Virus record (IMG/VR): IMGVR_UViG_3300045988_054859
Source of the DNA: a virus
Direction: 5' to 3' (one strand)
DNA length: 61,533 nt
Below the pieces are notes generated by a model, which did not search any database, was not told the origin of the DNA, and saw only the letters and a list, made by a program, of their open reading frames with translations. The position numbers and the translations under genes were made by a program. Below, piece after piece: positions 1-61,533 of this stretch. The number at the start of each line of letters is the position of its first letter. Positions within the stretch are counted from its first letter, which is position 1.

Positions 1-119
1 CATTTATCCTGCGCCTCCTTTCGATTAAAATATTTACAGGGGAAACGCTAAATGTTCGTTTTTGGCGTCACGATTTTGCATCAATGACGCGAAACGGGTC
101 GCTTCGGGTTAAAAAAAAG
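1..119. repeat. Terminal direct repeat, copy 1 (identical to 61415..61533)
   Basis: Base-by-base identity read by eye from 'catttatcctgcgcc' to 'ggttaaaaaaaag'. Genes continue across the junction. Confidence 0.95.
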
Positions 120-293
120 GTCGTCGTAGGGATAGCCGAGGGCCTGCTTGATTTTCAGGCTCAGCTTGAGGGACGGGTTCTTGTCGCCGCTCTCAATCTG
201 TGCGTAGTGGCTCCGGCTCACGCCCAGCCGCTCGCTGAAAGTCTGCTGGGTGTAGCCTGCGCCCTCCCGGAGCGTTTGCAGCTTTTTCCGCAT
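81..293 (-). CDS. Cro-like XRE-family HTH regulator (70 aa)
   Basis: Starts MRKKLQTLREGAGYTQQTFSERLGVSRSHYAQIESG, a classic HTH_3 pattern. AGGAGG lies 9 nt upstream of the ATG at 293. Divergent from the CI-like gene. The 3' end lies inside the terminal repeat. Confidence 0.8.
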   Translation of the reverse strand: MRKKLQTLREGAGYTQQTFSERLGVSRSHYAQIESGDKNPSLKLSLKIKQALGYPYDDLFFNPKRPVSRH

Positions 294-318
294 CCTGCCT
301 GTTTCCTCCTTTCTGTGT

Positions 319-366
319 GACCCTTTCGGGGTCTTTCTGTGGTTTATTATAGTCCCTAATTGGGTC
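319..366. promoter_or_regulatory. Two operator-like dyads, GACCC-tttcg-GGGTC (319..333) and GTCCC-taatt-GGGTC (352..366)
   Basis: 15-bp G(T/A)CCC-N5-GGG(T/A)C dyads. One fills the -35/-10 spacer of the leftward promoter and the other lies in its 5' UTR. Centres are 33 bp apart. Confidence 0.5.
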
Positions 367-374
367 AAAGTCAA
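346..374 (-). promoter_or_regulatory. Early leftward sigma70-type promoter TTGACT-17-TATAAT
   Basis: The minus strand reads cTTGACTttgacccaattagggacTATAATaaacc. It sits about 50 nt upstream of the Cro-like gene. Confidence 0.7.
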
Positions 375-400
375 GTTTTTTTCAAAAATTTTTGCTATTT

Positions 401-419
401 ATGACGCAGTTAGCGTCAT
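401..419. promoter_or_regulatory. Perfect dyad ATGACGC-agtta-GCGTCAT in the switch region
   Basis: 7-bp perfect arms with a 5-bp spacer, between the divergent promoters. A near copy lies at 2821..2839. Confidence 0.4.
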
Positions 420-442
420 TTGTCCCCGTGAGGGGATTTTTG

Positions 443-451
443 TGATACAAT
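443..451 (+). promoter_or_regulatory. Extended -10 promoter TGaTACAAT for the CI-like gene and integrase
   Basis: TGnTACAAT lies 28 nt upstream of the ATG at 479, and GGGAGG is between them. There is no good -35. The dyad TCCCC-gtga-GGGGA (423..436) sits just upstream. Confidence 0.45.
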
Positions 452-478
452 ATATAAGTCTTAGGGAGGTACGTCTGT

Positions 479-1042
479 ATGGATAAGTTTTCTGAACGGT
501 TGGTCGCGCTCCGCAAGGAGAAAGATTTGACGCAGGCCGAGTTTGCCCGCCTCTGCGGCAAGCAGCGCACTACGGTCTCCGGCTACGAGACCGAGGGCAA
601 AGAGCCAGATTTCGCCTTGCTCTGCCAGATGGCGGACTATTTCGGGGTAACCACTGACTATCTGCTGGGCCGCGAGGATGAGCGCGCCCACGGTAACGAG
701 GCGTTCCGTCAGGACAATGCAAATTTCAAGCGAAGATATGACGCCCTCCCGAAAGAGCTCCGCGCCGTCGTCTCCTCGACGTTCGATTCGGTCTATGTGC
801 TGCTCTCCCGGTGTATGAACGCGCAGAACGCAGCAGAGCTGGCCCTGTACCGCGAGCTGTTCTCTGAGCTGCAAACCGGTCGCGGCGAGATAAAGAGCAT
901 CCTCGCTGATTGCGGGGGAGACCTGGCAGATGCTTTCCCGCAGATTATGGAGAAGCAGAACACGCTCAAGGCCAAAACCGCCTCTATCCTTGACAGCCTC
1001 TTGCAGGCTGACGTTGCGGCCTTAAAGGATAGCAACAAGTAA
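479..1042 (+). CDS. CI-like XRE-family repressor with C-terminal extension (187 aa)
   Basis: N-terminus is MDKFSERLVALRKEKDLTQAEFARLCGKQRTTVSGYETEGKEPDF...DYLLG (HTH_3), followed by about 115 aa of helical tail. Divergent from the Cro-like gene and upstream of the integrase. Confidence 0.8.
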   Translation: MDKFSERLVALRKEKDLTQAEFARLCGKQRTTVSGYETEGKEPDFALLCQMADYFGVTTDYLLGREDERAHGNEAFRQDNANFKRRYDALPKELRAVVSSTFDSVYVLLSRCMNAQNAAELALYRELFSELQTGRGEIKSILADCGGDLADAFPQIMEKQNTLKAKTASILDSLLQADVAALKDSNK

Positions 1043-1050
1043 CCTTTCGG

Positions 1051-1077
1051 CCTGCGCTCCGGCGCGGGTCTTTTTGT
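1051..1077 (+). terminator. Putative intrinsic terminator or attenuator between repressor and integrase
   Basis: 7-bp GC stem (cctgcgc / gcgcggg, one G.U pair), loop tccg, followed by tctttttgttt. Confidence 0.45.
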
Positions 1078-1089
1078 TTGGAGGTCATC

Positions 1090-2682
1090 ATGGAGCAGTA
1101 TCTCATATATCTGCGCAAGTCTCGTTCCGACCTCGAGGCCGAAGCGCACGGCGAGGGCGAAACGCTCTCACGGCACGAGCACACTCTGCTCGAGCTGGCG
1201 AAAAGGCAGCATCTCAACGTGACCGATATTTACCGCGAGGTCGTCTCTGGTGACACCATCGCTGCCCGCCCAATGATGCAACGGGTTCTCTCCGAGGTTG
1301 AGCAGGGCGTCTGGTCCGGCGTCCTCGTCATGGAGGTCGAGCGTCTGGCGCGCGGCGACACCATCGACCAAGGCATCATCGCGCAGACATTCAAGTTTTC
1401 CGGGACAAAAATAATAACCCCTATAAAAACGTATGACCCTGACAACGAGTTCGACGAGGAGTATTTTGAGTTCGGCTTGTTTATGAGCCGCCGCGAGTAC
1501 AAAATCATCAACCGCCGGTTGCAGCGCGGTCGCCTCGCCTCCGCCAAAGAGGGCAAATGGCCGTCCGGTCTAGCTCCCTTTGGTTATCGTCGGGTAAAGC
1601 TCAAAAACGAAAAGGGCTGCTCGCTCGAGCCAATCGAGGAGCAGGCCGCAATAGTCCGTATGATTTTCGACCTGTACACGGTCGGCTTGCAGGACGAGGA
1701 TGGTTCCGCTCGCCCGCTGTCTCTGGGTTCAATCGCCACGAGGCTCAACGATATGCACATCCCGTCTCCGTCCGGTTCGCAATGGGCAAGAATCACCATT
1801 CGCGGAATCATCAAGAATCCGACGTACATCGGCATGGTGCGCTGGGGCAGCCGTGAGACGAAGAAGAAAGTAGTTGACGGCAAGGTCGTTTCTGTACGCG
1901 GTCCTGCCGACCCAGAGAAAGAGCGCATATTCAAAGGCATTCACCCTCCGCTCATTCCGAAAGAAACATTTGAGCTCGCAAACGATAAGCTCACCCGGAG
2001 TGAGAATACTTCCACGCACAAAGAAAAGGTTGTCCGGAATCCTCTGGCCGGTCTGCTCGTCTGCTCCGAGTGCGGCAGGCAGATGATGCGAATGATAAAC
2101 CCTGTCCATCCAGATATGCCGGTCGTGCGCTGTCCTCGTCGCGGCTGCCCGAATTGTTCGAGCTATCTTCCTATCGTCGAGGAGCGCGTCATACAGGGTC
2201 TCTCCAAGTGGATGAAAGGTTATGAGCTCGAGTGGAGCTCCGCTGCCGCGTCGTCCTCCGTGTCGTCGGTCGGCGTCCGGGAAAAAGCTCTCGCCAGCGC
2301 GGAGGCCGAGCTCCGCAAATTACAGCAGCAGCTCGAACGTACCCACGACTTCCTCGAGCAGGGCATCTACGACACAGACACCTTTCTGTCCCGCTCCCGA
2401 ATGCTCTCCGACAAAATCGCTGCCGCAAAGGATAGTGTCGCCCGCTGCTCCCGTGAGTTGACCGAGGAGAAGCTCCGGGAGACCAGCCGCCGTGACATCA
2501 TCCCTAAGGTTAAGAATTTGCTCGACGTGTACCCGCTGCTCGAAACGGCCGAGGAGAAAAACGCCCTCCTAAAAGAGGTGCTCGAAAAGGTCGTCTATCA
2601 GAAGCTAAACGAGAAGCGCAAAAAGAGTCCTGACGGCTTTACCATTGAGATATACCCGCGCATCCCAAAATCCGAAAAATGA
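1090..2682 (+). CDS. int: Large serine recombinase (integrase), 530 aa
   Basis: N-terminus is YLIYLRKSRSD...GDTIAARPMMQ...VLVMEVERLARG (resolvase catalytic domain). Next comes a recombinase domain (GLAPFGYRR), then a Cys-rich zinc ribbon (CSECG...CPRRGCPNC) and a coiled coil. GGAGG lies 6 nt before the ATG at 1090. Confidence 0.9.
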   Translation: MEQYLIYLRKSRSDLEAEAHGEGETLSRHEHTLLELAKRQHLNVTDIYREVVSGDTIAARPMMQRVLSEVEQGVWSGVLVMEVERLARGDTIDQGIIAQTFKFSGTKIITPIKTYDPDNEFDEEYFEFGLFMSRREYKIINRRLQRGRLASAKEGKWPSGLAPFGYRRVKLKNEKGCSLEPIEEQAAIVRMIFDLYTVGLQDEDGSARPLSLGSIATRLNDMHIPSPSGSQWARITIRGIIKNPTYIGMVRWGSRETKKKVVDGKVVSVRGPADPEKERIFKGIHPPLIPKETFELANDKLTRSENTSTHKEKVVRNPLAGLLVCSECGRQMMRMINPVHPDMPVVRCPRRGCPNCSSYLPIVEERVIQGLSKWMKGYELEWSSAAASSSVSSVGVREKALASAEAELRKLQQQLERTHDFLEQGIYDTDTFLSRSRMLSDKIAAAKDSVARCSRELTEEKLRETSRRDIIPKVKNLLDVYPLLETAEEKNALLKEVLEKVVYQKLNEKRKKSPDGFTIEIYPRIPKSEK

Positions 2683-2684
2683 AA

Positions 2685-2714
2685 AGAGAGGGCCGTTTCG
2701 GTCCTCTCTTTCTT
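2685..2714 (+). terminator. Intrinsic terminator after the integrase
   Basis: 10-bp stem agagagggcc/ggtcctctct (one G.U pair), loop gtttc, followed by ttctt. It starts 3 nt after the stop codon. Confidence 0.55.
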
Positions 2715-2762
2715 ATAGTTATCCTGTTTAGCCATACTCATTAGGATAAACAGGATAACTAT
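2715..2762. other. 48-bp dyad element, candidate attP core
   Basis: Perfect 16-bp inverted arms ATAGTTATCCTGTTTA / TAAACAGGATAACTAT flank a 16-bp non-palindromic centre (gccatactcattagga). It lies immediately downstream of the serine integrase and its terminator. Confidence 0.35.
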
Positions 2763-2820
2763 TTCAGCAGGAACCTCCGGGCTCCTGCTTTCTTTCTGTT
2801 CTGCCGCCGTTTCGTGCATA

Positions 2821-2839
2821 ATGCCGCAAAAAGCGTCAT
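2821..2839. promoter_or_regulatory. Dyad ATGCCGC-aaaaa-GCGTCAT (one mismatch relative to 401..419)
   Basis: Same half-site and 5-bp spacing as the switch-region dyad. It lies 38 bp upstream of the -35 at 2877. Confidence 0.3.
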
Positions 2840-2876
2840 TCTCGAAAACTTTTTGCCACAAATTGCCAGATTTTAC

Positions 2877-2905
2877 TTGACATTGTCCCTTTTAGGGTCT
2901 ATAAT
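2877..2905 (+). promoter_or_regulatory. Consensus sigma70 promoter TTGACA-17-TATAAT (rightward accessory/early operon)
   Basis: Exact consensus hexamers with a 17-bp spacer. The spacer contains the dyad GTCCCttttaGGGTC. Confidence 0.75.
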
Positions 2906-2941
2906 GAGGGTACAAGAAAACGCTATGACCCAAAACGGGTA
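2885..2941. promoter_or_regulatory. Two operator-like dyads, GTCCC-tttta-GGGTC (2885..2899) and GACCC-aaaac-GGGTA (2927..2941)
   Basis: Same motif family as 319..366. The first abuts the -10 and the second abuts the RBS of the first gene. Centres are 42 bp apart. Confidence 0.5.
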
Positions 2942-2954
2942 GGAGGACAAAAAG

Positions 2955-3104
2955 ATGTTTGAAGTGACCTATCAGGAAGTAAACAAGCGCGACGAAGTCG
3001 TCACCAAGCGCAAGTCTTTCAAGACTGCTGCCGCCCGCGACAAGTTTGTCGAGAGAGCATCCCAGAAGGACAACTTCCTTTGTGTTCTCGCTTACGCCGG
3101 TTAA
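2955..3104 (+). CDS. Hypothetical small protein (49 aa, below the ORF-track cutoff)
   Basis: AGGAGG lies 8 nt upstream. Hand translation gives MFEVTYQEVNKRDEVVTKRKSFKTAAARDKFVERASQKDNFLCVLAYAG. Confidence 0.55.
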   Translation: MFEVTYQEVNKRDEVVTKRKSFKTAAARDKFVERASQKDNFLCVLAYAG

Positions 3105-3118
3105 TGGAGGTGCTCAAG

Positions 3119-3277
3119 ATGTTCAAGAAAATCGTGAAATCCATTGCCGCCATCAAGACCGAGAACGACCGCGACGAGTGCTACTGGCAGATTGACCGTG
3201 CATTCGAGGAAGAGCGCATCTCCTTTGAGGACCACGAGCTCCTCTACGGTCTGGCTGGTATGGTTGAGGTCGCTTAA
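3119..3277 (+). CDS. Hypothetical protein (52 aa)
   Basis: GGAGG lies 8 nt before the internal ATG (MFKKIVKS...). No recognisable motif. Confidence 0.55.
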   Translation: MFKKIVKSIAAIKTENDRDECYWQIDRAFEEERISFEDHELLYGLAGMVEVA

Positions 3278-3294
3278 TTTTTTTGCTTTCGCGT

Positions 3295-3340
3295 GTCCCT
3301 TTTAGGGACGTTAAGCAAGCAGTAAGACCCGTTTCGGGTA
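3295..3340. promoter_or_regulatory. Two operator-like dyads, GTCCC-tttta-GGGAC (3295..3309) and GACCC-gtttc-GGGTA (3326..3340)
   Basis: Third paired occurrence of the motif, with centres 31 bp apart. TTGCTT lies upstream but I see no convincing -10. Confidence 0.4.
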
Positions 3341-3350
3341 GGAGGTTTTT

Positions 3351-3773
3351 ATGGAGCTCTACAAGTACACCGGCAGCGTAGCTGTCCTGACCGTTCGCTT
3401 CGGCAAGGCCGAGACCATCACCCTCTACGACAGCTATGACGACAGCGTCGCTCCGGTTCGTCTGGATGTTCGCGGGGCTCTGGCCGAATACATCAAGAAA
3501 ATCGAGGGCACAGACAGCGAGGAGCGGTACATGAATCTCGACTGGTACTACGACTTCAATATGCTGCTCCGGCGCATCGAGGTTCCGGGCGTCCCGTCCG
3601 AAAAGTTCCAGATGGCCGGTGTCCCGGCCAAGGTTCTGACGCAGACCCGCAGCAATCCGGACGAGCTCGTCTGCTTCGGTTGCCCCGACTTCATCAACAC
3701 GAGCAAGCCGGTCTCGATGGGTCAAGATGATTACCAGAACTTCCTCATGTGGAAGCGTGAGAACAGAGATTAA
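3351..3773 (+). CDS. Hypothetical protein (140 aa)
   Basis: AGGAGG RBS. No recognisable motif. Confidence 0.6.
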   Translation: MELYKYTGSVAVLTVRFGKAETITLYDSYDDSVAPVRLDVRGALAEYIKKIEGTDSEERYMNLDWYYDFNMLLRRIEVPGVPSEKFQMAGVPAKVLTQTRSNPDELVCFGCPDFINTSKPVSMGQDDYQNFLMWKRENRD

Positions 3774-3786
3774 GGAGGTGCAGACG

Positions 3787-3951
3787 ATGAAGCGTTACCA
3801 GATTTTGTACAACAAAGCCGGTTTCCCGCTCTGCGTTTGGAAGTCGTCTGAGGAGGAGGCCCGCAGCTTTGCAAACAGGTTTCGGGCTGCTGGTTACTCC
3901 GTCGATGTGTGGGAACACACGGCGACCGGCGCACGAAAAACCAACATCTAA
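3787..3951 (+). CDS. Hypothetical protein (54 aa)
   Basis: AAGGAGGTG lies 6 nt before the ATG (MKRYQILYNKAGFPL...). Confidence 0.55.
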   Translation: MKRYQILYNKAGFPLCVWKSSEEEARSFANRFRAAGYSVDVWEHTATGARKTNI

Positions 3952-4033
3952 CCCCACCTGACGATGGCCGCTGGCGACGGCCGAAACGCCCAAAAGGGCG
4001 TCGCGGGAGCCAAACCGCAAAGGAGTGTCAGCT

Positions 4034-4219
4034 ATGAAAATGAAGTCCTACAAGGCAACTTTCTTCCGCCACAATCCCCAGTTCAAGAATGGCGGTTACG
4101 TCACTGAGCGCAAGATTGAGGCCGTCTCGCTGCCCTCTGCTCGCAAAAGAGCCCGCGAGATTTCCGAGCACTGTGTATACGGCAGCATGGAGCTGCTCGA
4201 CATCGAAATGGAGGCATAA
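4034..4219 (+). CDS. Hypothetical protein (61 aa)
   Basis: AGGAG lies 8 nt before the ATG at 4034 (MKMKSYKATFF...). Confidence 0.5.
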   Translation: MKMKSYKATFFRHNPQFKNGGYVTERKIEAVSLPSARKRAREISEHCVYGSMELLDIEMEA

Positions 4220-4224
4220 GAGAT

Positions 4225-4764
4225 ATGACCGTTCTTGAGCGTTTGAAAGCTGCCGGGTATGACCCGGCCATGTCCCTGTTCCCCGACCGCATCGGCAAGG
4301 CCGGTTCCATGGAGTGCGAGCGTATCCAGATTCGCACGTTCTTCTGCCGTCCTCGCGAAAATGAGGCCGCCATCGGGGTGACTGCAACCGCGATGACCCA
4401 CTTCTCCGACGGCTCGACCCGTCCGTATCCGGACGGCTGGCCGCGTAGCCTTGAGGCCAGTGTCACGCTCTACTTCGCTGGCGACGCGGAATTTCATTAT
4501 TTCGGCAACGTCGCTACCGACCTTGTCGGCTCCGATGCCGAGTTCCGATACAGGCTCTTGAGCCGCTGCATTCAGGACTGCAAGTATTTCCTCGGCTGCG
4601 GCTCGCGTTTCAGCAAGTACCTCTGGGGCTGCTGCGTTGAGAATCATATTCAGGCCATGCGCATCCTGTGGGACAGCTTTTCCGACGACGAGAAGCCGGA
4701 GTGGACCTCTCTCGAGGAGATTGAGCGGTTCAGCAAAAAGATGCTTGAGGAGGAGATTTACTGA
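4225..4764 (+). CDS. Hypothetical protein (179 aa). The C-terminal part resembles standalone polyvalent-protein (LPD-type) domains of Firmicute mobile elements.
   Basis: The pattern YRLLSRCIQDCKYFLGCG...KYLWG...HIQAMRILWDSF..KPEWTSLEEI recalls LPD-type domains from memory only. Confidence 0.55.
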   Translation: MTVLERLKAAGYDPAMSLFPDRIGKAGSMECERIQIRTFFCRPRENEAAIGVTATAMTHFSDGSTRPYPDGWPRSLEASVTLYFAGDAEFHYFGNVATDLVGSDAEFRYRLLSRCIQDCKYFLGCGSRFSKYLWGCCVENHIQAMRILWDSFSDDEKPEWTSLEEIERFSKKMLEEEIY

Positions 4765-5093
4765 TGGCTGCCCGGAATTTCAAGTTGTTCCTCGGCTGTC
4801 TCGGAAACGGCGTAACGGTCTGCAACTCCGCCGTGATGGAGGACGGCGATTTCAAGATGGTCGCTCACATCTCCAACGAGGGAAAAATCACTTGGTACGT
4901 CGGCGAGGATTACCCGCCTGCAGATGCTCTCGCAAGCATCCGGGCCTGCGCAGAGCAGGAGCGGGTAAAGTACGAGACATGGCTCAACGGCCTGTCTCCG
5001 GCCGCGCGCCGGGAGTATCAGCTCGAGCGGCTGCCGCTCCCTGAGTTTCTCGAGGAGCTCCGCAAGGCAAAGGAAGAAAAGGGGGGAGCCTAG
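4764..5093 (+). CDS. Hypothetical protein (109 aa)
   Basis: ATGA stop/start overlap with the previous gene. No recognisable motif. Confidence 0.55.
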   Translation: MAARNFKLFLGCLGNGVTVCNSAVMEDGDFKMVAHISNEGKITWYVGEDYPPADALASIRACAEQERVKYETWLNGLSPAARREYQLERLPLPEFLEELRKAKEEKGGA

Positions 5094-5479
5094 TGTCCCG
5101 CGATATCCACGATTATGACAGCCTCAAAGAGGCGTACAACGACCTGCTCATGTTCGAGCGTTTTCCCGGTCCGGCGCATAGCGAGCGCGTCGAGGAGTTC
5201 GTCATTCAGCTCAAGCGCGACATCCGGGAGTACATCCATCGGGATTCCGATTACCGCATCGTCCGCGACGAGCTCGATTCTTTCGTTGAGCTTGTTGAAC
5301 TGCCCGACTACACCGCCGACTATTCCGAGGAGCGGGCTCTCTTGTGGTTCAAGATGTACCGGTCCTACCGCCTTTTCGACGAGTTGGGCTGCGGCGGGCA
5401 GTTCTTCACCACCGGCGTCAAGCTCTTCCGCCGTCGTGGCCGCTGGTACGCCTATCATTTTGTTTCGGTCGATATGTAA
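5093..5479 (+). CDS. Hypothetical protein (128 aa, GTG start)
   Basis: GTG overlaps the preceding stop codon and a G-rich RBS lies upstream. No recognisable motif. Confidence 0.5.
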   Translation: MSRDIHDYDSLKEAYNDLLMFERFPGPAHSERVEEFVIQLKRDIREYIHRDSDYRIVRDELDSFVELVELPDYTADYSEERALLWFKMYRSYRLFDELGCGGQFFTTGVKLFRRRGRWYAYHFVSVDM

Positions 5480-5489
5480 GGAGGTTCAC

Positions 5490-5912
5490 ATGGAAATCAA
5501 TATCACATACAAAAGCCCGGAGCACGAGGCCGCGTTCCTGTCTGAGCTTCAGCGGATTCCGCACATCGTCAATCCAGAATCCGGTCGCGTCAATCCGTAT
5601 TGGGGCGCGTCCCTGTACCTGCTCTCCGCGCTCACGCGCTGGCCGGAGCTCCGCATTGCCGTCATCGGCGAGGACTACATGATGTTCACGGCCGCAAAGG
5701 AGGCGTTCAATTTGAGCCAGAATGAGCGCATCGTCGTCGAGCTGGCTGCCAATTTCTATAATGCCGGTCTATGGGAGATGCCCGGTTTCGAGATGGTCTA
5801 CGCCACCTGCGACACTGCTTTCACGCTCATTCTTGAGGCGTTCCGCCTGCGTCGTGCAAATCTCTTTTACAAAGACGGGGAGGTGTCCGCAGAATGGGAA
5901 GAAAGAAAATGA
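5490..5912 (+). CDS. Hypothetical protein (140 aa)
   Basis: AAGGAGG lies 6 nt before the ATG at 5490 (MEINITYKSPEHEAAF...). The longer 265-aa ORF in the track is an out-of-context upstream extension. Confidence 0.6.
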   Translation: MEINITYKSPEHEAAFLSELQRIPHIVNPESGRVNPYWGASLYLLSALTRWPELRIAVIGEDYMMFTAAKEAFNLSQNERIVVELAANFYNAGLWEMPGFEMVYATCDTAFTLILEAFRLRRANLFYKDGEVSAEWEERK

Positions 5913-6100
5913 GCCTCCGGCGCGCCGTCGCCATCCTGCGCCTTGTCGCTGCGGATGACCTGTCCTCCGGGCGGGCAATCGACGGGCAGAATGAGGCTGC
6001 CGCCGTCGTGCTGGAAGATTACGAGGAGACAAAGAAAGAGCTCGCAGATTGGGTGAATGCTTCTCCCGAGGAGCTCGCCGATGTTATAGCCGGGATGTAA
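5894..6100 (+). CDS. Hypothetical protein (63-68 aa; start at 5894 or 5909)
   Basis: Overlaps the end of the previous gene. Acidic helical peptide. Confidence 0.45.
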   Translation: MGRKKMSLRRAVAILRLVAADDLSSGRAIDGQNEAAAVVLEDYEETKKELADWVNASPEELADVIAGM

Positions 6101-6113
6101 GGAGGCCTGTACC

Positions 6114-6575
6114 GTGGCTGCTGTCTATCGGACGTTGTATGAGAAGTATGAGCAAAACGACGTTTTGCACGTCGGGATTCAGGAGGTCGTCGAGGCCGAA
6201 AAGGAAATTGACGTGTTCCTCAAGTCTCTCGACCGGAACCAGCGCGACCAGCTCGACACGCTGCTGGGACGTCTGTCCCGTGCCTACGAGATGCAGGGCT
6301 TTCTTTTCGGCGGTCTCGCATCCGGCGCAAAGTGGAACGGCAAGACGGCTCCCGAACCGGGCGACGGATACGGCCGGAGCGTCCGGGCCTATCACGGCTC
6401 AACGCTCGCTCCGGTCTGCCAGATTGACCGCAAGACAAATCAGGTCATACATGAGTATCCGAGTATCGCTGCTGCCTCCCGTGCTACCGGTCTGGATGAC
6501 AGCGCAATCGGAAAGGTATGCAAGGGAAAGTTACCCCATGCGGGCGGTTTCCTCTTCCGGTACATCGAGCAGTAA
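6114..6575 (+). CDS. Putative DNA-binding protein with a NUMOD1/IENR-like C-terminal HTH (153 aa, GTG start)
   Basis: The C-terminus VCQIDRKTNQVIHEYPSIAAASRATGLDDSAIGKVCKGKLPHAGGFLFRY matches the pattern of nuclease-associated modular DNA-binding domains. Confidence 0.55.
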   Translation: MAAVYRTLYEKYEQNDVLHVGIQEVVEAEKEIDVFLKSLDRNQRDQLDTLLGRLSRAYEMQGFLFGGLASGAKWNGKTAPEPGDGYGRSVRAYHGSTLAPVCQIDRKTNQVIHEYPSIAAASRATGLDDSAIGKVCKGKLPHAGGFLFRYIEQ

Positions 6576-6623
6576 ATCTTTCACAGGTACGCAAAAATAT
6601 TTCAAAAAATTGTCATTTTGCTC

Positions 6624-6652
6624 TTGCTTTCCACGCGCTCGCGTGGTATAAT
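6624..6652 (+). promoter_or_regulatory. Promoter TTGCTT-17-TATAAT with TGn extended -10
   Basis: The spacer is filled by the dyad CCACGCG-ct-CGCGTGG (6631..6646), which abuts the -10. Confidence 0.55.
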
Positions 6653-6712
6653 ATAGTCAGTTGAGGGGGTGCTCCTCAATGAGTAAGGTGGCAAGGCCAG
6701 AAAGGAAACGAC

Positions 6713-6853
6713 ATGGACGACGAAATGAATACCGCCGAGGTACTTCGCGACGAGGCAAAGGAGAACCGGACCCGTGAAATTCTTGAGCTTATGCGTAACA
6801 GCAAAACGCTCGAGGAGGCCGTGGAAAAAGTAAAAGCCCTGCTCAACAAGTAA
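6713..6853 (+). CDS. Possible small protein (46 aa)
   Basis: Hand translation gives MDDEMNTAEVLRDEAKENRTREILELMRNSKTLEEAVEKVKALLNK. The RBS is weak. A hairpin gccctgc/gcagggc spans the stop codon. Confidence 0.3.
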   Translation: MDDEMNTAEVLRDEAKENRTREILELMRNSKTLEEAVEKVKALLNK

Positions 6854-6988
6854 GCAGGGCTCTCCGATGAAGAACAAAGGCCGATGACGGCGGCCAGAGT
6901 TCTGAAACGCCGGGGGAGTGAGAAACAGCTTGCAGATGCCTCACTTCTCCGGCATTTCTATTATAGCAGATTCAAGGGGGATTTCAAG

Positions 6989-7198
6989 ATGTCAGCTTTA
7001 ACGCCTGTTGCCGTTCGCATCACCGGGCTGCGCGAGGCTCGCGGGTTGACCCGCACCCGGCTGTCGCAGCTCTCTGGCGTCCCGCTGCGGACACTCGAGG
7101 AGTGGGAGGCCGGTCGCCGGGTCCCGCGCGATGTTTACCAGATTCATGCCGTCGCCGCTGCGCTCGGCATGAGCATTGAGGATTATCTTGGGCTATAA
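6989..7198 (+). CDS. XRE-family HTH protein (69 aa)
   Basis: Sequence reads MSALTPVAVRITGLREARGLTRTRLSQLSGVPLRTLEEWEAGRRVP. GGGGGA lies upstream of the internal ATG at 6989. Confidence 0.65.
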   Translation: MSALTPVAVRITGLREARGLTRTRLSQLSGVPLRTLEEWEAGRRVPRDVYQIHAVAAALGMSIEDYLGL

Positions 7199-7205
7199 TG
7201 AATCA

Positions 7206-7239
7206 GGAGGCCCGGCGTTGTGCCGGGCCTCCCTTTTTG
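7206..7239. terminator. Bidirectional intrinsic terminator between convergent genes
   Basis: Perfect 11-bp stem ggaggcccggc/gccgggcctcc with loop gttgt, followed by ctttttgtt on the plus strand. Confidence 0.7.
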
Positions 7240-7449
7240 TTATTCGGGCATAAAGCCGTAACCGGCCTCAAATGCCGCTACTTCTCGGAGGTAGGCAACG
7301 CGGCCTGCTGCGCGGTCGATGGCGTCGCGCAATTCGCGGTTTTCCACCAGCTTGAGCAACGCGGTGAGCGTGTCCTCTGCCTGCATGATTTCGCGGGTGT
7401 CCTGCGGGTTGACCTGCTCCATGTAGAGCTCATAAATAGACTGTTCCAT
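7240..7449 (-). CDS. Hypothetical small protein (69 aa)
   Basis: TAGGAGG lies 6 nt before the ATG. Helical acidic peptide with no recognisable motif. Confidence 0.55.
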   Translation of the reverse strand: MEQSIYELYMEQVNPQDTREIMQAEDTLTALLKLVENRELRDAIDRAAGRVAYLREVAAFEAGYGFMPE

Positions 7450-7806
7450 GCTTGCCTCCTATGCCCGCCAGCGGTCGAGCCGCTGCCGCGCATACAGGAT
7501 TTGCGCGCGCCGTTCTTCCCGCTGCGGGTGTTTCGGAGCAGCCATTGTGACGGGAGGGCTGTTCGTGGTCCCCGTGCAGCCCTCTCCATCACCTCCCTGT
7601 GGGCCGTCTCCCGCAGGCTGATTTTAACTTGCTGGCTATTTGCCTGTAGCTTTTCGGAGTGCTTTCTCCTGCGTTGAGCCGTAGAACGTCACGAGCACGG
7701 CTCCGGGGCCTCGATTTCGGGCTTTTGTGGTCTGGCCGTAAAGATTGCCGCCTAGCCACCACGACTCTTTGCGGGTCTCCGCAGGAGGCTTTCGTCACTT
7801 GCTGGG

Positions 7807-8805
7807 TCATTTCACGATTTCCGCCAGCCTCTCGACGGTAACATCTGTCTCGATGTACGGGCTGCTGCCGGTGTCGTCTGTGTAGGTTCCGGTTACACCA
7901 TCTGCGCTTTTCCAAAGTATCATGTTTTCCACCTTGCTGCTGTTGCCCTCGCTGAACTCCTCGACCTTGTACTCCGAAAGCGTGATACCAAGCTCTGCCG
8001 CTTTGTCGAACACTGCCTGCGCCGTTTGCTCCGCCACTATCGGGAGATACAGGCCGCCAGAGGAAACGGTTCGAACGGTGAGCGTGTACTTGCCGCTGTA
8101 ATAGAATGCATCAATCGACGATATGTAGGCTGCGCTTTCTTTGTCCAGCGCGTTCAGTGCGGTTTCTTCGAGGACGCTCCGGTTCGTCTCCGGCGTCGAT
8201 ACTCTGGTTGTGCTGGTTGTTCTCTTTCGAGGTGCTATAAGGTCGAATCCGCCAAAAAGCATGAACGCAAAGAACACAGCAACAGCGATGGCTATGATGT
8301 TCGCCTTTTTGTTCTGCTTTTTGCTCGGCTCCGCTGCCGGGTTTTCTTTTTTGGGCTGCTCCGGTTTCTGCTCCGGCGACGGCTCCTCTTTCACGCGGTC
8401 CGCAAAGCTCACTTTTTCTTTGTCATCGCCAAAGTATGCCCAAAAGCACTTTTCCCGTTCGTCCACATACAGGTGTGTCATGTACTTCCAGCCATGCTCT
8501 GTGTGGTATTTTCCTAGTACCTTTTTGTGCAGAACATCTATCACAGCGAATGTTCCGCTGTCCTCGTCGTTCCGGGCGTTGTGCGCTGTCTGGCACACGG
8601 CGTATCTTGAGCCGTCTGAAATGGAGGCCGCGTTTACAAAAGATTCTGTTTCGTACACCAGCTCCGGGGTGAATGAATCGTCCGTGATGTAGAATTGCTT
8701 TCCCCAAAAGCAAGCAATCTTGGAATCCCTGCTCATTACGAAGTTGATTTCGAGCGATGGCTTGTACGCGCACTGCTGTTTCAGCCTCTCCCGTACCTCG
8801 TCCAT
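7807..8805 (-). CDS. Single-pass membrane protein (332 aa as drawn). It is probably the out-of-frame body of a longer gene that starts at 8902.
   Basis: A central TM segment IIAIAVAVFFAFMLFGGF follows a Lys/Pro/Glu-rich linker. There is no SD in front of the ATG at 8805. A strong RBS plus ATG at 8902 is separated from this frame by a G11 tract (see findings). Confidence 0.6.
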   Translation of the reverse strand: MDEVRERLKQQCAYKPSLEINFVMSRDSKIACFWGKQFYITDDSFTPELVYETESFVNAASISDGSRYAVCQTAHNARNDEDSGTFAVIDVLHKKVLGKYHTEHGWKYMTHLYVDEREKCFWAYFGDDKEKVSFADRVKEEPSPEQKPEQPKKENPAAEPSKKQNKKANIIAIAVAVFFAFMLFGGFDLIAPRKRTTSTTRVSTPETNRSVLEETALNALDKESAAYISSIDAFYYSGKYTLTVRTVSSGGLYLPIVAEQTAQAVFDKAAELGITLSEYKVEEFSEGNSSKVENMILWKSADGVTGTYTDDTGSSPYIETDVTVERLAEIVK

Positions 8806-8839
8806 TGGGATGCTGGCCGGGTCTACGAATCGCGCGCTG

Positions 8840-8902
8840 CTACTTGTTACCCCCCCCCCCGAACAGTTGTTCGTGGGTGAGGGACGCAGTTGTGTTGCCC
8901 AT
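8840..8902 (-). CDS. 20-codon leader ORF ending just after the poly-G tract (MGNTTASLTHEQLFGGGGNK)
   Basis: AGGAGG (8912..8917) lies 9 nt upstream of the ATG at 8902. With G11 the frame stops at TAG 8840..8842. With G10 it reads into the 332-aa ORF. Confidence 0.5.
   Translation of the reverse strand: MGNTTASLTHEQLFGGGGNK
8850..8860. repeat. Homopolymer C11 (G11 on the coding strand)
   Basis: Counted by eye as 'a' then 11 c then 'gaacag'. Confidence 0.9.
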
Positions 8903-8942
8903 AACTGTTGTCCTCCTGTCCTGTGTTGGTGGTCGTGCTTTT

Positions 8943-8971
8943 ATGATAGCACCTAACAGGGACAATGGCAA
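8943..8971 (-). promoter_or_regulatory. Promoter TTGCCA-17-TATCAT for the membrane-protein gene
   Basis: The minus strand reads TTGCCAttgtccctgttaggtgcTATCAT. The spacer carries a degenerate copy (GTCCC-tgtta-GGTGC) of the operator motif. Confidence 0.5.
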
Positions 8972-8983
8972 CGGCTTTCGCGC

Positions 8984-9003
8984 CAGCGATTGCAAAATCG
9001 CTG
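8984..9003. promoter_or_regulatory. Perfect dyad CAGCGATT-gcaa-AATCGCTG
   Basis: 8-bp arms. It lies 2 bp upstream of a plus-strand TATAAT (9006..9011) and 13 bp upstream of the minus-strand -35. Confidence 0.35.
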
Positions 9004-9016
9004 AGTATAATATATT

Positions 9017-9051
9017 CTCTACTCTACTCTTCTTTACTCTACTCTACTTTG
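9017..9051. repeat. Seven tandem pentamers (CTCTA CTCTA CTCTT CTTTA CTCTA CTCTA CTTTG)
   Basis: Read directly. The run is entirely pyrimidine-rich on the plus strand. Confidence 0.8.
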
Positions 9052-9074
9052 TCGATTGTTTCGCCGGAAATACC

Positions 9075-9113
9075 CGGAAATGCTGCTTTCAGTGCATATC
9101 CGCGCGGATATGC
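9075..9113. repeat. Repeat unit U1 (GGAAATGCTGCTTTCAGTGCATATCC) overlapping a perfect 20-bp palindrome GCATATCCGC|GCGGATATGC (9094..9113)
   Basis: U1 recurs at 9347..9372 with 4 mismatches. CCGGAAA/TTTCCG(G/C) words recur at least 8 times across 9064..9374. Confidence 0.7.
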
Positions 9114-9346
9114 GTTCAAAACGGTATTTCCGCTCCGGTTATATTGTTTTTCGTGGTATTTTGGGACAACTGCGTGTGTTGTCTCGCATGACCCTTTTAT
9201 CAACTTTTTCCACCCAGTTTTCCACTTTTCGGGTCGTTCTGGTATTTCCGCGCCGTTTTTCTGCGGTTATCCACGGAAATGATAGAAAATGTATCAAAAA
9301 GTGCATTTCTGTCCCGAAAATGTCTTTTTACGAGAATAACCGCGCC

Positions 9347-9372
9347 GGAAATGCTGTTTTAAGTGCGTTTCC
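9347..9372. repeat. Repeat unit U2 (GGAAATGCTGTTTTAAGTGCGTTTCC)
   Basis: Direct repeat of 9075..9100, 272 bp downstream. It lies inside CCGGAAA-N16-TTTCCGG. Confidence 0.7.
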
Positions 9373-9398
9373 GGGGAAGATATTGCAAAAAACAGCAA

Positions 9399-9447
9399 TA
9401 AAAAAAGAGCCTCCCGGCCCTCTTGTGCGAGGAATACCGGGAGGCTC
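9399..9447 (-). terminator. Intrinsic terminator after the lysis cassette
   Basis: The minus strand shows gagcctcccgg...ccgggaggctc (11-bp stem) followed by ttttttt. Confidence 0.7.
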
Positions 9448-9478
9448 GTGCTGTTATGTGGTAGCTGCTGGGGCGTCC

Positions 9479-9733
9479 TTAGTGAATCTGGTTCTTGACG
9501 TTCTCGTAGGTCTTATCGCCCTCGATAGCGGCCTGCGTGAAGGAGTTGTTGTACCACCAGTTAATCAGGGCCGTAACGGTGGTGATGCCCGTGGTGACGA
9601 GCTGTTCCACCGTGCTGCTCTCGATGGGCAGCGGAGACTTGCCGAACGCGCTCAAAATCTGGTTTGCCAGAGCCAGCAGCAGAGCAGCGGTACGGGCGAT
9701 GGTGGCGGCGGAAACTTTGTTATTGTACTTCAT
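9479..9733 (-). CDS. Holin (phiLC3/SPP1-type), 84 aa
   Basis: Contains ARTAALLLALANQILSAFG and the signature WWYNNSFTQAA typical of this holin family. Adjacent to the endolysin. Confidence 0.75.
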   Translation of the reverse strand: MKYNNKVSAATIARTAALLLALANQILSAFGKSPLPIESSTVEQLVTTGITTVTALINWWYNNSFTQAAIEGDKTYENVKNQIH

Positions 9734-9748
9734 AATAGTATTCTCCTC

Positions 9749-10105
9749 TCATTCGACAATGGATTTGATTCCGCAGCGGGAAACGACTTCCCGCTGTGCG
9801 TGTTTGACCTTAGAGGCGTAGTCCAAGGCTGCGTGCATATCACCATTGCAGTGCGCGTCAGGGATGCGCTGAACTGCCTTTGCGGTGGCCTCGCCGAGGG
9901 CGATGGCGGCGAGAGAAGTTTCATAGATGCAGATTTGCAGCTTCTCTCTGCTCTTTTCGCGCTGGGCTTCAATGTTCTCGCGCTTCTTGGCTTCTTCGGT
10001 CCGCTTTCTCTCGTGCTGCTCGATTTTGCGCTCAATCAGCCAGACAGCAAATCCAAAGATTCCAGACGGCACTCCAACGGTGACGAGAATTTGCCATGTT
10101 TCCAC
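9749..10105 (-). CDS. N-terminally anchored coiled-coil membrane protein (118 aa, GTG start), lysis-associated
   Basis: GGAGGAGGTG RBS. TM segment WQILVTVGVPSGIFGFAVWLI is followed by a charged helix. Located between the endolysin and holin. Confidence 0.5.
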   Translation of the reverse strand: METWQILVTVGVPSGIFGFAVWLIERKIEQHERKRTEEAKKRENIEAQREKSREKLQICIYETSLAAIALGEATAKAVQRIPDAHCNGDMHAALDYASKVKHAQREVVSRCGIKSIVE

Positions 10106-10122
10106 TGGTATCACCTCCTCCC

Positions 10123-10782
10123 TCACAGATATTTGTCTGCGCCTGACAGGGCAGTCCAGCTCTTGGGGCCGCAAATGCCATCAGGGACGAGGCCGTGCTT
10201 ACGCTGGGCCGTCATCAGTGCCTTTGTGGTAGCCGGGCCAAAACTGCCGTCGTGCGGGATGCCGAGGAGCCGCTGCAGCATAACCGTAGCTGCGCGGTTA
10301 GCGGCTCCCTCGCAACCCTGCTCGATGGTCGGCAGGACAAACTTGTTGTAGGTGGTGCTGGGATACACGCCGGGCTGTACGCAAAGCCATGTAGCCTTGC
10401 CTCCGCGCGTGTCGGTGTGGACAATGGCGGCCTTGTCGTGCCAGTAGATGCCGACCGCGCCAAAGCCCTGCGCGGCCGCGATGATGCCGAGGGCGACGGG
10501 GTTGACGCTCCGGTCCTTCGTGCGCCAGTCGGCCGCAATGCCGTAGAGGTGGCGGCTTGTCCGGCTGCCGCCGACTTTCGGGTCTGCGTTGTGCTTCACG
10601 CACCGGTAGCCCGACGTAACCTTGATGGCCTTGCCGAGCTTGGTGCGGATGGTCTGCATCTTCTGGACGAGCTCCGGGTCAATCATCTGCGCCGTGCATC
10701 CGCACGGACAGGCGAACTCGTACCGCTCGAAGTCTGTGGTGATTTTCGTGTGGTCGTTCGGCTTAAAGGTAATTACGCTCAT
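10123..10782 (-). CDS. Endolysin: M15-type zinc peptidase domain plus a C-terminal PG_binding_1 domain (219 aa)
   Basis: Contains SGYRCVKHNADPKVGGSRTSRHLYGIAADW (H-x-D/H zinc peptidase pattern). The C-terminus LLGIPHDGSFGPATTKALMTAQRKHGLVPDGICGPKSW is a peptidoglycan-binding repeat. Confidence 0.8.
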   Translation of the reverse strand: MSVITFKPNDHTKITTDFERYEFACPCGCTAQMIDPELVQKMQTIRTKLGKAIKVTSGYRCVKHNADPKVGGSRTSRHLYGIAADWRTKDRSVNPVALGIIAAAQGFGAVGIYWHDKAAIVHTDTRGGKATWLCVQPGVYPSTTYNKFVLPTIEQGCEGAANRAATVMLQRLLGIPHDGSFGPATTKALMTAQRKHGLVPDGICGPKSWTALSGADKYL

Positions 10783-10960
10783 TCTCGACGTCTCCTTTGT
10801 CGGTCTGTTTGAGTACGGAAAATTCTGCGTGTACCACCGCGCGGGCTGCTCCGTAGCCCTCCGGCTCCCCGCAGTTCGTTTCGAGGGAGTATTCCTCCCA
10901 CCGGTCGAGCAGCTTAACGGTGGCCGTCAAAAGCTGTTCGAGCCTCTCCTCGCGGTTCAT
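10763..10960 (-). CDS. Hypothetical protein (65 aa)
   Basis: AAAGGAG RBS. Overlaps the endolysin start by 20 nt. Confidence 0.45.
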   Translation of the reverse strand: MNREERLEQLLTATVKLLDRWEEYSLETNCGEPEGYGAARAVVHAEFSVLKQTDKGDVENERNYL

Positions 10961-10972
10961 TGGCGGCTCCTT

Positions 10973-11416
10973 TCAGCGGCTCTCGCCGCGCCGGAACAGT
11001 GTGTAGTGCGGACGCTCCTCCCCAAACAGCCAGTATCGCAGCCAGTCATCGAGGACGACGGCCGCGATGGACACAAAAATCCACAGGATGCTAAACGGGA
11101 GGCAAATCTGCCCTTTGTAGTTGAGCAGCATCCCGGAGTAATCCCAAACGCCGAGGCCGAGCCAGACGTTGAGAATCATCCCGGTTGCGAGCTCCGCTCC
11201 TGTCACGATGGCCGAGCCGAGGACGCCCTGCCAAATGAGCGGGGTATCCCACTCAAGCAGGCCCTCATTCAGCTCACCGAGAATCAGGAAAAGGAATCCG
11301 CCGAGGACGAACATCGTCCAATGGCTATGTCCTCTGAAAAGCACCTCGAGTCCGAAGTATACAAGCCCTCCGAACACAAAGAGGATGGCAGTTTTACATA
11401 CAGAGTTCCTTGCCAT
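10973..11416 (-). CDS. Polytopic membrane protein (147 aa, about 4 TM), CmpB/'ABC-transporter type IV'-like
   Basis: AAGGAGG lies 6 nt before the ATG at 11416. Hydrophobic segments include ILFVFGGLVYFGLEVLF, MFVLGGFLFLILG and ICLPFSILWIFVSIAAVVL. Confidence 0.55.
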   Translation of the reverse strand: MARNSVCKTAILFVFGGLVYFGLEVLFRGHSHWTMFVLGGFLFLILGELNEGLLEWDTPLIWQGVLGSAIVTGAELATGMILNVWLGLGVWDYSGMLLNYKGQICLPFSILWIFVSIAAVVLDDWLRYWLFGEERPHYTLFRRGESR

Positions 11417-11427
11417 TTCGGTCCTCC

Positions 11428-11898
11428 TTAGGCGGAGAGCTTGTTGATGATGGCCGTAATCTGCGCCTGCGCTGCGCTGAGAATGTCCCCGACTTTCTTT
11501 TCGAGGTCCTCGGGAAGGGCGCATCCGTAATAGATGGAGCCGATAACATTCGGGTCGGTCTCGCGCTTCGCCCACTGGCGCAGCGCATTGCAGTAGGTCG
11601 TCTGTTTGGTGACGAAGCTCTTGTATTCGCTGTACAGAGTAATAATGTCTGCCGCGCTGTACATAACGCACTCGCCGCCATCCGGGTGGTAAGGGTATTC
11701 GGACGCGCCCAACGTAATGGCCGCAAACATCGAGTCGATGTTCGTCTGGTCGTTGGGCATCAGCGAAAAGTGCTGCGTACCGTCGGACAACTCCACGTCA
11801 ATGCCAGCATAAATAAAGTTCTGGCAGGTTTCAGAAGCGTCGTCCGCCACCTTCTGTGCCAGAGTGGGAAGGTCGTTTTTCTTCCATTCAATAGCCAT
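11428..11898 (-). CDS. Hypothetical tail-fibre-associated protein (156 aa)
   Basis: AAGGAGG RBS. Sits immediately downstream of the DGR target gene. No firm motif. Confidence 0.5.
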   Translation of the reverse strand: MAIEWKKNDLPTLAQKVADDASETCQNFIYAGIDVELSDGTQHFSLMPNDQTNIDSMFAAITLGASEYPYHPDGGECVMYSAADIITLYSEYKSFVTKQTTYCNALRQWAKRETDPNVIGSIYYGCALPEDLEKKVGDILSAAQAQITAIINKLSA

Positions 11899-11908
11899 AC
11901 TGTCCTCC

Positions 11909-13168
11909 TTACTGGAATGCACCGCTGACGGCTTCGATGTAGCCGCCCTCGCCGGATTCGCCGCGCTCCACGCTGACGCGGAAGTTAAACGCCGCGCCGT
12001 TGGTGGCGGTCTTATTCTCAAAGACGATGTTCACGCCTTTTTTTACCTCGGTCGTGGCATCCTGCCAGACCGGGGAGCTGTCGAGTGCGTTGTTGGTCAC
12101 TTCGGCTTTGAACTTCGCATCATCGGGGATGGAGCCGGTCACCTGAAGCACGGCAACGGTAATGTCGCCCTCAACGGCCAACGGTTCAGCCAGCGTCACG
12201 CTTGCGGCGTGGACGGCCTTGGTAAAGGTCGCGGACGTGCTGACGGTTTCCTTGCCGTCGCTCACCTCAACGGTGATGGTGTGGTTGCCGTTCAGGATTT
12301 TCTGGAATCCGGCAGCGCTGGCCGTCTGCTCAAAGGTCAGGGCCGTGCCGCTGGCAACGCCGGTGCGGGTCTTGGCGGTCTTTCCGTCCAGCTTTTCGGT
12401 GACGGTCAAGGTGTCGCCGTCGGCATCCCTGACGGTGTACTTCCACGCAAAGGCCGCGTTCTTCCGCCCCAGAGCTGCGCCGTCCGTGCTGACGGTAGGT
12501 GCAGTGTTGACACTGACCGTGCCGTCGTCAGAGACCACGAGTGTAGAGGGAAGAATGAAAGCGGGGCGAACACCATAGGAGAAGTAGCACCAGTGGCCGT
12601 CGTCGGAGCCATCGGTGCTGACGTACCAGACGCCGCTGCCATCGCTGGTGTACGGAGAGCGCAGCCACCAAATGGCAGCGGAGCTGCCATTGTATGCAAT
12701 ACGCTTGCTGTTACCGCTGGAGCTGTTGCCAAAGTATGCCAGCCTCACACCGTCCTTCGGGAAATAGCCGTTGTCGCTGGTCGTCCAACCAACCTCATAA
12801 CCAGACAGCAGGAACACTTTGGTGCTCAGGCCGTTGGAGCCGGTGGCAAGGCTGCCGCCGGAACCAGTGCCGTTCTGGTACGGGATTTTCACCTGCTTAA
12901 TAGCCGCCCGGATGTTGCTGTCGATGAGGTTGTAGAACGTTCCGTTCAGGTATGTGTGGATGCTGGAATCCTTGTAGGAGTTATTGTTGCCGAACGTGGA
13001 CGTGGTGTAGATGTCCTTCATCAGCAGCCACGTTCCATTGCAACTCGAATCATAGGTGCTGGTATTCGGGTTGCCCTGCTGCACAACAATAAAATCTTTG
13101 GACGCGCCGTTGACTTTGATTTTGACAATGCTGCCAACGGCTTTCGTGCCCAGTTTTACGTTTGCCAT
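11909..13168 (-). CDS. DGR target protein (receptor-binding/tail-fibre-like, 419 aa) with an internal variable region
   Basis: AAGGAGG lies 6 nt before the ATG at 13168. VR encodes AAIWWLRSPYTSDGSGVWYVSTDGSDDGHWCYFSYGVRPAF (C-type-lectin-like DGR VR pattern WLRS...GVRP). About 216 aa of beta-rich sequence follow. Confidence 0.8.
   Translation of the reverse strand: MANVKLGTKAVGSIVKIKVNGASKDFIVVQQGNPNTSTYDSSCNGTWLLMKDIYTTSTFGNNNSYKDSSIHTYLNGTFYNLIDSNIRAAIKQVKIPYQNGTGSGGSLATGSNGLSTKVFLLSGYEVGWTTSDNGYFPKDGVRLAYFGNSSSGNSKRIAYNGSSAAIWWLRSPYTSDGSGVWYVSTDGSDDGHWCYFSYGVRPAFILPSTLVVSDDGTVSVNTAPTVSTDGAALGRKNAAFAWKYTVRDADGDTLTVTEKLDGKTAKTRTGVASGTALTFEQTASAAGFQKILNGNHTITVEVSDGKETVSTSATFTKAVHAASVTLAEPLAVEGDITVAVLQVTGSIPDDAKFKAEVTNNALDSSPVWQDATTEVKKGVNIVFENKTATNGAAFNFRVSVERGESGEGGYIEAVSGAFQ
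12561..12680 (-). repeat. DGR variable region (VR)
   Basis: Gapless 120-bp alignment to 14590..14709. All 19 mismatches fall where TR has A on the coding strand. Confidence 0.9.
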
Positions 13169-13188
13169 TGTTACCTCCTTGTTTTCGT

Positions 13189-14418
13189 TCAGGCCCACGG
13201 CATGATCTCCGCGGGCCGCGTGTTCTGCGATACAGAGAGGGACAGGGCTTTGTGCTGCTTCTTGTAGATGCAGCGGCATTGCCTCGCCCGCCGTCTGTCA
13301 CGCGCGAGTTTGTTCGAGTTGATTTTTCGATGGATAGGGATTTTACAGTCAAGCAATTTTTCGAGCCGGTCAGCGTACTTGCGGCGTAAAGAGTAAGTAT
13401 CACCATGGGCGGCATGGGCATCCCACGCATCAAAGCTCCGCAGGATTTCCTGCTTGGTCACTTCGCCTGCGGGGTATGCCGTCTCCCAATATCTGATCTT
13501 GTTCTTCATCCGCTTGGAGCTATCCCGGCGCAGCTTTTGGATGACCGCGCCGGTGTCGGTCAGGTAGCTATGGAATCCCAGAAAATCAATACCGTTCCGC
13601 AGCGGGAAAATGGCGGTTTTCTGGTTCAGCTCAAGGCCGTAACTGTCCATGAGCGCCCGAACATCCCGGAGAATGCACTGCAATTTCTTCTTGTCCGAAC
13701 AGATGATGTAGAAATCATCCATGTATCGGCCATAGTATTTGATGCGGTACTTTTCTTTGATGATGTGGTCGAACTCGTCCAAAAACATGAGGGCGAAAAG
13801 CTGGCTCGTCTGGTAGCCCAGCGGCAAGCCGTCCTCCATCACGTCGATGTAGATGCAAAGCAGCTCATAGACACGCGGGTCAACGCCGCGCTTGTCCAGC
13901 ACGGCTTTGAGCTTGCGTTTTAGCTTCCGGTGGTCGATGCTGGCGAAGAAATGCCGCACGTCGCCTTTCAGCACCCAGCCGTCCGCGCCGTGGCCCTCAC
14001 GGCGGTAATAGTCCACCATGTGGGTTTTCAGGCGCATCAGGCCGTCGTCTGTGCCTTTTCCGGTCTGGCTGGCGTGGCTGTCCCGGATAAAGCTCTTTGT
14101 CAGGGCATCATACAGGATGTTATCGACCAGAGCGTGCAGCACCACCTTGTCCACAAATGCGGGGGCGTGTACCATGCGGCGCTTCGGCTCGTAGACGGAA
14201 AAGACCTCAAACTTACTTGGCACATAGCGTATCTGCTGCCGAATGCTCCCGTCTGGCTGCCGCACATTGCAGACAGCCAGCTTACGGGAGAGCTTTTCCG
14301 TGCAGGCCAGCGCCTGCGCCTCGTACTCGATTGTTTTGCTTTTACTGCGCTTTCCCTTCCGGGCTTCAAGGTAGGCTTTGTAAAGTACCTCAAAGCTGCA
14401 CAGTTCTTCGTATGCCAA
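13189..14418 (-). CDS. DGR-type reverse transcriptase (409 aa)
   Basis: Contains the RT motifs PKRRMVHAPAFVDKVVLHAL, IRDSHASQTGKGT, VLKGDVRHFFASIDH, GLPLGYQTSQLFALMFL and YGRYMDDFYII. Adjacent to the TR. Confidence 0.9.
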   Translation of the reverse strand: MAYEELCSFEVLYKAYLEARKGKRSKSKTIEYEAQALACTEKLSRKLAVCNVRQPDGSIRQQIRYVPSKFEVFSVYEPKRRMVHAPAFVDKVVLHALVDNILYDALTKSFIRDSHASQTGKGTDDGLMRLKTHMVDYYRREGHGADGWVLKGDVRHFFASIDHRKLKRKLKAVLDKRGVDPRVYELLCIYIDVMEDGLPLGYQTSQLFALMFLDEFDHIIKEKYRIKYYGRYMDDFYIICSDKKKLQCILRDVRALMDSYGLELNQKTAIFPLRNGIDFLGFHSYLTDTGAVIQKLRRDSSKRMKNKIRYWETAYPAGEVTKQEILRSFDAWDAHAAHGDTYSLRRKYADRLEKLLDCKIPIHRKINSNKLARDRRRARQCRCIYKKQHKALSLSVSQNTRPAEIMPWA

Positions 14419-14589
14419 AATGACCCTCCGCTGGTTCGCGTTACGGTAGTGGGCTGCATCCGGCAGGGATGGCCCACCTCAGCGGGATGTATTTATCACT
14501 TGCCTGCATCGGCAAGCGACAGGATGTGGTTTCCTTTGATGGGCGCACTGCTTTCAGCTTATGCCTACTCGTCACACGGTTCCATCAGA

Positions 14590-14709
14590 GCGGGGCGAAC
14601 ACCATAGGAGTTGTTGTACCAGTTGTTGTTGTTGGAGCCATCGGTGTTGACGTTCCAGACGTTGTTGTTATTGTTGGTGTTCGGAGAGCGCAGCCACCAA
14701 ATGGCAGCG
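14590..14709 (-). repeat. DGR template repeat (TR)
   Basis: Non-coding and AAC-rich. In the VR frame it translates as AAIWWLRSPNTNNNNNVWNVNTDGSNNNNWYNNSYGVRP. It lies 50 nt after the Avd-like gene and 170 nt before the RT. Confidence 0.9.
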
Positions 14710-14759
14710 TCAGACAAACAAACCGCACCCTTTATGCAAAGCGGTTGCCCGCTGTGCGT

Positions 14760-15335
14760 TTACGGTTCCGGGTAAAGGACGGCTTTCAGGGCGGCAGCCT
14801 GTTCGGTCAGCCGTTTCCGTTCCGCTTCTGCCCGGAGTTTTTCGGCACGTCCGCGTTCCGACGTGAGCCACTTCATCGCCGGGTATTTTACGTCCGTGAC
14901 CTTCTTTGTCCAGATACCGGCTTTCTTCGCACTGATGATACCTTCCTCCGTGCAGATGGTCAGGTATTCCAGCAGCAGAGAGCAGCCGTCCACAACTGCG
15001 CCGATCTTCTCAACGCGCTTGTCGTAGTCGGTCTGGAAATTGACGTTGTTCGCCGCGTGTGCATCCAGCAGGATTTGCCGGGCAGTCAGCCGGATGCCCT
15101 CACCGTACAGACGGAAAGTGCTTTTGGAAAAGCCCTCCCTGTCCCGTGTGTCGAGTGCATGGACGGCAGTGCCACACACCTTCTGGATGTCGCGCACATC
15201 TTCGAGCGCCGCGACTTTCTGGATGATCTTCCGGGCATCGCTCCGGCTGATGTCATCGGTGACGATGCGGGTTGCCCTCTGAGTGTAGCGCAACAGCTCC
15301 CGCGCATTCGCGCCGACCTTGAATGTTTCAGCCAT
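14760..15335 (-). CDS. avd: Avd-like accessory protein candidate (191 aa, basic, helical)
   Basis: Positioned directly upstream of TR, as in avd-TR-RT cassettes. Helical and basic sequence with a C-terminal coiled coil. Longer than classical Avd proteins. Start is coupled (TGATG) to the upstream gene. Confidence 0.45.
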   Translation of the reverse strand: MAETFKVGANARELLRYTQRATRIVTDDISRSDARKIIQKVAALEDVRDIQKVCGTAVHALDTRDREGFSKSTFRLYGEGIRLTARQILLDAHAANNVNFQTDYDKRVEKIGAVVDGCSLLLEYLTICTEEGIISAKKAGIWTKKVTDVKYPAMKWLTSERGRAEKLRAEAERKRLTEQAAALKAVLYPEP

Positions 15336-15721
15336 CAGAACTCCACCCTCGCCTGTTCTGCGTTCCACACGCCGGTGACGGTCAGGCCGTCAAGGCTGCT
15401 GAACGTGGCGGAAAAAGGATTTTTCGTCACGTTTGTGCCGAACTTCAGCTCAATGGCCTTGATGCTGGCGTTCATAGCTGCCACACTGGCACGGATGTCG
15501 CTGTGGGTGTTCTCCGCACCGTTGTGGTTGTCAACGGCCGCGCTGATGCGCTGGTCGGTTTCAGCCTTGGTGTATGCGTCCACCGCCGGACGCTGCGATT
15601 CGGTCAAATGGCCGTCAGCATCCAGCGTGGCAATGCCGCCCGGCACGCCGATCTGGTTAGTGCGGACAACATCTTCATCCGGCGCCTTGCCGGGGCCTGC
15701 GTTAAAAGAACCGTATGCCAT
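15335..15721 (-). CDS. Tail-fibre-like protein (128 aa)
   Basis: Contains GVPGGIATLDADGHL, a motif common near phage fibre N-termini. Confidence 0.45.
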   Translation of the reverse strand: MAYGSFNAGPGKAPDEDVVRTNQIGVPGGIATLDADGHLTESQRPAVDAYTKAETDQRISAAVDNHNGAENTHSDIRASVAAMNASIKAIELKFGTNVTKNPFSATFSSLDGLTVTGVWNAEQARVEF

Positions 15722-16171
15722 TTAGGTTCCCCCTTCCTGTGCAGCCGTGTATTTCACGGTGCTTGTAATGTGATACTGTGCAGAAATTTTCTCGGTCGGA
15801 GCTTTGGCGGCCCTCAGCCGCAGCTTTCCTTCGAGGCTTTCGGTCGCAATAAAACCCACCGCACCCGCCACATCGTAAAATTCCGGCAGTACCGTAACAT
15901 CCACAATGTCGGTAGCCAACAGGCCCGCAATGGGGATGTCACAATAAAAATAGCCGGGGGAGGAATCATCCTCGCCCCAGCCATCGACCGGAATCGTAAA
16001 AGACACCGCAGCCGTGACATCCTGCTTTTCGTGCAGGATGTCATCGGTTTCCTCGAATCCGTTTGCCGTTGCTTCGGAAAGGTCTCCGAGTGCGGTGTTG
16101 CACTGCTTGATGTGGCTGCAAAGCGCGGCAAGCCCTGTGCCCAAAAGCGTTTTGACCTTCGCTTTTGCCAT
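15722..16171 (-). CDS. Hypothetical tail-associated protein (149 aa)
   Basis: Lies within the fibre module. No recognisable motif. Confidence 0.5.
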   Translation of the reverse strand: MAKAKVKTLLGTGLAALCSHIKQCNTALGDLSEATANGFEETDDILHEKQDVTAAVSFTIPVDGWGEDDSSPGYFYCDIPIAGLLATDIVDVTVLPEFYDVAGAVGFIATESLEGKLRLRAAKAPTEKISAQYHITSTVKYTAAQEGGT

Positions 16172-16191
16172 AGAGCTTACCTCCTCATGTC

Positions 16192-17067
16192 TTAGTCAGC
16201 GTCAGCCAGCAGAGCGGCGATCTCCTCTGCGGAGAAGTCCTCCACGTCCTCGTCGTGCAGAACATTCTCCGGCTCGGTGTACACGACGACTTCCTTGCCG
16301 TCGATGTTCACATTGCCGTTGGTGGAGCTGGCGGCAGTCTTGGTTGCGCCCTCAGAGACACCGGCCAGCTTTTCGCCCTCGGCATCGCTCATCAGGCGCT
16401 TGCCAGCCTCGGCGCCCACGAAGTCCGCAGGCTTCTTGCCGCTGTCGGTCAGATTGCCCTCGCCATCCAGCGCAGCAAAGTTGCCGGTGGTGGCACCGGT
16501 GGCCTTATCGGCCTTGCCGGAGATGTCCACTTCCTCAGGGGTGGGAACATACAGACCATCGTCCTTCAGAACCAGGGCGTTGCCGGCAGCAGCGGAAACA
16601 TTGACCTTGACATCCACCTCATAACCAGCGATGGTAACGGTGGTGGATGCGTCCTTGCCAGTGACCTTGGCCTTATAGGTATCGACCAGAGCGGCCATGC
16701 TCAAGAAGGAGTAGGTGCAGGAGTCCGGGTTCTCGCCCTTGACGGCCAGCACCATGACAGGCTTGCCGTCCAGCTTGGGGTCGGTAGCGCCGGGGTAGGT
16801 CGCAGCATCGAACTTGAACTTGGCCACGAAGGTGGTCTTGGTCTGGTCGAGGAACAGCTCAGAGGGGAAGTCAACGGAGAAAGCAGCAGTGCCGCTCTTG
16901 TCGGTAGAGGTGTAGAAGTTCACGGTATTGCCGTCAACGCCAAGAGACTTGATAGCAGCGTTAGCTGCGGCCTGCACAGGGGTAAAGGCGCCCTTCTTAA
17001 CGAAGGTCTTCTTGATCTCGGCGGTCAGGTTGCGGATGGTGGTCTTGGTAGAAATCTGCTTAGACAT
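16192..17067 (-). CDS. Hypothetical tail-fibre-module protein (291 aa)
   Basis: Beta-rich and Thr/Ala/Gly-rich. Located in the fibre module. Confidence 0.5.
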   Translation of the reverse strand: MSKQISTKTTIRNLTAEIKKTFVKKGAFTPVQAAANAAIKSLGVDGNTVNFYTSTDKSGTAAFSVDFPSELFLDQTKTTFVAKFKFDAATYPGATDPKLDGKPVMVLAVKGENPDSCTYSFLSMAALVDTYKAKVTGKDASTTVTIAGYEVDVKVNVSAAAGNALVLKDDGLYVPTPEEVDISGKADKATGATTGNFAALDGEGNLTDSGKKPADFVGAEAGKRLMSDAEGEKLAGVSEGATKTAASSTNGNVNIDGKEVVVYTEPENVLHDEDVEDFSAEEIAALLADAD

Positions 17068-17085
17068 AGTAGTGTCCTCCTAAAA

Positions 17086-18213
17086 TTATTTCAGCATATC
17101 AACGATTTCCTGCTGCGTTTCTTCCTCGTTCAGCAGGTCTTCACTCGTCATAACGGTTTCTTTGCGGACAGTCAGCGCGTTTGCGCTGTCGAAGTCAAGG
17201 CCTTCGCCGATGCGGACGGCAATAGCGCCGCTTGCGTCGCGCTTCAAGCCCTGACCGATGCTTACGCTGCCGGTTTCACCCGAACCACCTCCTTTCCCGA
17301 ACAGGGTTACGGTCGCCTGAATATCTGCTTCCGGGATGCGCTGAGCGAAAAATCTGATGAAACCATCATGCGTTTCGCACCCGTTCAGGACGCCCGCTTT
17401 GGTCGTAGTATAGAAGCTGCCAGGAGATACAACGCCAACGGGTACAAGCTCGCTGGTGCTGTCCGACAGTTCTGCGTCATAAATGCACTGGTAGTAATCC
17501 ATACCGCCAGCGTTTTCGTAATCATCCTCGCTGCGGGCGGGCTTCCACCCGTCAGCTGCAAGGGTGAGTTTGTAGGAGCCATAGTAGCCGCCGCCTGTGC
17601 CGCCGTCCACCTGCTCCTTGATAAGAGCCTTTACCTGTTCTTCGTTCAGGATTTCCCCGGATTCAGACAGGTTCTTCACGGCTGCGCTGACCGCTGCCGT
17701 GATGGTCGCTGCATGGGCATCAGCGGCGGCGTTGTGCTTCTCAATTTCGGCCTTGACCAGCTTCATCAAAGCCTGCATCTGCGGGCTGAGGGCAATTTCG
17801 ATTTTTGCTTTGTTCGAGATTGCAATAAGGGCAGCAATCTCAATTTCAAAATCAGCGTTCACGCTGGATGCAGGGACTTCGATTCCACGTTCATCCTGCA
17901 TGATGAACAGCAGCACTTCGGCATCATCATTCAGGCGGCCATATACGCCGATCTGGTGCATGATGTAAGTGCTTTCTGCTCCGGTAATCTGGATGCTGAC
18001 TTTCCGGGCCGTTTCCTCTCCGTCCTTTACGGTGTCAATCGCAAGGATGGTCAGTTCGTGCGTTTCGCCGCTGACGGTCGTTTCTGCCGACAAGTCGGTT
18101 TCAACGATGCCGGTGCCGCTCACGGCACGGGTGATGGTGAGCGCGCCGCCGGAGAGGGATTCCGACAGGAGCGCGGCACCGGCAGTTGTATAACTGGATT
18201 TTTCCCAGCTCAT
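17086..18213 (-). CDS. Tail fibre protein (375 aa)
   Basis: The N-terminus YTTAGAALLSESLSGGALTITRAVSGTG resembles the tail-collar fibre N-domain. Follows the baseplate genes. Confidence 0.55.
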   Translation of the reverse strand: MSWEKSSYTTAGAALLSESLSGGALTITRAVSGTGIVETDLSAETTVSGETHELTILAIDTVKDGEETARKVSIQITGAESTYIMHQIGVYGRLNDDAEVLLFIMQDERGIEVPASSVNADFEIEIAALIAISNKAKIEIALSPQMQALMKLVKAEIEKHNAAADAHAATITAAVSAAVKNLSESGEILNEEQVKALIKEQVDGGTGGGYYGSYKLTLAADGWKPARSEDDYENAGGMDYYQCIYDAELSDSTSELVPVGVVSPGSFYTTTKAGVLNGCETHDGFIRFFAQRIPEADIQATVTLFGKGGGSGETGSVSIGQGLKRDASGAIAVRIGEGLDFDSANALTVRKETVMTSEDLLNEEETQQEIVDMLK

Positions 18214-18968
18214 GTTGTCTGTCCTCCAATCTTGATGGTTACGGTTTCGTGCGTGTGCGCAAGCCCGCCGGTGGCGTATGCCTGCGCGGTGATGTTTTTC
18301 GGGTGGATGGCTCCGGGCAGTTCAACGGTCGTCTGCATCCGCGCTGCGCTCATAGCACCGGCAACATAGCCACGAGCCGTGACGGCGCGGGGTTTGATGC
18401 TTCCGGGCAGCCGAACGGTGCAAAAGGCAGCCATTCCGCAGGGTGCGGCGGCGACGTAGGCTGGCTGTAAATCCGGAATATATGCAAGAACAAGCGAAAG
18501 CGAAAGATGAGCCGGAATCTTGCGCTTCAAGCATTCCATGACGTCGCTCGATAAGAATGTGGAGTTATCATTTGGGAAGAGCTTCACATAAATTCTGCTA
18601 TTTTTGAATTCAACAGAGGACGAGGCTCCGGTATATCCAAAAACAATATCTTTTATCTCCTGAGAGCCGATGTGGTTGCCGCCGATGAAGTACAAGGCGA
18701 CGAGCTTGCGCCGCGCCTCGAGGGTGCGCTTCTGGTTCAGAGGGATACCGAGGAAGGTTTCCATCTGCGCCAGCGTATCCGTGTCCATCAGGGATACGAA
18801 GTTGTTGTTGACAACAGCGTCCACGCCGTCCTCGATTTCGTCCAGCCCGCCTCCGGCTGCGCGCCAGATAGCGTCCATTTCGAAAACATCCCGGTAGAAC
18901 ACCGGGTAGAATGTTTTCAGCTCCTCGTATGCGCTGGGGAATCCGTTAGGATACAGGGTTGGTTTCAC
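18210..18968 (-). CDS. Baseplate/tail protein, XkdU/DUF2313-like (252 aa)
   Basis: Positioned after the baseplate J gene. The pattern FYPVFYRD...LAQMETFLGIP...RRKLVA fits this family. Confidence 0.5.
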   Translation of the reverse strand: MKPTLYPNGFPSAYEELKTFYPVFYRDVFEMDAIWRAAGGGLDEIEDGVDAVVNNNFVSLMDTDTLAQMETFLGIPLNQKRTLEARRKLVALYFIGGNHIGSQEIKDIVFGYTGASSSVEFKNSRIYVKLFPNDNSTFLSSDVMECLKRKIPAHLSLSLVLAYIPDLQPAYVAAAPCGMAAFCTVRLPGSIKPRAVTARGYVAGAMSAARMQTTVELPGAIHPKNITAQAYATGGLAHTHETVTIKIGGQTT

Positions 18969-20025
18969 TTACTGTCACCTCCCCCAAAACAAATACCTCC
19001 TCTTTTCCGGCCTCGACGTTTGCCGTCTGGCCGTTGAAACGGAGGTTTGCGTAGTCCAGCACTCCCAAGAGGCTGTAAATCGTGTTGCCGACCGTGCTGA
19101 TGCGCAGGGTGGGCGTTTCGCTGTCGTCCGTGGTGAGGTTGATGCTCTTGATTTGAGCTTTGAGGGCCGTCTGCGCTGCGCTCCTGACGCTGGCGAGGTC
19201 TCCTCCCTTTGCAAGCGTCACGGAGAAAGAGATGTTGACCCTTTTCGCCGTGGCGGATGTCGCGGTGAAGTGCGCGCCGATGTTGGCCCGTCCCTCGCCA
19301 AGGCCGGTCCCGCCCGGGTCGATGTACTCCTGTACGCGCTGCACAACAGCCTCAGACGCCGGGCCGCCCTCCGTGCCAATGAGAACGCCTTTGACCGTGT
19401 TCTCTCCCGCCCAAAGGGGAACAATGCGCGCACGGCCGACGCCGGAGATGCTCTCGCACCACGTTTTGTAATGCTGCTGGTTTCCATTTTCTGCCGGTCC
19501 AGCGATTTTCTCCTGTACACGCTTTCGGAGGCTCTCGTCGTCCTCGTCGTCTGCGCCCGGTTCGAGCTCCTCGACGATGGAGCAGGCCGTGAGGCTCCGC
19601 TGCGTGTCGGTCGGCACAACAGAGGTTCCGGCCGGAATGTCGTTCGCCTCCGTTCCGGCTTTCTCCGCCTCGATGTAGATGCCGAGGGCGTCATCCTGCG
19701 CCAGCACAAAATACTGGCCGCTGCAGAAGAAGCGCGTCCCGAGCTCCGGGAGTTCCCCGTCGTACTTGATGCGGTACTTTGCCGTCGCGGCTGCCTGCCG
19801 GTAAACGGCGTATTCCTCCGCCTTGAGCGTCAGGTAATCGCCGGTCGCCGTCACCAGAAACACCATCTCGAACACCTGTTCGAGGTCTGCATAGTATTTG
19901 GCGATTTTGAAAGCGATGCCTGCGACAGCATCGTAGAAGATGCTGCCCTGCCGGAGGTCGATTCCGTCCGGCGCGCGGCTCAAAATCTCCTCCAAAACCT
20001 TGTCGTAGGTCTGGGCTTCAAACAC
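18946..20025 (-). CDS. Baseplate J-like protein (XkdT-like, 359 aa)
   Basis: Begins MFEAQTYDKVLEEILSRAPDGIDLRQGSIFYDAV...YLTLKAEEYAV, typical of the Baseplate_J family. Synteny agrees. Confidence 0.7.
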   Translation of the reverse strand: MFEAQTYDKVLEEILSRAPDGIDLRQGSIFYDAVAGIAFKIAKYYADLEQVFEMVFLVTATGDYLTLKAEEYAVYRQAAATAKYRIKYDGELPELGTRFFCSGQYFVLAQDDALGIYIEAEKAGTEANDIPAGTSVVPTDTQRSLTACSIVEELEPGADDEDDESLRKRVQEKIAGPAENGNQQHYKTWCESISGVGRARIVPLWAGENTVKGVLIGTEGGPASEAVVQRVQEYIDPGGTGLGEGRANIGAHFTATSATAKRVNISFSVTLAKGGDLASVRSAAQTALKAQIKSINLTTDDSETPTLRISTVGNTIYSLLGVLDYANLRFNGQTANVEAGKEEVFVLGEVTVSETNPVS

Positions 20026-20026
20026 T

Positions 20027-20434
20027 CTATATCACCTCCTCGACCTCTGTGGTCCCGTAAATAGTGTCCGCCGTGAAGTGGACGTTGCAGGAATCCTCGT
20101 TGAACTCAAACTCAAAGTCATAGACTTTAAGAATCCGGCCGTCGCAGAGGAGTGCATCCTCCACAAGTCTCGGGATTTCCGCCCTGATGAGCTCCTCTGT
20201 CGCGTTCTCGTCCGTGACAGTGTCCTTGATTTCGCTGCCGTACTGGTTGTCGTAGACGAGGCAGTGGAAACGCGGAGTGAGGAGTGCTTTCAAAATAAAC
20301 TGGTTGACGGCTTCGAGGCCGTCAACCTTTCCGACGATGCGCCCGGTATCGAGGTCGAGCTTGTAGGTGAGCGACGGCTGCTCTTTCTCCTCCTCGATGC
20401 CGGAAATGGGAATGGGAACAAATACTCTGCTCAT
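20027..20434 (-). CDS. Baseplate wedge protein, gp25/XkdS-like (135 aa)
   Basis: Size, synteny and the pattern LTYKLDLDTGRI...EAVNQFILKALLTPR support the call. Confidence 0.5.
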   Translation of the reverse strand: MSRVFVPIPISGIEEEKEQPSLTYKLDLDTGRIVGKVDGLEAVNQFILKALLTPRFHCLVYDNQYGSEIKDTVTDENATEELIRAEIPRLVEDALLCDGRILKVYDFEFEFNEDSCNVHFTADTIYGTTEVEEVI

Positions 20435-20949
20435 ACGATAGCCCTCTCAAGAGCGTAGTAGCTCTTACCGTCGTTGAAGCGGAGAAGGTAGACAGATTCG
20501 CCCGTCTTGAGCGCATTGTAAACGGTCAGCAGACCGCTCTCGATGGAAAAGGTTTTCAGCGAGTGGATGTGCGCGCTCTCCTTGCTGCTCTCGACCTTGT
20601 GATAGTCTCCCACGGGCTTGTCCTTATCGCCCTCAAACGGGCAGCCGACGAGGCCGGTCACTCCTCCGCCTCTGGAATCGAGCAACTGGAACTTGTGGCC
20701 GTGCGCGCCTCCCACATGGGTGTTGCTGTCGATTTTGCCGTCCGCGAGGGCGATGTCTACTTTCACTTGATAGTCGGTCAGGTTCCGGGGGACGAGGAGC
20801 GCGCTGCCAGAGATTTCGAGCTTTTCGTCGTTCTCTATCTGGATGGTGAGCGGGCTCTCTTTCGTGACTGTGCCGACAACGATGCCGCCGTTTTTGGGTA
20901 GCATAGATAGAAAGAGCTGCTTTAGGCTCGTTGCATCTTCTGGGTTCAT
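20431..20949 (-). CDS. Baseplate protein, XkdR/DUF2577-like (172 aa)
   Basis: Call rests on synteny between the XkdQ-like and XkdS-like genes. Confidence 0.4.
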   Translation of the reverse strand: MNPEDATSLKQLFLSMLPKNGGIVVGTVTKESPLTIQIENDEKLEISGSALLVPRNLTDYQVKVDIALADGKIDSNTHVGGAHGHKFQLLDSRGGGVTGLVGCPFEGDKDKPVGDYHKVESSKESAHIHSLKTFSIESGLLTVYNALKTGESVYLLRFNDGKSYYALERAIV

Positions 20950-20961
20950 GTGCAGCTCCTC

Positions 20962-22182
20962 CTATCCGATTTGGCTGGCGTCCACCCATCCATAGACTGT
21001 GCTCTGCTTGTCCGTGTGGATGATGTGGTACGGGTGTTTTGCGTTCTTGCTCTTGGCGATGGCAGTGATTTTCGCCGGTCCCGCTTTCGGGCTGTTGGTC
21101 GGAGACGTCGCGGTGGACGCAACGTACTGGGGACCGCCCGAAAATTGGACCTTATCGCCGACGGAGTGCGAGGTCGAACTCTTTTCATCGCTCGCCTTTG
21201 CGCTCCGCTCGGTGTCTGTTGCCATGTTCAAGGTAAGGCGCATCGCATGGTAGTTGCCCTTGAATGTGTGGGTATCCTCGTCTACATAGTAGCTGTTCGA
21301 GATGCCGAGCGGCCTGATGATGATGCACAGGCCGACGCCAGAAATGACGTTTGCCTGCCCGAGGCCCTCGATTGTCAGCGTTTTGCTGGGGAGCTTCTGC
21401 TCTGCGAGCATGGATTCAGCCATGTCCGTGAGGTTCGCCTCCTCGGTGTTGCTGTCGGGCGTGGAAATGTCCTGCATGATGCCGATGGTCTTTTCGAGCT
21501 CCGTGTCCGCCTTTTCGGCGAGCACTTTGTCCTCCTTAGACAGCAGCTTTATGCGGGTTTTCACCTTCTCGATGCTGCAAGTGTAGTCGTAGCTTATAAG
21601 GTTCCGGCCGGTTTCCACCACCCATTGCAGGATGCTGTCTTTCCGCTTTATCAGGCTCAGTTTTCCGTCGGCTGACGTCACATAATGCCTGATGCCGGTG
21701 GCCTTAAACGTGAGGCTCAAGGCGTCCAGAATAACATCGCAGGCTGTCGTTTTGGCCTTTGGTAGCTCCGAGATGACGTAGCCAGTGTCGGCCACGTCCT
21801 TGTACGGAATCTGGAATCGGTCACAGCAGTCCTTGAAGATTTCGGACGCCTTTTTCCGCTTGTAGCAAAAGCTGTCTTTGTTGTTCGACAGGTAGATACC
21901 CACGTCGTAGGCCTTGATGGTCATGGTCTTTTTCGTGCTCTGCCTCTGCTGCATGATGATGCCGCGAAACAGCTCTGCGCCCTCCCAATAAAAAACACAG
22001 TGGTTTCCCTTGGTGACATCAATGCCGGAACGGGCGTGTTTCCAGCCGTCATCGTCGATAAGCGATACGGAAAGAGTGCGCGCCGGGGAGCCCTTTCGGC
22101 CGCTCCATGTCGCGCTCTCCACCAGCTCGCTCATGTCGTAGGTGGTCTCGCCTTTTGTGACGAGGAATGTAATCTTGCTCAT
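20962..22182 (-). CDS. Baseplate hub / late-control-D-like protein (XkdQ-like, 406 aa)
   Basis: Synteny after the LysM protein. The N-terminus ITFLVTKGETTYDMSELVESATWSGRKGSPARTL fits this family. Confidence 0.6.
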   Translation of the reverse strand: MSKITFLVTKGETTYDMSELVESATWSGRKGSPARTLSVSLIDDDGWKHARSGIDVTKGNHCVFYWEGAELFRGIIMQQRQSTKKTMTIKAYDVGIYLSNNKDSFCYKRKKASEIFKDCCDRFQIPYKDVADTGYVISELPKAKTTACDVILDALSLTFKATGIRHYVTSADGKLSLIKRKDSILQWVVETGRNLISYDYTCSIEKVKTRIKLLSKEDKVLAEKADTELEKTIGIMQDISTPDSNTEEANLTDMAESMLAEQKLPSKTLTIEGLGQANVISGVGLCIIIRPLGISNSYYVDEDTHTFKGNYHAMRLTLNMATDTERSAKASDEKSSTSHSVGDKVQFSGGPQYVASTATSPTNSPKAGPAKITAIAKSKNAKHPYHIIHTDKQSTVYGWVDASQIG

Positions 22183-22191
22183 TGCCTCACC

Positions 22192-22854
22192 TCACGGGAG
22201 CTGCAACACCTGTCCGGGATAAATCAAATTCGGGTTTTTGAGCTTATCCTTGTTCAGGGAATAGATTTCTTTGTACCGGCCTCCGTCGCCGAGGGTCGAT
22301 TTCGAGATGTTGTAGAGGCAGTCTCCGGGCTTGACCGTGTAGGTTTTCGCCTGCACTCGGTTGTCTGTCCGGGTGGAGCCGCCGGAGACGGTCGCAGTTC
22401 CGGTCGAGCTGACTTTGACCTGCCGGATTCTGACCTCTCTGTACTCCTTGAGCTTGATTTTGTAGTAGATGCTCCCGGGGTCGCCGCCTTTTCTGTAAGG
22501 CTGCAAGCTCTGGATAGCCGCGTAGAAGTTTACGCGCGTTCCGGTCAGGATGAGGTGCACCGGCTTCGCGCTGATTTTCCACTCGAAAAGCCGCTGCATC
22601 ATCGCATCCGGTGACGACAGCATAAATGGCGTCTGGATGCCCGGAAAATACGCGGCTGGAAAAAAGCCGTCCCACGATACCTCCACGGCCGCCCGGTCCT
22701 GCAAAACGAGGATTTCGCCGAGGCCACTGATGGTGACGCTCGTGTTCTTCGTCCCGTGAGTGACGTCGAACTTCGTCGGCAGAACAGGAAAGCGCAGTTT
22801 CTCGCGCTCTCCGTTGTGCGTAATCCAGAGCTGCATACTGCTCTCAAAAATCAT
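22192..22854 (-). CDS. LysM-domain tail protein (XkdP-like, 220 aa)
   Basis: The C-terminus YTVKPGDCLYNISKSTLGDGGRYKEIYSLNKDKLKNPNLIYPGQVLQLP is a LysM domain. GGAGA RBS precedes the ATG at 22854. Confidence 0.7.
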   Translation of the reverse strand: MIFESSMQLWITHNGEREKLRFPVLPTKFDVTHGTKNTSVTISGLGEILVLQDRAAVEVSWDGFFPAAYFPGIQTPFMLSSPDAMMQRLFEWKISAKPVHLILTGTRVNFYAAIQSLQPYRKGGDPGSIYYKIKLKEYREVRIRQVKVSSTGTATVSGGSTRTDNRVQAKTYTVKPGDCLYNISKSTLGDGGRYKEIYSLNKDKLKNPNLIYPGQVLQLP

Positions 22855-25800
22855 AGGCAAGGTCTCCTTCCTCGAAGATTTCACCCTTGATGATGCTCAT
22901 AAGGACTGGCTTTGCATGGCGCGTCAGAATATCGAGGACGGATTCCTCATTCATGCCGCCGACGTCGATGGAGCCGCTGCCGTTGATTTCGAGGATAATG
23001 CGTTTGACGGTCTCGCCAATGCTGGGCGCGTCCGAGGAGGAGGCCGGGGCCTCCTGCTGCGCGTCGCTGGCGGCCGGGGCAGTCGTGTTGACCGGGGCCT
23101 CCTCTGTGGGTGCAGCCTCCTCCGTAGTCTGCGCCTGCACCTCCGGTTCGACGTACTCAATGCCGGTGGGCTGTGCATCAGAGCCCTGCCCGTCAGCCGT
23201 GAGATAGGAATACTCCTTGACGGCCTCCATACCCTCCGGCAGGTCATTCTCCGGGAGCGGGCTTGCCGTGGGCTCCGGGGCGTTCGTGGCGTTTTCCGCG
23301 CTGTTCACGGCTGCGAGGATTCTTTCGGTCTCCTGCGTGGGGAACACCTCGGACCCGCGCGCGCCGATGATAAGCTCGGGGCCTTTCTCACCGGCGATGT
23401 AGACGTCCTCCTGTGCGGACAGAGTGCCGTTCGCGTGACCGGCGACTGTCGTTGCGGTGGGCGTCGTTGTCGGCGTGGTTTTCAGGTGGGAGGCGGCTGC
23501 GTTCGCAACGGCCTCCGCTGCGCTCCCGGCCTCGCCGGTCATGGAACGGATGGCATCGCAGTAGGCCTTGATGGTCGCCTGTGCTGCTTCTTTGGCCTCG
23601 TCGGCCATCTCCATTTTTTCGACGGTTCCGGTCATCGTCTGCTCGATGTCCGACATCGTCTTATCGAAGTCGGTCTCCATCTTGGCGATGTTGTCCGCAA
23701 AGGCGTCTTTTGCCTTTTCGGTCTCCTCGAACTTGGAGTTAAACTCGTCCACGAATTTGGAGGCTGCTGCGGGCATACCCTCGGTGCTACCGCCCAGCTT
23801 CTCGATGTTCTGGATGATGGCGTTGATGTAGCCCGCGCTTTCCTCGCTGCCATCACTCAACGACTTAATCAGGCCGTCATCGAGGCCGTATTCTGCGGCC
23901 TTTTTGAGATTTTCAGAGTAGAGGTTGAGGTAGTCCGTCTGGCTCTGCATGGCCTTTTCCATATCGCTGATGGAAAGTTCCGACGAGGTTTTCATCGTGT
24001 CGAACAGACCGATTTGTCCCTCGATGCTCGTCCGGGCCGATTCGTATGCCTTGTCGTAGGCTGCGGTCAGCTCGTCGAGAGCAGACTGCGCGGAGCTCGT
24101 AGCCATGCTGACGGCTTCGTCATAGGTGACGGTCTGGTTCTGCGCGTCCTCGACTGCCTGCGCGACGCCGCGCCACTCGCCCTCGATGTCGGAGAGGGTC
24201 TGCTGGTTCTCGTCGTAGGCAGCTTGCAGCTCCTCGAGGGATTTCTTGTAATCGTCGATGTCGGAAGTCCACGCCACCCACGGACTGTCCTCCATCCAAA
24301 AGCCGCTGCCGCTGACCCAGTCGCCGGTGACGTCGTCCTGCCTCATGCCGCGCCGCTGACGCTCCGCGTCGAGGTTTGCCTCCGCCTCCGCGATTTGCTG
24401 CTCGAGGCTGCTCTGCTCTTTCAGCAGGTCAACATAGGTCTGCTGCTGCTCGGCCTTGTACTCCGAATCAGCCTGCGCCTTTGCGGCTTTCTTGATGGCC
24501 TCGACGGTCGCGTCTACGCTCTCGGTCACGCCGTCGTAGGTCAAGCCGAGACCCGGGACGTCGGCGTTGAGCTGGTCGATGATGGCTTTCATCTCCGTGT
24601 AGCTCGCGGTGGTCTGCGTGTTCTGCGAGGCCAGCTCCCCGAGCCGCTGGGTCAGAGCCAGTGTGCCGAGCTCTTGGTCCTTGATGCTCGAGGTGGAGCT
24701 GTTGTAGGCGTCCATGACCTTGTTGTGGCTCTCGACGAGGCCGTCGCACTCCGCCACAAACTCCTTGACGGTCTGCCGGTTGGCTTCAAACTCGTCGTTG
24801 AGCTGGTCGAGCTGGTAACGCAGGCTGTTGGCCGCGTCGGAGTTCTCGCCGTACTGCTCACAGGCCGCATTGTACTGGTCGTTCAGCCTCTGCAGCTCGT
24901 CGTACTGGTCACGGCAGGTGGCCGTCATACCCTCGTACTCGTCGCTCTGCGTAATCAGCACTCCGGTCAGGGTAACGGCCGCTGCTGTAACAGCAACGAT
25001 GCCTGCTGCCGCGAGGACGTAAGGGTTAGCCGCCAGCGTCGCGGTGAATGCCTCCGTCACGAACTTCGCAGCCGTGGTTGCGAGGTTGTAGGCAGCCAGC
25101 GCGCCCGTGAATCCGCCCACGCCGACCGCAATGGCCGAAATGGCCGCCACGACGGCCGGGTGCTCGTCCACAAAATCACTCATGCCCGCAAATACGTTGG
25201 TGAATCCCTCGTATACCTGCGTGAGCGCGGGGTTGAGCACATCGCCGACAGAGATTTTCAGGTTGTTGAACGCATTCTCCATCCGCTGCTTGCTCTTGTC
25301 GGTCGTGTCCGCCATCGTGGAGTATGCCTTTTCGGTTGCTCCTGCGCTGGTACGCATGGATTCGAGCACACTGTTGTACTTGTCTGCTCCTGCGTTGAAC
25401 AGGGACAGTGCGCCGATACCGGCCTCCGTGGAGTTCCACAGGGCGTTGAACGCTGTGCTGTCTCCATCTACCGCGTTACCCAGCATAGCCATCACATCGC
25501 CGAGCGAGTAGCCCTGCTCCATGAGCTGCGCAAAGGTCTTGCCGGTGGAGTTCAGTAGGACCTCAGAAACGCCGCTGCCGGTGTCGCCGAGCTCATTCAG
25601 CATCGACTTGAGGTAGGTGCCGGATTCTGCGGTAGCGATACCGTTGGCGGTTAGGACAGCGTAAGCCGAGCTAAGATTGTCCATCTGGACGTTGTACGCA
25701 GACGCCAGAGGAATGACCTTGCCGACGCTCTGCGCCAGTTGGTCTACGCTCGTTTTGCCGAGGTTCTGGGTGGTGATAAGGTAGTCGGAAAGCTGCGTTG

Positions 25801-26596
25801 CATCCGACGCCGCGAGGCCGTAGGCATTGATGGCCGTTGTCAGAACGTCAACAGCCGTGGTCGCCGACGTAAAGCCGCCGACGGCCAGCTTGGTCGCGGT
25901 TCCTGCAAAGGCCGCAGCGTCCGCCGTGTTGATGCTGGCTGAAATGGCCTGATAGGTTGCCTCCGCCATGTCGCTGGCCGCCTCGCCGGTCTCGTTGGAG
26001 TAACCGCGCACCTCTTTCGAGATGCTGCTCAAGGATTTCTGGCTTGTATCCGCGATGGTAGCAACCATTGCGGTGGAGGTCTCGAACTGTGCGGCCGCTT
26101 CGGAGCAGTCAAAAAAGCCGTTCTTAATCTCGTTCAGAGTGGCGGCTATTCCGGCAGACGCAAGGACGCCTTGCAGCTCCTTGATGCCGTCGCGGCCCTT
26201 TTTGCTCGATTCCTCGCTCTGCTTGCCAGTTTCCTCGGACTTATCACCGAACTTCTCGACCTCCTCCGAGGCTTTACGGGCTGCCTCCGCTGCCTCGTCG
26301 AGGTTCTTCTCGGTCTCGGTCGTTTTCTCGGACAGGATGCCGGTAGAATTTGCCGCCTGCCCGGTGGCCTTTTCATAGTCCCCGATGGCCGAGGACAGGT
26401 CATCGACGGAATCAGCAGCAGCGTCGGTGCTCTTGGCGGTCTGAGCGGCCGTGCGGGAGACTTTGCTCAACGCTCCGTCTGCCGCCGTGCCGGTGTTCTC
26501 GAACGCCTCAAGAGCCCGTTCGCCGCTCTGCGTCATCTCGTTGAACTTGGAGGAGATTTCGTCGATGGCCTTGAATACGACTTTCAGTGTTGCCAT
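22844..26596 (-). CDS. Tape measure protein (1250 aa)
   Basis: Size, Ala/Glu-rich coiled coils, central TM-like block, and position after the frameshifted chaperone. Confidence 0.85.
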   Translation of the reverse strand: MATLKVVFKAIDEISSKFNEMTQSGERALEAFENTGTAADGALSKVSRTAAQTAKSTDAAADSVDDLSSAIGDYEKATGQAANSTGILSEKTTETEKNLDEAAEAARKASEEVEKFGDKSEETGKQSEESSKKGRDGIKELQGVLASAGIAATLNEIKNGFFDCSEAAAQFETSTAMVATIADTSQKSLSSISKEVRGYSNETGEAASDMAEATYQAISASINTADAAAFAGTATKLAVGGFTSATTAVDVLTTAINAYGLAASDATQLSDYLITTQNLGKTSVDQLAQSVGKVIPLASAYNVQMDNLSSAYAVLTANGIATAESGTYLKSMLNELGDTGSGVSEVLLNSTGKTFAQLMEQGYSLGDVMAMLGNAVDGDSTAFNALWNSTEAGIGALSLFNAGADKYNSVLESMRTSAGATEKAYSTMADTTDKSKQRMENAFNNLKISVGDVLNPALTQVYEGFTNVFAGMSDFVDEHPAVVAAISAIAVGVGGFTGALAAYNLATTAAKFVTEAFTATLAANPYVLAAAGIVAVTAAAVTLTGVLITQSDEYEGMTATCRDQYDELQRLNDQYNAACEQYGENSDAANSLRYQLDQLNDEFEANRQTVKEFVAECDGLVESHNKVMDAYNSSTSSIKDQELGTLALTQRLGELASQNTQTTASYTEMKAIIDQLNADVPGLGLTYDGVTESVDATVEAIKKAAKAQADSEYKAEQQQTYVDLLKEQSSLEQQIAEAEANLDAERQRRGMRQDDVTGDWVSGSGFWMEDSPWVAWTSDIDDYKKSLEELQAAYDENQQTLSDIEGEWRGVAQAVEDAQNQTVTYDEAVSMATSSAQSALDELTAAYDKAYESARTSIEGQIGLFDTMKTSSELSISDMEKAMQSQTDYLNLYSENLKKAAEYGLDDGLIKSLSDGSEESAGYINAIIQNIEKLGGSTEGMPAAASKFVDEFNSKFEETEKAKDAFADNIAKMETDFDKTMSDIEQTMTGTVEKMEMADEAKEAAQATIKAYCDAIRSMTGEAGSAAEAVANAAASHLKTTPTTTPTATTVAGHANGTLSAQEDVYIAGEKGPELIIGARGSEVFPTQETERILAAVNSAENATNAPEPTASPLPENDLPEGMEAVKEYSYLTADGQGSDAQPTGIEYVEPEVQAQTTEEAAPTEEAPVNTTAPAASDAQQEAPASSSDAPSIGETVKRIILEINGSGSIDVGGMNEESVLDILTRHAKPVLMSIIKGEIFEEGDLAYDF

Positions 26597-26606
26597 GTCG
26601 GTTCTC

Positions 26607-26798
26607 CTATCGCCTTATAGGGACGAGCTTCATGGTATCTCTTCTGCACGGGCGCGCGCTTTCCTCCTCCTCGGAGGCGATGTAAAAGAGCTTTTGTCTC
26701 CGGCTCATTCGGTCGAACTCCTCCGGTCGGAGGCCGTGCCGCTGCCAAAGAACATGGGCCCAGTACGTCTCGCTGCCCGCGCTGCGAATCAGTTTTTT
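26607..26798 (-). CDS. -1 frameshift extension of the tail assembly chaperone
   Basis: Slippery A_AAA_AAC (26798..26792) sits directly before the zero-frame stop. The -1 frame is open to TAG 26607..26609 and encodes ...SETYWAHVLWQRHGLRPEEFDRMSRRQKLFYIASEEEE... Confidence 0.6.
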   Translation of the reverse strand, partial: KKLIRSAGSETYWAHVLWQRHGLRPEEFDRMSRRQKLFYIASEEEESARPCRRDTMKLVPIRR

Positions 26799-27277
26799 GC
26801 GTCGTCGATTTCCTTTTCATCGGCCTGCTTCTGCTCCTCCTCGGAGAGCTGGCCGCCGATGCCCAGCAGAGCCATGACAACGCGGGTGACATGAGCAAAC
26901 TCGTCGGCGCGGGAGAAAACCTTTTCCGGCATCTGGGTGATGTCCACGCAGTTGTAATACTTCATCAGCTCCGGGTCGTCCAGCTTGGGGTACTGCAGGG
27001 CCTCAACGAGGATGTGACGGGTGGCCTTTGCATTGTCGCGCTCGTCGCGGAAAACCACGTTGCCGCCGTTGATGTAGGGATTGCCCTTCTTGTCCAGCGC
27101 GACAGTGTGGGTGTGGTACCCCTCATTGATGGCGCGGATACGCTCAGAGGAAAGCACCTTGACCTCGAGCTGGATGACCTTGCCGTTCTCGTCCTTAAAG
27201 CTCTCCGGGGCCGGTACGGTGACGACCTTCTCCACCTCTGCTGCCTCGCGCATAAAATATTTCAGGTTCTTGCTCAT
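26789..27277 (-). CDS. Tail assembly chaperone (XkdN-like, 162 aa)
   Basis: GGAGGAG RBS. Located between the tube and tape measure genes. Acidic C-terminus. Confidence 0.65.
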   Translation of the reverse strand: MSKNLKYFMREAAEVEKVVTVPAPESFKDENGKVIQLEVKVLSSERIRAINEGYHTHTVALDKKGNPYINGGNVVFRDERDNAKATRHILVEALQYPKLDDPELMKYYNCVDITQMPEKVFSRADEFAHVTRVVMALLGIGGQLSEEEQKQADEKEIDDAKN

Positions 27278-27361
27278 AGCTGTCTCCTCCAAAATAAAAA
27301 TCGGAGCCCCTCCACCTAGGAGAGGCTTCGCCTGTATGCTCCCGACCAAAATGTCGGGAGG

Positions 27362-27793
27362 TTAGATGATGTTCTTGATGTTGAAGTTGATGACGTCATC
27401 GACCACGCTGCCGCTCTCTGCATCCAGTGCGGTCAGGGGCAGGTCACCAGTCAGGACGCAACCGACGCAGGTCACGACATCGGAGCCGTGGGCTGCATAG
27501 TAGTCAGAATTAGCGTCGTCCATGATGCCCTGAATCACGAACTCGGGCGTCGCCTTGGTTGCCTGATACTCCTTGATTTTGGTCTTGAGCCAGTTGTTGG
27601 TCCGGCGACGGGTCATGCTGCCGGTGATGGTCGCGCCAACCCAGCGGGTAGACGGAGTGGTTTCGTTCAACTGGCGGCCGGTCCACGTCTCCGGGGTGAA
27701 GTTGATAGTCATCTTCACGCCGTCCATGACCTCGACGCCGTCGATAAGCGCATGGCCCTCGCGGAGGCTAATAGGGTTTTTGTTGTACTGCAT
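27362..27793 (-). CDS. Tail tube protein (XkdM-like, 143 aa)
   Basis: Size and position after the sheath gene. Beta-rich sequence. Confidence 0.75.
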   Translation of the reverse strand: MQYNKNPISLREGHALIDGVEVMDGVKMTINFTPETWTGRQLNETTPSTRWVGATITGSMTRRRTNNWLKTKIKEYQATKATPEFVIQGIMDDANSDYYAAHGSDVVTCVGCVLTGDLPLTALDAESGSVVDDVINFNIKNII

Positions 27794-27811
27794 AACTTAC
27801 CTCCTGCTGCT

Positions 27812-29152
27812 TTAGCGGGTCTTGACGGTGAAGAACAGCTTCTCGGCAGAATCCACAGGCTGGATTGCGACGATGAAATAAACCTCGTCGCCGCTGCTCA
27901 AAGATTCGTCGATTTTGAAGTCCGCGTCATAGTCCACGTTCTTGATGGCCCCCATATCCTCGTACTGCTTGAGGATGGACTGGCCGATGCCCTTCATAGC
28001 GGCGTAGCCGGTCGGGCTGTTGTCGTACTTGTTGGGCGGGAAGTTATTCTGGATGGCCTCCTGAATAGCGTCCAGAGTGCGGATAACGCGGTTCTTGCTG
28101 TACGTCTTGTCCTTGGGCTTCTTGAAAGAGACCAGAGAATTGATGTCGTACTCGATGATGACGTTGCCCGCCTCGGAGTAGGAGAAGAACATCTCGCCGT
28201 TCTTGATGGCCGCAATGGCTGCTTCGTTGTCCTTGGGGTCCACGATGCCGGTCGCGCCGTTGTAGACCTCGTAGGTGTTAGACTTGATGCAGCTTGCGGA
28301 TGCGGTGATGCCCGCAACGAATGCGCAGGCCTCCGCGTGGGTCAGCTCAACGCCGTCAACAACAACAGAGTTTGTGACATTGATGACGCCCTCGTGGTCG
28401 GGGCTCTTTGCGTCCGGCAGAACCACATTCACGCCCTTGCCCATGCTCTCGCGCATATACTTGATTTTGGTGATGGCTGCGGTCTGCAACGTAGCATCGG
28501 TAACGGGGAAGCACAGAGTATTGAACTTGATGCCCTCCATCTTGTCCACAAACGCGGTGACGTCACCGTTTGCGCTGGTGACGTTCGTGCCGCCTGCCAG
28601 CTTCACGCCGGATGCCGCTTTCAGGTCGCCCGTACCGGTGAACTTCACCAGCTTGTCGTCTGCTGCGGCTGCAATAAGCTCCTCGACGGTCTTGACGCCC
28701 TCGTACACAGCGGTGGCGTCAGCATCCAAATACACGGTGACGTCAAAGCCGCCGACGGGGTTTGTGACGACAGAGACGTGAATATCGTTGCCGCGAGTGC
28801 CGCCGTACTTGGCCGTTACGGTCAGCGGAGCAGCGGTTCCGGTTGCGGCTGTGCCGCTCTCCGTGATGTAGACGATGACCTTGGAAGCCTTTTTGAATGC
28901 CTCACGAATCAGGCGCATCTTATCGTTGGTCGCGTCGTAGACGCTGCGGCCGAGCTCCACACTGTAAGCATCCGGGGCCGCTGCCGTCAGGGTGATGGGC
29001 GTCTTGGCGGGGCCAAAGTCGTAGCCAATCAGGGGCAGCAGCACGATGCCGCGCTCAGAGTTGCCGACGGTGTCGTTGCGGTCGCTCTCGAAGTTGATGT
29101 AAGTGCCCGGGCGGGTCTTTCCCGCCAGCTTATCGTATTTACCGCCTGCCAT
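27812..29152 (-). CDS. Contractile tail sheath protein (XkdK-like, 446 aa)
   Basis: Begins MAGGKYDKLAGKTRPGTYINFESD, a typical sheath N-terminus. Size and synteny agree. Confidence 0.8.
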   Translation of the reverse strand: MAGGKYDKLAGKTRPGTYINFESDRNDTVGNSERGIVLLPLIGYDFGPAKTPITLTAAAPDAYSVELGRSVYDATNDKMRLIREAFKKASKVIVYITESGTAATGTAAPLTVTAKYGGTRGNDIHVSVVTNPVGGFDVTVYLDADATAVYEGVKTVEELIAAAADDKLVKFTGTGDLKAASGVKLAGGTNVTSANGDVTAFVDKMEGIKFNTLCFPVTDATLQTAAITKIKYMRESMGKGVNVVLPDAKSPDHEGVINVTNSVVVDGVELTHAEACAFVAGITASASCIKSNTYEVYNGATGIVDPKDNEAAIAAIKNGEMFFSYSEAGNVIIEYDINSLVSFKKPKDKTYSKNRVIRTLDAIQEAIQNNFPPNKYDNSPTGYAAMKGIGQSILKQYEDMGAIKNVDYDADFKIDESLSSGDEVYFIVAIQPVDSAEKLFFTVKTR

Positions 29153-29349
29153 TAAACAACGGCCTCCTTTCCGAGCCACTCGTCGATGTGCTTCCGCATC
29201 TCCTCGACGGTGTATTCACCAGTCATGCCCGCCGTGGCACCGGCGAACGTGCTGGCCGAAACATGAAAAAGCGTCCGGCAAGCCTTTGCCAGACGCTCAA
29301 TAGGGAACTTCTGCGCGGTCTGTGCCGCGCTCGCGTTCTTCTCTGCCAT
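29152..29349 (-). CDS. Hypothetical protein (65 aa)
   Basis: Coupled (TAATG) to the sheath gene. Confidence 0.5.
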   Translation of the reverse strand: MAEKNASAAQTAQKFPIERLAKACRTLFHVSASTFAGATAGMTGEYTVEEMRKHIDEWLGKEAVV

Positions 29350-29360
29350 GCAGATACCTC

Positions 29361-29840
29361 CTATTCAGTTTTTTCCTCGGCCGCTTTGAGGTCGAGGTTG
29401 TAGTGCATCACCTTCTGGCAATCCACCCTGTTGTACGGACGGCGGCTGTCCCAGTGGAGTGTGAGCTGGGCTGTGCCTGTGTCCAGCCGTTTCACGCCTC
29501 CGGGGTCTTTGAGCCGTACTCCGCCTCCTACCGCTGCTCCCGCCTCGTCAATGAGCGGGACAAGCAGGCGGGCTGCGCAAATGGCGTTCAAGGCCGCTGC
29601 CGCGCTTGCGTAGGCGTCCTCGTCCGTGCTGGCGAAAAACTTGATGTACCAGTCATATTCCACCGCATAGGACGCGAACGTGTCGCCGAGAGGTGTGAGC
29701 TCCGGCTGCGGAAAGAAAACAGAGGGTACGACGAATCCCTCCGGGATGTCCCAGTAATAGGGCGTAATCCCGGGTACGGAATCGAGGATAAAGCGGATAA
29801 CGCTTGCGATTTCCTGCTCTAGGGCAGCCATAGGTTTCAC
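29361..29840 (-). CDS. Tail terminator/completion protein candidate (159 aa)
   Basis: Call rests on synteny between the gp10-like gene and the sheath. Confidence 0.45.
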   Translation of the reverse strand: MKPMAALEQEIASVIRFILDSVPGITPYYWDIPEGFVVPSVFFPQPELTPLGDTFASYAVEYDWYIKFFASTDEDAYASAAAALNAICAARLLVPLIDEAGAAVGGGVRLKDPGGVKRLDTGTAQLTLHWDSRRPYNRVDCQKVMHYNLDLKAAEEKTE

Positions 29841-29841
29841 C

Positions 29842-30375
29842 TCACAAAAAATCCTTGAAATACTCGTCCAGCCAGCTCTGCAGCTTCTTTTCGAGCAGCT
29901 CCGGGTAGAGCTTTTCTAGGATTCTGATGGAGCTTTCCCAGTAGTGGGAGCCCTCCACCCATTTCATTTTTAGGACCATCCCGGTCTTTTCTCCCGGGGT
30001 GTAGATGAAGCGGTCCTTTCCGTTCGCTTTTTCCCAGTGTCCGGGAACGAATCGCCTCTCTATCCCTTTCGGGTTGGTCCAGTGGCCGTCATTTACGAAC
30101 TTGGCGTACTCGACGTTCGTGCCGACCTCAAGGGTCAGGCCGTTCTCGTCGAGTGTCCAGACGTTCTCCCCGTCGCCTTTTTGGAAACTGTGGAGCAGCA
30201 GCCGATAGTCCAGCACGTTCCGGCGAACGATTTCATCTTGCAGAATGCGTAGGAACTCAATGCCGAGCCCTTCAAGAAACTTGTTCAGTGCCCGCTTAAA
30301 ATCGCCCTGCGCGGCCGTTCCGAGCCGCTTCACGAAGTTTTCGAGCTCTACTGTGTCGAATGTCACCTGCGCCAT
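29842..30375 (-). CDS. HK97 gp10-family head-tail joining protein (177 aa)
   Basis: Contains LEVGTNVEYAKFVNDGHW, the hallmark of this family. Confidence 0.65.
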   Translation of the reverse strand: MAQVTFDTVELENFVKRLGTAAQGDFKRALNKFLEGLGIEFLRILQDEIVRRNVLDYRLLLHSFQKGDGENVWTLDENGLTLEVGTNVEYAKFVNDGHWTNPKGIERRFVPGHWEKANGKDRFIYTPGEKTGMVLKMKWVEGSHYWESSIRILEKLYPELLEKKLQSWLDEYFKDFL

Positions 30376-30740
30376 TACAATGGCCTCTGTTGGGCTGTGC
30401 GGTATATCTTTACCGTCATGTGATGCCCTCGGATGTTTCGCGGTTGACCTGCGGTGTATTCGAGCCCTGTTTCGCTGCTGACGATTTTGTCGTTGAGCCT
30501 GATGTCCGTTCCTGCCGGGAGCGTGAGCTTTATGTCGCTGTCCATATCGTTCTGCGGTTGCTGCTGGGCGATTTGGATGGACGCGCTACGCACTCCGAAA
30601 TGGCACGGGACTTCCTCGAGGTCCGGCTGTTTGGGGTATTTGAACTTGGGGGAGCCGGGGAGCCCGTAGCCGGGGCTCGTGCTCTCCTGCTGGGTGTGGT
30701 AGATACTGCAACGATGGTCAAAGAAGTCCTCAATAGCCAT
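30375..30740 (-). CDS. Head closure / head-tail adaptor protein (121 aa)
   Basis: Size, synteny and an SPP1 gp16-like pattern. Confidence 0.55.
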   Translation of the reverse strand: MAIEDFFDHRCSIYHTQQESTSPGYGLPGSPKFKYPKQPDLEEVPCHFGVRSASIQIAQQQPQNDMDSDIKLTLPAGTDIRLNDKIVSSETGLEYTAGQPRNIRGHHMTVKIYRTAQQRPL

Positions 30741-30744
30741 TGGT

Positions 30745-31140
30745 TCAGAGGCTCCTTAACCGCATCGTGACGCCGTTGAGCGGCTGCACGACGACGTAAT
30801 CGTCCAGCAGGCTCTCCACGCCCAGTTTCCCGACGTCTATGATGCTGCTCTCTGCCGTGTAGGAGTAGTCGTCAAAGGTCTCGCTTTTGAGGCGGACTTT
30901 GGTCTGCTCAACGGCATTGTGGGCGTATGCCTCCGCGATAAGGAGGACCGCCGTCTTGACGTTCTCCGGGATTTCGGGGTATTTCTCCGGGTCGTCGAAT
31001 CTGTTGTTGCAGTAGTCGATGACCCAGCTCTCCGCCCGGGAGATGTCAATTTTGAGCTTGCTGTCGGCGCGGTTCTTTACTTCCTCAAATTCTGTGTACT
31101 CTTTGAGTTCCTCCGGCGTGACCCACGGCCGTTCGGCCAT
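30745..31140 (-). CDS. gp6-like head-tail connector (131 aa)
   Basis: Pattern VTPEELKEYTEF...DISRAESWVIDYCNNRF...VKTAVLLIAEAYAHN. Confidence 0.6.
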   Translation of the reverse strand: MAERPWVTPEELKEYTEFEEVKNRADSKLKIDISRAESWVIDYCNNRFDDPEKYPEIPENVKTAVLLIAEAYAHNAVEQTKVRLKSETFDDYSYTAESSIIDVGKLGVESLLDDYVVVQPLNGVTMRLRSL

Positions 31141-31592
31141 CAGCCCTCCGGGGTGATGATGGCGGCCGCTGCGGCTGCATCCGCCTCATACTCACGAATC
31201 TTCTGCAAAATGCTGGCCTTAGTGGTGCAGCCGGTCAGGTCAATGCCGTTGTCCTCGGCAAATTCCTTGAGCTCGTCGAGCTTCATCTTGGAAATGTCAG
31301 GGACTTCCACGGGTTCCTCGGCGACGGCCGCGACGACCTCCGCCTTGTCCTTGCCGGTGGTATCGACGCCCATATCGTCAGCCAGCTTGTCGAGCTGCTC
31401 CTCGTCCATCTCGCCGAGAAAGTCGGCGTCCAGATGGCCGGTGACGGTGTGAGCGTCAGGGAGAGCCTCGAAATAGCCACTTTCCAGCAGAGCGGTATAT
31501 TTCTCGGGGTCGTCCACAAAGACGTCAGGATGCGCCGCAGAGGCGCGCACAACGCCATCATAGGACAGACCTTTAATCAGTCTGAGGTGCAT
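31140..31592 (-). CDS. Head-associated protein with a C-terminal HeH/SAP-like motif (150 aa)
   Basis: MKLDELKEFAEDNGIDLTGCTTKASILQKI resembles Rho-N/HeH DNA-binding motifs. Located directly downstream of the capsid gene. Confidence 0.45.
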   Translation of the reverse strand: MHLRLIKGLSYDGVVRASAAHPDVFVDDPEKYTALLESGYFEALPDAHTVTGHLDADFLGEMDEEQLDKLADDMGVDTTGKDKAEVVAAVAEEPVEVPDISKMKLDELKEFAEDNGIDLTGCTTKASILQKIREYEADAAAAAAIITPEG

Positions 31593-31608
31593 AGCGTCCT
31601 GCCTCCTG

Positions 31609-32685
31609 TTAGATAGATGCCAGACCGGTCACAATGGCCGTTGCGTCCAGCTCCTCAACCAGCGTATCGAAGTCGAAATGCACGACATAGAAACGCTTGT
31701 CCTGATAGATGGCCTCCGGGCCCTCGGTGGTCTTGCGGATGACAACGCCGTAGGAGTTGACGACGACCAGATTCTTCGGGTCGGTCAGCATAATAACGTC
31801 GTCGGGCAGGGCCGGGACCTCGATGACGGGAACGCTGGCGGGATTCTCGACGCGCTTGTCGGTGATGATGCCGCCTGCGGTGACTGCCTGATTCAGGATG
31901 TAGCGCTCCCACTCCTGACGGCGGTGGGGGGACATCAGCCAGCGGAGAGTGCCGTTGTTGAACTTGTCGGGAACTGCGCGCAGGCCCTTGTAGAACACAT
32001 CCAGAACCATTGCGCCGGAGTTGATGCCGGACACATCGACAACGTGGCCGCCCTCCTTGAACTGCTTGACCCAGCCGTCGTTCACCTTGAGGAAGTCGGC
32101 GTCATCGACAGTACCCAGCTCGGTGGCCTCGCCTGCGTCAAATGCGCCTGCGGTGTGGGCTGCGGTGTACTGGTAGACCTTCTTGTTGTATGCGACGAGG
32201 TCGCCAATAGCGTAGGTCTCAGAGGAGCTGAACTCCTTGACCTTGGCATACCGTTCGTCGCCGTTCAGGCACAGGTCCTCGCGGTCGCAGCCAATCTGAC
32301 GGGTCATCAGGTTGGTGACGATGGTCTCGTAGTTGGAGCCCTCGATGTTTTCGCGCAGGGTCTCCTCAGTGATTTCCCACGGCAGACGGACAGGGGTGCA
32401 AGCGTATTCCAGCTTGCCATGCTTCACGCCGGAGCGGTAGCCGTCGTCGGTGTCCTCGGTCTTTTTGCGCAGCAGACGGCGGCCGACGCCAATCTTGTCG
32501 ATTTCGCCGGTCTTTGCGGAGCGCAGCTCGTGGCGGACGAGGCCGCTCAGCGGAGTGGCCTCAAAGGTCTGCTGAATGAACTTCTTCGCCTGCTCCGGTT
32601 TCAGTGCGCCGCCAGCGGCCAGACCGGCGGTGGTGATGGTCTGGCCTGCTGCGTTCACGATTGCCTTATTGCTTCTCATGGTCAT
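31609..32685 (-). CDS. Major capsid protein (HK97-fold type, 358 aa)
   Basis: Size, position after the protease/scaffold gene, and general HK97-like pattern. Confidence 0.75.
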   Translation of the reverse strand: MTMRSNKAIVNAAGQTITTAGLAAGGALKPEQAKKFIQQTFEATPLSGLVRHELRSAKTGEIDKIGVGRRLLRKKTEDTDDGYRSGVKHGKLEYACTPVRLPWEITEETLRENIEGSNYETIVTNLMTRQIGCDREDLCLNGDERYAKVKEFSSSETYAIGDLVAYNKKVYQYTAAHTAGAFDAGEATELGTVDDADFLKVNDGWVKQFKEGGHVVDVSGINSGAMVLDVFYKGLRAVPDKFNNGTLRWLMSPHRRQEWERYILNQAVTAGGIITDKRVENPASVPVIEVPALPDDVIMLTDPKNLVVVNSYGVVIRKTTEGPEAIYQDKRFYVVHFDFDTLVEELDATAIVTGLASI

Positions 32686-32700
32686 AGTGCTTGTTCCTCC

Positions 32701-34023
32701 TTACAGGATACCAGCGAGATAGTGCGGCTCGGACTTCTCGACAGGGTCCTCCGGGTCGCCATCATCGTTCAGGTTGGTCGGCAGGCCTGCGGCCTTGCGG
32801 ACGGGTGCGACAGCCTTGGCAACGGCCTTTGCGACGACGTCTGCAACATTCTCGGCGGTCAGCAGCTCCGGGGCCTTTTCGGGCTCCTCCTGCTGGCCGA
32901 GAGCCTTTGCGACGGCTGCCTCGACCATCTTGCCGACGGTCTCGACGGTCAGGCCTGCGGGCTCTGCTGCCGGTTCTGCAGCTTTCTGGACGGGGTCAGT
33001 CGCGGGCTTCTGCTGGGCTTCCAGTGCCTTGGCGACGGCTGCCGCCACGGTATCTTCGATTTCTTTCTTGGTCACTTCGGTTTCCTCCTGTTCTTCTTCG
33101 GGGAATTTATCGAGGAACTCCCCGAGGTTTGTGTAGATGGACTGCAACGTGCTGCGGTTGGCTTTGCTCATGGCCTTGCCAGCCTTGATGACGGCGCAGC
33201 TTTCGAGCGATTTCGCAACGGGCTGTCCTTTGGTGAGCAGCTCGGTGACGATGTTGTTGAAGTCGTTCAGGGCGTTGCGGATGGTCTCCTCGTCCGACGC
33301 GAACTCCCAACGGTCATTCACCCAGTTGTACCGGTACAGAACGTCGTTGAGTGCGTAGAACGCGGTCCAGAAGTTGTCGCTCTGGATGCGCTTGGTGTAG
33401 TTGTCGGCAACTTCGCCTTTCTCGACAACATCAAAGCCGAGGGCAGCGGCCATCTTCTTGAAGATGCCGCGCATACCCTTTTCGGGCTGCTCCTCCGCCT
33501 TTGCCACTCCGTCATCGGGCAGCGGGTCGTCCTCGTCGCTGTACTTGCCGACGCCGCCCATGGAAAAGCCGGTGATTTCGCCTTTCTGGACTTTCTCGAA
33601 AATATCCGGGTCGTCCACCTCGACGGTCATCATCCATGTGCCTTTCTTGATGGCCTGCTCTCCGACGCTCATATCGCAAGGCGCAACATAGCTCTCGACG
33701 ACGGCTGCCTTTTCGAGCGGCTCGAACGAGTGCTGCACATCCACCTGATTGCCGTTCTTGGCGAACCAGTACGCGGCCTTGGTGATTTCCTGCTCCGTCA
33801 TGTAATTGCCGTGGGCGTCCTCTGTGAGGGGCTCATAGACAATGCCGGTGATGTAGTGGCTATCAGCATCCGCGTTGACGATTCGGCCGTAAGAAGCAAA
33901 AGAGGCGGAGCCGTGCTCCGCCTTGGTGATAAGAAACTGTTTCTTGTTGGCCGCCTTGTCTACGAGGCTGACAAAAGAAATCTTTGCATCTGTGATGGCG
34001 TATGCTTTCTCGATTTTGCTCAT
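32701..34023 (-). CDS. XkdF-like prohead protease fused to a scaffold-like C-terminal region (440 aa)
   Basis: The N-terminus ISFVSLVDKAANKKQFLI...GIVYEPLTEDAHGNYMT...GFSMGG matches the XkdF family. The C-terminal half is Ala/Glu/Lys-rich and helical. Confidence 0.7.
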   Translation of the reverse strand: MSKIEKAYAITDAKISFVSLVDKAANKKQFLITKAEHGSASFASYGRIVNADADSHYITGIVYEPLTEDAHGNYMTEQEITKAAYWFAKNGNQVDVQHSFEPLEKAAVVESYVAPCDMSVGEQAIKKGTWMMTVEVDDPDIFEKVQKGEITGFSMGGVGKYSDEDDPLPDDGVAKAEEQPEKGMRGIFKKMAAALGFDVVEKGEVADNYTKRIQSDNFWTAFYALNDVLYRYNWVNDRWEFASDEETIRNALNDFNNIVTELLTKGQPVAKSLESCAVIKAGKAMSKANRSTLQSIYTNLGEFLDKFPEEEQEETEVTKKEIEDTVAAAVAKALEAQQKPATDPVQKAAEPAAEPAGLTVETVGKMVEAAVAKALGQQEEPEKAPELLTAENVADVVAKAVAKAVAPVRKAAGLPTNLNDDGDPEDPVEKSEPHYLAGIL

Positions 34024-34049
34024 GGTTTTCTCACCTCCTCTCTACGCCA

Positions 34050-34361
34050 CTAGGTAGGGCGTCTAATGGTCGGCCATGTGTCCTTGCCGCTGCGCTCAAG
34101 GAGTGCAACGTCAAAGGGCTTGCGGCCTATATCCTCAAGCGATGAATAGAACCAAACGACCATATCATCGCACTGGGGCTCGTCTACGATGGAGAAGATG
34201 CGCCGGAGCTCGTCCTCCGGTGCGTCTGCCGGTGCTGCGCACCACTTGACGATGCGCAGCCTCCCGGGGAGCTGGTATCTCTCGACCCGCTCCACATGGT
34301 ACTTAGGCTTAAAAAGGCGGCGAATAATCGCCGAAACGATGCGGTCAAGTGCTTTCCACAT
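34050..34361 (-). CDS. Hypothetical protein (103 aa)
   Basis: GGAGGAGG RBS precedes the ATG at 34361. Confidence 0.5.
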   Translation of the reverse strand: MWKALDRIVSAIIRRLFKPKYHVERVERYQLPGRLRIVKWCAAPADAPEDELRRIFSIVDEPQCDDMVVWFYSSLEDIGRKPFDVALLERSGKDTWPTIRRPT

Positions 34362-34581
34362 GGGGCTCCTCCTCCGGCATAATGATTTTGACGTTGGGGT
34401 TCTCAATCAGAGCCTCAATCTCGGATAAATCGGCTCCGAATGCAATCCGTAATTCAAGCGTTGCGGGCTGTCCTGCGTCATGGTGCAGGGTGTACCCGTT
34501 TACGATGCTCGCCAGCTCGATGCCGTCGATTTTGAGACTAGGCCACTTTCCAACTCGGGCTTCGTCGATGGTAACTTTCAT
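34345..34581 (-). CDS. Hypothetical protein (78 aa)
   Basis: ATGA coupling to the upstream gene and a GAGGAGG RBS. Confidence 0.5.
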   Translation of the reverse strand: MKVTIDEARVGKWPSLKIDGIELASIVNGYTLHHDAGQPATLELRIAFGADLSEIEALIENPNVKIIMPEEEPHVEST

Positions 34582-35558
34582 GTGTAGTCCTCCTCGTTGA
34601 TGCCTGCGCGCGCCTTGTTCTGCGCGTCGAGTTCTTTCTCCCACTCGCCGTCGTCCTCCGCGATGGCCTGCGCTTGGAGGGCCTGCCGCTCCTCAAGGGA
34701 GAGACCGAGCACCTCCTCACTAACTACCGGCTGCAAAAGGCAATGGCAGTTGACGCTCTCTCTCGGCGGCAAACAGACGTCTCGCGGGGTCATGGGGTAG
34801 TAGGTATTTCCGTCAGCTCCAATCAGGGTGAACGGCTGCCCTTTTGGGACGCGAACGCCGTCCATATCCACATGGTTCTGTCTCGGGTCGTTCCGGTATG
34901 CTCCGGTGTGTTTCCACATCTTCTCCTCGACGGCCGGGCTCTGGATGTAGCTTTCGAGCTGCGCATAGCCGTGCGCCCGGAGCACCTCCGTCAGGGCCAC
35001 GCGCCGCGCGCGGTAGCCCGGGGAGCGGATGCCGCTGTCTGCAATGATGTTTGCGACGTCGTTGATGCCCTTGCCGTCGTTCAGGCCCTTTTTCAGGACT
35101 GCCTCGATTTCGGTCTCGGTGTCCAGCTTCATAATGTCGGCGAGGTCGCTGCTCCACGAGCTTATCCAATCGGTTGTCCGCTTGGTGAGCTTCGTAACGG
35201 TGAGCTCTGCATCCGTTTTCTGGACGTAAGCCTCAACATACGTCGGCATGATGGTGGAAAACTGAGTATGGAAAACATCGAAAAGGTCCTGCGACAGCTT
35301 GCTCTTGTTCTTGAACTTCGGCCAGTTGTCCTTGAAGAAAGTTTCAAGGTCGATGGCGTCCGCCAGCTCCTTGAGCAGGTCGTCGGCGTTGTCCTCGAGG
35401 AGCTTCGTCACGACCTCCTCGATTTCGTCCACGGTGTTCAGGCTCTCTTTTGCCTTGAGGTATCCCTCCATCGTGAGCTGCTCGTACAGGTCGTTTTCTG
35501 CTTTGGCGAGGTATGCGTCGATGGCCTTGATTAGGGGTCCGCAGCGTAAGCACTTCAC
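34578..35558 (-). CDS. Minor head protein, SPP1 gp7 / Mu F-like (326 aa)
   Basis: The C-terminus RNDPRQNHVDMDGVRV...PPRESVNCHCLLQPV is typical of the family. Follows the portal gene. Confidence 0.7.
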   Translation of the reverse strand: MKCLRCGPLIKAIDAYLAKAENDLYEQLTMEGYLKAKESLNTVDEIEEVVTKLLEDNADDLLKELADAIDLETFFKDNWPKFKNKSKLSQDLFDVFHTQFSTIMPTYVEAYVQKTDAELTVTKLTKRTTDWISSWSSDLADIMKLDTETEIEAVLKKGLNDGKGINDVANIIADSGIRSPGYRARRVALTEVLRAHGYAQLESYIQSPAVEEKMWKHTGAYRNDPRQNHVDMDGVRVPKGQPFTLIGADGNTYYPMTPRDVCLPPRESVNCHCLLQPVVSEEVLGLSLEERQALQAQAIAEDDGEWEKELDAQNKARAGINEEDYT

Positions 35559-37258
35559 TCCGCGTCGCCCTCCTCCTGTTTCATGTCAGCCAGCAGGCGG
35601 CGGACCTCTTTCATCACGGCGACGAGCTCCGTCTCATTAGCGGCTGCCGCTTTCTGAATCTGGCCGTCGAGCTGTTCCTCTACGCTAGGCCCGCCCTGCT
35701 GGGCGTTCTGTGCGGGCTTTGTCTCCGGTTGTGTGTTTTTCTTGCCAGCGTCAGAACCGACATTCTGCGCCACGCTGGGGCCGTTTCCAGCCACGGTGAT
35801 GGCTGCGGCCCGCTGCTGTGCGTTGGTAAACGCCAGCGGAATGTCGCCCCACTCCTCGGGGAAGTCCTCCGAGGTCTCGCCGAGGGCCTTGTACAGGACG
35901 CTCTTTGCCTTGTTCGGGGTGAGGCCGCCAGCGTTGTTGCAGACGGTCAGCAGCTTGTACAGGTCGTCCGGGTTGGAAACGTCCGGCGCGCGGAAGAACA
36001 CCTCGACGTACTTGAACTGATAGCAGTTGAGCAGCCTGTTGTTGATGGCCCACGCCAGACGCCGCCGCTCCGGCTGGAATACCTGTTTCTCGGTCACTTC
36101 CATGGCGGTCTGCGCGGTGGCGCGGTTGAAGTCCGTCGTGTATCCGGTGTACAGGTCCGGGAGCTGGAACGCGCTCTGCACCTTCCGCCGGTTGTTTTCG
36201 AGGTAGTCTTGGAAAAGCTCGTCCTTTTGCAGGATAGCTGCAAGGTCCTTGACCTCGACCTCCGGCCGGTTCTCGGCGTTGAATCCGGTGCGGTTGTCTG
36301 CCGCCTCCGTTTCCAGAACCATAAAACTGTGCTGGCCCGCCTCGCCTCGGATGCCGTTCATGTACTCCTTGAGCTTGGCGAAACTATCGTCCGTCAGGCT
36401 GCCGCCTTTCACCATAATCAGCAACGGGGTGTGTCGGCCGTTCAGGAAATAGTTATTGTTGAGGCTCTCCGCTCTCCGGGCCCCATCTACGGTAAGGATG
36501 GAACCAACCCACCGGACCTTGCCGTATGTTGCGGTCCCGATGGCGAACTCGATTATTTCGTTGGCGCGGCTCTTGAACTCGAGCTCGGTGACGTACTCTC
36601 CGCTCGTCGGGTCCATGATTCGCGGGTCTCCGAACTCCTTGTAGTAGACCGTCTTGCCGTTGACGGTCTGCTTATACTTGCGGAACTTCCTCATGCGGTT
36701 CTCGGTGTGGTCCCGGTGGAAATACGTCACCTCGACGCGCGGGTCCAGCCTCCGGCTCTTTTCCACGCTGGGGGTGTCCTCGATGAACTCGAGCTGTATG
36801 ACGTTCCCGTCCATATCCCGGATGACCTCTGCGTATGCGCAGCCGTAGGTTTCCCGGGCCTCCACGATGTCCTCAAAGAGCTCATTGCTCTCCTGCTCCA
36901 TGTTGAGCATCTCGACGACCTCCGCCGCCCGGTCCCATTCCGCTTTCATCTCCGGGGTTTCGTCCGCGTCCGCAAAGTCGTCTTTGTACCGGATGTCGAT
37001 GCCAAATCCGGCGATGTTTGACTTGTAGGCCCGGATGCACTGCGGGAGTATGGTGCTTTCGTCCACCATCTTGGAAAGCCCTCGGAGGTCGAACGGCGGC
37101 TTTGTCCAAATACCTGCCGTGCACGCCTCCTCCGGCGAGATTTGCAGGGAGCCGTCTGCTTTGGCGATGGGCTTCATCCCGCCGCGCTGCTCCGGGTCGT
37201 CCGCTTTAACGATGCGGACGTTTACCCGCTGCTGGGCGGGCTGCTTCTTGTCGCTCAC
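35555..37258 (-). CDS. Portal protein (567 aa)
   Basis: Size and position after terL. Pattern resembles PBSX-type portals. Confidence 0.8.
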   Translation of the reverse strand: MSDKKQPAQQRVNVRIVKADDPEQRGGMKPIAKADGSLQISPEEACTAGIWTKPPFDLRGLSKMVDESTILPQCIRAYKSNIAGFGIDIRYKDDFADADETPEMKAEWDRAAEVVEMLNMEQESNELFEDIVEARETYGCAYAEVIRDMDGNVIQLEFIEDTPSVEKSRRLDPRVEVTYFHRDHTENRMRKFRKYKQTVNGKTVYYKEFGDPRIMDPTSGEYVTELEFKSRANEIIEFAIGTATYGKVRWVGSILTVDGARRAESLNNNYFLNGRHTPLLIMVKGGSLTDDSFAKLKEYMNGIRGEAGQHSFMVLETEAADNRTGFNAENRPEVEVKDLAAILQKDELFQDYLENNRRKVQSAFQLPDLYTGYTTDFNRATAQTAMEVTEKQVFQPERRRLAWAINNRLLNCYQFKYVEVFFRAPDVSNPDDLYKLLTVCNNAGGLTPNKAKSVLYKALGETSEDFPEEWGDIPLAFTNAQQRAAAITVAGNGPSVAQNVGSDAGKKNTQPETKPAQNAQQGGPSVEEQLDGQIQKAAAANETELVAVMKEVRRLLADMKQEEGDAE

Positions 37259-38652
37259 TTCTTAACGTCTCCTCTCCTCTTGGGTTTGACCGGCAGGCAC
37301 AACAGGAGGATGCAGTCGGCCTCGTCGGGCGAGTGCATCCCGCGCTTTTTCATGGCGTCCTTGCTCTCCACGCGGATTTTGGCGTCGTCGGTCATGGAAT
37401 ACTTTCGTGTGGAAAGCTGGCCGACGAGGTCGTTATCGTTCGGGAGAATGAGCTGGACGGGCTTCTGTGCGCCCTCCGGCGTCTGCGGTGCAAGTAGATT
37501 CTTTACGACGCTCATCATGTAGGTGGTGCTATCGTAGTAAAAGTCATGGTGTATGCGCTGGCCGAAGTAAACGGGGATAATATCCATCCACCAGAACCGC
37601 TCCGGCTGCTCGCGCTTTACGCGCCGCAGACGGTCCGTGACGCCGCCGCCGAGGCCGCTGTCGTCTATCTTGATGGGGATAGCCTTGTCGAACCGGTACT
37701 TTTCCATGAGCTTTAGGCCGAGCTCCATGATGTCGTCGGCCGTCTGCATAAGGTCCTGCCCACTCTTTCGCTTGTAGAACATGGCCTTTTCGTCCACCTT
37801 GTAACCGATTACGGTGCGGTCGTCACCATAGCGGGCAACGTCGCAGCCGATGTCGATGCGGGCGGGCTTTGTCGGTTCCGTCCACTCGGTCATAATGGAT
37901 TTTTCGACTAGCGGCAGAGGGATGAAAACATCGTTCTCCTGCCGGGGGAACTCTCCGGCGACACGAACACGGAAAACGTCCGAATCCTCGCCGTACATCT
38001 GGATGATGGTTTTGACGAAGTCGTCCGAGACGCGGCTGCTGTTCCGGCCATCAACATGGAATGTGGTGTAGCTGCCTCTGTTCTTATGGTGGCTGTCATA
38101 AAAAAAGCCCGACAACTGTGTCGGGTTTCCGCACATGAGCAGCCGCGCTCCGGGCGTCGAAAGTGCGCCCAGCACCGGCTCGAACACCTTGTCGTCCACG
38201 CCGCTGGCCTCGTCGATGATGTAGAGGATGTCGTCAGCGTGGAATCCCTGCAGGGCGTCCGGCTTGCTGGCCGTTCGGGCCACAGCGAACCACTCCTCGG
38301 GGTACTGCTTCATGTAGACCTTTTCCTTTGTCCACATCAGCTCCCGCTCGAGGGCTTTATTGTTGCGCAGCCACTTGCTTATTTCCGCCCACAGAATATC
38401 GAATAGCTGATGCTGCGTCGGGGCCGTGCAAGGGATTTTGGGAAATGGCCGGGTTGACATAAACCAGATAACGGTCCACGCCTCGACCGCGCTCTTGCCG
38501 ATGCCGTGGCCGCTGCGGACGCTCGTCATCTGATTCTTTGCCACAGAATCCAATATGGCGCGCTGGTTCTTGTCCGGCGTAACGTGGAGCAGGTCCTCGA
38601 CAAAATCAGCCGGGTTGTCTGCGTAGTACAGGATAGCCTCTTGGGTCATCAC
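37255..38652 (-). CDS. terL: Terminase large subunit (465 aa)
   Basis: Walker A-like RSGHGIGKS, a downstream acidic Walker B (LYIIDEASGV), and a C-terminal nuclease-like region. Confidence 0.85.
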   Translation of the reverse strand: MMTQEAILYYADNPADFVEDLLHVTPDKNQRAILDSVAKNQMTSVRSGHGIGKSAVEAWTVIWFMSTRPFPKIPCTAPTQHQLFDILWAEISKWLRNNKALERELMWTKEKVYMKQYPEEWFAVARTASKPDALQGFHADDILYIIDEASGVDDKVFEPVLGALSTPGARLLMCGNPTQLSGFFYDSHHKNRGSYTTFHVDGRNSSRVSDDFVKTIIQMYGEDSDVFRVRVAGEFPRQENDVFIPLPLVEKSIMTEWTEPTKPARIDIGCDVARYGDDRTVIGYKVDEKAMFYKRKSGQDLMQTADDIMELGLKLMEKYRFDKAIPIKIDDSGLGGGVTDRLRRVKREQPERFWWMDIIPVYFGQRIHHDFYYDSTTYMMSVVKNLLAPQTPEGAQKPVQLILPNDNDLVGQLSTRKYSMTDDAKIRVESKDAMKKRGMHSPDEADCILLLCLPVKPKRRGDVKK

Positions 38653-39167
38653 GTCTGTTCTCCTCGTTTCCGGTTCTCGTATGCGGCCGCGATTTCATCG
38701 GCGAGGGAGAGCGTTGTTTCCTCCTGCTCCTCCGCCGTCTTGCCTCCGGCCGTGACGCCTGCCTCCTCCATCCGGTTATCCCGCTCAAGCTCTGTGGCCT
38801 TGTCGAGGAACTGGATAATGTCCTTTGGCGTCATCGACCCGTCCGGCAGATTCTTGAGCTCCGCGAGGGCTTTCTCTTGGAGCTGCAAGGCGATGCCGAT
38901 GTGGCGGGTCCTCATTTTTTTGTACTTTCGGAGTGCCTCTTGTCGGGCTACGTCATCCAAATGGTTGTCATACGCTCGGCAGCGTTCTCCCCACTTTTTC
39001 TCGCGGCTCCAACGCTTGATAAGCGTGTCACTCTTGGATAACTGTTCGGCAACGACCCGTAGGCTCCTGTTTGAGCCCATGTCTCGGTAGATGGCAAATG
39101 CCTCGTAGGCCTGCGCGCTTTCGCCCGGTTGACGCTCCCAAAGGTCGTCTTTGGTCCTATTCGGCAT
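38649..39167 (-). CDS. terS: Terminase small subunit (172 aa)
   Basis: Contains ESAQAYEAFAIYRDMGSNRSLRVVAEQL (HTH typical of Firmicute-phage terS). GGAGAGGAGG RBS. Overlaps the terL start. Confidence 0.7.
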   Translation of the reverse strand: MPNRTKDDLWERQPGESAQAYEAFAIYRDMGSNRSLRVVAEQLSKSDTLIKRWSREKKWGERCRAYDNHLDDVARQEALRKYKKMRTRHIGIALQLQEKALAELKNLPDGSMTPKDIIQFLDKATELERDNRMEEAGVTAGGKTAEEQEETTLSLADEIAAAYENRKRGEQT

Positions 39168-39186
39168 TGTCCTCCTCTCCTCACTT

Positions 39187-40032
39187 TCAGCTCTGTCCCG
39201 GGCTGCGAGGCTCCGCGCCCGTAATCCAGAATAGGGTGCTTTCCGGTGCGATGCCGGAGCTTCTAAACCACTGCATCGTCTTTGCCTCGTAATGAGGATG
39301 CAGGCGAATGCCCCCCCATGTAGCCGCTGCGGACTTCTCATAGACGAATCCGGGGCTGTGGAAAAGGTCGTGGTACTCAAACTCTCGGTCTGCGCCGTAC
39401 TTTTTGAGGGTCTCATGGATGAATCCGCGCCGGTCCGGGGCCGTGGCTACGAGGTGCATCCTCTTGACCCGTTTCCCGTACCTGTGCAGTCCTATCATCA
39501 CGCCGGTGGCGGTGATGCCGCTGCCGCAGGTCATCACGAGGTTTTCTATATCGTCCGGGAGGTTCTCTGTCTGCGCCGCAACTGCGGTTAGCAGCGTGTC
39601 GCCGTACCCGATGATATTGATGCCGTACTGGACAATAAAGCTGTTTTCCTGCGCCGCCAGCTCTTTTGCGCGGGCGTGTAAAATGCTGTGGCGGCCGGAA
39701 CGTGCTGCGAGCACTATGGACGCCCCATATTTCATCGCCAGCCGGGGCATAGGCAGAGCCGCAACGCTCTCCCGGGTGGTTCCGCCGTACACGATTCTGC
39801 ACGGCATCCCGTTTGCCCGGGCAACCGCTGCGGTGATGGGTGCTTGCGGGGAGTGGATGCTGCAATACGTCAGCAGGCTCTTGTAGTCCTTCTTGACGCT
39901 GTTCACCAGCATCACGCATTGCCGGAGCTTTCCTCCGTTCACCTCTCCGGGGCCAAACGGGGCATAAAGGTCGTCCCGCTTGATGTGCAGCCCGTCCACC
40001 TCCTGAACCGGCGTCAGGCTGTACTCATTCAT
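39187..40032 (-). CDS. Fold-type-II PLP-dependent enzyme, ACC-deaminase/D-cysteine-desulfhydrase-like (281 aa; an alternative TTG start lies at 40074)
   Basis: Contains LHIKRDDLYAPFG...NGGKLRQ (the family signature is KRDDL...GNKxRKL). A glycine-rich TCGSGITATG loop is also present. The ATG at 40032 overlaps the upstream stop codon. Confidence 0.65.
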   Translation of the reverse strand: MNEYSLTPVQEVDGLHIKRDDLYAPFGPGEVNGGKLRQCVMLVNSVKKDYKSLLTYCSIHSPQAPITAAVARANGMPCRIVYGGTTRESVAALPMPRLAMKYGASIVLAARSGRHSILHARAKELAAQENSFIVQYGINIIGYGDTLLTAVAAQTENLPDDIENLVMTCGSGITATGVMIGLHRYGKRVKRMHLVATAPDRRGFIHETLKKYGADREFEYHDLFHSPGFVYEKSAAATWGGIRLHPHYEAKTMQWFRSSGIAPESTLFWITGAEPRSPGQS

Positions 40033-41044
40033 CCAGTCCAAACACCTTTCTGTGGTAGTCGGTCTTTTTGGCAAGCTCCTCCTGCATCAGGCCGTAAAAG
40101 CTCTGCTTTGCAATTTTGCGCCCGCTGCCCGCGCTCTGGTTCAGCGTCTTGAACGGTCCGCCCGTCCCGACTTCTTTCATCTTTTCCGTCGGCTCCGGGT
40201 TCTTGCCGTTCATCAGCATACAGAGGTTATACTCGTTCGGCCGGAATCCGGGCAGGCCGTCGATGCCGCAGCAAGTCATGCTGTCGCCCATTGCGCGGAG
40301 CCTGTTCTCGCCGCTGTAGAATTTCAGGCCGTACCGATGGCACTCCGCCTTGATGGCTTCAAAATCGTGCCGGAGGCGGGGCAGCGGATAGCAGAAGTCA
40401 CCGCCGATTTTCGTCATGCCGGGTTTGGCCTTAAAGAACTTCATGCCCTCCACGATGACGCCGTAGGCTCCTGCCTCCGCGATGCGAGGGATGTTCTTCA
40501 TAACGTCATGGAACACCTCGGGCATATACGGCTGGATGCGGACGATGGTGCGCTGCACTCTGGCCGATACCGTCTTGAGGATGGCGAGCCGCTCCTCGTA
40601 GCTGGGCGTCCCGCGTTCGAGGCGGTCGTACTTGCTGCACACCATGCTGATTTGCAGCACACAGTTGCACTGTGCCAGCAGGTCGAGGTACTCCGGGTCC
40701 GCAATGAGGCGGCCCTTTGTGCTCACCACAAACGGATATTTCGTCTCCGCCAGCAGCTTGAGGCATTCGTAGCTGGCGCGAATCTGCTTTTCGACCGGCT
40801 GGAACGGGTCACTCATGCCTCCCCAGTGGATAGGGATGTTCCAGTCGCACCACTCCGTTTCGTTGCCGCGCTTGCCCTCGATAAAGGAGCGCAGGCCGTC
40901 TACGCTTTCGTCGCGCTCGATGTGGCTAATGTCGTTCTTCTTCTGTGCGAAGCAGTACCGGCAGCCGTGTGAGCAGCCGCGATAGGTGTCGAAACGCACA
41001 GGAAGGTTACAGAGAATAATCTGGCTCCCGCATTTGCAGCCCAT
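40025..41044 (-). CDS. Radical SAM enzyme, spore-photoproduct-lyase/'DNA repair photolyase' (COG1533)-like (339 aa)
   Basis: CxxxCxxC cluster in the context YRGCSHGCRYCFA near the N-terminus, followed by a TIM-barrel-length body. TAATG coupling to the upstream gene. Confidence 0.7.
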   Translation of the reverse strand: MGCKCGSQIILCNLPVRFDTYRGCSHGCRYCFAQKKNDISHIERDESVDGLRSFIEGKRGNETEWCDWNIPIHWGGMSDPFQPVEKQIRASYECLKLLAETKYPFVVSTKGRLIADPEYLDLLAQCNCVLQISMVCSKYDRLERGTPSYEERLAILKTVSARVQRTIVRIQPYMPEVFHDVMKNIPRIAEAGAYGVIVEGMKFFKAKPGMTKIGGDFCYPLPRLRHDFEAIKAECHRYGLKFYSGENRLRAMGDSMTCCGIDGLPGFRPNEYNLCMLMNGKNPEPTEKMKEVGTGGPFKTLNQSAGSGRKIAKQSFYGLMQEELAKKTDYHRKVFGLDE

Positions 41045-41613
41045 TAAATCTCACCTCTAATCTTCTGGACGATGACGGCAACAAGGTCCTCTTTGCCGTT
41101 GTCCTTTATGTACTCTTTCAGGACGTCGCGGTCCTCCGCGCTAAACTTGAGCGAGATGTTGAACGTCTCCTCAATGCTCTTGAGCTCGCTGTCGAGGAAG
41201 TCGCCGTCCACGAGGGCGTCCACGTTGTTCTCAAGGGCCTCGATTTCGTACAGGTCGAATCCCGTCTCCGGGGCTGCGTCTCCAAGGCCGTCCAGCAGCT
41301 CCTTGAGCTTTACCTCGTCCCATTCGCCGGTCACTTTGTTCATAGCGATGTTGAGCTGCTTTTCTGCGGTCTCGTCGAGGTCCACCACGGACACGTCCAC
41401 CTCGGTTACGCCCTCGTTCATAAGGACGGTGAGCCTCTGGTGGCCGGACACGACGCGGTTGGTGCGCCTGTTCCAAATGACAGGGACGACCATGCCGAAC
41501 CGCTCAATGTTCCGCTTGAGCTTCTCGTACTCGTCATCACCGGGCATCAGCTCCACGCGAGGGTTGTACTCCGCGCGCTCCATGTCGGTGATTCTTTTTT
41601 TGATAATTTCCAT
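41044..41613 (-). CDS. ParB/Srx-fold N-domain protein, paralog 2 (189 aa)
   Basis: Contains YNPRVE...RNIERFGMVVPVIWNRRTNRVVSGHQRL...NIAMNKVTGEWD...TGFDLYEIE. This is the ParB module usually fused to phage DNA methyltransferases, but no MTase domain is present. Confidence 0.7.
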   Translation of the reverse strand: MEIIKKRITDMERAEYNPRVELMPGDDEYEKLKRNIERFGMVVPVIWNRRTNRVVSGHQRLTVLMNEGVTEVDVSVVDLDETAEKQLNIAMNKVTGEWDEVKLKELLDGLGDAAPETGFDLYEIEALENNVDALVDGDFLDSELKSIEETFNISLKFSAEDRDVLKEYIKDNGKEDLVAVIVQKIRGEI

Positions 41614-42200
41614 CAGATAAGCCCCTTCGCCTTGTTCACGAGCAACTGCGCCAGTTCGACCTTGCCTGCGGGGTTCTCGTCAATGTACTTATCCATTGCC
41701 TCATGCACCTCCTCGGGCAGGGTGAACGTCATGGTGTAGCTTGTCGGCTCGCTCTTGCCGGTGTCGGAAAAGTCCTCGTTCAGCAGGTCCTCGATATGGT
41801 CGTATGTCACCTTGAGGGCGTCGAGTTCCCAGTCCTCGAAACCAGTGAGGGCCATTTCGTCCTGCTCTTTCAGCTCGTCCAGAATCGCGGTGAGCTTTTC
41901 GTTGTCCCACCGGCCGGAGATTTTGTTGAGCGAGACGTTAAGGATGCGCTCCTCCTGTTCGTTGAGCTCGACCTCGACGACTTCGACCGTCTTGTAGCCC
42001 TGCTCCACCAGCACCTTGAGCCGCTGATGGCCGCCTACGATGTTGCCGGTGGTCCGGTTCCATACGATGGGCTCAACATAGCCGAAAGTCTCGATGCTCC
42101 GGGCCAACTTGTCGTACTGCTTGTCGCCCGGTGCGAGGTCTTTCCTCGGGTTGTAGTCCGCCGGATGGAGGTCGCTCACCGGCAGGGTGATAATTTTCAT
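41613..42200 (-). CDS. ParB/Srx-fold N-domain protein, paralog 1 (195 aa)
   Basis: Contains YNPRKD...RSIETFGYVEPIVWNRTTGNIVGGHQRL...NVSLNKISGRWD...TGFEDWELD. GGAGGA lies 7 nt before the ATG at 42200. Confidence 0.7.
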   Translation of the reverse strand: MKIITLPVSDLHPADYNPRKDLAPGDKQYDKLARSIETFGYVEPIVWNRTTGNIVGGHQRLKVLVEQGYKTVEVVEVELNEQEERILNVSLNKISGRWDNEKLTAILDELKEQDEMALTGFEDWELDALKVTYDHIEDLLNEDFSDTGKSEPTSYTMTFTLPEEVHEAMDKYIDENPAGKVELAQLLVNKAKGLI

Positions 42201-42215
42201 CTGCCGTTCCTCCAC

Positions 42216-42230
42216 GACCCTTTTCGGGTC
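42216..42230. promoter_or_regulatory. Operator-like dyad GACCC-ttttc-GGGTC
   Basis: Perfect member of the G(T/A)CCC-N5-GGG(T/A)C family. It sits between the leader terminator and the RBS of the first late gene. Confidence 0.4.
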
Positions 42231-42240
42231 TATAACACAT

Positions 42241-42276
42241 AAAAAAATAAGGACCGCCCGGAGTCGGGCGGTCCTT
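42241..42276 (-). terminator. Strong intrinsic terminator separating the early genes and leader from the late operon
   Basis: Perfect 12-bp stem aaggaccgcccg/cgggcggtcctt with a 4-nt loop, followed by attttttt on the minus strand. Confidence 0.8.
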
Positions 42277-42340
42277 TGTCAAGAAGGGGAATTTATTATG
42301 ATGCCAAGAAATTGTCTCTGTGCGCGGTTTTACCGCCTAC

Positions 42341-42369
42341 ATTGTATCTCAGACCTTGCGCCCTGTCAA
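42341..42369 (-). promoter_or_regulatory. Promoter TTGACA-17-TACAAT
   Basis: The minus strand reads TTGACAgggcgcaaggtctgagaTACAAT. It lies about 65 nt upstream of the terminator stem. Confidence 0.65.
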
Positions 42370-42410
42370 TGCCGCGTTTATGCCCCAGAACGGGTCGTTT
42401 CGTTACATAG

Positions 42411-43052
42411 TTAAGCCTTCTTGATGCCGTCGATGCCGAAAATCAAGGCCGACAGTGTGGCACAGGCTGCGTCCACATCCTTGTAGACGGTTCTCTTGTC
42501 GATGCTTTCCATCTCTGCTACGGCGGCCGGAGAGAGGGGCCGGTCCCGCAGATACAGGGCCTCGATAACGCGGTAGTGCCTCTGTTCGGCCTCGTCCAAA
42601 CTGTTCCCGCATACCGCCTTGTAGATGTCGAGCATCCGGTTCACATGGCGCATGATAATCTGCGTCCGGGCTGCGGACTTCATGATGCTTTCTACCTTGA
42701 GGTCGTCCTCAAGCAGCTCGTCCAGTGCCTCCACAATTTCTTCAACGCTCTCCTCGCCGGTCGCTGCGCTGGCCGCGTCGTATACTGCATTGGCACAGTT
42801 GGCATTAAGCGTGGTATAGTTACGCAGCAGGAGCTTTGTGTTACGGAATCTCCGGTCGCTACGGCTGTCCCGGAACTTCTTGCGCTCCTGCTCCACGGCC
42901 TTGATGCTGGCCTCCGCTCCGAGGCGGGCAGCGTCCGTCACAGCGGCTTCTACGCTCTCCTGTATCTCTTTCCCCAAGATGGCTCGAACGGCAGCAACAG
43001 CCGCCTTTGCCGCCACCTCTGCGGCCATTACCACAATTTCTTTTTCAGTCAT
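42411..43052 (-). CDS. ArpU/RinA-like late-gene transcriptional regulator (213 aa)
   Basis: The C-terminus AEQRHYRVIEALYLRDRPLSPAAVAEMESIDKRTVYKDVDAACATLSALIFG resembles sigma region 4. Its position just upstream of the packaging genes is typical. Confidence 0.55.
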   Translation of the reverse strand: MTEKEIVVMAAEVAAKAAVAAVRAILGKEIQESVEAAVTDAARLGAEASIKAVEQERKKFRDSRSDRRFRNTKLLLRNYTTLNANCANAVYDAASAATGEESVEEIVEALDELLEDDLKVESIMKSAARTQIIMRHVNRMLDIYKAVCGNSLDEAEQRHYRVIEALYLRDRPLSPAAVAEMESIDKRTVYKDVDAACATLSALIFGIDGIKKA

Positions 43053-43950
43053 TATGTTCCTCCTCGGTAACACCCGGCAGCTCGTCGAGCAAGGCTTTGG
43101 AAATTTTCTTGAGTGTCTCACAGGCAGTCACCACTTCGAGTGCGGAGACCCCGCTTTTCTTCATGGCCTCTGCGAGCTTGCCCGCGCTGTCCTCCGTGAT
43201 GGGGACACCCATAAATGAGAATATCGGTTTTTCCATGTTCGGCTGCTCCCTCCGTATTTCGTTCACCAGCATAAAGCGTTCCGGCGTCGTCCAGTTCATC
43301 AGGCGGCTCAACCTGCACACGGCCGCGCGCCACTCGTCCGTCTCTGGCTTCGTCCCGTAGGACATCCCGCAGAACGCCGTGAGCACGTCGCTCGCGCACG
43401 AGAGCTGGTCGATGTCGTCCATCGTGGGGATGTCCCGCAGCAGGTCCGGGGTAAAGCCCGGGCCAAACCGTACCGCGTATTCCTTGAGGTCCGGCTCCGT
43501 GACATAGCTCCGGCCGTACCGCTGCTTCATGCTGCGCCAGACTGTCCACGGGATTCTGTACATCCGTAGCCCGTCGAATGTGGCGACGATGAAGCAGTGC
43601 GCGCCGAGGGCTTCGTAGGAATCGAGCTTTTTGGCCTGCTCCGGGAGAACGCGGTCTTTGTTCAGCCTGCCCGTCCCGGTGCTCTTTGCCTCGAACATCA
43701 CCGCGCGGCCTCCGAGCATGACGCCTTTGAAATCAGGTTCCGCCTTTTTGGTATACACCGCGCGGAACTGCCCCGACTTGTTCGGCTGGCTCACCGGTTT
43801 CATCGGCTCCGGCGTCTTGCTTATGTCGGCTCGGCCCGTCTCTGTCAAAAGAGCGCATGAGGCTTCTATCTGTTCTTCCAGCCTCCCTCCCTGCGCGCGG
43901 CTCCGTGCTCCCTGTAAGGCCCGGAGCGGGTCCTTTACCGGACCGCTCAT
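43045..43950 (-). CDS. recU: RecU-like Holliday junction resolvase with a roughly 130-aa C-terminal extension (301 aa)
   Basis: Contains GGRLEEQIEASC...ADISKTPEPMKPV...FRAVYTKKAEPDFKGVMLGGRAVMFEAKST...GAHCFIV, the RecU core pattern. Confidence 0.6.
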   Translation of the reverse strand: MSGPVKDPLRALQGARSRAQGGRLEEQIEASCALLTETGRADISKTPEPMKPVSQPNKSGQFRAVYTKKAEPDFKGVMLGGRAVMFEAKSTGTGRLNKDRVLPEQAKKLDSYEALGAHCFIVATFDGLRMYRIPWTVWRSMKQRYGRSYVTEPDLKEYAVRFGPGFTPDLLRDIPTMDDIDQLSCASDVLTAFCGMSYGTKPETDEWRAAVCRLSRLMNWTTPERFMLVNEIRREQPNMEKPIFSFMGVPITEDSAGKLAEAMKKSGVSALEVVTACETLKKISKALLDELPGVTEEEHND

Positions 43951-44219
43951 TCGAGGTAGCCCTGCTCTCGGGCGAACTCTGCGATTTTGTAGGCGGTCGC
44001 GCTCTTGATGCCCTTGCACTCTCCGGCGTCGAGCTGTTCGAGGAGTTGCGGCAGGGTCTTGCCCGGGGACGGGGTCGATGCGCGCTGGGCCTCGGCTTCG
44101 GAGTAGCCGGTGTTGTAGGCCTCCTCCCGAATGTGGTCGATGTGCTCAACGAGCTTGTCGTCGGTCATCTTGCGCAGCTTCACGGCGCGCTCATGTACAT
44201 TCTTCTCCTCACCGGTCAT
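43947..44219 (-). CDS. Hypothetical protein (90 aa)
   Basis: ATGA coupling to the recU-like gene. Confidence 0.45.
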   Translation of the reverse strand: MTGEEKNVHERAVKLRKMTDDKLVEHIDHIREEAYNTGYSEAEAQRASTPSPGKTLPQLLEQLDAGECKGIKSATAYKIAEFAREQGYLE

Positions 44220-44236
44220 CCGGCAGTTTCTTTTCT

Positions 44237-44413
44237 TCACTTGGCTCCCTCTCTTTCCAGCCGCTTGCAGCGGCCATTCTCATAGGCCATGCACTTCTTT
44301 TCCGAGCACCAGCCGAAACGCTCCGTTGTAATCTCGGTCCGGCTAATCCACGAGTAGCTCACTTCCCGTTTCGTGCTTTTCTTGTACGGGCAAAACATAC
44401 CATCATCGCTCAT
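44237..44413 (-). CDS. Hypothetical Cys-containing small protein (58 aa, below the ORF-track cutoff)
   Basis: AGGAGA lies 7 nt before the ATG at 44413. Hand translation begins MSDDGMFCPYKKSTKREVSYSWISRTEITTERFGWCSEKKCMAYENGRCKRLER... Confidence 0.45.
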   Translation of the reverse strand: MSDDGMFCPYKKSTKREVSYSWISRTEITTERFGWCSEKKCMAYENGRCKRLEREGAK

Positions 44414-44424
44414 TGTGCTGTCTC

Positions 44425-44670
44425 CTATAAAATATTCATGTGAAGCGGCTGCCCGGTGTCAAGCTGCCGATGGATGAACTCACGCTCGAGGCAGTTACTC
44501 ACCATAACGAGGGCTCGCAGCTCTCCGGGGAGAATCTTGCTGTCGAGATAGAGCTTCTCAATTTCCGGCCCCCGCGCGTGGAGCTCCCGGATGGCCGCCT
44601 CCGCGTCCTCCCACTCGGTCAGGTCGTACAGCTCGCCGAGTGCCTTGTCGAACTCACTTTTTTCCTGCAT
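44425..44670 (-). CDS. Hypothetical protein (81 aa)
   Basis: Lies in the early operon. No recognisable motif. Confidence 0.5.
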   Translation of the reverse strand: MQEKSEFDKALGELYDLTEWEDAEAAIRELHARGPEIEKLYLDSKILPGELRALVMVSNCLEREFIHRQLDTGQPLHMNIL

Positions 44671-45337
44671 CGCTGGCCTCCTGCTTTGCCGTCTCTTTGT
44701 CCAGATTATCCTTGAGCCGGTCGAGCTTGTCCCATACGATTTTCGTGATGTTTACCAGCTCGTGAGGGTTAAAAATTGCAAAGAGCTGCACCAGCATGAT
44801 GAAAACATCAGCAGTTTCCTCCTCGATGTTCGAGTACACTTCCTGCGCCTCCCGGTTGAACGGGGTATCATACTTGCGCTTGCACTCTTTGAGCTTGCAG
44901 AGAGCTTTGGTGAGCTCCGACATTTCCTCCACAGCCTTGGTGAGCTGGGCGTCTTTGCCGTAAGTACCGATGGCGCGGTCGATGGTCTGCAAGCCCTCCG
45001 GCATAATCTCCGGGATGAGCGCGTCCTCGTAGTGCTTGAGCTTGTCGCGCAGCGAGGCGAGAGCCCACGAGAGGGTGTAGTGCTCTGCCAGCAGGCCCTC
45101 GATGGTCTCCGGGCCGTCGAACAGGTGCTCGCACAGGGTCATGTCGAACTCCTCCGGCGTTCCCTCGGTGTCAATATCTGCGTTGTGTGCCTTGATAAGC
45201 TGCTTCATGTAGTCGTTGAGGCTGATGCTCCGGCTGGGCATCTGCACCCAGCCGTCCTCGCCGCGCACGAACAGGTTGAGAGCCTGCGAGTAATTCCCAT
45301 CCGGGGTGTCGGTCGTCATTCTTCTCTGCGGAAACAT
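44654..45337 (-). CDS. MazG-like nucleotide pyrophosphohydrolase domain protein (227 aa)
   Basis: The C-terminal half has AVEEMSELTKALCK...EEETADVFIMLVQL (EExxE...ExxD metal motifs). The N-terminal roughly 110 aa are uncharacterised. GGAGGA RBS. Confidence 0.6.
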   Translation of the reverse strand: MFPQRRMTTDTPDGNYSQALNLFVRGEDGWVQMPSRSISLNDYMKQLIKAHNADIDTEGTPEEFDMTLCEHLFDGPETIEGLLAEHYTLSWALASLRDKLKHYEDALIPEIMPEGLQTIDRAIGTYGKDAQLTKAVEEMSELTKALCKLKECKRKYDTPFNREAQEVYSNIEEETADVFIMLVQLFAIFNPHELVNITKIVWDKLDRLKDNLDKETAKQEASDAGKK

Positions 45338-45433
45338 AAATTTTGTCCTCCATTTTTCAAATTTGGTGGTCAAAGATTGAAATATGCTTAAATCGTTTTC
45401 AAGTTTCGTGGTTGGATTTTGCTTGTTTTTCTT

Positions 45434-45694
45434 TCATGCCTGCCCATCCTCCGTGTATTTATTGTCGTAGAACATCCCGTCTTGCCCGATGGAAAAATCT
45501 TCATCTTCCCAGTATACGCCACAACCGTTTTCACAGGCCGCTACGCTCTCGCTTAGTTCTCCGCTTCTGGATACATAGCGTTTCGGAACTTTTCCGTCTT
45601 TTCGGATTGTGTAGTCCCGTGCGTTCTGGTAAAATTCCGAATAAATAATTTTCCCGCCACACCTCGGGCATCGGCCCCGAATGACTCCATTCAC
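45434..45694 (-). CDS. Zinc-ribbon protein (86 aa)
   Basis: Contains CPRCGG...CENGCG. Confidence 0.5.
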   Translation of the reverse strand: MNGVIRGRCPRCGGKIIYSEFYQNARDYTIRKDGKVPKRYVSRSGELSESVAACENGCGVYWEDEDFSIGQDGMFYDNKYTEDGQA

Positions 45695-45909
45695 GTTTCA
45701 TCCTCCTTTTTTGTTTTCTTCAACTGGCGGCCGCACTCCGGGCAGAAGTTCAGCGGCCGTCTTTTGTGAGTGTAGGTTGAGGCAAGTCCGCAGCCCTTTC
45801 TGAGGGTTCTCTCATAAAGGCAGACGTAATACTTTGTGTATAACTCTCTGCCGGTCTTTGGCCTGTGCTTCTTGCTCCACTCGTAATCTTCGCAAAATTG
45901 GCAGTTCAT
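45691..45909 (-). CDS. Zinc-ribbon protein (72 aa)
   Basis: Contains CQFC...CPECG. Confidence 0.5.
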   Translation of the reverse strand: MNCQFCEDYEWSKKHRPKTGRELYTKYYVCLYERTLRKGCGLASTYTHKRRPLNFCPECGRQLKKTKKEDET

Positions 45910-46436
45910 GCGCTTTCCTCGATTACTTTGAGGTCATACCCGCTCTTGACAAACTTCATACACAGTTCGTGTTTGATGCCGTTGCCGAGGTAGGTGTAGA
46001 TGTACTCCATGTCCTCCTGCGTGAAATTGGTGTCAAGCAGCTTGTTGACGCCATCAAGATGCTCCTTGCGCAAAGGTTTCGTGTAGCCCTTGCTTGCCAA
46101 ACGGGAGCAATTCTCGATGATTTTGGCTTTGAACTCGTCCGGGGTGCTGCAGTGGTTGAGGTTGATGTATGTGTTCGTCCTCGGGACGAGAATCAGCTCG
46201 AAGTTCATGGTGACGTAGGCTTTCGGGAAAGCGCGCTGAATCTTCCCGCACCACGGAGCCGCGAACGGGCTGAACCACGGCAGCATATAGCTGCGGAGCT
46301 CCTGCTGACTGACTGCTGGGGCGTCCTGAATGTGGTCGATGCAGCGCTCGATGGCCTCCCGCTCTGCGAGGCTGTCCGCCTCCTCGAGCCATCCGTTGAA
46401 TACACGGACGGTTTCCTCTGCGTTAATCGGTTTCAT
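45906..46436 (-). CDS. Hypothetical protein (176 aa)
   Basis: Overlapping stop/start codons on both sides. Confidence 0.55.
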   Translation of the reverse strand: MKPINAEETVRVFNGWLEEADSLAEREAIERCIDHIQDAPAVSQQELRSYMLPWFSPFAAPWCGKIQRAFPKAYVTMNFELILVPRTNTYINLNHCSTPDEFKAKIIENCSRLASKGYTKPLRKEHLDGVNKLLDTNFTQEDMEYIYTYLGNGIKHELCMKFVKSGYDLKVIEESA

Positions 46437-47095
46437 AACTGTCCTCCAAATTGCTCTGCAAATGCTCGAGCGACTCCCGGGAATGTCTTTGCGCGATTTC
46501 GCGCTCTGTCTCTCGTAAACATTCCCTTGTTTTTTTCATCATGTTTGTGGGAATAAGAGCCAGATGGGCACCACGTTGCAATCGGCTCAACAATGTTCGT
46601 CGGCGCGACCGGGTCAAGATTTTTCAACCATAGACAGGTTTTCTTGCTGTATGGGTGTCCAAACTGGTACGGCTGAATAATCTGCGTGTACTCTGGGAGA
46701 CAAAATACCCTGCTCGGCACCGGATTCTCAACGCATATTCTCGGGATGTCCGCCCACCAGAATCTCATAAACAGGTCGCGTCCTAAAATTCCTTTCATTA
46801 CGCGGTCCTCTTGTAGCTGGTGGCCTTTCCACAGATGTCGTGCTCCGGCGTTTGAAAGATATGTGCATGGCGGGTGCGCAATGAGCAAGTCCCACGCATC
46901 AATGTAATGCGCTTTGTCGTCCATTGTGACGATTTGCCCCCCCCCCCGCAGAGCCGGTACGGCGTCTCCGAGGATATGCCATTCCGGGTGGCCTCCGGAC
47001 GGTTCCTGCACATCGCAGGAGTAAGCCTCATGCCCTAAAGACCGAAATGCCTTACAAACTTCCTGCGATTCCTCGCAGGCAATTAAAACTTTCAC
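46433..47095 (-). CDS. Short C5-cytosine DNA methyltransferase-like protein (220 aa) containing a G11 tract
   Basis: Contains VLIACEESQEV (motif I-like), AHPPCTYLS (PC motif IV), CVENPV (ENV motif VI) and a C-terminal RNRAKTFPGVARAFAEQF. The frame is intact with 11 G. Confidence 0.6.
   Translation of the reverse strand: MKVLIACEESQEVCKAFRSLGHEAYSCDVQEPSGGHPEWHILGDAVPALRGGGQIVTMDDKAHYIDAWDLLIAHPPCTYLSNAGARHLWKGHQLQEDRVMKGILGRDLFMRFWWADIPRICVENPVPSRVFCLPEYTQIIQPYQFGHPYSKKTCLWLKNLDPVAPTNIVEPIATWCPSGSYSHKHDEKNKGMFTRDRARNRAKTFPGVARAFAEQFGGQL
46937..46947. repeat. Homopolymer C11 (G11 on the coding strand, encoding RGGGQ) inside the methyltransferase gene
   Basis: Counted by eye as 'gatttg' then 11 c then 'gcagag'. 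Confidence 0.9.
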
Positions 47096-47403
47096 GTTTC
47101 TTCCTCCGTTCCGTCCTCAAGTCTGTCCCCGCAATAGGGGCAATACTTGAAATGCCCGATAACGTGAGCACCGTACTCCCAGCCAAGGCAATGATTGCAG
47201 CCATCGCAGAACACACCGTCTTTGGTTTCTGGTACATATCCACGGATGATGTGCGCCGTTGGTCGCAGCGTTTCCGGGTCGATGGTCGGGGCTGCCTGAA
47301 TCAGCCCGAGTGGAACCGCGTGACACGCAGAGCCCTTCGGCCCGGTGATGTAGATGGCCTTTTCTTCCAGTTCGTTGGCGTCAATGAGCCTTTTTTCTGC
47401 CAT
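47092..47403 (-). CDS. Cys/His-rich hypothetical protein (103 aa)
   Basis: Contains CDGCNHC...CPYCG. Confidence 0.5.
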   Translation of the reverse strand: MAEKRLIDANELEEKAIYITGPKGSACHAVPLGLIQAAPTIDPETLRPTAHIIRGYVPETKDGVFCDGCNHCLGWEYGAHVIGHFKYCPYCGDRLEDGTEEET

Positions 47404-47653
47404 TCGTGATAGCCTCCTTTACAAGATTTAGAGCACGTTCTTTGAGTGGAACACACTGGCAGAGCCTCCGCTTTCCTGCCTGTCTTAGTCTTACGCTGAC
47501 GACTTCGATTTCGTCACACTCGCGGTGTTTCTTCCGCCCTGCTTCGTGTCCGAGGTACTCTGCCTCTTTTTGGTCGTCTGCCATGACTGCGACGCCGAAG
47601 TAGCAGGTGGAGCTCTCTGTCCTGCCCTCAAGGAACACATCATACCTCGGCAT
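47381..47653 (-). CDS. Hypothetical protein (90 aa)
   Basis: Internal ATG (MPRYDVFLEG...). Confidence 0.45.
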   Translation of the reverse strand: MPRYDVFLEGRTESSTCYFGVAVMADDQKEAEYLGHEAGRKKHRECDEIEVVSVRLRQAGKRRLCQCVPLKERALNLVKEAITNGRKKAH

Positions 47654-47993
47654 CCGGTTCCTCCTCGTATTGGTGGACATCGACGAAGATGGCTTTCTTC
47701 CACGGGAGCGCGTTGTACGCCGCCCGCGTCTCCTCCTCCGTCATGTTGTCCACCAGCTCCGGGTCATAGCGTTCGTAGAGAACGTCGTTCATCTCGCAAA
47801 TGTCGTCCTCCCGGTAGTAGGTTCTCTCTCTGCCGATGACGAACTCCTGAACCGCGCTCTCTCCCCATGAGCCAAGCCAGCAGTAATACTCGTCGCCGCT
47901 GACCACATCCCCATCTACACAGGGGATGACCGGGAGCTCCGGGTTTGCCTGCATAAGCTCGAGGAGCTGCGCGAGCTTTTCGCTCTGTTTCAT
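47640..47993 (-). CDS. Hypothetical protein (117 aa)
   Basis: ATGA coupling to the upstream small gene. Confidence 0.5.
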   Translation of the reverse strand: MKQSEKLAQLLELMQANPELPVIPCVDGDVVSGDEYYCWLGSWGESAVQEFVIGRERTYYREDDICEMNDVLYERYDPELVDNMTEEETRAAYNALPWKKAIFVDVHQYEEEPDAEV

Positions 47994-48172
47994 GTCATTC
48001 CGTCCTTTCTTTTCCGGGGCTCCACCCGGGTTGCTTTCTGCTCGGCGGCCTTGTGCCATACATAGGCCGCAACAACTATTACTGACAAGGCGACGGCCGC
48101 AAAGGAAAGCCAGTAAGTTAAGGTTTCCAGCAGGTCGTCAAGCTCTAAAAGAACCTCGTACATAGTCACCAC
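47990..48172 (-). CDS. Small single-TM protein (60 aa)
   Basis: Contains the TM segment LSFAAVALSVIVVAAYVW. Confidence 0.45.
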   Translation of the reverse strand: MVTMYEVLLELDDLLETLTYWLSFAAVALSVIVVAAYVWHKAAEQKATRVEPRKRKDGMT

Positions 48173-48176
48173 TCCT

Positions 48177-48365
48177 TTACCTGAATTTCTTCTTGAAACT
48201 GCGCACGATGGCTCGGTGCGTCCACCTACGGCAGTAGGGGTTTCGGACGCTCCCGTCGTACTCCTGCTTCATCTTCTGGTATGCCGCCTTGTTCTCCGCA
48301 TACCGTTCGCAATGGTCGTGGCATCCCGGGTGTCTGTCCGGGCACTCTTTCGGGCAGATAGTCAT
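48177..48365 (-). CDS. Cys/His-rich small protein (62 aa)
   Basis: Contains CPKECPDRHPGCHDHC. Confidence 0.45.
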   Translation of the reverse strand: MTICPKECPDRHPGCHDHCERYAENKAAYQKMKQEYDGSVRNPYCRRWTHRAIVRSFKKKFR

Positions 48366-49087
48366 AAGCCGAGCATAACGCTGGCCCGTTTCCGGGCGGC
48401 CGTCATGGTTTCGTCGTACTTCGCTGCGCTGTATACCGCGAGCGGAGCCACTGCCCGGGCTGCTCTGGCCCTCCTGAATATCTCCGAGTAGACAGCGGCC
48501 GTCTCGTATACGCTGGGGCCTCTGCCCGGGGTCGAAAGCATCCCCTTGCGGTCGTCGGTGTCAGTGACGCGGAGGTCCTCTTTGAGGGCGTCCTGTACGC
48601 ATCTGCGCAGACGGTCGAGGGCGAGGTCCTTATCCTCTTTTTCCCACTCGAGGTACTGCTTGTAGTTGTTCATGGAGTTCTGCTTGAGGCGCGCCAGCCG
48701 GTCTCTCCCGTAGCCGAACGTCTCGTGACAGGTGGCCGCCATAACAAGCCACGCGATTTCTGCGCCCTGATTGCTTGCCATGCGGAGCTGCTCCTCCCGG
48801 CGTCCTCTCGGAGCTCGGTCAACCGGCAGCCGGACCTCAAAATCACAGATGCCTTTGAGGTTCTCCCTCATGGCGTCCGTTGCGTTCTTGCTGCTGCCGT
48901 ATAGGATAGCCGTCTGGTATTTTTTCTCAAAAGCGTCCATCTCGTTACACGCCCGCAGGAGGCGGGACGCGCCAATGCCGTCGTCTTGGTGCATAGAAAC
49001 GACGATGCACCACATAAAGAGCTGCGCGGAGCGGTCGCGCTGGTCCTCGCGCTCCTGCTGGATGTTGTGGGTCAGTGCTTTCATCAT
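48362..49087 (-). CDS. Hypothetical protein (241 aa)
   Basis: Lies in the early operon. No recognisable motif. Confidence 0.55.
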   Translation of the reverse strand: MMKALTHNIQQEREDQRDRSAQLFMWCIVVSMHQDDGIGASRLLRACNEMDAFEKKYQTAILYGSSKNATDAMRENLKGICDFEVRLPVDRAPRGRREEQLRMASNQGAEIAWLVMAATCHETFGYGRDRLARLKQNSMNNYKQYLEWEKEDKDLALDRLRRCVQDALKEDLRVTDTDDRKGMLSTPGRGPSVYETAAVYSEIFRRARAARAVAPLAVYSAAKYDETMTAARKRASVMLGL

Positions 49088-49097
49088 CCAGCCCTCC

Positions 49098-49659
49098 TTA
49101 CGTCGTATAGCAACGCTTGGCCGGGTTCCACGTGAGCTTCGGGATGCTCCGGCCGCAAACGCAGGAGAACTTCTCGTTTACGATTTCGGCGTCCTCGACG
49201 TTCGTCCGACCGTAGCTCTCCTTCTTGCAGACCGGGCAGGTGAACTCGAACCGTGCCAGCGCGTCCAGCGGGATTTTCGCGCCGCACTTCCGGCACTCGT
49301 TGGTCGTTTGCGGTTCGCGCAAGAACTGTACAAACTCGCTCTTGCATTTCGGGCAGCGCAGGAGCATGAGCCCCTTTGCGCCGACGGGCGTAAGCCAGCT
49401 TACCGGCTTCTTGGGGGGGGGCTTTCTTGTCCGCCGTGGAAACTACCGAGGCGGCCTGCTTCGGCTCGCTGGTGACGCTCTTTTCCGCCTCCGGCGCGCT
49501 GTCGCCGTTGTACAGCGTCGTGGTCTTGGCGATGGTCTCGAGTGTTTTGAGCGCGGTGTCGAGCTCTGCGGGGCTCTTGCCGGTCAGCGTGACGCTCACA
49601 TCCGGTTCTCCCTGAAACTTGAAAATTTCCATCGAGACTTCAAACTTCGTACTTGCCAT
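49098..49659 (-). pseudogene. Gene split by a C9 coding-strand homopolymer: N-terminal part (from ATG 49659) and zinc-ribbon C-terminal part (ORF 49098..49367) in different frames
   Basis: GGAGG RBS precedes the ATG at 49659 (MASTKFEVSMEIF...ADKKAPPQ). After the tract the zero frame becomes Arg-rich nonsense. The -1 frame is open and runs into LLRCPKCKSEF...CPVCKKE... Confidence 0.5.
49413..49421. repeat. Homopolymer G9 (C9 on the coding strand)
   Basis: Counted by eye as 'cttctt' then 9 g then 'ctttc'. Confidence 0.9.
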
Positions 49660-49664
49660 GTCGG

Positions 49665-50354
49665 TTATGCCTCCTGTTTCTTTTCTTCCAGCTTGTTTGA
49701 CGGGTCGAATTTCCTGCCGTCCTCGACGCCGCGCCATGCTGCGTCGAGCTCTCCAACCGTCTTTGGCTGGGGCGTCTTTTTGAACTCTTTCGGCGGTCCA
49801 ATCTTTTCGAGCTCGTCTTTGACCTCCTCCGGGACTTTCAGCACAAGGCCGTATTCTTGATTTTCCTCATTCTGTCTTGTGAACGCCTCGTATACACCTC
49901 TGGCGAACCCATAGCCGTAGGAATCGCAGATTTTTGCAATCTCCTGCGGTGTGTAATAGTCCCGGTGCTGTTTGCGGAGCTTCTTCTGCTCCGATTTAAT
50001 GCACCGGACCGCATACCGGAATATCTTTACGCAGATTTCAATATCGCCCTCCAAGCCGATAAATCCGACGTGCCAAACGGTTGTTTTTGCGCTAATTTTG
50101 CATCGAAACGCCGAGCAGCAGTAGTTTTCTCCAATAACGATTGAGAGCGGGTCCATCCACGAGTTTGCTTTCTTGGAAAACTTCTCGCCGATGGCCCGTT
50201 TTATGACCGTAGTGTTCCGTTCCTCGAGGTCCCGCTCGCTGAGCTTGTGCTCCGCCATAAGCTTGCGGGCCTTGAGCAGGGCGAGCTTTGCCTCCTCCGG
50301 CTCCGGGCTCTTTGCAAGAGCGAGGAGCTTTCGGATTTTGTCCTTGTAGTCCAT
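49665..50354 (-). CDS. DUF2786-like protein (229 aa)
   Basis: The N-terminus KIRKLLALAKSPEPEEAKLALLKARKLMAEH is the typical DUF2786 helix pair. Confidence 0.5.
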   Translation of the reverse strand: MDYKDKIRKLLALAKSPEPEEAKLALLKARKLMAEHKLSERDLEERNTTVIKRAIGEKFSKKANSWMDPLSIVIGENYCCSAFRCKISAKTTVWHVGFIGLEGDIEICVKIFRYAVRCIKSEQKKLRKQHRDYYTPQEIAKICDSYGYGFARGVYEAFTRQNEENQEYGLVLKVPEEVKDELEKIGPPKEFKKTPQPKTVGELDAAWRGVEDGRKFDPSNKLEEKKQEA

Positions 50355-51031
50355 TAGGCTTCAACCTCCTGCGCTACAACTCCCAGTAGCTTACAGCGTG
50401 TAAGCATCATCCTCTCTAGCGAGGACTGGTACTTCTGAACTGGCTCCGCAGAGCCCTCAAAACACCGTCCTGCGTACCGCCATGTGCCGCCCTGTCGCTT
50501 GAACGTAAGGTAGGTCGGCTGCCAGCGTCCGTTGACATCCTTTGCGGTGCTGATTTCTCCGCCCACCTGCAACAGGCCTGCGCGGTTTGTGCGTGGCGGT
50601 AAGACGTCAAGAAAGTAGCCAATCAGGTCCTCGTCTACCTCGTCGCCCGGTTCGAGATAGTCCTCTGCGGTCGGGAGGCCGCTCTCAAACCATTTCCCGA
50701 GCGTCTTGAGGCCGGTTCCTGCGCACTCTGCGCGTTGCCTCTCGACTTCGTTGGCAATTAACGCCATCTGCGTGTTGCTCAAAAAAATGTCGCTGCCGTC
50801 GTCGAGCCGGAGATAAACGACGCCCGCCTCGAGGAGTGTTACAGGGAGGTCGAGGTATGTCGTTGTCGCTCCGCTCCTGTCAACTACCGGGATGCAGATG
50901 CGCTCGCGGGCGGCTCGTCCGCCCCTGTGGTAAAGTATCCTGTCGAATGCGTACCTGCGGCAGTCGCATTTCTCGGTGCAATAATTGACCGCGTCGTCCG
51001 GCCACAGGCCGATAATCATAAGTCGCTTCAT
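50354..51031 (-). CDS. Hypothetical protein (225 aa)
   Basis: GAGGAGG RBS precedes the ATG at 51031. Confidence 0.55.
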   Translation of the reverse strand: MKRLMIIGLWPDDAVNYCTEKCDCRRYAFDRILYHRGGRAARERICIPVVDRSGATTTYLDLPVTLLEAGVVYLRLDDGSDIFLSNTQMALIANEVERQRAECAGTGLKTLGKWFESGLPTAEDYLEPGDEVDEDLIGYFLDVLPPRTNRAGLLQVGGEISTAKDVNGRWQPTYLTFKRQGGTWRYAGRCFEGSAEPVQKYQSSLERMMLTRCKLLGVVAQEVEA

Positions 51032-51041
51032 GCTGTCCTCC

Positions 51042-51839
51042 TCAAACGTAATCGGCGTACCGGGTGCTGATGCTCTGCACCCACTCTTCGTCCAGCTTGT
51101 TGAGGTATGTGCTCCACGCCTCCTCGTAACTGTTCCACCACCATTTCCGGCTCTTGAGGGCAACAATAAGCTGCTGCCGAGGCTTCATAACGAACTTGAT
51201 GTACGCCCGGTCGCCCATCGTGTAGGCGACGAGGTTCTCGTCCTCGAAAAACTTCTGCCGGTTCAGGTTTGCGAGTTTGCCCTCTTTCCCGGCCGCGTAG
51301 AGCTTGGCGATGACGCTGTTCTTGCGCCAGCGGTACTTTTCATGGAGCTTCTCGTAATACTCCATGAAGAGCTCCGGGTCCTTGTTGGCGAGCTCGCATA
51401 GGCTCGCGGTAGGATTAAGCGTCGGCCGCTCGATGCAGAATTTGATGTCATCGACCAGCCGCGCAATCTCCTTTGCGTCCTTGTCCTCGATACGGCCCTG
51501 CCAGACTTGCTCCTGCAGGCCGTTGAACCACTCCACGAACTCAGAGGAAAGGCGGAGAATGGTGTCGCTGTGGTCCAGCTTCTTTGCGTTGTACCGCGCC
51601 GGTCCTGCGACGGCGACGCTCACATGGGCTGCCTCGTGCCGGAGCTGCTCGCTCCACTTGGCATAAATCTGGTCCACGATTTTCTGCTTGCGGCTGTCCG
51701 GGATGTTCCAGCTCATAACTTTCTGGCAGTAGACCTCGTACTCGTGGGCCGAAATGTCGCCGCGCTGGCCGCTCATGCTGTTGCTGTTCGCCTGATGAAT
51801 GAGGCTCTTGTCCAATTCCTTGATTTTCACCTCACTCAT
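51042..51839 (-). CDS. Hypothetical protein (265 aa)
   Basis: No firm motif. The C-terminus has KSRKWWWNSYEEAW. Confidence 0.55.
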   Translation of the reverse strand: MSEVKIKELDKSLIHQANSNSMSGQRGDISAHEYEVYCQKVMSWNIPDSRKQKIVDQIYAKWSEQLRHEAAHVSVAVAGPARYNAKKLDHSDTILRLSSEFVEWFNGLQEQVWQGRIEDKDAKEIARLVDDIKFCIERPTLNPTASLCELANKDPELFMEYYEKLHEKYRWRKNSVIAKLYAAGKEGKLANLNRQKFFEDENLVAYTMGDRAYIKFVMKPRQQLIVALKSRKWWWNSYEEAWSTYLNKLDEEWVQSISTRYADYV

Positions 51840-52089
51840 GGTAGACCTCCTGCCGGTTCAGCGGCGGTTTAGGGATAGAGGGCTTCTGCGGGGCCAAAAC
51901 CAGCTCGTAATCGGATGCCTGTTGCGGGGCGAGCGGTGTGGCGTACTCAATGTAGCCCCATGCTTTATTGTCGATTTCCTCGCAATAGGTCCGACCGCTC
52001 TCGAAGTTTACGATTTCGGTAACGCTCTCCGTAGAGGGGATTCCGCCCACCATCAGCGGGCGGCGTGTGCTGTAATATCTGTAAGCCAT
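51832..52089 (-). CDS. Small protein resembling DarA_N/polyvalent-protein N-domains (85 aa)
   Basis: The pattern MAYRYYSTRRPLMVGGIPS...VNFESGRTYCEEIDNKAWGYIEY is recalled from anti-restriction polyvalent proteins. This is from memory only. Confidence 0.4.
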   Translation of the reverse strand: MAYRYYSTRRPLMVGGIPSTESVTEIVNFESGRTYCEEIDNKAWGYIEYATPLAPQQASDYELVLAPQKPSIPKPPLNRQEVYHE

Positions 52090-52610
52090 AATTTTCTCTC
52101 TGCCTCCTGCAATTCAAATGCGAGCTCGTCAAGCTCTTTCTCGATTTCCTCCGCGTCGTGGACAATCTGCCGCGCGCCCGGAACGCCCTTCGTACCGTTC
52201 TGCTTTGCCTCAATCCACATCGCAATATGCTCGTCCGGGTCAAAGCTGTCGGAGTAGTCCAGAATCTCGTCCGGGAAGTTCTCGACTTTCACGCAGACAA
52301 TGAAGTCCTCTCCGGCCGGTGAATACCACTCGAGCTCAACGCGGCCGTCGTCCGTATAATCGCAAACGCTCCATTCACGTTTCTCGAGAATATCCAAATA
52401 CGCCTGCGGCAGCTCCTCTTTTGGCCTTTCGGTCTTATTCGAGCGGTTCGGGTCCAGCCAAATAGAGATGTTGTAGATGTACTGACCGCACCGAACGCAT
52501 ACATCATGTTTGCCCCAATATCCGAGCTTTTTCATGCCTCGGACGCTGCCGGTATAATGGATTGATGGATGCCGTTCTTTTTGCTCGTCAGTTAATTTCA
52601 TGTACTTCAA
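52053..52610 (-). CDS. Hypothetical protein (185 aa, TTG start)
   Basis: AGGAGG lies 9 nt before the TTG at 52610. Confidence 0.5.
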   Translation of the reverse strand: MKYMKLTDEQKERHPSIHYTGSVRGMKKLGYWGKHDVCVRCGQYIYNISIWLDPNRSNKTERPKEELPQAYLDILEKREWSVCDYTDDGRVELEWYSPAGEDFIVCVKVENFPDEILDYSDSFDPDEHIAMWIEAKQNGTKGVPGARQIVHDAEEIEKELDELAFELQEAERKLWLTDITAHAAR

Positions 52611-53554
52611 CGTCTGCTGCCTCCTGTTCTATAATCGGGCCACGCCATCGTGATGACCGTTGAGACCTCCCGCAGGCGGCTTATGATGGCCCGGGCTTTT
52701 GTGCCGTCTCCGCCTTTCGGGGTCAGTGCTCGCACCAGCTCGTCGGCGTTGTAGTTCGTCGTGATGATGGTCGGCTTCATATCCTCGTACCGGTCGTTCA
52801 GGATGGAGTAGAGGGTGCTCACGCTCCAATCGGTACATTGCTCTTTCCCGAGGTCGTCCACAATGAGCAAATCGACCGTTTTGTACGCTTTGAGTATCTC
52901 GTACTCGGTGGCGTCGCTGTTGTCGAAAGCCTCCTTGATGTCGGCCAGCAGGTCGCCGGACGTCTTGCAGACGACCGGGACGCCGCATCCTATGAGCTGC
53001 AAGGCGATGGCGGCCGCGAGGTGCGTTTTGCCGGTTCCGTATGTTCCCTCTATGTAGAGGCCCTCGCCACGCTCTGCGCGCTGTGGAAAGCTGTCTGCAT
53101 AGGTTTTGGCCGTGTCGTAGCACCGCCGCCGCTCCGGGGTGTCCCGGATGAAGTTGGCGAACGTCCGCTGCTGGAAGCGTTTCTTGATGCCGCTCCTGCC
53201 GAGCAGCCTCTCGATTTTGGCGCGCCGTTTGGCCTGCGCCGCCTCTTTCTCGGCCTCCGCCTTTTGTCTGGCCTCCTCTGCGTCCGCCTCCGCCCATTTG
53301 GCTTTTGCCTGTTCACAGGTGCATCTCTGCGGGAACGGGGCAAACATGAGGACCGTTCGGCCCATCACGAGGGCCTCGTGGTACAGTTTCCGGCCGCAGA
53401 ACTCGCACTCGACCGGCTCCGGGATTTCGCGCTGGCAGTTGTAACCACCAGCCAGAATATCCTTGCTTGTCGGCCGTCGGTGCTGTGTGGTCTCAGCCGA
53501 ACGAGCCGAATCCGCCGGACGGAGTGAATCCAGCATAGCCGTCATCGTTTCCAC
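52607..53554 (-). CDS. DnaC/IstB-like helicase loader ATPase (about 315 aa; start uncertain, GTG 53554 preferred)
   Basis: Walker A GTYGTGKTHL, Walker B LLIVDDLG, sensor TIITTN. An N-terminal Cys cluster is present. Confidence 0.75.
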   Translation of the reverse strand: METMTAMLDSLRPADSARSAETTQHRRPTSKDILAGGYNCQREIPEPVECEFCGRKLYHEALVMGRTVLMFAPFPQRCTCEQAKAKWAEADAEEARQKAEAEKEAAQAKRRAKIERLLGRSGIKKRFQQRTFANFIRDTPERRRCYDTAKTYADSFPQRAERGEGLYIEGTYGTGKTHLAAAIALQLIGCGVPVVCKTSGDLLADIKEAFDNSDATEYEILKAYKTVDLLIVDDLGKEQCTDWSVSTLYSILNDRYEDMKPTIITTNYNADELVRALTPKGGDGTKARAIISRLREVSTVITMAWPDYRTGGSRR

Positions 53555-54335
53555 GCTGCTCACCTCCTGTGTAGTCGTTCATGTAGCCTTTTGCATTAAG
53601 CCAGCTTGCCGGGTTTGGCGTGAATTGCCGCTCCCGGAACCGGCTGTCATATTTCTTTGCGGCCTCAACCGCCGCGATGATTCTGTCGGTCGCCGCGTCG
53701 TCCGGCTCCGGGTTGATTTTGGCCCACGCCCGCTCTGCCGTGGCCCGGTCCACCTTTTTCGGGTAGGCCGCGTAGAAGCGGTCAAACCGTTCGGCCTGCT
53801 CTGCCGAGAGGCTCCCGGCTTTACGCCGGGGAGCTTTCGGTTTGTCGTGCTCCTCCGGCGTGGGCTCCGGTACGGCCGGTGGCGTTTCCTCCGCCTCTGT
53901 GGCCGCTGCAGGCTCCTGTGCAGGGCTTTCCGCCCTGCGGCCGGGAAAGTTATCGACCGACGGTTTCGTCGGTGCTGCGGTGCGCTTTGAGTAAAGCTGG
54001 CGGAGGTTCTCAAGGAGAGACTGCACCCAAATGACGCGGCAGCTCTCCCACAGCTCTTTGTCCACCTTTCCCATGGAGGCGAGCGTGTTCAGGATGGCCT
54101 CCGCCGTTTCGGCTGTAACTCCGGTGACGGCGAGTAGGTACTCCCATCCCATCTTGTCCCAGCAGTCGTAATACTGGCCGTCTGCCGCGCAAAGAAGTTC
54201 GAGCAGCTTAAACCAAAAGGCATACCCGTCGTTTCCCCAGTTCTTTTCAAGGATGAACTTTGTCCGGCTCTTTTCCCCGACGTAATGGGGGAAGTAGTCG
54301 GCGGTCTGCCTGTTGCTTCTTCCCAAGTCTCGCAC
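53493..54335 (-). CDS. Replication initiator / replisome organiser (DUF4373 N-domain plus DnaD/O-like C-domain, about 277-280 aa)
   Basis: The N-terminus has ADYFPHYVGEKSRTKF..GNDGYAFWFKLLELL. The C-terminus has FDRFYAAYPKKVDRATAERAWAKI...PNPASWLNAKGY. The start is GTG 54335 or TTG 54326. Confidence 0.65.
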   Translation of the reverse strand: MRDLGRSNRQTADYFPHYVGEKSRTKFILEKNWGNDGYAFWFKLLELLCAADGQYYDCWDKMGWEYLLAVTGVTAETAEAILNTLASMGKVDKELWESCRVIWVQSLLENLRQLYSKRTAAPTKPSVDNFPGRRAESPAQEPAAATEAEETPPAVPEPTPEEHDKPKAPRRKAGSLSAEQAERFDRFYAAYPKKVDRATAERAWAKINPEPDDAATDRIIAAVEAAKKYDSRFRERQFTPNPASWLNAKGYMNDYTGGEQRGNDDGYAGFTPSGGFGSFG

Positions 54336-54354
54336 CTCCTTTCTGCTGGTGATT

Positions 54355-57300
54355 TCAAGAGTAGATGACCTTGCTGCCCTCCGCCGTCTTTACAACGTCA
54401 ACGGCCTGCGGGAAACGGGCTTTCATCTCCGGGTCGTGAGTGATAGCCATAATCTTGAGCGAGGAATACCGTTTCTGGATGGCCTCGAGGGCGTCGCAGT
54501 AGGCCTGTACACCCTTGTCGTCGAGGAACGGCGGCTCGTCGATAAACAGGAATCCGAGCTGCACTCCTGCGGTGCTGCTCTTGAGCTCTGCCAGCGCAAG
54601 GATGACCGAGAGGGCCGCCTTAACGCGCTCGCCGCCGGAACGGCTCATATAGGGCAGAGCTCCGGTCGCCGCGTCGTTTACGATGATGTCCAGCGCGGTG
54701 ACCTCTTTCTTGCTGTTGCTCTTGAGGGTCTTTTCCATGCGCATCTCAATGCTCATGTGGCCGCCTGACATCTGGCTGATGATGCTCGTCGCGGTCGCCT
54801 CGAACAGCGGGACGATGCTGCGGACGATGTTATGCGGAATACCGTCCTGAGAGAAAGCCCGCTTGAGCTCCTCATAGCCCGCTGCAAGCTGGCCCTGTTC
54901 CGTCGCCTGACGGCGAAGGACTTCGAGCTTTGCCTCTGCCGTCTCGATTTCTTCCATCTGCCTGCGGCTGTGTCCGGCCTGCTGGTCCAGCTCTTCAATG
55001 CGGATATTGTCCACCGTGAGGGCTGCATCCGCCTCCGCGTACTGCTCCTTGAGTTCGTCAACATCAGCCTGCGCCTTTGCGAGGGTCAGAATCTCCGCAT
55101 TGATGCCATCAATCGCCGTCCGGGTCTTTTCTGCGTAGGTCAGGAGCTCCGTGAGGCGGGTCTGCGCTGCGCTCTTTTTAGCCTCCGCTGCCGGGAGCAG
55201 CTTTTCCAGCTCGATGTATTTCTTAACGTCCGAAAGCTGCGCCTCAATGCTGGCGAGCTCCGCTGCGTTCTGCCGGAGCTTTTTCAGCTCGTCCTCAACG
55301 ACGAAACGGTCTGCCTCGAGGCTCTCGATATTGGCCGGAATGGTTTCAAGCTCCTCGTCGATGGCCTTGATGCGCTCTTTAACTTCCGCGAGGCGTTCTT
55401 TCTGCGCCGCCAGCTTTGCGAACCGCTCCGAGGCTTTCCGCAGGTCTGCAACGAGGAAACGCTGGGCCTGCAAATCCTTGCGGCAGTTGAGGCCCGTTGC
55501 CTTTTTCTTTGCGGCCTGATACTCAGCGTCGAGCTGCTCGGCGCGCTCCTCAGCCTGCTGCCGGTAGGTTTCCAGTTCCGTCTCGGCCGCAGGCAGTTTC
55601 TTTTTCGCCTCCACTGCATCCTGCAGGAAACGGCATTCCGGGTTCTCGACCGGGCAGCCGCAGGTCTCGAGCATGATGGCCCGGGAGCGGATATGTGTGA
55701 CCTCGTTCTCTTTTATGTCGAGCCAAGACTGTATCCGCGCGGTTTCTGCGTTCTTGGTTTGGAGCAGCTTCATGGCCTCTTGGTCTGCTGCGAGATACTG
55801 CTCGTCCTGTTCTTCCAGCGCGGTGAGCCGTTCGCTCGCTCCTGCGAGGTCTGCCGCTTTCCGCTCGAGCTCGTCATAGTCCGCGAGGGCCTGCTCATAG
55901 CTCCAACACGTTGCCTGTGCAGAAAGTTTTTCGGCCTCGAGACTGCCTTTCTTTTTCCGCTGGGCAGAGAGCGCGGCCATAACGTCCCGCAGCTTTTCTT
56001 CCTTGGGCTGAATCAGGGCCGCCGTTCCCAGCAGCTCCTCCCGCCGTGCGGAAAGTTTTCCGTAACTCTGGCTGCCTGCCTCTACCTCCTCGCGCTTATC
56101 GAGGAGAGCCTGCGCATCGGAAATCTGCGCTCTGCAAACAGCCTGCGCGCTGGCGTTCGCGTTCTTCTCCGCAATCCAAGAGCCGAGCTCGCTGGCGAGT
56201 TTTTCCGACCGCTTCTGTGCCTGCTTGGCAATGTCGAGCTTTGTCTGCGCCTCGCTCATGGCCTTTGTGTGGATGGCCCTGTCTGCTACCGCGCTGGCCT
56301 TTTCGACGGCCGTCTTGTTCATGGCCGCCTCGACCGTTGCCTTGTCCGGCATCGTCCGCCCGGTCTCCTCCTGCAAATCCGCGACGCGCCGGAGCTCCCG
56401 GTTGGCGTCTGCTGCCCGGTTGGCCGCCATGCTCTCCATGCGGTCATAAATGCCGAGGCCGAGGATGTTGCCGAGAATTGCCATGCGGTCCGCCTTGTCG
56501 GCCTGCAAAAAGAGGCCGTACTGGTCCTGCATGATAAGGCCGGTCGCCTTGAGCGTCAGGCTGTCCATGCCGATGGTGTTCTCGATGATGGCCTGCGTAT
56601 CGCGGTATTTCTCCGCGCTGCGGTTCTGCCAGCTCTCGTCCACATACTCGGAGAGATTCAGCGTCGCCTTGCCGCTCTTTGTGCGGGTGCGTGTCACGCG
56701 ATACAGCTTGGTGCCGAGGTAAAACGTGAACTTGATGGAACCGCTGCGGGCATCCGGGTCGTTGCAAATCCAGCCAGTGAGGTCGCCCTCCCGGGGCTCC
56801 TCGAAAAGGGCGTCCAGCATGGCGTCCATGAACAGGCTGGACTTGCCTGCGCCGTTCTCGCCGTTGATGGTTGCAAAGGAAATGCCGTCGTAGCTGAACA
56901 GTTCGTCGCGGTAGTTGCGGTAGTTCTTGACCTCTATTTCCACCGGCATAAACAAGCCGGTCGGGGTCTCAAGGCGGCCTTTTTCCATTGCCTCCGAGAT
57001 AATCGGGCGGGCCAGCTCGATTATGCGCTGGGCGTCCTCCGGGCTCTTTTCCTTTTCGGCGAGGTACTCGGCGAGGTTCTGCTCCGGGCTGTTGTCGCCA
57101 TGGAGCTCGTCGCGGTTCACGCTTGTCGTGATTTCCTCCGGCGTGATTTCGGAGACATAGAACACACCACCGTCATAGAGCCTTTTCTCAAGGACAGCTT
57201 TGTTGAAAGCCTTGTTTGTTTCGTCCGAACAGGTGTAGAGAACGCGGACGATTTTTCCCTTGAGGCGGTCAGGTACAACGACCCGCTCCGCGCTCAACAT

Positions 57301-58191
57301 TGTGCAGACATCGTCCTCGTTGAGGCGGATGGTCTCGAACTCCCGGTAGGGCGTTTCGATGTACTCACTCCATGCCTCCCCGTCGTCGTCGATGTCGTGG
57401 ATGTAAAAGCCTCGCGGCTGGCCCTCGTCGTTGAAGTTGAGGCCTGTAATGCTGCCGCAGTAGAACACCGCACGGCCTGCCTCCGGGAGCTGCTGCGGCC
57501 GGTGGATGTGGCCGAGTGCTACGAGGTCAAAGTCTGCAGCTTTCAGGGTGTCTGGGTAGATGACGGGCTCAAACTGTGCAAATAGCGCGGTCTGGCCGCT
57601 CTCCATGTTGCATCCCGGGACAGTGAAGTGCGTAGACAGGATGCTCGTCACACCGGGCTCGCACTGTGCTTTCAGGCCGAGAACGACCTTTGCCAGCTCG
57701 TCCGTGAACACCTGCGTTTCCTCCTCTCGAGAGAGACCCGGGTGCGCTGCCCGGTGTACGCCACGGTCAAAGCCCGGAATACACGCCACATCTACGCGCT
57801 GCCCGTGGTAGGTGTGGATGTGGATCACCTCCGGCTCCGTTACGACGCTGACCGAATCATCGCCGTAAAAAGCCGTCGTCAGCATCTCGAACTGCTCCTC
57901 GCTGTCGTGGTTCGGAGTGCCACGCAACACGACGGTCGGGGCCACGTTGGAAAGCCGCCGGATGTGGTCTATGGCTGTCCGGCTCTCGCGGAGACCTCTG
58001 TCCGACCATACGCGGGCCTGATGGAAAATGTCGCCAGAGACGACGATAAGGTCCGGCCGGTGCTCCTCCGCGTACATCGCCTGAAAATCAAGGCAGCGGC
58101 AGATGTCCTGAAAACGGGCATTCTGTCCGCCGACCTCTGGCCCGGGGAAACTGCCGATGTGCCAGTCTCCGGTGTGCAATACTTTCAGCAT
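54355..58191 (-). CDS. Fused SbcD(Mre11)-SbcC(Rad50)-like nuclease-ATPase (1278 aa)
   Basis: The N-terminus has LHTGDWHIG...VSGDIFH...GTPNHD...GHIH (calcineurin-like phosphoesterase). Next come Walker A NGENGAGKSS, about 600 aa of coiled coil, the signature SGGERV and Walker B FLFIDEP. Confidence 0.75.
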   Translation of the reverse strand: MLKVLHTGDWHIGSFPGPEVGGQNARFQDICRCLDFQAMYAEEHRPDLIVVSGDIFHQARVWSDRGLRESRTAIDHIRRLSNVAPTVVLRGTPNHDSEEQFEMLTTAFYGDDSVSVVTEPEVIHIHTYHGQRVDVACIPGFDRGVHRAAHPGLSREEETQVFTDELAKVVLGLKAQCEPGVTSILSTHFTVPGCNMESGQTALFAQFEPVIYPDTLKAADFDLVALGHIHRPQQLPEAGRAVFYCGSITGLNFNDEGQPRGFYIHDIDDDGEAWSEYIETPYREFETIRLNEDDVCTMLSAERVVVPDRLKGKIVRVLYTCSDETNKAFNKAVLEKRLYDGGVFYVSEITPEEITTSVNRDELHGDNSPEQNLAEYLAEKEKSPEDAQRIIELARPIISEAMEKGRLETPTGLFMPVEIEVKNYRNYRDELFSYDGISFATINGENGAGKSSLFMDAMLDALFEEPREGDLTGWICNDPDARSGSIKFTFYLGTKLYRVTRTRTKSGKATLNLSEYVDESWQNRSAEKYRDTQAIIENTIGMDSLTLKATGLIMQDQYGLFLQADKADRMAILGNILGLGIYDRMESMAANRAADANRELRRVADLQEETGRTMPDKATVEAAMNKTAVEKASAVADRAIHTKAMSEAQTKLDIAKQAQKRSEKLASELGSWIAEKNANASAQAVCRAQISDAQALLDKREEVEAGSQSYGKLSARREELLGTAALIQPKEEKLRDVMAALSAQRKKKGSLEAEKLSAQATCWSYEQALADYDELERKAADLAGASERLTALEEQDEQYLAADQEAMKLLQTKNAETARIQSWLDIKENEVTHIRSRAIMLETCGCPVENPECRFLQDAVEAKKKLPAAETELETYRQQAEERAEQLDAEYQAAKKKATGLNCRKDLQAQRFLVADLRKASERFAKLAAQKERLAEVKERIKAIDEELETIPANIESLEADRFVVEDELKKLRQNAAELASIEAQLSDVKKYIELEKLLPAAEAKKSAAQTRLTELLTYAEKTRTAIDGINAEILTLAKAQADVDELKEQYAEADAALTVDNIRIEELDQQAGHSRRQMEEIETAEAKLEVLRRQATEQGQLAAGYEELKRAFSQDGIPHNIVRSIVPLFEATATSIISQMSGGHMSIEMRMEKTLKSNSKKEVTALDIIVNDAATGALPYMSRSGGERVKAALSVILALAELKSSTAGVQLGFLFIDEPPFLDDKGVQAYCDALEAIQKRYSSLKIMAITHDPEMKARFPQAVDVVKTAEGSKVIYS

Positions 58192-58574
58192 CACATATCC
58201 TCCCTGAGCAGCTCTTTGATGATGTCGTCGAGCTTGCCGCGCCGCGCTGCATCCGCACGAGACTTCGCGCACTGAATATTCCTCATTTCATCTTCGGTCG
58301 GAACCTGCGCGTAGACCTTGTGGCCAGAGCTGATGCTGAACGAAATGTAGTCCAGCGCGAGCTTTGCGAGCTCGGTGCGGTCCGGGCTGCGGAACGTCCC
58401 GATAGGGCAGCAGGTGCGCTCGGCGTTGGTGTAACGTCCGCCGCCGGAAATAAAGATGGTCGCCATGAGCTGTGCCTCGTGAGGGATTGTTTCAGTCTCC
58501 TTGACCTCAAACATTGCCACGTTGTCCGAATTGACGGCGACCATGCCGTCCTGCGAAAGAATCATCATAATCAT
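58191..58574 (-). CDS. Hypothetical protein (127 aa)
   Basis: ATGA coupling on both sides. Confidence 0.5.
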   Translation of the reverse strand: MIMMILSQDGMVAVNSDNVAMFEVKETETIPHEAQLMATIFISGGGRYTNAERTCCPIGTFRSPDRTELAKLALDYISFSISSGHKVYAQVPTEDEMRNIQCAKSRADAARRGKLDDIIKELLREDM

Positions 58575-59602
58575 TTCCTCCATGTATGGTTTCTCTGGCA
58601 GTCGCGGCAATAAGCCACTCCGCCGAAATGCTTGCGGCTGTACTCTGCTACGTCGAGGCCGACCTGCTTACCGCAGTCCGCGCAGAACTCGCTGTCGCCG
58701 TTCCGGCCCTGCTGTCGGTTGCTCGGCGTGGGCTGCTGCTGGCGAGGCCGCTGCGCCGGTCTCTCGGGCTGCTGCTCCTGCTGGGGCTGCTCCTGTCCGA
58801 CCTCAAAATCCGGCTCCGGCTGCACATAGCCGTCGTCGTCATCGTCCACATAGACCGTGTGGCTGGTTTTCGGGCGGCTGCCGTACAGGTCATTCGCCGC
58901 GCCAAACATGGACTTTACCGCCTCCTCACGGACGGTCGGATTGTCAAGGTTCGGGACGAGGTAAGCCACAACAAAGGGCTTTCCGAACTCCTCGATAAGG
59001 TAACTGGACTTAATCTGCATCGCGGTGCGGAGGGCGCGGTTGAGAGCCTTGCTCTCGCACATCTCGCTGCGGAACTTCATAAATTCTGCCCGCTGCTTCT
59101 CTGTCATCCCAGCCGTCACATCATCCACCGCAATTTCCTTATGGGCGACGATGGTGACGTTCTCGCCGGTGAGCTGCGGGACGCTGATTCGGACCTCGTG
59201 CTTGACGTCCTTGTTGGGGCAGCCTCCGCAGCGAATCGGCTTTCCGATGCTGCGGTTGACCTCAGCGCACTTCTGGCAGGTGGACGGGACGACCGGGCGG
59301 CTGGAAAGAATCTTGATGCCTGCAGCTCGCATGAGCTTGGTGAGACCCTTTTTGGTGAGGGCGTACTTGGCCGGGGTCGCTTTGTGGACGTACCCCTTGC
59401 TGTCGCGCCACTCGTCCTTGGCTTTCTCCATCTCATAGATTTCGCCGTCATTGAGGTCGGTGCTGATTTTCACGGAGTTCATCACCGGCTTTTGGATGTC
59501 GGCAATCTCCGTCACGGTCTGCATCGGGACGAGGAGGTTGTACTGCGCGGGCGGGTACTGCTGCGCAATGGTGAGCGCAGCGTGTTTGTTTTGTTCGTTC
59601 AT
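58571..59602 (-). CDS. Putative single-strand annealing / recombination protein with a C-terminal zinc ribbon (343 aa)
   Basis: Lies next to the SbcCD-like nuclease. Has a central CQKC...CGGC, a Gln/Pro-rich linker and a C-terminal CADCG...CRDC. The family assignment is not secure. Confidence 0.35.
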   Translation of the reverse strand: MNEQNKHAALTIAQQYPPAQYNLLVPMQTVTEIADIQKPVMNSVKISTDLNDGEIYEMEKAKDEWRDSKGYVHKATPAKYALTKKGLTKLMRAAGIKILSSRPVVPSTCQKCAEVNRSIGKPIRCGGCPNKDVKHEVRISVPQLTGENVTIVAHKEIAVDDVTAGMTEKQRAEFMKFRSEMCESKALNRALRTAMQIKSSYLIEEFGKPFVVAYLVPNLDNPTVREEAVKSMFGAANDLYGSRPKTSHTVYVDDDDDGYVQPEPDFEVGQEQPQQEQQPERPAQRPRQQQPTPSNRQQGRNGDSEFCADCGKQVGLDVAEYSRKHFGGVAYCRDCQRNHTWRK

Positions 59603-59616
59603 GGTTCACGCTCCTG

Positions 59617-59694
59617 TTGACTTTTGGTGTGGAGCGAGATACAATAGGCTTGTCCGACAAGAGGGTCGCGCTTTCGAGCGCGGCTCTTTTTTTA
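59617..59694 (+). ncRNA. Candidate roughly 40-45-nt antisense RNA unit: promoter TTGACT-17-TACAAT plus a UUCG-tetraloop terminator
   Basis: -35 at 59617..59622 and -10 at 59640..59645. Terminator has an 8-bp stem (59665..59684) with loop ttcg, followed by tcttttttt. It is on the strand opposite to all neighbouring genes. Confidence 0.45.
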
Positions 59695-59889
59695 TGCCTG
59701 TGTATCCGGCTCCTGCTGCTCTGCCGCTGCTGCGGCCTCCTGCTCGTCCAGCTCCTTGAGCAACTGGGTGATGGTCTTGCCCGTTTCCTTGCGGCAGCAG
59801 GTCGAGCCCATACCGACGCGACGGGCGGCCGCGCTGCGCAGCTTGCGCGAGCATCTGCCGCAGAGGCAGAAAAGGTTCTGTTCAGCCAT
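59692..59889 (-). CDS. DUF6011-like small Cys protein (65 aa)
   Basis: Contains CLCGRCSRKLRSAAARRVGMGSTCC. AAAGGAGGTG RBS. Confidence 0.5.
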   Translation of the reverse strand: MAEQNLFCLCGRCSRKLRSAAARRVGMGSTCCRKETGKTITQLLKELDEQEAAAAAEQQEPDTQA

Positions 59890-59904
59890 GTGGTTCACCT
59901 CCTT

Positions 59905-60132
59905 TCAGTGGTCCTTGAGCATCTTGAAAAATGCGTTGTTGATGATGTGGAACGCCAGCAGGGTGACGCCCAGCACGATAAGCCACTCGCCTCCGAAAGC
60001 GTAGTAGCCGCGCGCTGCGTAACTGGCCGGGACCAGTGCCAGCGCGGCGATGAATCCGCAGATACCGGCCGCGAGGACCTCTGCAATCCAGATAGCCGCA
60101 ATGAGCAATGCTCTGTGAATCTTCCAGTTCAT
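59905..60132 (-). CDS. Small polytopic membrane protein (75 aa, 2-3 TM)
   Basis: Hydrophobic throughout (LLIAAIWIAEVLAAGICGFIAALALV, WLIVLGVTLLAFHII). Confidence 0.5.
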   Translation of the reverse strand: MNWKIHRALLIAAIWIAEVLAAGICGFIAALALVPASYAARGYYAFGGEWLIVLGVTLLAFHIINNAFFKMLKDH

Positions 60133-60747
60133 TTACTGCTCCTTTCTCTTGAGGCTCTGCGCCGTCTCGAGGACTGCGCGGCTGTACTTGCTGCTGTGCT
60201 GGCCCTTGCTCCACGCGGCTTTCATGCCGCTGTCGCCCATGTTGTAAGCCATGAGGGCTTTATCCGGGTCGTCGTACTTCTGGAACGCCTGCCCGAGGAT
60301 GTAGATGCCTGCCTCGATGTTCTGCTCCGGGTCCATCACGTCCGTAATGCCGAGTTCCTCGTAGAGCCAGCGGTGGTTGCAGACGTTAATCTGCATGAGG
60401 CCGAAGTCTCCGGTGTCGCTGACCGCGTCCGGCTTGTAGCTGCTCTCCCGCTCGATGACGGCGAGGGCGATTTCAAACGGGACGCCCTGCCGTTCCGCCT
60501 GCTCCCGGACGTACCGTTGCAGCTCGTCGCTCATCGGTACGTCGTAGAGGAGCTCCGGCTCCTGTTCGGCCTCTGGCTGCACCTCCATGTAGGCGAGCGT
60601 CACATATTCCGTTACCGGTGCTGCAGCTGTCTGCTGTGCGAGGTTTGCTGCGGCCGTCGTCGCGCAGGAGTAAGCCGCAATGAGCGCGGTGACTGTGCAG
60701 AAAAACGCAACGGCCGCAATCTCCATCTTTCTTTTAAGCGCATCCAT
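60133..60747 (-). CDS. Membrane-anchored SLT-family lytic transglycosylase (204 aa)
   Basis: An N-terminal TM/signal-like segment is followed by AVIERESSYKPDAVSDTGDFGLMQIN...AYNMG, the SLT catalytic pattern. Confidence 0.7.
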   Translation of the reverse strand: MDALKRKMEIAAVAFFCTVTALIAAYSCATTAAANLAQQTAAAPVTEYVTLAYMEVQPEAEQEPELLYDVPMSDELQRYVREQAERQGVPFEIALAVIERESSYKPDAVSDTGDFGLMQINVCNHRWLYEELGITDVMDPEQNIEAGIYILGQAFQKYDDPDKALMAYNMGDSGMKAAWSKGQHSSKYSRAVLETAQSLKRKEQ

Positions 60748-60922
60748 AATCAGGTGTGGCGGCTGCCGTGAGCGAGCCGACCGTCCTCCGTGCGACGCGG
60801 TCGAGGATTTCCTTGACCTCTCCGCTCGTCCGGGTCCGGCAGAAGTCGTCGCAAATCTTGATTCGGGTGTTCCCGATGGTGAAGTCCTCTACGACGTTCC
60901 CGCTCTGCTTCGCCTCCAACAC
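60734..60922 (-). CDS. Hypothetical small protein (62 aa)
   Basis: Contains the TIGNTRIKICDDFC motif seen in small proteins of Clostridial mobile elements (from memory). Confidence 0.45.
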   Translation of the reverse strand: MLEAKQSGNVVEDFTIGNTRIKICDDFCRTRTSGEVKEILDRVARRTVGSLTAAATPDYGCA

Positions 60923-60925
60923 TTT

Positions 60926-61417
60926 TTACACCTCCTGTTTTCCGAATTGCTTTCTATAAATGAGCTTCAAGGTCTGAGCCTTGTTCGTTATCTCGTCGAG
61001 TACCTCGAGGTACTGCTCCATGCGCGGCTTTTCGCTCGCGTCGATGACGCCGTCGGCCGCGATGTCGATGATTCCGTCCTTGACCTCCGGCAACGACTTC
61101 ATTGCCGAAATGAGCTGTAATGTGACCCGCTCGAGCTCTTCCAGCTCAATCGGTGAAATTGTCCCGATGCCGAGCGGGCAGAGGTGCGAGCAGAAATGGT
61201 TTTGCAGCTCCGGCGCGTTGTAGGTGTCCGACAGCATCAGGACCTCCTCCGGGTGCGGGTTGATGGTTCCGAGCTCGATGTTGGCGAGCCGCGTCCGGTC
61301 GATGCCGGTCACCTCTGACGCACCCTCTCTGCTGCCTAACCGGTCGTTCCACGATGCCGCCGCGATTCGTGCCTTGTAAAACACGTTGTCAGCGGCTTTC
61401 GTCGCCATTTTGGGCAT
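60926..61417 (-). CDS. XRE-like HTH regulator, second gene of the early leftward operon (163 aa)
   Basis: Contains SEVTGIDRTRLANIELGTINPHPEEVLMLSDTY (HTH). The AAAGGAGG RBS lies inside the terminal repeat, confirming continuity across the junction. Confidence 0.6.
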   Translation of the reverse strand: MPKMATKAADNVFYKARIAAASWNDRLGSREGASEVTGIDRTRLANIELGTINPHPEEVLMLSDTYNAPELQNHFCSHLCPLGIGTISPIELEELERVTLQLISAMKSLPEVKDGIIDIAADGVIDASEKPRMEQYLEVLDEITNKAQTLKLIYRKQFGKQEV

Positions 61418-61533
61418 TTATCCTGCGCCTCCTTTCGATTAAAATATTTACAGGGGAAACGCTAAATGTTCGTTTTTGGCGTCACGATTTTGCATCAATG
61501 ACGCGAAACGGGTCGCTTCGGGTTAAAAAAAAG
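61415..61533. repeat. Terminal direct repeat, copy 2 (identical to 1..119)
   Basis: See copy 1. Confidence 0.95.

Follow-up and report, generated by a model that had tools for sequence, protein, structure and literature searches.

The G11 tract inside the coding sequence of a C5-methyltransferase-like gene of a temperate human gut phage is most likely a contingency locus that works by slippage, controlling an orphan enzyme with a C5-methyltransferase fold and giving the phage a bet-hedging benefit; this account as a whole is held with moderate confidence. The tract was found in the window, which is the whole 61,533 nucleotide stretch of DNA analysed (IMG/VR record IMGVR_UViG_3300045988_054859). 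Judged by comparison of this sequence with its relatives, the tract is a genuine contingency locus, while rapid and reversible slippage within a single phage lineage, cytosine DNA methylation by the product, and a selective benefit are inferred.

The G11 tract and its reading frame

The ORF at 46433..47095 on the minus strand is intact and in the ON frame in the window, starts with GTG, and encodes a 220 aa protein that matches PHROG 757 (E=7e-54). The homopolymer is at 46937-46947 on the same strand, in the context ctg-c-G11-caa, translated as L-R-G-G-G-Q, and supplies the last two bases of the Arg50 codon (cGG) and the whole of Gly51-Gly53 as GGG GGG GGG. The initial annotation, which had described a G11 run within an intact 220 aa ORF carrying PC and ENV-type motifs, is confirmed in each of these respects, position included.

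When slippage was simulated, a full-length product came only from tracts of G8, G11, and G14, at 219, 220, and 221 aa, respectively. Tracts of G7, G10, and G13 lead to a stop at 97–99 aa and those of G6, G9, and G12 to a stop at 63–65 aa, with Cys77 absent from every out-of-frame product. That slippage would truncate the protein after about 50 residues, as had been suggested, is essentially correct: translation leaves the frame at about residue 51, and the out-of-frame tails then take the product to 63–99 aa.

Runs of this kind are rare by chance in the window. Under an analytic first-order Markov model of its sequence, 0.024 G/C runs of at least 11 would be expected and two are present (Poisson P ~3e-4), while for runs of at least 9 the figures are 0.39 expected and three present. 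G/C runs of about 7-8 or more are of a length known to be hypermutable. In the AF2 model of the protein, the tract codes for the loop that links a helix (residues 45-49) to a strand (residues 53-57), where a hairpin insertion begins that roughly 40% of the family representatives lack.

Variation in tract length between related phages

Relatives were retrieved from 24 public gut contigs by the upstream flank alone, which leaves the sampling unbiased by frame, and in most of these the flanks are 100% identical to the window. The tract is G7 in six contigs, G8 in six, G9 in eight, G10 in two, G11 in one, and G12 in one, so that 7 of the 24 are ON and 17 are out of frame. The set takes in long contigs (31, 80, and 172 kb), which bear OFF alleles, as well as low-coverage ones. 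Several of the contigs are at 1-5x coverage, among them L195, which has other 1 nt deletions, and some of the tract length calls may therefore be errors. The proportion of ON alleles is what tract lengths drifting at random would produce, so the sampled contigs show no sign of selection favouring the ON state.

Both states are common on a larger scale as well. Exactly the same protein as that encoded by the G11 allele recurs in 341 index blocks, on contigs of 50-88 kb from MEGAHIT, SPAdes, and Logan assemblies. Of the ON protein clusters, P0001 has 268 members and P0002 has 431, and P0026, a cluster of OFF alleles for which G9 was confirmed on the DNA of the encoding contigs, has 627 member sequences; cluster P0074 likewise consists of OFF alleles. 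In a tblastn search, frame splits were present in 9 of 160 homologous loci, all of them at residues 48-55 and none elsewhere in the gene, and direct reading of L064 and L067 found these to be off-frame at the tract also. In line with the original proposal, the tract thus behaves like a contingency locus when near-identical phages are compared, with frameshifts confined to it. The tract is clearly neither invariant among relatives nor made up of mixed Gly codons, as its lengths run from G7 to G12 and GGG dominates.

Two clades differ in their baseline tract. Where this is G8 ([a/c]GG GGG GGG) there are 8 OFF and 12 ON alleles, whereas with a G7 baseline (gaG GGG GGG) only 1 in about 40 is OFF. 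By this comparison of clades, length polymorphism is dependent on tract length. One relative, L178, has lost the gene body by deletion, and the gene is therefore dispensable.

Codon choice and selection at the tract

Codon use at the tract was counted in the 64 sequences that have the Gly-Gly site, with clades lacking it left out. At this site 110 of 131 Gly codons (84%) are GGG, against 20% at the other Gly codons of the same genes, and the codon before it ends in G in 51 of the 64 sequences. Among representatives with less than 80% nucleotide identity, 15 of 23 are GGG throughout, against 4% expected, in a binomial test that ignores phylogeny. Some clades keep the gene although the tract is interrupted or absent.

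Downstream of the tract, dN/dS is 0.02-0.07 whether an allele is OFF or ON, and the OFF alleles have no secondary lesions. It follows that the OFF alleles are either very young relative to the sequence divergence or have been repeatedly restored. Distant homologues have repeats of their own at the same loop: G9 in L108, G7 in L130 and L131, and in L116 an (AG)9 repeat that is OFF but would be ON with 8 or 11 units. Together, the conservation at the codon level, the convergent repeats, and the presence of several tracts per genome suggest that there has been selection for mutability itself.

The predicted enzyme

The AF2 model of the 220 aa protein has a pLDDT of 73 and a pTM of 0.77. Its best fold matches in the PDB by Foldseek are all C5 DNA methyltransferases, including M.HaeIII (1dct, E=5e-5), DNMT1, and DNMT3A, with E values of 5e-5 to 1e-3 and a probability of 1.0, yet with TM-scores of only 0.35-0.46. 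The PF00145 threshold is missed (a score of 11 bits where 22 is required, E=0.29), with only residues 59-87 aligned, and Pfam, NCBIfam, and PADLOC make no family assignment. When the PDB was searched with profiles from a shallow (A1) and a deep (A3) alignment, no solved methyltransferase was reached and only chance matches (KmHsv2 and topoisomerase III) were returned, because of which the motif correspondences given here rest on the order of secondary structure elements and on Foldseek.

Residue conservation was taken from alignment A3, which has 80 representatives that are 37–55% identical to the window protein. The motif IV-like Pro75-Pro76-Cys77, with the presumed catalytic nucleophile, is encoded at 46865..46873 on the minus strand, within HPPC at residues 74-77 (codons 46865-46876); P75 is present in all 80 representatives, P76 in 74, and C77 in 79, and this region is the sole stretch aligned to PF00145. 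The motif VI-like Glu123-Asn124-Pro125 (46721..46729, minus strand), which has Pro in place of the Val of ENV, is conserved in 79, 79, and 78 of the 80. Strands 2 and 3 end in acidic residues, D28 (invariant) and D44 (75/80), which can be mapped tentatively onto motifs II and III, where the residues in contact with SAM normally lie.

The place of the SAM-binding motif I is different. The FxGxG motif or glycine-rich loop is absent after strand 1 in the 80 representatives, and the sequence A-C-E-E-S-Q (residues 6 to 11, codons 47063..47080, minus strand) is there instead, with C7 and E8 invariant and S10 in 79 of the 80. The possible target-recognition region spans just some 40 residues (160-200); it has a conserved W-C-P-x-G-x-Y and a pLDDT below 50, and in the model this low confidence extends over residues 173-201.

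The protein shares with canonical C5 DNA methyltransferases (M.HaeIII 1dct, M.HhaI, DNMT3A; PF00145) Pro-Cys after strand 4, Glu-Asn-x, a G-x-A motif in a C-terminal helix and, to judge by Foldseek, a Rossmann-like fold. It differs from them in having Cys-Glu for FxGxG, in falling below the Pfam threshold, and in its size, at 220 aa against 320 or more, with no recognisable QxRxR or target-recognition domain. The original description of the product as a C5-methyltransferase is therefore only partly supported, agreeing with the fold matches and the PC and ENV-type motifs, but not with the PF00145 score, motif I, or profile similarity to solved enzymes. Homologues in GenBank phage records carry the names DNA methyltransferase or SAM-dependent methyltransferase, assigned purely by homology, and no experimental report on this family, which comprises 5,060 clusters at 50% identity, was found in the literature searched. 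These results partly support a minimal orphan enzyme with a C5-cytosine-methyltransferase fold, for which methyltransferase activity is a prediction.

Gene neighbourhood and phage

The phage is circular, 61.4 kb, carries a DGR, and is a phage of gut Oscillospiraceae (Faecalibacterium/Gemmiger group). Its temperate nature, part of the earlier interpretation, agrees with its genes for an HTH repressor and a serine integrase and with the occurrence of relatives as prophages in MAGs of Oscillospiraceae, Faecalibacterium, and Gemmiger. In a megablast search, the 44-50 kb part of the window had no match in GenBank phages, and the phage therefore has no close cultured relative.

The RBS (ggagga) and GTG start of the methyltransferase-like gene are at 47092..47110 on the minus strand, with the start overlapping the TGA of the upstream gene of 103 aa (GTGA). 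At the other end, its TGA (46433-46435) was read as overlapping the ATG of the downstream gene of 176 aa (ATGA, 46433-46436). These overlaps point to translational coupling with the neighbours, through which an OFF frameshift may also reduce expression of the downstream gene (45906..46436).

The gene is co-directional with its neighbours in a replication/recombination block and is not in the lysogeny/moron region, a position that would argue for expression in the lytic cycle. A phasevarion-like effect on a host regulon is not indicated in this setting, and the earlier idea of heterogeneous methylomes among lysogens is not supported. The orphan status that had been assigned to the gene holds, as no nuclease, res, or hsd domains were detected in neighbouring genes with Pfam and PHROGs and PADLOC gave no match. 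Readings of the locus as a restriction-modification system or as a Type III mod gene were rejected for want of a partner gene.

Additional variable tracts

Three further tracts are present in the window, all on the minus strand. One is a G11 at 8850-8860 in a leader ORF (8840..8902, MGNTTASLTHEQLFGGGGNK*), which is OFF here; G10, G13, or G16 would fuse the leader to the 332 aa membrane-protein ORF at 7807..8805. The same combination of promoter, RBS, and leader recurs in 27 IMG/VR contigs, where the tract runs from G7 to G16 and at least three different cargo proteins follow. The next is a C tract at 49413-49421 in a zinc-ribbon gene (49098..49659), where the C9 of the window is OFF and C5 or C8 is needed to join the N-terminal part to the zinc-ribbon C-terminal part. 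Ten loci with an identical methyltransferase-like protein have C5 (two), C8 (three), C9 (three), and C10 (two); the gene is called as 185-186 aa when in frame and is otherwise split or altered.

The last of the three is a G7 at 39311..39317, close to the 3' end of the gene for a PLP-dependent enzyme (39187..40032). It is G8 in 2 of 10 near-identical loci, in which the product is called as 256 aa rather than 281 aa. All three tracts vary among near-identical genomes, whereas A/T runs of 6-7 are invariant.

A broader interpretation of these tracts is put forward tentatively. This widespread lineage of temperate gut Oscillospiraceae phages may keep a phasome of at least four hypermutable G/C tracts and the DGR, in which one tract toggles the C5-fold enzyme, with its Cys-Glu for the SAM loop, as a bet-hedge between host restriction that modification blocks and host restriction that depends on it, and another is part of a portable cassette of promoter, leader, and poly-G that would make interchangeable cargo phase-variable.

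Proposed switch and alternative explanations

In the proposed mechanism, slipped-strand mispairing at replication would alter the length of the G run, so that tracts of 8, 11, or 14 G would give the protein of 219-221 aa (ON) and other lengths would end it at 63-99 residues, before Cys77 (OFF). Phage DNA from the ON state would be modified and would escape restriction enzymes that are blocked by the modification. DNA from the OFF state would escape modification-dependent (Type IV) restriction, or the OFF state might spare the lysogen the cost of the enzyme. The benefit is probably one of bet-hedging between methylation-blocked and methylation-dependent restriction.

A non-adaptive explanation is that the tract is a hotspot, in which a G-encoded Gly-Gly loop slips and inactivates a dispensable accessory gene, the OFF alleles being ordinary loss of function and switching bringing no benefit. 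The 7 of 24 ON contigs, at the one-third expected under neutral drift of tract length, the L178 variant without the gene, and the clades that keep the gene with interrupted or absent tracts are all compatible with this. It is nevertheless unlikely, as synonymous interruption by GGA, GGC, or GGT, which would stabilise the tract, is rare at a site where 84% of Gly codons are GGG, against 20% elsewhere, the purifying selection on OFF alleles free of secondary lesions indicates that these are either very young or restored again and again, repeats have arisen independently at the same loop, one of them a dinucleotide repeat, and the phage has three more tracts that behave in this way. A doubt of another kind concerns the product, since the switch may be real without the protein being a SAM-dependent cytosine-5 DNA methyltransferase; the PC/ENP covalent chemistry might serve another cofactor or substrate, for a different C5 modification or on RNA or nucleotides, or the protein might be a non-catalytic DNA binder. 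The invariant Cys7-Glu8 in place of FxGxG, the PF00145 score and the absence of an NCBIfam match, the failure of profiles to reach solved methyltransferases, the modest TM-scores, and a length of only 220 aa with a short target-recognition region of low confidence would all fit such a protein. With significant fold matches to C5 DNA methyltransferases exclusively, acidic residues at the strand ends where contact with SAM is usual (by the tentative motif mapping), and homologues annotated, by homology only, as DNA or SAM-dependent methyltransferases, it is a serious but rather improbable alternative.

Programmed recoding is a much weaker contender. The G run would then be a site of transcriptional or ribosomal slippage, through which OFF genomes would still yield some full-length protein, or ON genomes a short N-terminal product as well, and the strong conservation of the tract at the codon level and the defined short products from both downstream frames could be read in this way. 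Recoding, however, neither needs nor predicts the genomic variation from G7 to G12, the tails in the alternative frames are merely frameshifted methyltransferase sequence and are not conserved as proteins, and the (AG)9 at the same site fits DNA slippage rather than ribosomal frameshifting; known transcriptional slippage in bacteria uses A/T runs, and this explanation is accordingly considered very unlikely. Least probable, to the point of being nearly negligible, is an artefact of sequencing or assembly. Homopolymers are error-prone and several contigs, L195 with its other single-base deletions among them, have low coverage, but six length values are seen, with up to G16 at a companion tract, which is far beyond errors of plus or minus 1; OFF alleles occur on long contigs too, and the A/T runs of 6-7 are invariant in the same contigs. 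The window has a 119 bp overlap of prefix and suffix, which indicates a circular assembly from short reads, as opposed to one from long reads with their tendency to homopolymer errors; a long-read artefact was rejected on this terminal k-mer overlap and on the recurrence of the G11 protein across assemblers. Contingency switching by slippage in the DNA is thus preferred.

Comparison with known systems

Phase-variable methyltransferases are textbook knowledge in bacterial pathogens. The bacterial examples include Type III mod genes and phasevarions, such as ModM of Moraxella catarrhalis (PMC6902483), and the Type IIG gene cj0031 of Campylobacter jejuni, with its poly-G tract, as cited in PMC13076061. 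The phage gene resembles these in having a simple-sequence repeat within the ORF of a gene for a modification-type enzyme, a heritable ON/OFF frameshift, and both states in nature. It differs in being carried by a temperate phage whose hosts are Gram-positive anaerobes of the gut, in lying in a replication block, in being an orphan without res or endonuclease, and in belonging to a divergent C5-like family rather than to the N6-adenine Mod enzymes.

In coliphage T2, a simple-sequence repeat in agt switches glucosylation of the DNA, trading TgvAB against McrA/BC restriction (Gomez, Barrick & Waters, bioRxiv 10.1101/2025.10.21.683753). Here too a phage gene of the DNA-modification type contains a homopolymer, and in T2 a slip of plus or minus 1 inactivates it reversibly. 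Bet-hedging between defences against modified and unmodified DNA is the outcome in T2, and for the gut phage the same benefit is only proposed. The T2 case involves a run of 9 A, a glucosyltransferase, and a virulent phage, and was shown experimentally, with conservation of codon choice not reported; the gut phage tract is G7-12, is conserved across a large temperate family, and is known here from comparative data alone.

Campylobacter phages are like the gut phage in having poly-G tracts inside ORFs, which reportedly control receptor-binding and other structural genes of these virulent phages, in a host that is itself said to be rich in poly-G; in the gut phage it is a modification-type enzyme that is targeted. 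To our knowledge, the host group of the gut phage is not one known for poly-G phase variation. The Campylobacter phage tracts give rise to ON/OFF phage subpopulations (Sorensen et al. 2021, Cell Rep 35:109214, cited as reference 58 in PMC12823448). A paper on the CJIE1 prophage was set aside as a precedent, as it deals with host tracts and not with a phage methyltransferase tract.

Orphan methyltransferases of phages are linked to anti-restriction or host reprogramming and, in a 2026 review, are not listed as phase-variable (PMC13076061). PamA of a Staphylococcus aureus prophage, cited there, is a solitary, Dam-like (N6-adenine) methyltransferase that acts on the lysogen, and is like the present gene in being a solitary methyltransferase-type gene on a (pro)phage. 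Homopolymers, simple-sequence repeats, and the present methyltransferase are not mentioned in a preprint on epigenetic phase variation in the gut (PMC11741434) or in a paper on Faecalibacterium DGR prophages (PMC11792537).

Contingency loci in phages have been described only recently, in Campylobacter phages and T-even phages, and the present case extends them to temperate phages whose hosts are dominant gut commensals that are hard to culture, as well as to a phage gene of the DNA-modification type. It also draws attention to a large uncharacterised family of enzymes with an unusual active-site make-up. Gene calling in metagenomes would be affected as well: the tract is a place where calls for such genes are routinely broken up or cut short, as seen in the OFF alleles of P0026 and P0074. 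If the enzyme modifies phage DNA, one prophage would release a mixture of modified and unmodified progeny, which would have consequences for host range and for the use of methylation to link gut phages to their hosts.

Tract length and reading frame of the methyltransferase-like gene

The initial annotation drew attention to a G11 homopolymer in an otherwise intact coding sequence with PC and ENV motifs. The tract is present at 46937–46947 on the minus strand, within a methyltransferase-like ORF at 46433..47095(-) that encodes 220 aa from a GTG start, with ggagga upstream, and carries both motifs, L-I-A-H-P-P-C-T-Y-L-S (Cys77) and I-C-V-E-N-P-V (Glu123). On that strand the tract reads ccg gct ctg cGG GGG GGG GGG caa atc, encoding P-A-L-R-G-G-G-Q-I. 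Both ends of the ORF overlap a neighbouring gene: GTGA combines its start codon with the upstream stop, and ATGA combines the downstream ATG with its own stop. There are two runs of 11 or more G or C in the window, where 0.024 would be expected under a first-order Markov model (P ~3e-4).

When 6 to 14 G's are substituted for the tract, G8, G11, and G14 give products of 219–221 aa, G7, G10, and G13 give products that stop at 97–99 aa, and those from G6, G9, and G12 stop at 63–65 aa. Cys77 is absent from every out-of-frame product in this G6–G14 series, which bears out the proposal that slippage truncates the protein before the presumed catalytic cysteine.

Tract length in natural populations

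The exact 220 aa product, and hence G11, is found in 341 index blocks, on contigs of 50–88 kb from MEGAHIT, SPAdes, and Logan assemblies of different human-gut samples. Alleles were sampled without bias as to frame by querying two collections with the 19-base sequence that precedes the tract plus six G's. The 24 flank-matched contigs, most of them with flanks 100% identical to the window, carry G7 (6), G8 (6), G9 (8), G10 (2), G11 (1), or G12 (1), such that 7 are in frame and 17 are out of frame, with the qualification that single lengths can be wrong, some contigs being at 1–5x coverage and one (L195) having other single-base deletions. One of the flank-matched relatives is on a 172 kb contig. 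The protein cluster P0026 (192 aa, 99% identical, 627 member sequences) starts in another frame and enters the methyltransferase frame at the tract, and the contigs encoding it carry G9. A further cluster, P0074 (255 aa), would represent the third frame, with G7 inferred from its protein sequence.

Artefact as a general explanation of the length variation is ruled out by the range of six values, the long contigs, and the A/T runs of 6–7, which are invariant in the same genomes where the G/C tracts vary. The first and last 119 bases of the window (1–119 and 61415–61533) are identical and it is therefore a circular short-read assembly of the k=119 type, rather than a long-read assembly prone to homopolymer error. 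This indicates that it is the whole phage, with a true genome of ~61,414 bp (61.4 kb).

The relative with G12 (L178; human-gut contig NODE-3124, 2783 bp) is without the body of the methyltransferase-like gene; 11 bases past the tract, the sequence jumps into the middle of the downstream 176 aa gene.

Conservation of the tract

Homologous loci were compared from IMG/VR (80) and from genomes (80), at 48–99% protein identity. The same two Gly codons form a G run in most of these 160 loci, down to ~55% identity, as gaG GGG GGG (G7) in one clade and [a/c]GG GGG GGG (G8) in the clade of the window. Splits into two frames were detected by tblastn in 9 of the 160, all at residues 48–55 and none elsewhere, and direct reading places the loci L064 and L067 off-frame at the tract too. 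In the G8-baseline clade there are 8 OFF alleles, in which the tract breaks the frame, versus 12 ON; among the ~40 members of the G7-baseline clade there is one OFF (G6) and one in-frame G10. Tract length and polymorphism go together across the clades.

At the tract site GGG accounts for 110 of 131 Gly codons, versus 20% for the remaining Gly codons of these genes, and in 51 of 64 cases the codon just before the site has G as its last base. The site is all-GGG in 15 of the 23 representatives below 80% nucleotide identity, versus 4% expected, an excess with a binomial probability of ~5e-16 when sequences are counted without correction for phylogeny. For the part of the gene downstream of the tract, OFF and ON alleles alike give dN/dS values of 0.02–0.07 when compared with the window. 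Relative to sequence divergence, the OFF states are therefore young, which is what repeated reversal or purging would produce.

Distant homologues without the ancestral tract have gained other repeats at the same loop, including G9 in L108 (N-G-G-G-Y) and G7 in L130 and L131. In a homologue 65–75% identical (L116:3001–3662, Eubacteriales MAG JAZQWM010000034.1), poly-G is replaced by an (AG)9 that is out of frame; with 8 or 11 units the product would be full-length, at 222 or 224 aa. In the AlphaFold model the tract-encoded residues form the loop between helix 45–49 and strand 53–57, opening a hairpin insertion that is missing from ~40% of family representatives, and the gain or loss of one Gly in frame should be tolerable here. 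These comparisons show that selection keeps both the tract and the protein. The suggestion of phase variation is well supported by this comparative evidence, given natural ON and OFF alleles and a tract that is kept, neither invariant (G7–G12) nor made up of mixed Gly codons.

Other variable tracts in the phage

Every G/C run in the window that is at least 7 long varies among close relatives. The G11 at 8850–8860(-) is at the end of a leader ORF (8840–8902) that has its own RBS and encodes MGNTTASLTHEQLFGGGGNK, with a stop at 8840. With G10, G13, or G16 the leader would read into a 332 aa membrane-protein ORF at 7807..8805(-); in the window this cargo is out of frame. In 27 IMG/VR contigs that share this upstream region and leader, the tract ranges from G7 to G16. 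Across loci L197–L225 the promoter, RBS, and 20-codon leader are conserved and the cargo genes are interchangeable, with at least three kinds of protein behind the leader (364 aa membrane, 318 aa lipoprotein-like, and 279 or 342 aa proteins). The arrangement suggests a portable cassette for phase variation, placed at a moron locus.

A C9 tract at 49413–49421(-) is within a second gene of the early block (49098–49659, ATG at 49659). C5 or C8 puts a double zinc ribbon in frame with its N-terminal domain (185–186 aa), while C9 and C10, as in the window and several relatives, are out of frame. Ten loci (L161–L170) with an identical methyltransferase-like protein have C5 (2), C8 (3), C9 (3), or C10 (2). 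The window has the methyltransferase-like gene ON and the tracts at 8850–8860 and 49413–49421 OFF. The gene of a PLP-dependent enzyme (39187–40032) has a G7 close to its 3' end, at 39311–39317(-). Two of 10 near-identical genomes carry G8 there, altering the last ~40 residues (256 versus 281 aa).

Nature of the protein

The protein matches PHROG 757 ("DNA methyltransferase") at 7e-54, and homologues in GenBank phage records are named DNA or SAM-dependent methyltransferases, these names being homology-based. The match to Pfam PF00145 is below threshold (11 bits, cut-off 22) and confined to the PC motif; NCBIfam and PADLOC gave no match, and HMM profiles built from 23 or 80 sequences found no solved methyltransferase. 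With the AlphaFold model (pLDDT 73, pTM 0.77), the top PDB fold matches are solely C5 DNA methyltransferases, M.HaeIII (5e-5) being followed by DNMT1, DNMT3A, DIM-2, MET1, and M.HhaI, at TM 0.35–0.46; cytosine methyltransferases in a viral structure library also match. Strands 2 and 3 terminate in acidic residues. The model lends moderate support to a C5-methyltransferase fold, and we conclude that the predicted structure probably has it.

In 80 representatives 37–55% identical to the protein, C7, E8, S26, D28, H40, P75, and K151 are invariant and P76, C77, E123, N124, and P125 nearly so. With P75–C77 and E123–P125 conserved, the protein retains the two motifs of covalent C5 catalysis, Pro-Cys and Glu-Asn-x, and the putative chemistry is probably that of a C5 methyltransferase. 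Motif I, the glycine-rich SAM loop (FxGxG in C5 methyltransferases), is replaced by A-C-E-E-S-Q (residues 6–11, 47063–47080), so that Cys7 and Cys77 are two invariant or near-invariant cysteines of the family. There is no clear target-recognition domain in the protein, and no endonuclease or specificity gene near the ORF. The original description as C5-methyltransferase-like therefore stands for the PC/ENP motifs and probably for the fold, but not for the PF00145 score or SAM motif I.

The family comprises 5,060 clusters at 50% identity (E <=1e-3). For several of the representatives with the best scores, the match to the profile begins only at position ~50, a pattern expected of frameshifted alleles. 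Homologues of 46–49% identity are also present on 5–6 kb contigs labelled as ssDNA phages (MT135284.1, Inovirus sp.; MG945386.1, Microviridae sp.), under features called "plasmid replication protein" or "hypothetical protein", which could reflect misannotation or true carriage by small phages.

The phage and its hosts

There is a large serine recombinase gene at 1078–2682 and an HTH repressor-like gene at 479–1042, and homologues of the ORF are found in MAGs named Oscillospiraceae, Gemmiger, Faecalibacterium, Oscillibacter, and Dysosmobacter; this is therefore a temperate phage of gut Oscillospiraceae. No close relative was found among GenBank phages. In near-identical contigs the ORF is surrounded by SbcC-like, DnaC-like, RecU, ParB-N, radical-SAM, PLP-enzyme, and portal genes. 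This places it in a replication/recombination block, outside the lysogeny region, and the idea that it diversifies the methylomes of lysogens is not favoured.

A row of genes at 38649–42215(-), just upstream of the terminase and portal genes, encodes ParB-N, an unknown gene, a radical-SAM protein (weak match), and the PLP-enzyme, and may be a candidate nucleotide or DNA modification pathway. The phage also pairs a DGR (11909–14418(-)) with several SSR tracts; its reverse transcriptase (RVT_1, 13189–14418(-)) adjoins a target protein with DUF6273 and Ig-like domains (11909–13279(-)).

Possible role of switching

As the phage or prophage replicates, slipped-strand mispairing would change the tract length reversibly and at a high rate. 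ON genomes would make the enzyme in lytic growth and modify progeny DNA, and OFF genomes would not; early termination in the OFF state may also lower translation of the coupled downstream gene. A mixture of the two would be a bet-hedge, modification shielding DNA from the restriction enzymes that it blocks and exposing it to modification-dependent (Type IV) nucleases, or having a cost. There is experimental precedent for the bet-hedge in T2, where an A-run in agt switches DNA glucosylation, trading TgvAB against McrA/BC restriction (bioRxiv 10.1101/2025.10.21.683753).

The tract might instead be a non-adaptive hotspot, and this stays the main rival because an ON fraction of ~1/3 is by itself no sign of selection for either state and because the gene has been lost in one relative (L178). 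The GGG codon bias at the site, the OFF alleles that are otherwise clean, and the convergent repeats at the same loop speak against such a hotspot. The putative methyltransferase activity is plausible, as is a putative benefit of switching.

Poly-G tracts in Campylobacter phages were reportedly described by Sorensen in 2021. The mechanism here is the same as in classical contingency loci and phase-variable methyltransferases, which include Type III mod genes and phasevarions (e.g. PMC6902483) and cj0031 (cited in PMC13076061), and phage contingency loci in general have been described (bioRxiv 10.1101/2025.10.21.683753). Neither a phase-variable phage-encoded methyltransferase, nor this gene family, nor poly-G tracts in Oscillospiraceae phages were found in an incomplete search of the literature or in a 2026 review of prokaryotic methyltransferases. 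What is unusual here is carriage by a phage, the non-canonical enzyme family, conservation across a wide family, and the convergent repeats. The principle is unsurprising, and the case is a clean, widespread, and testable one in gut phages.
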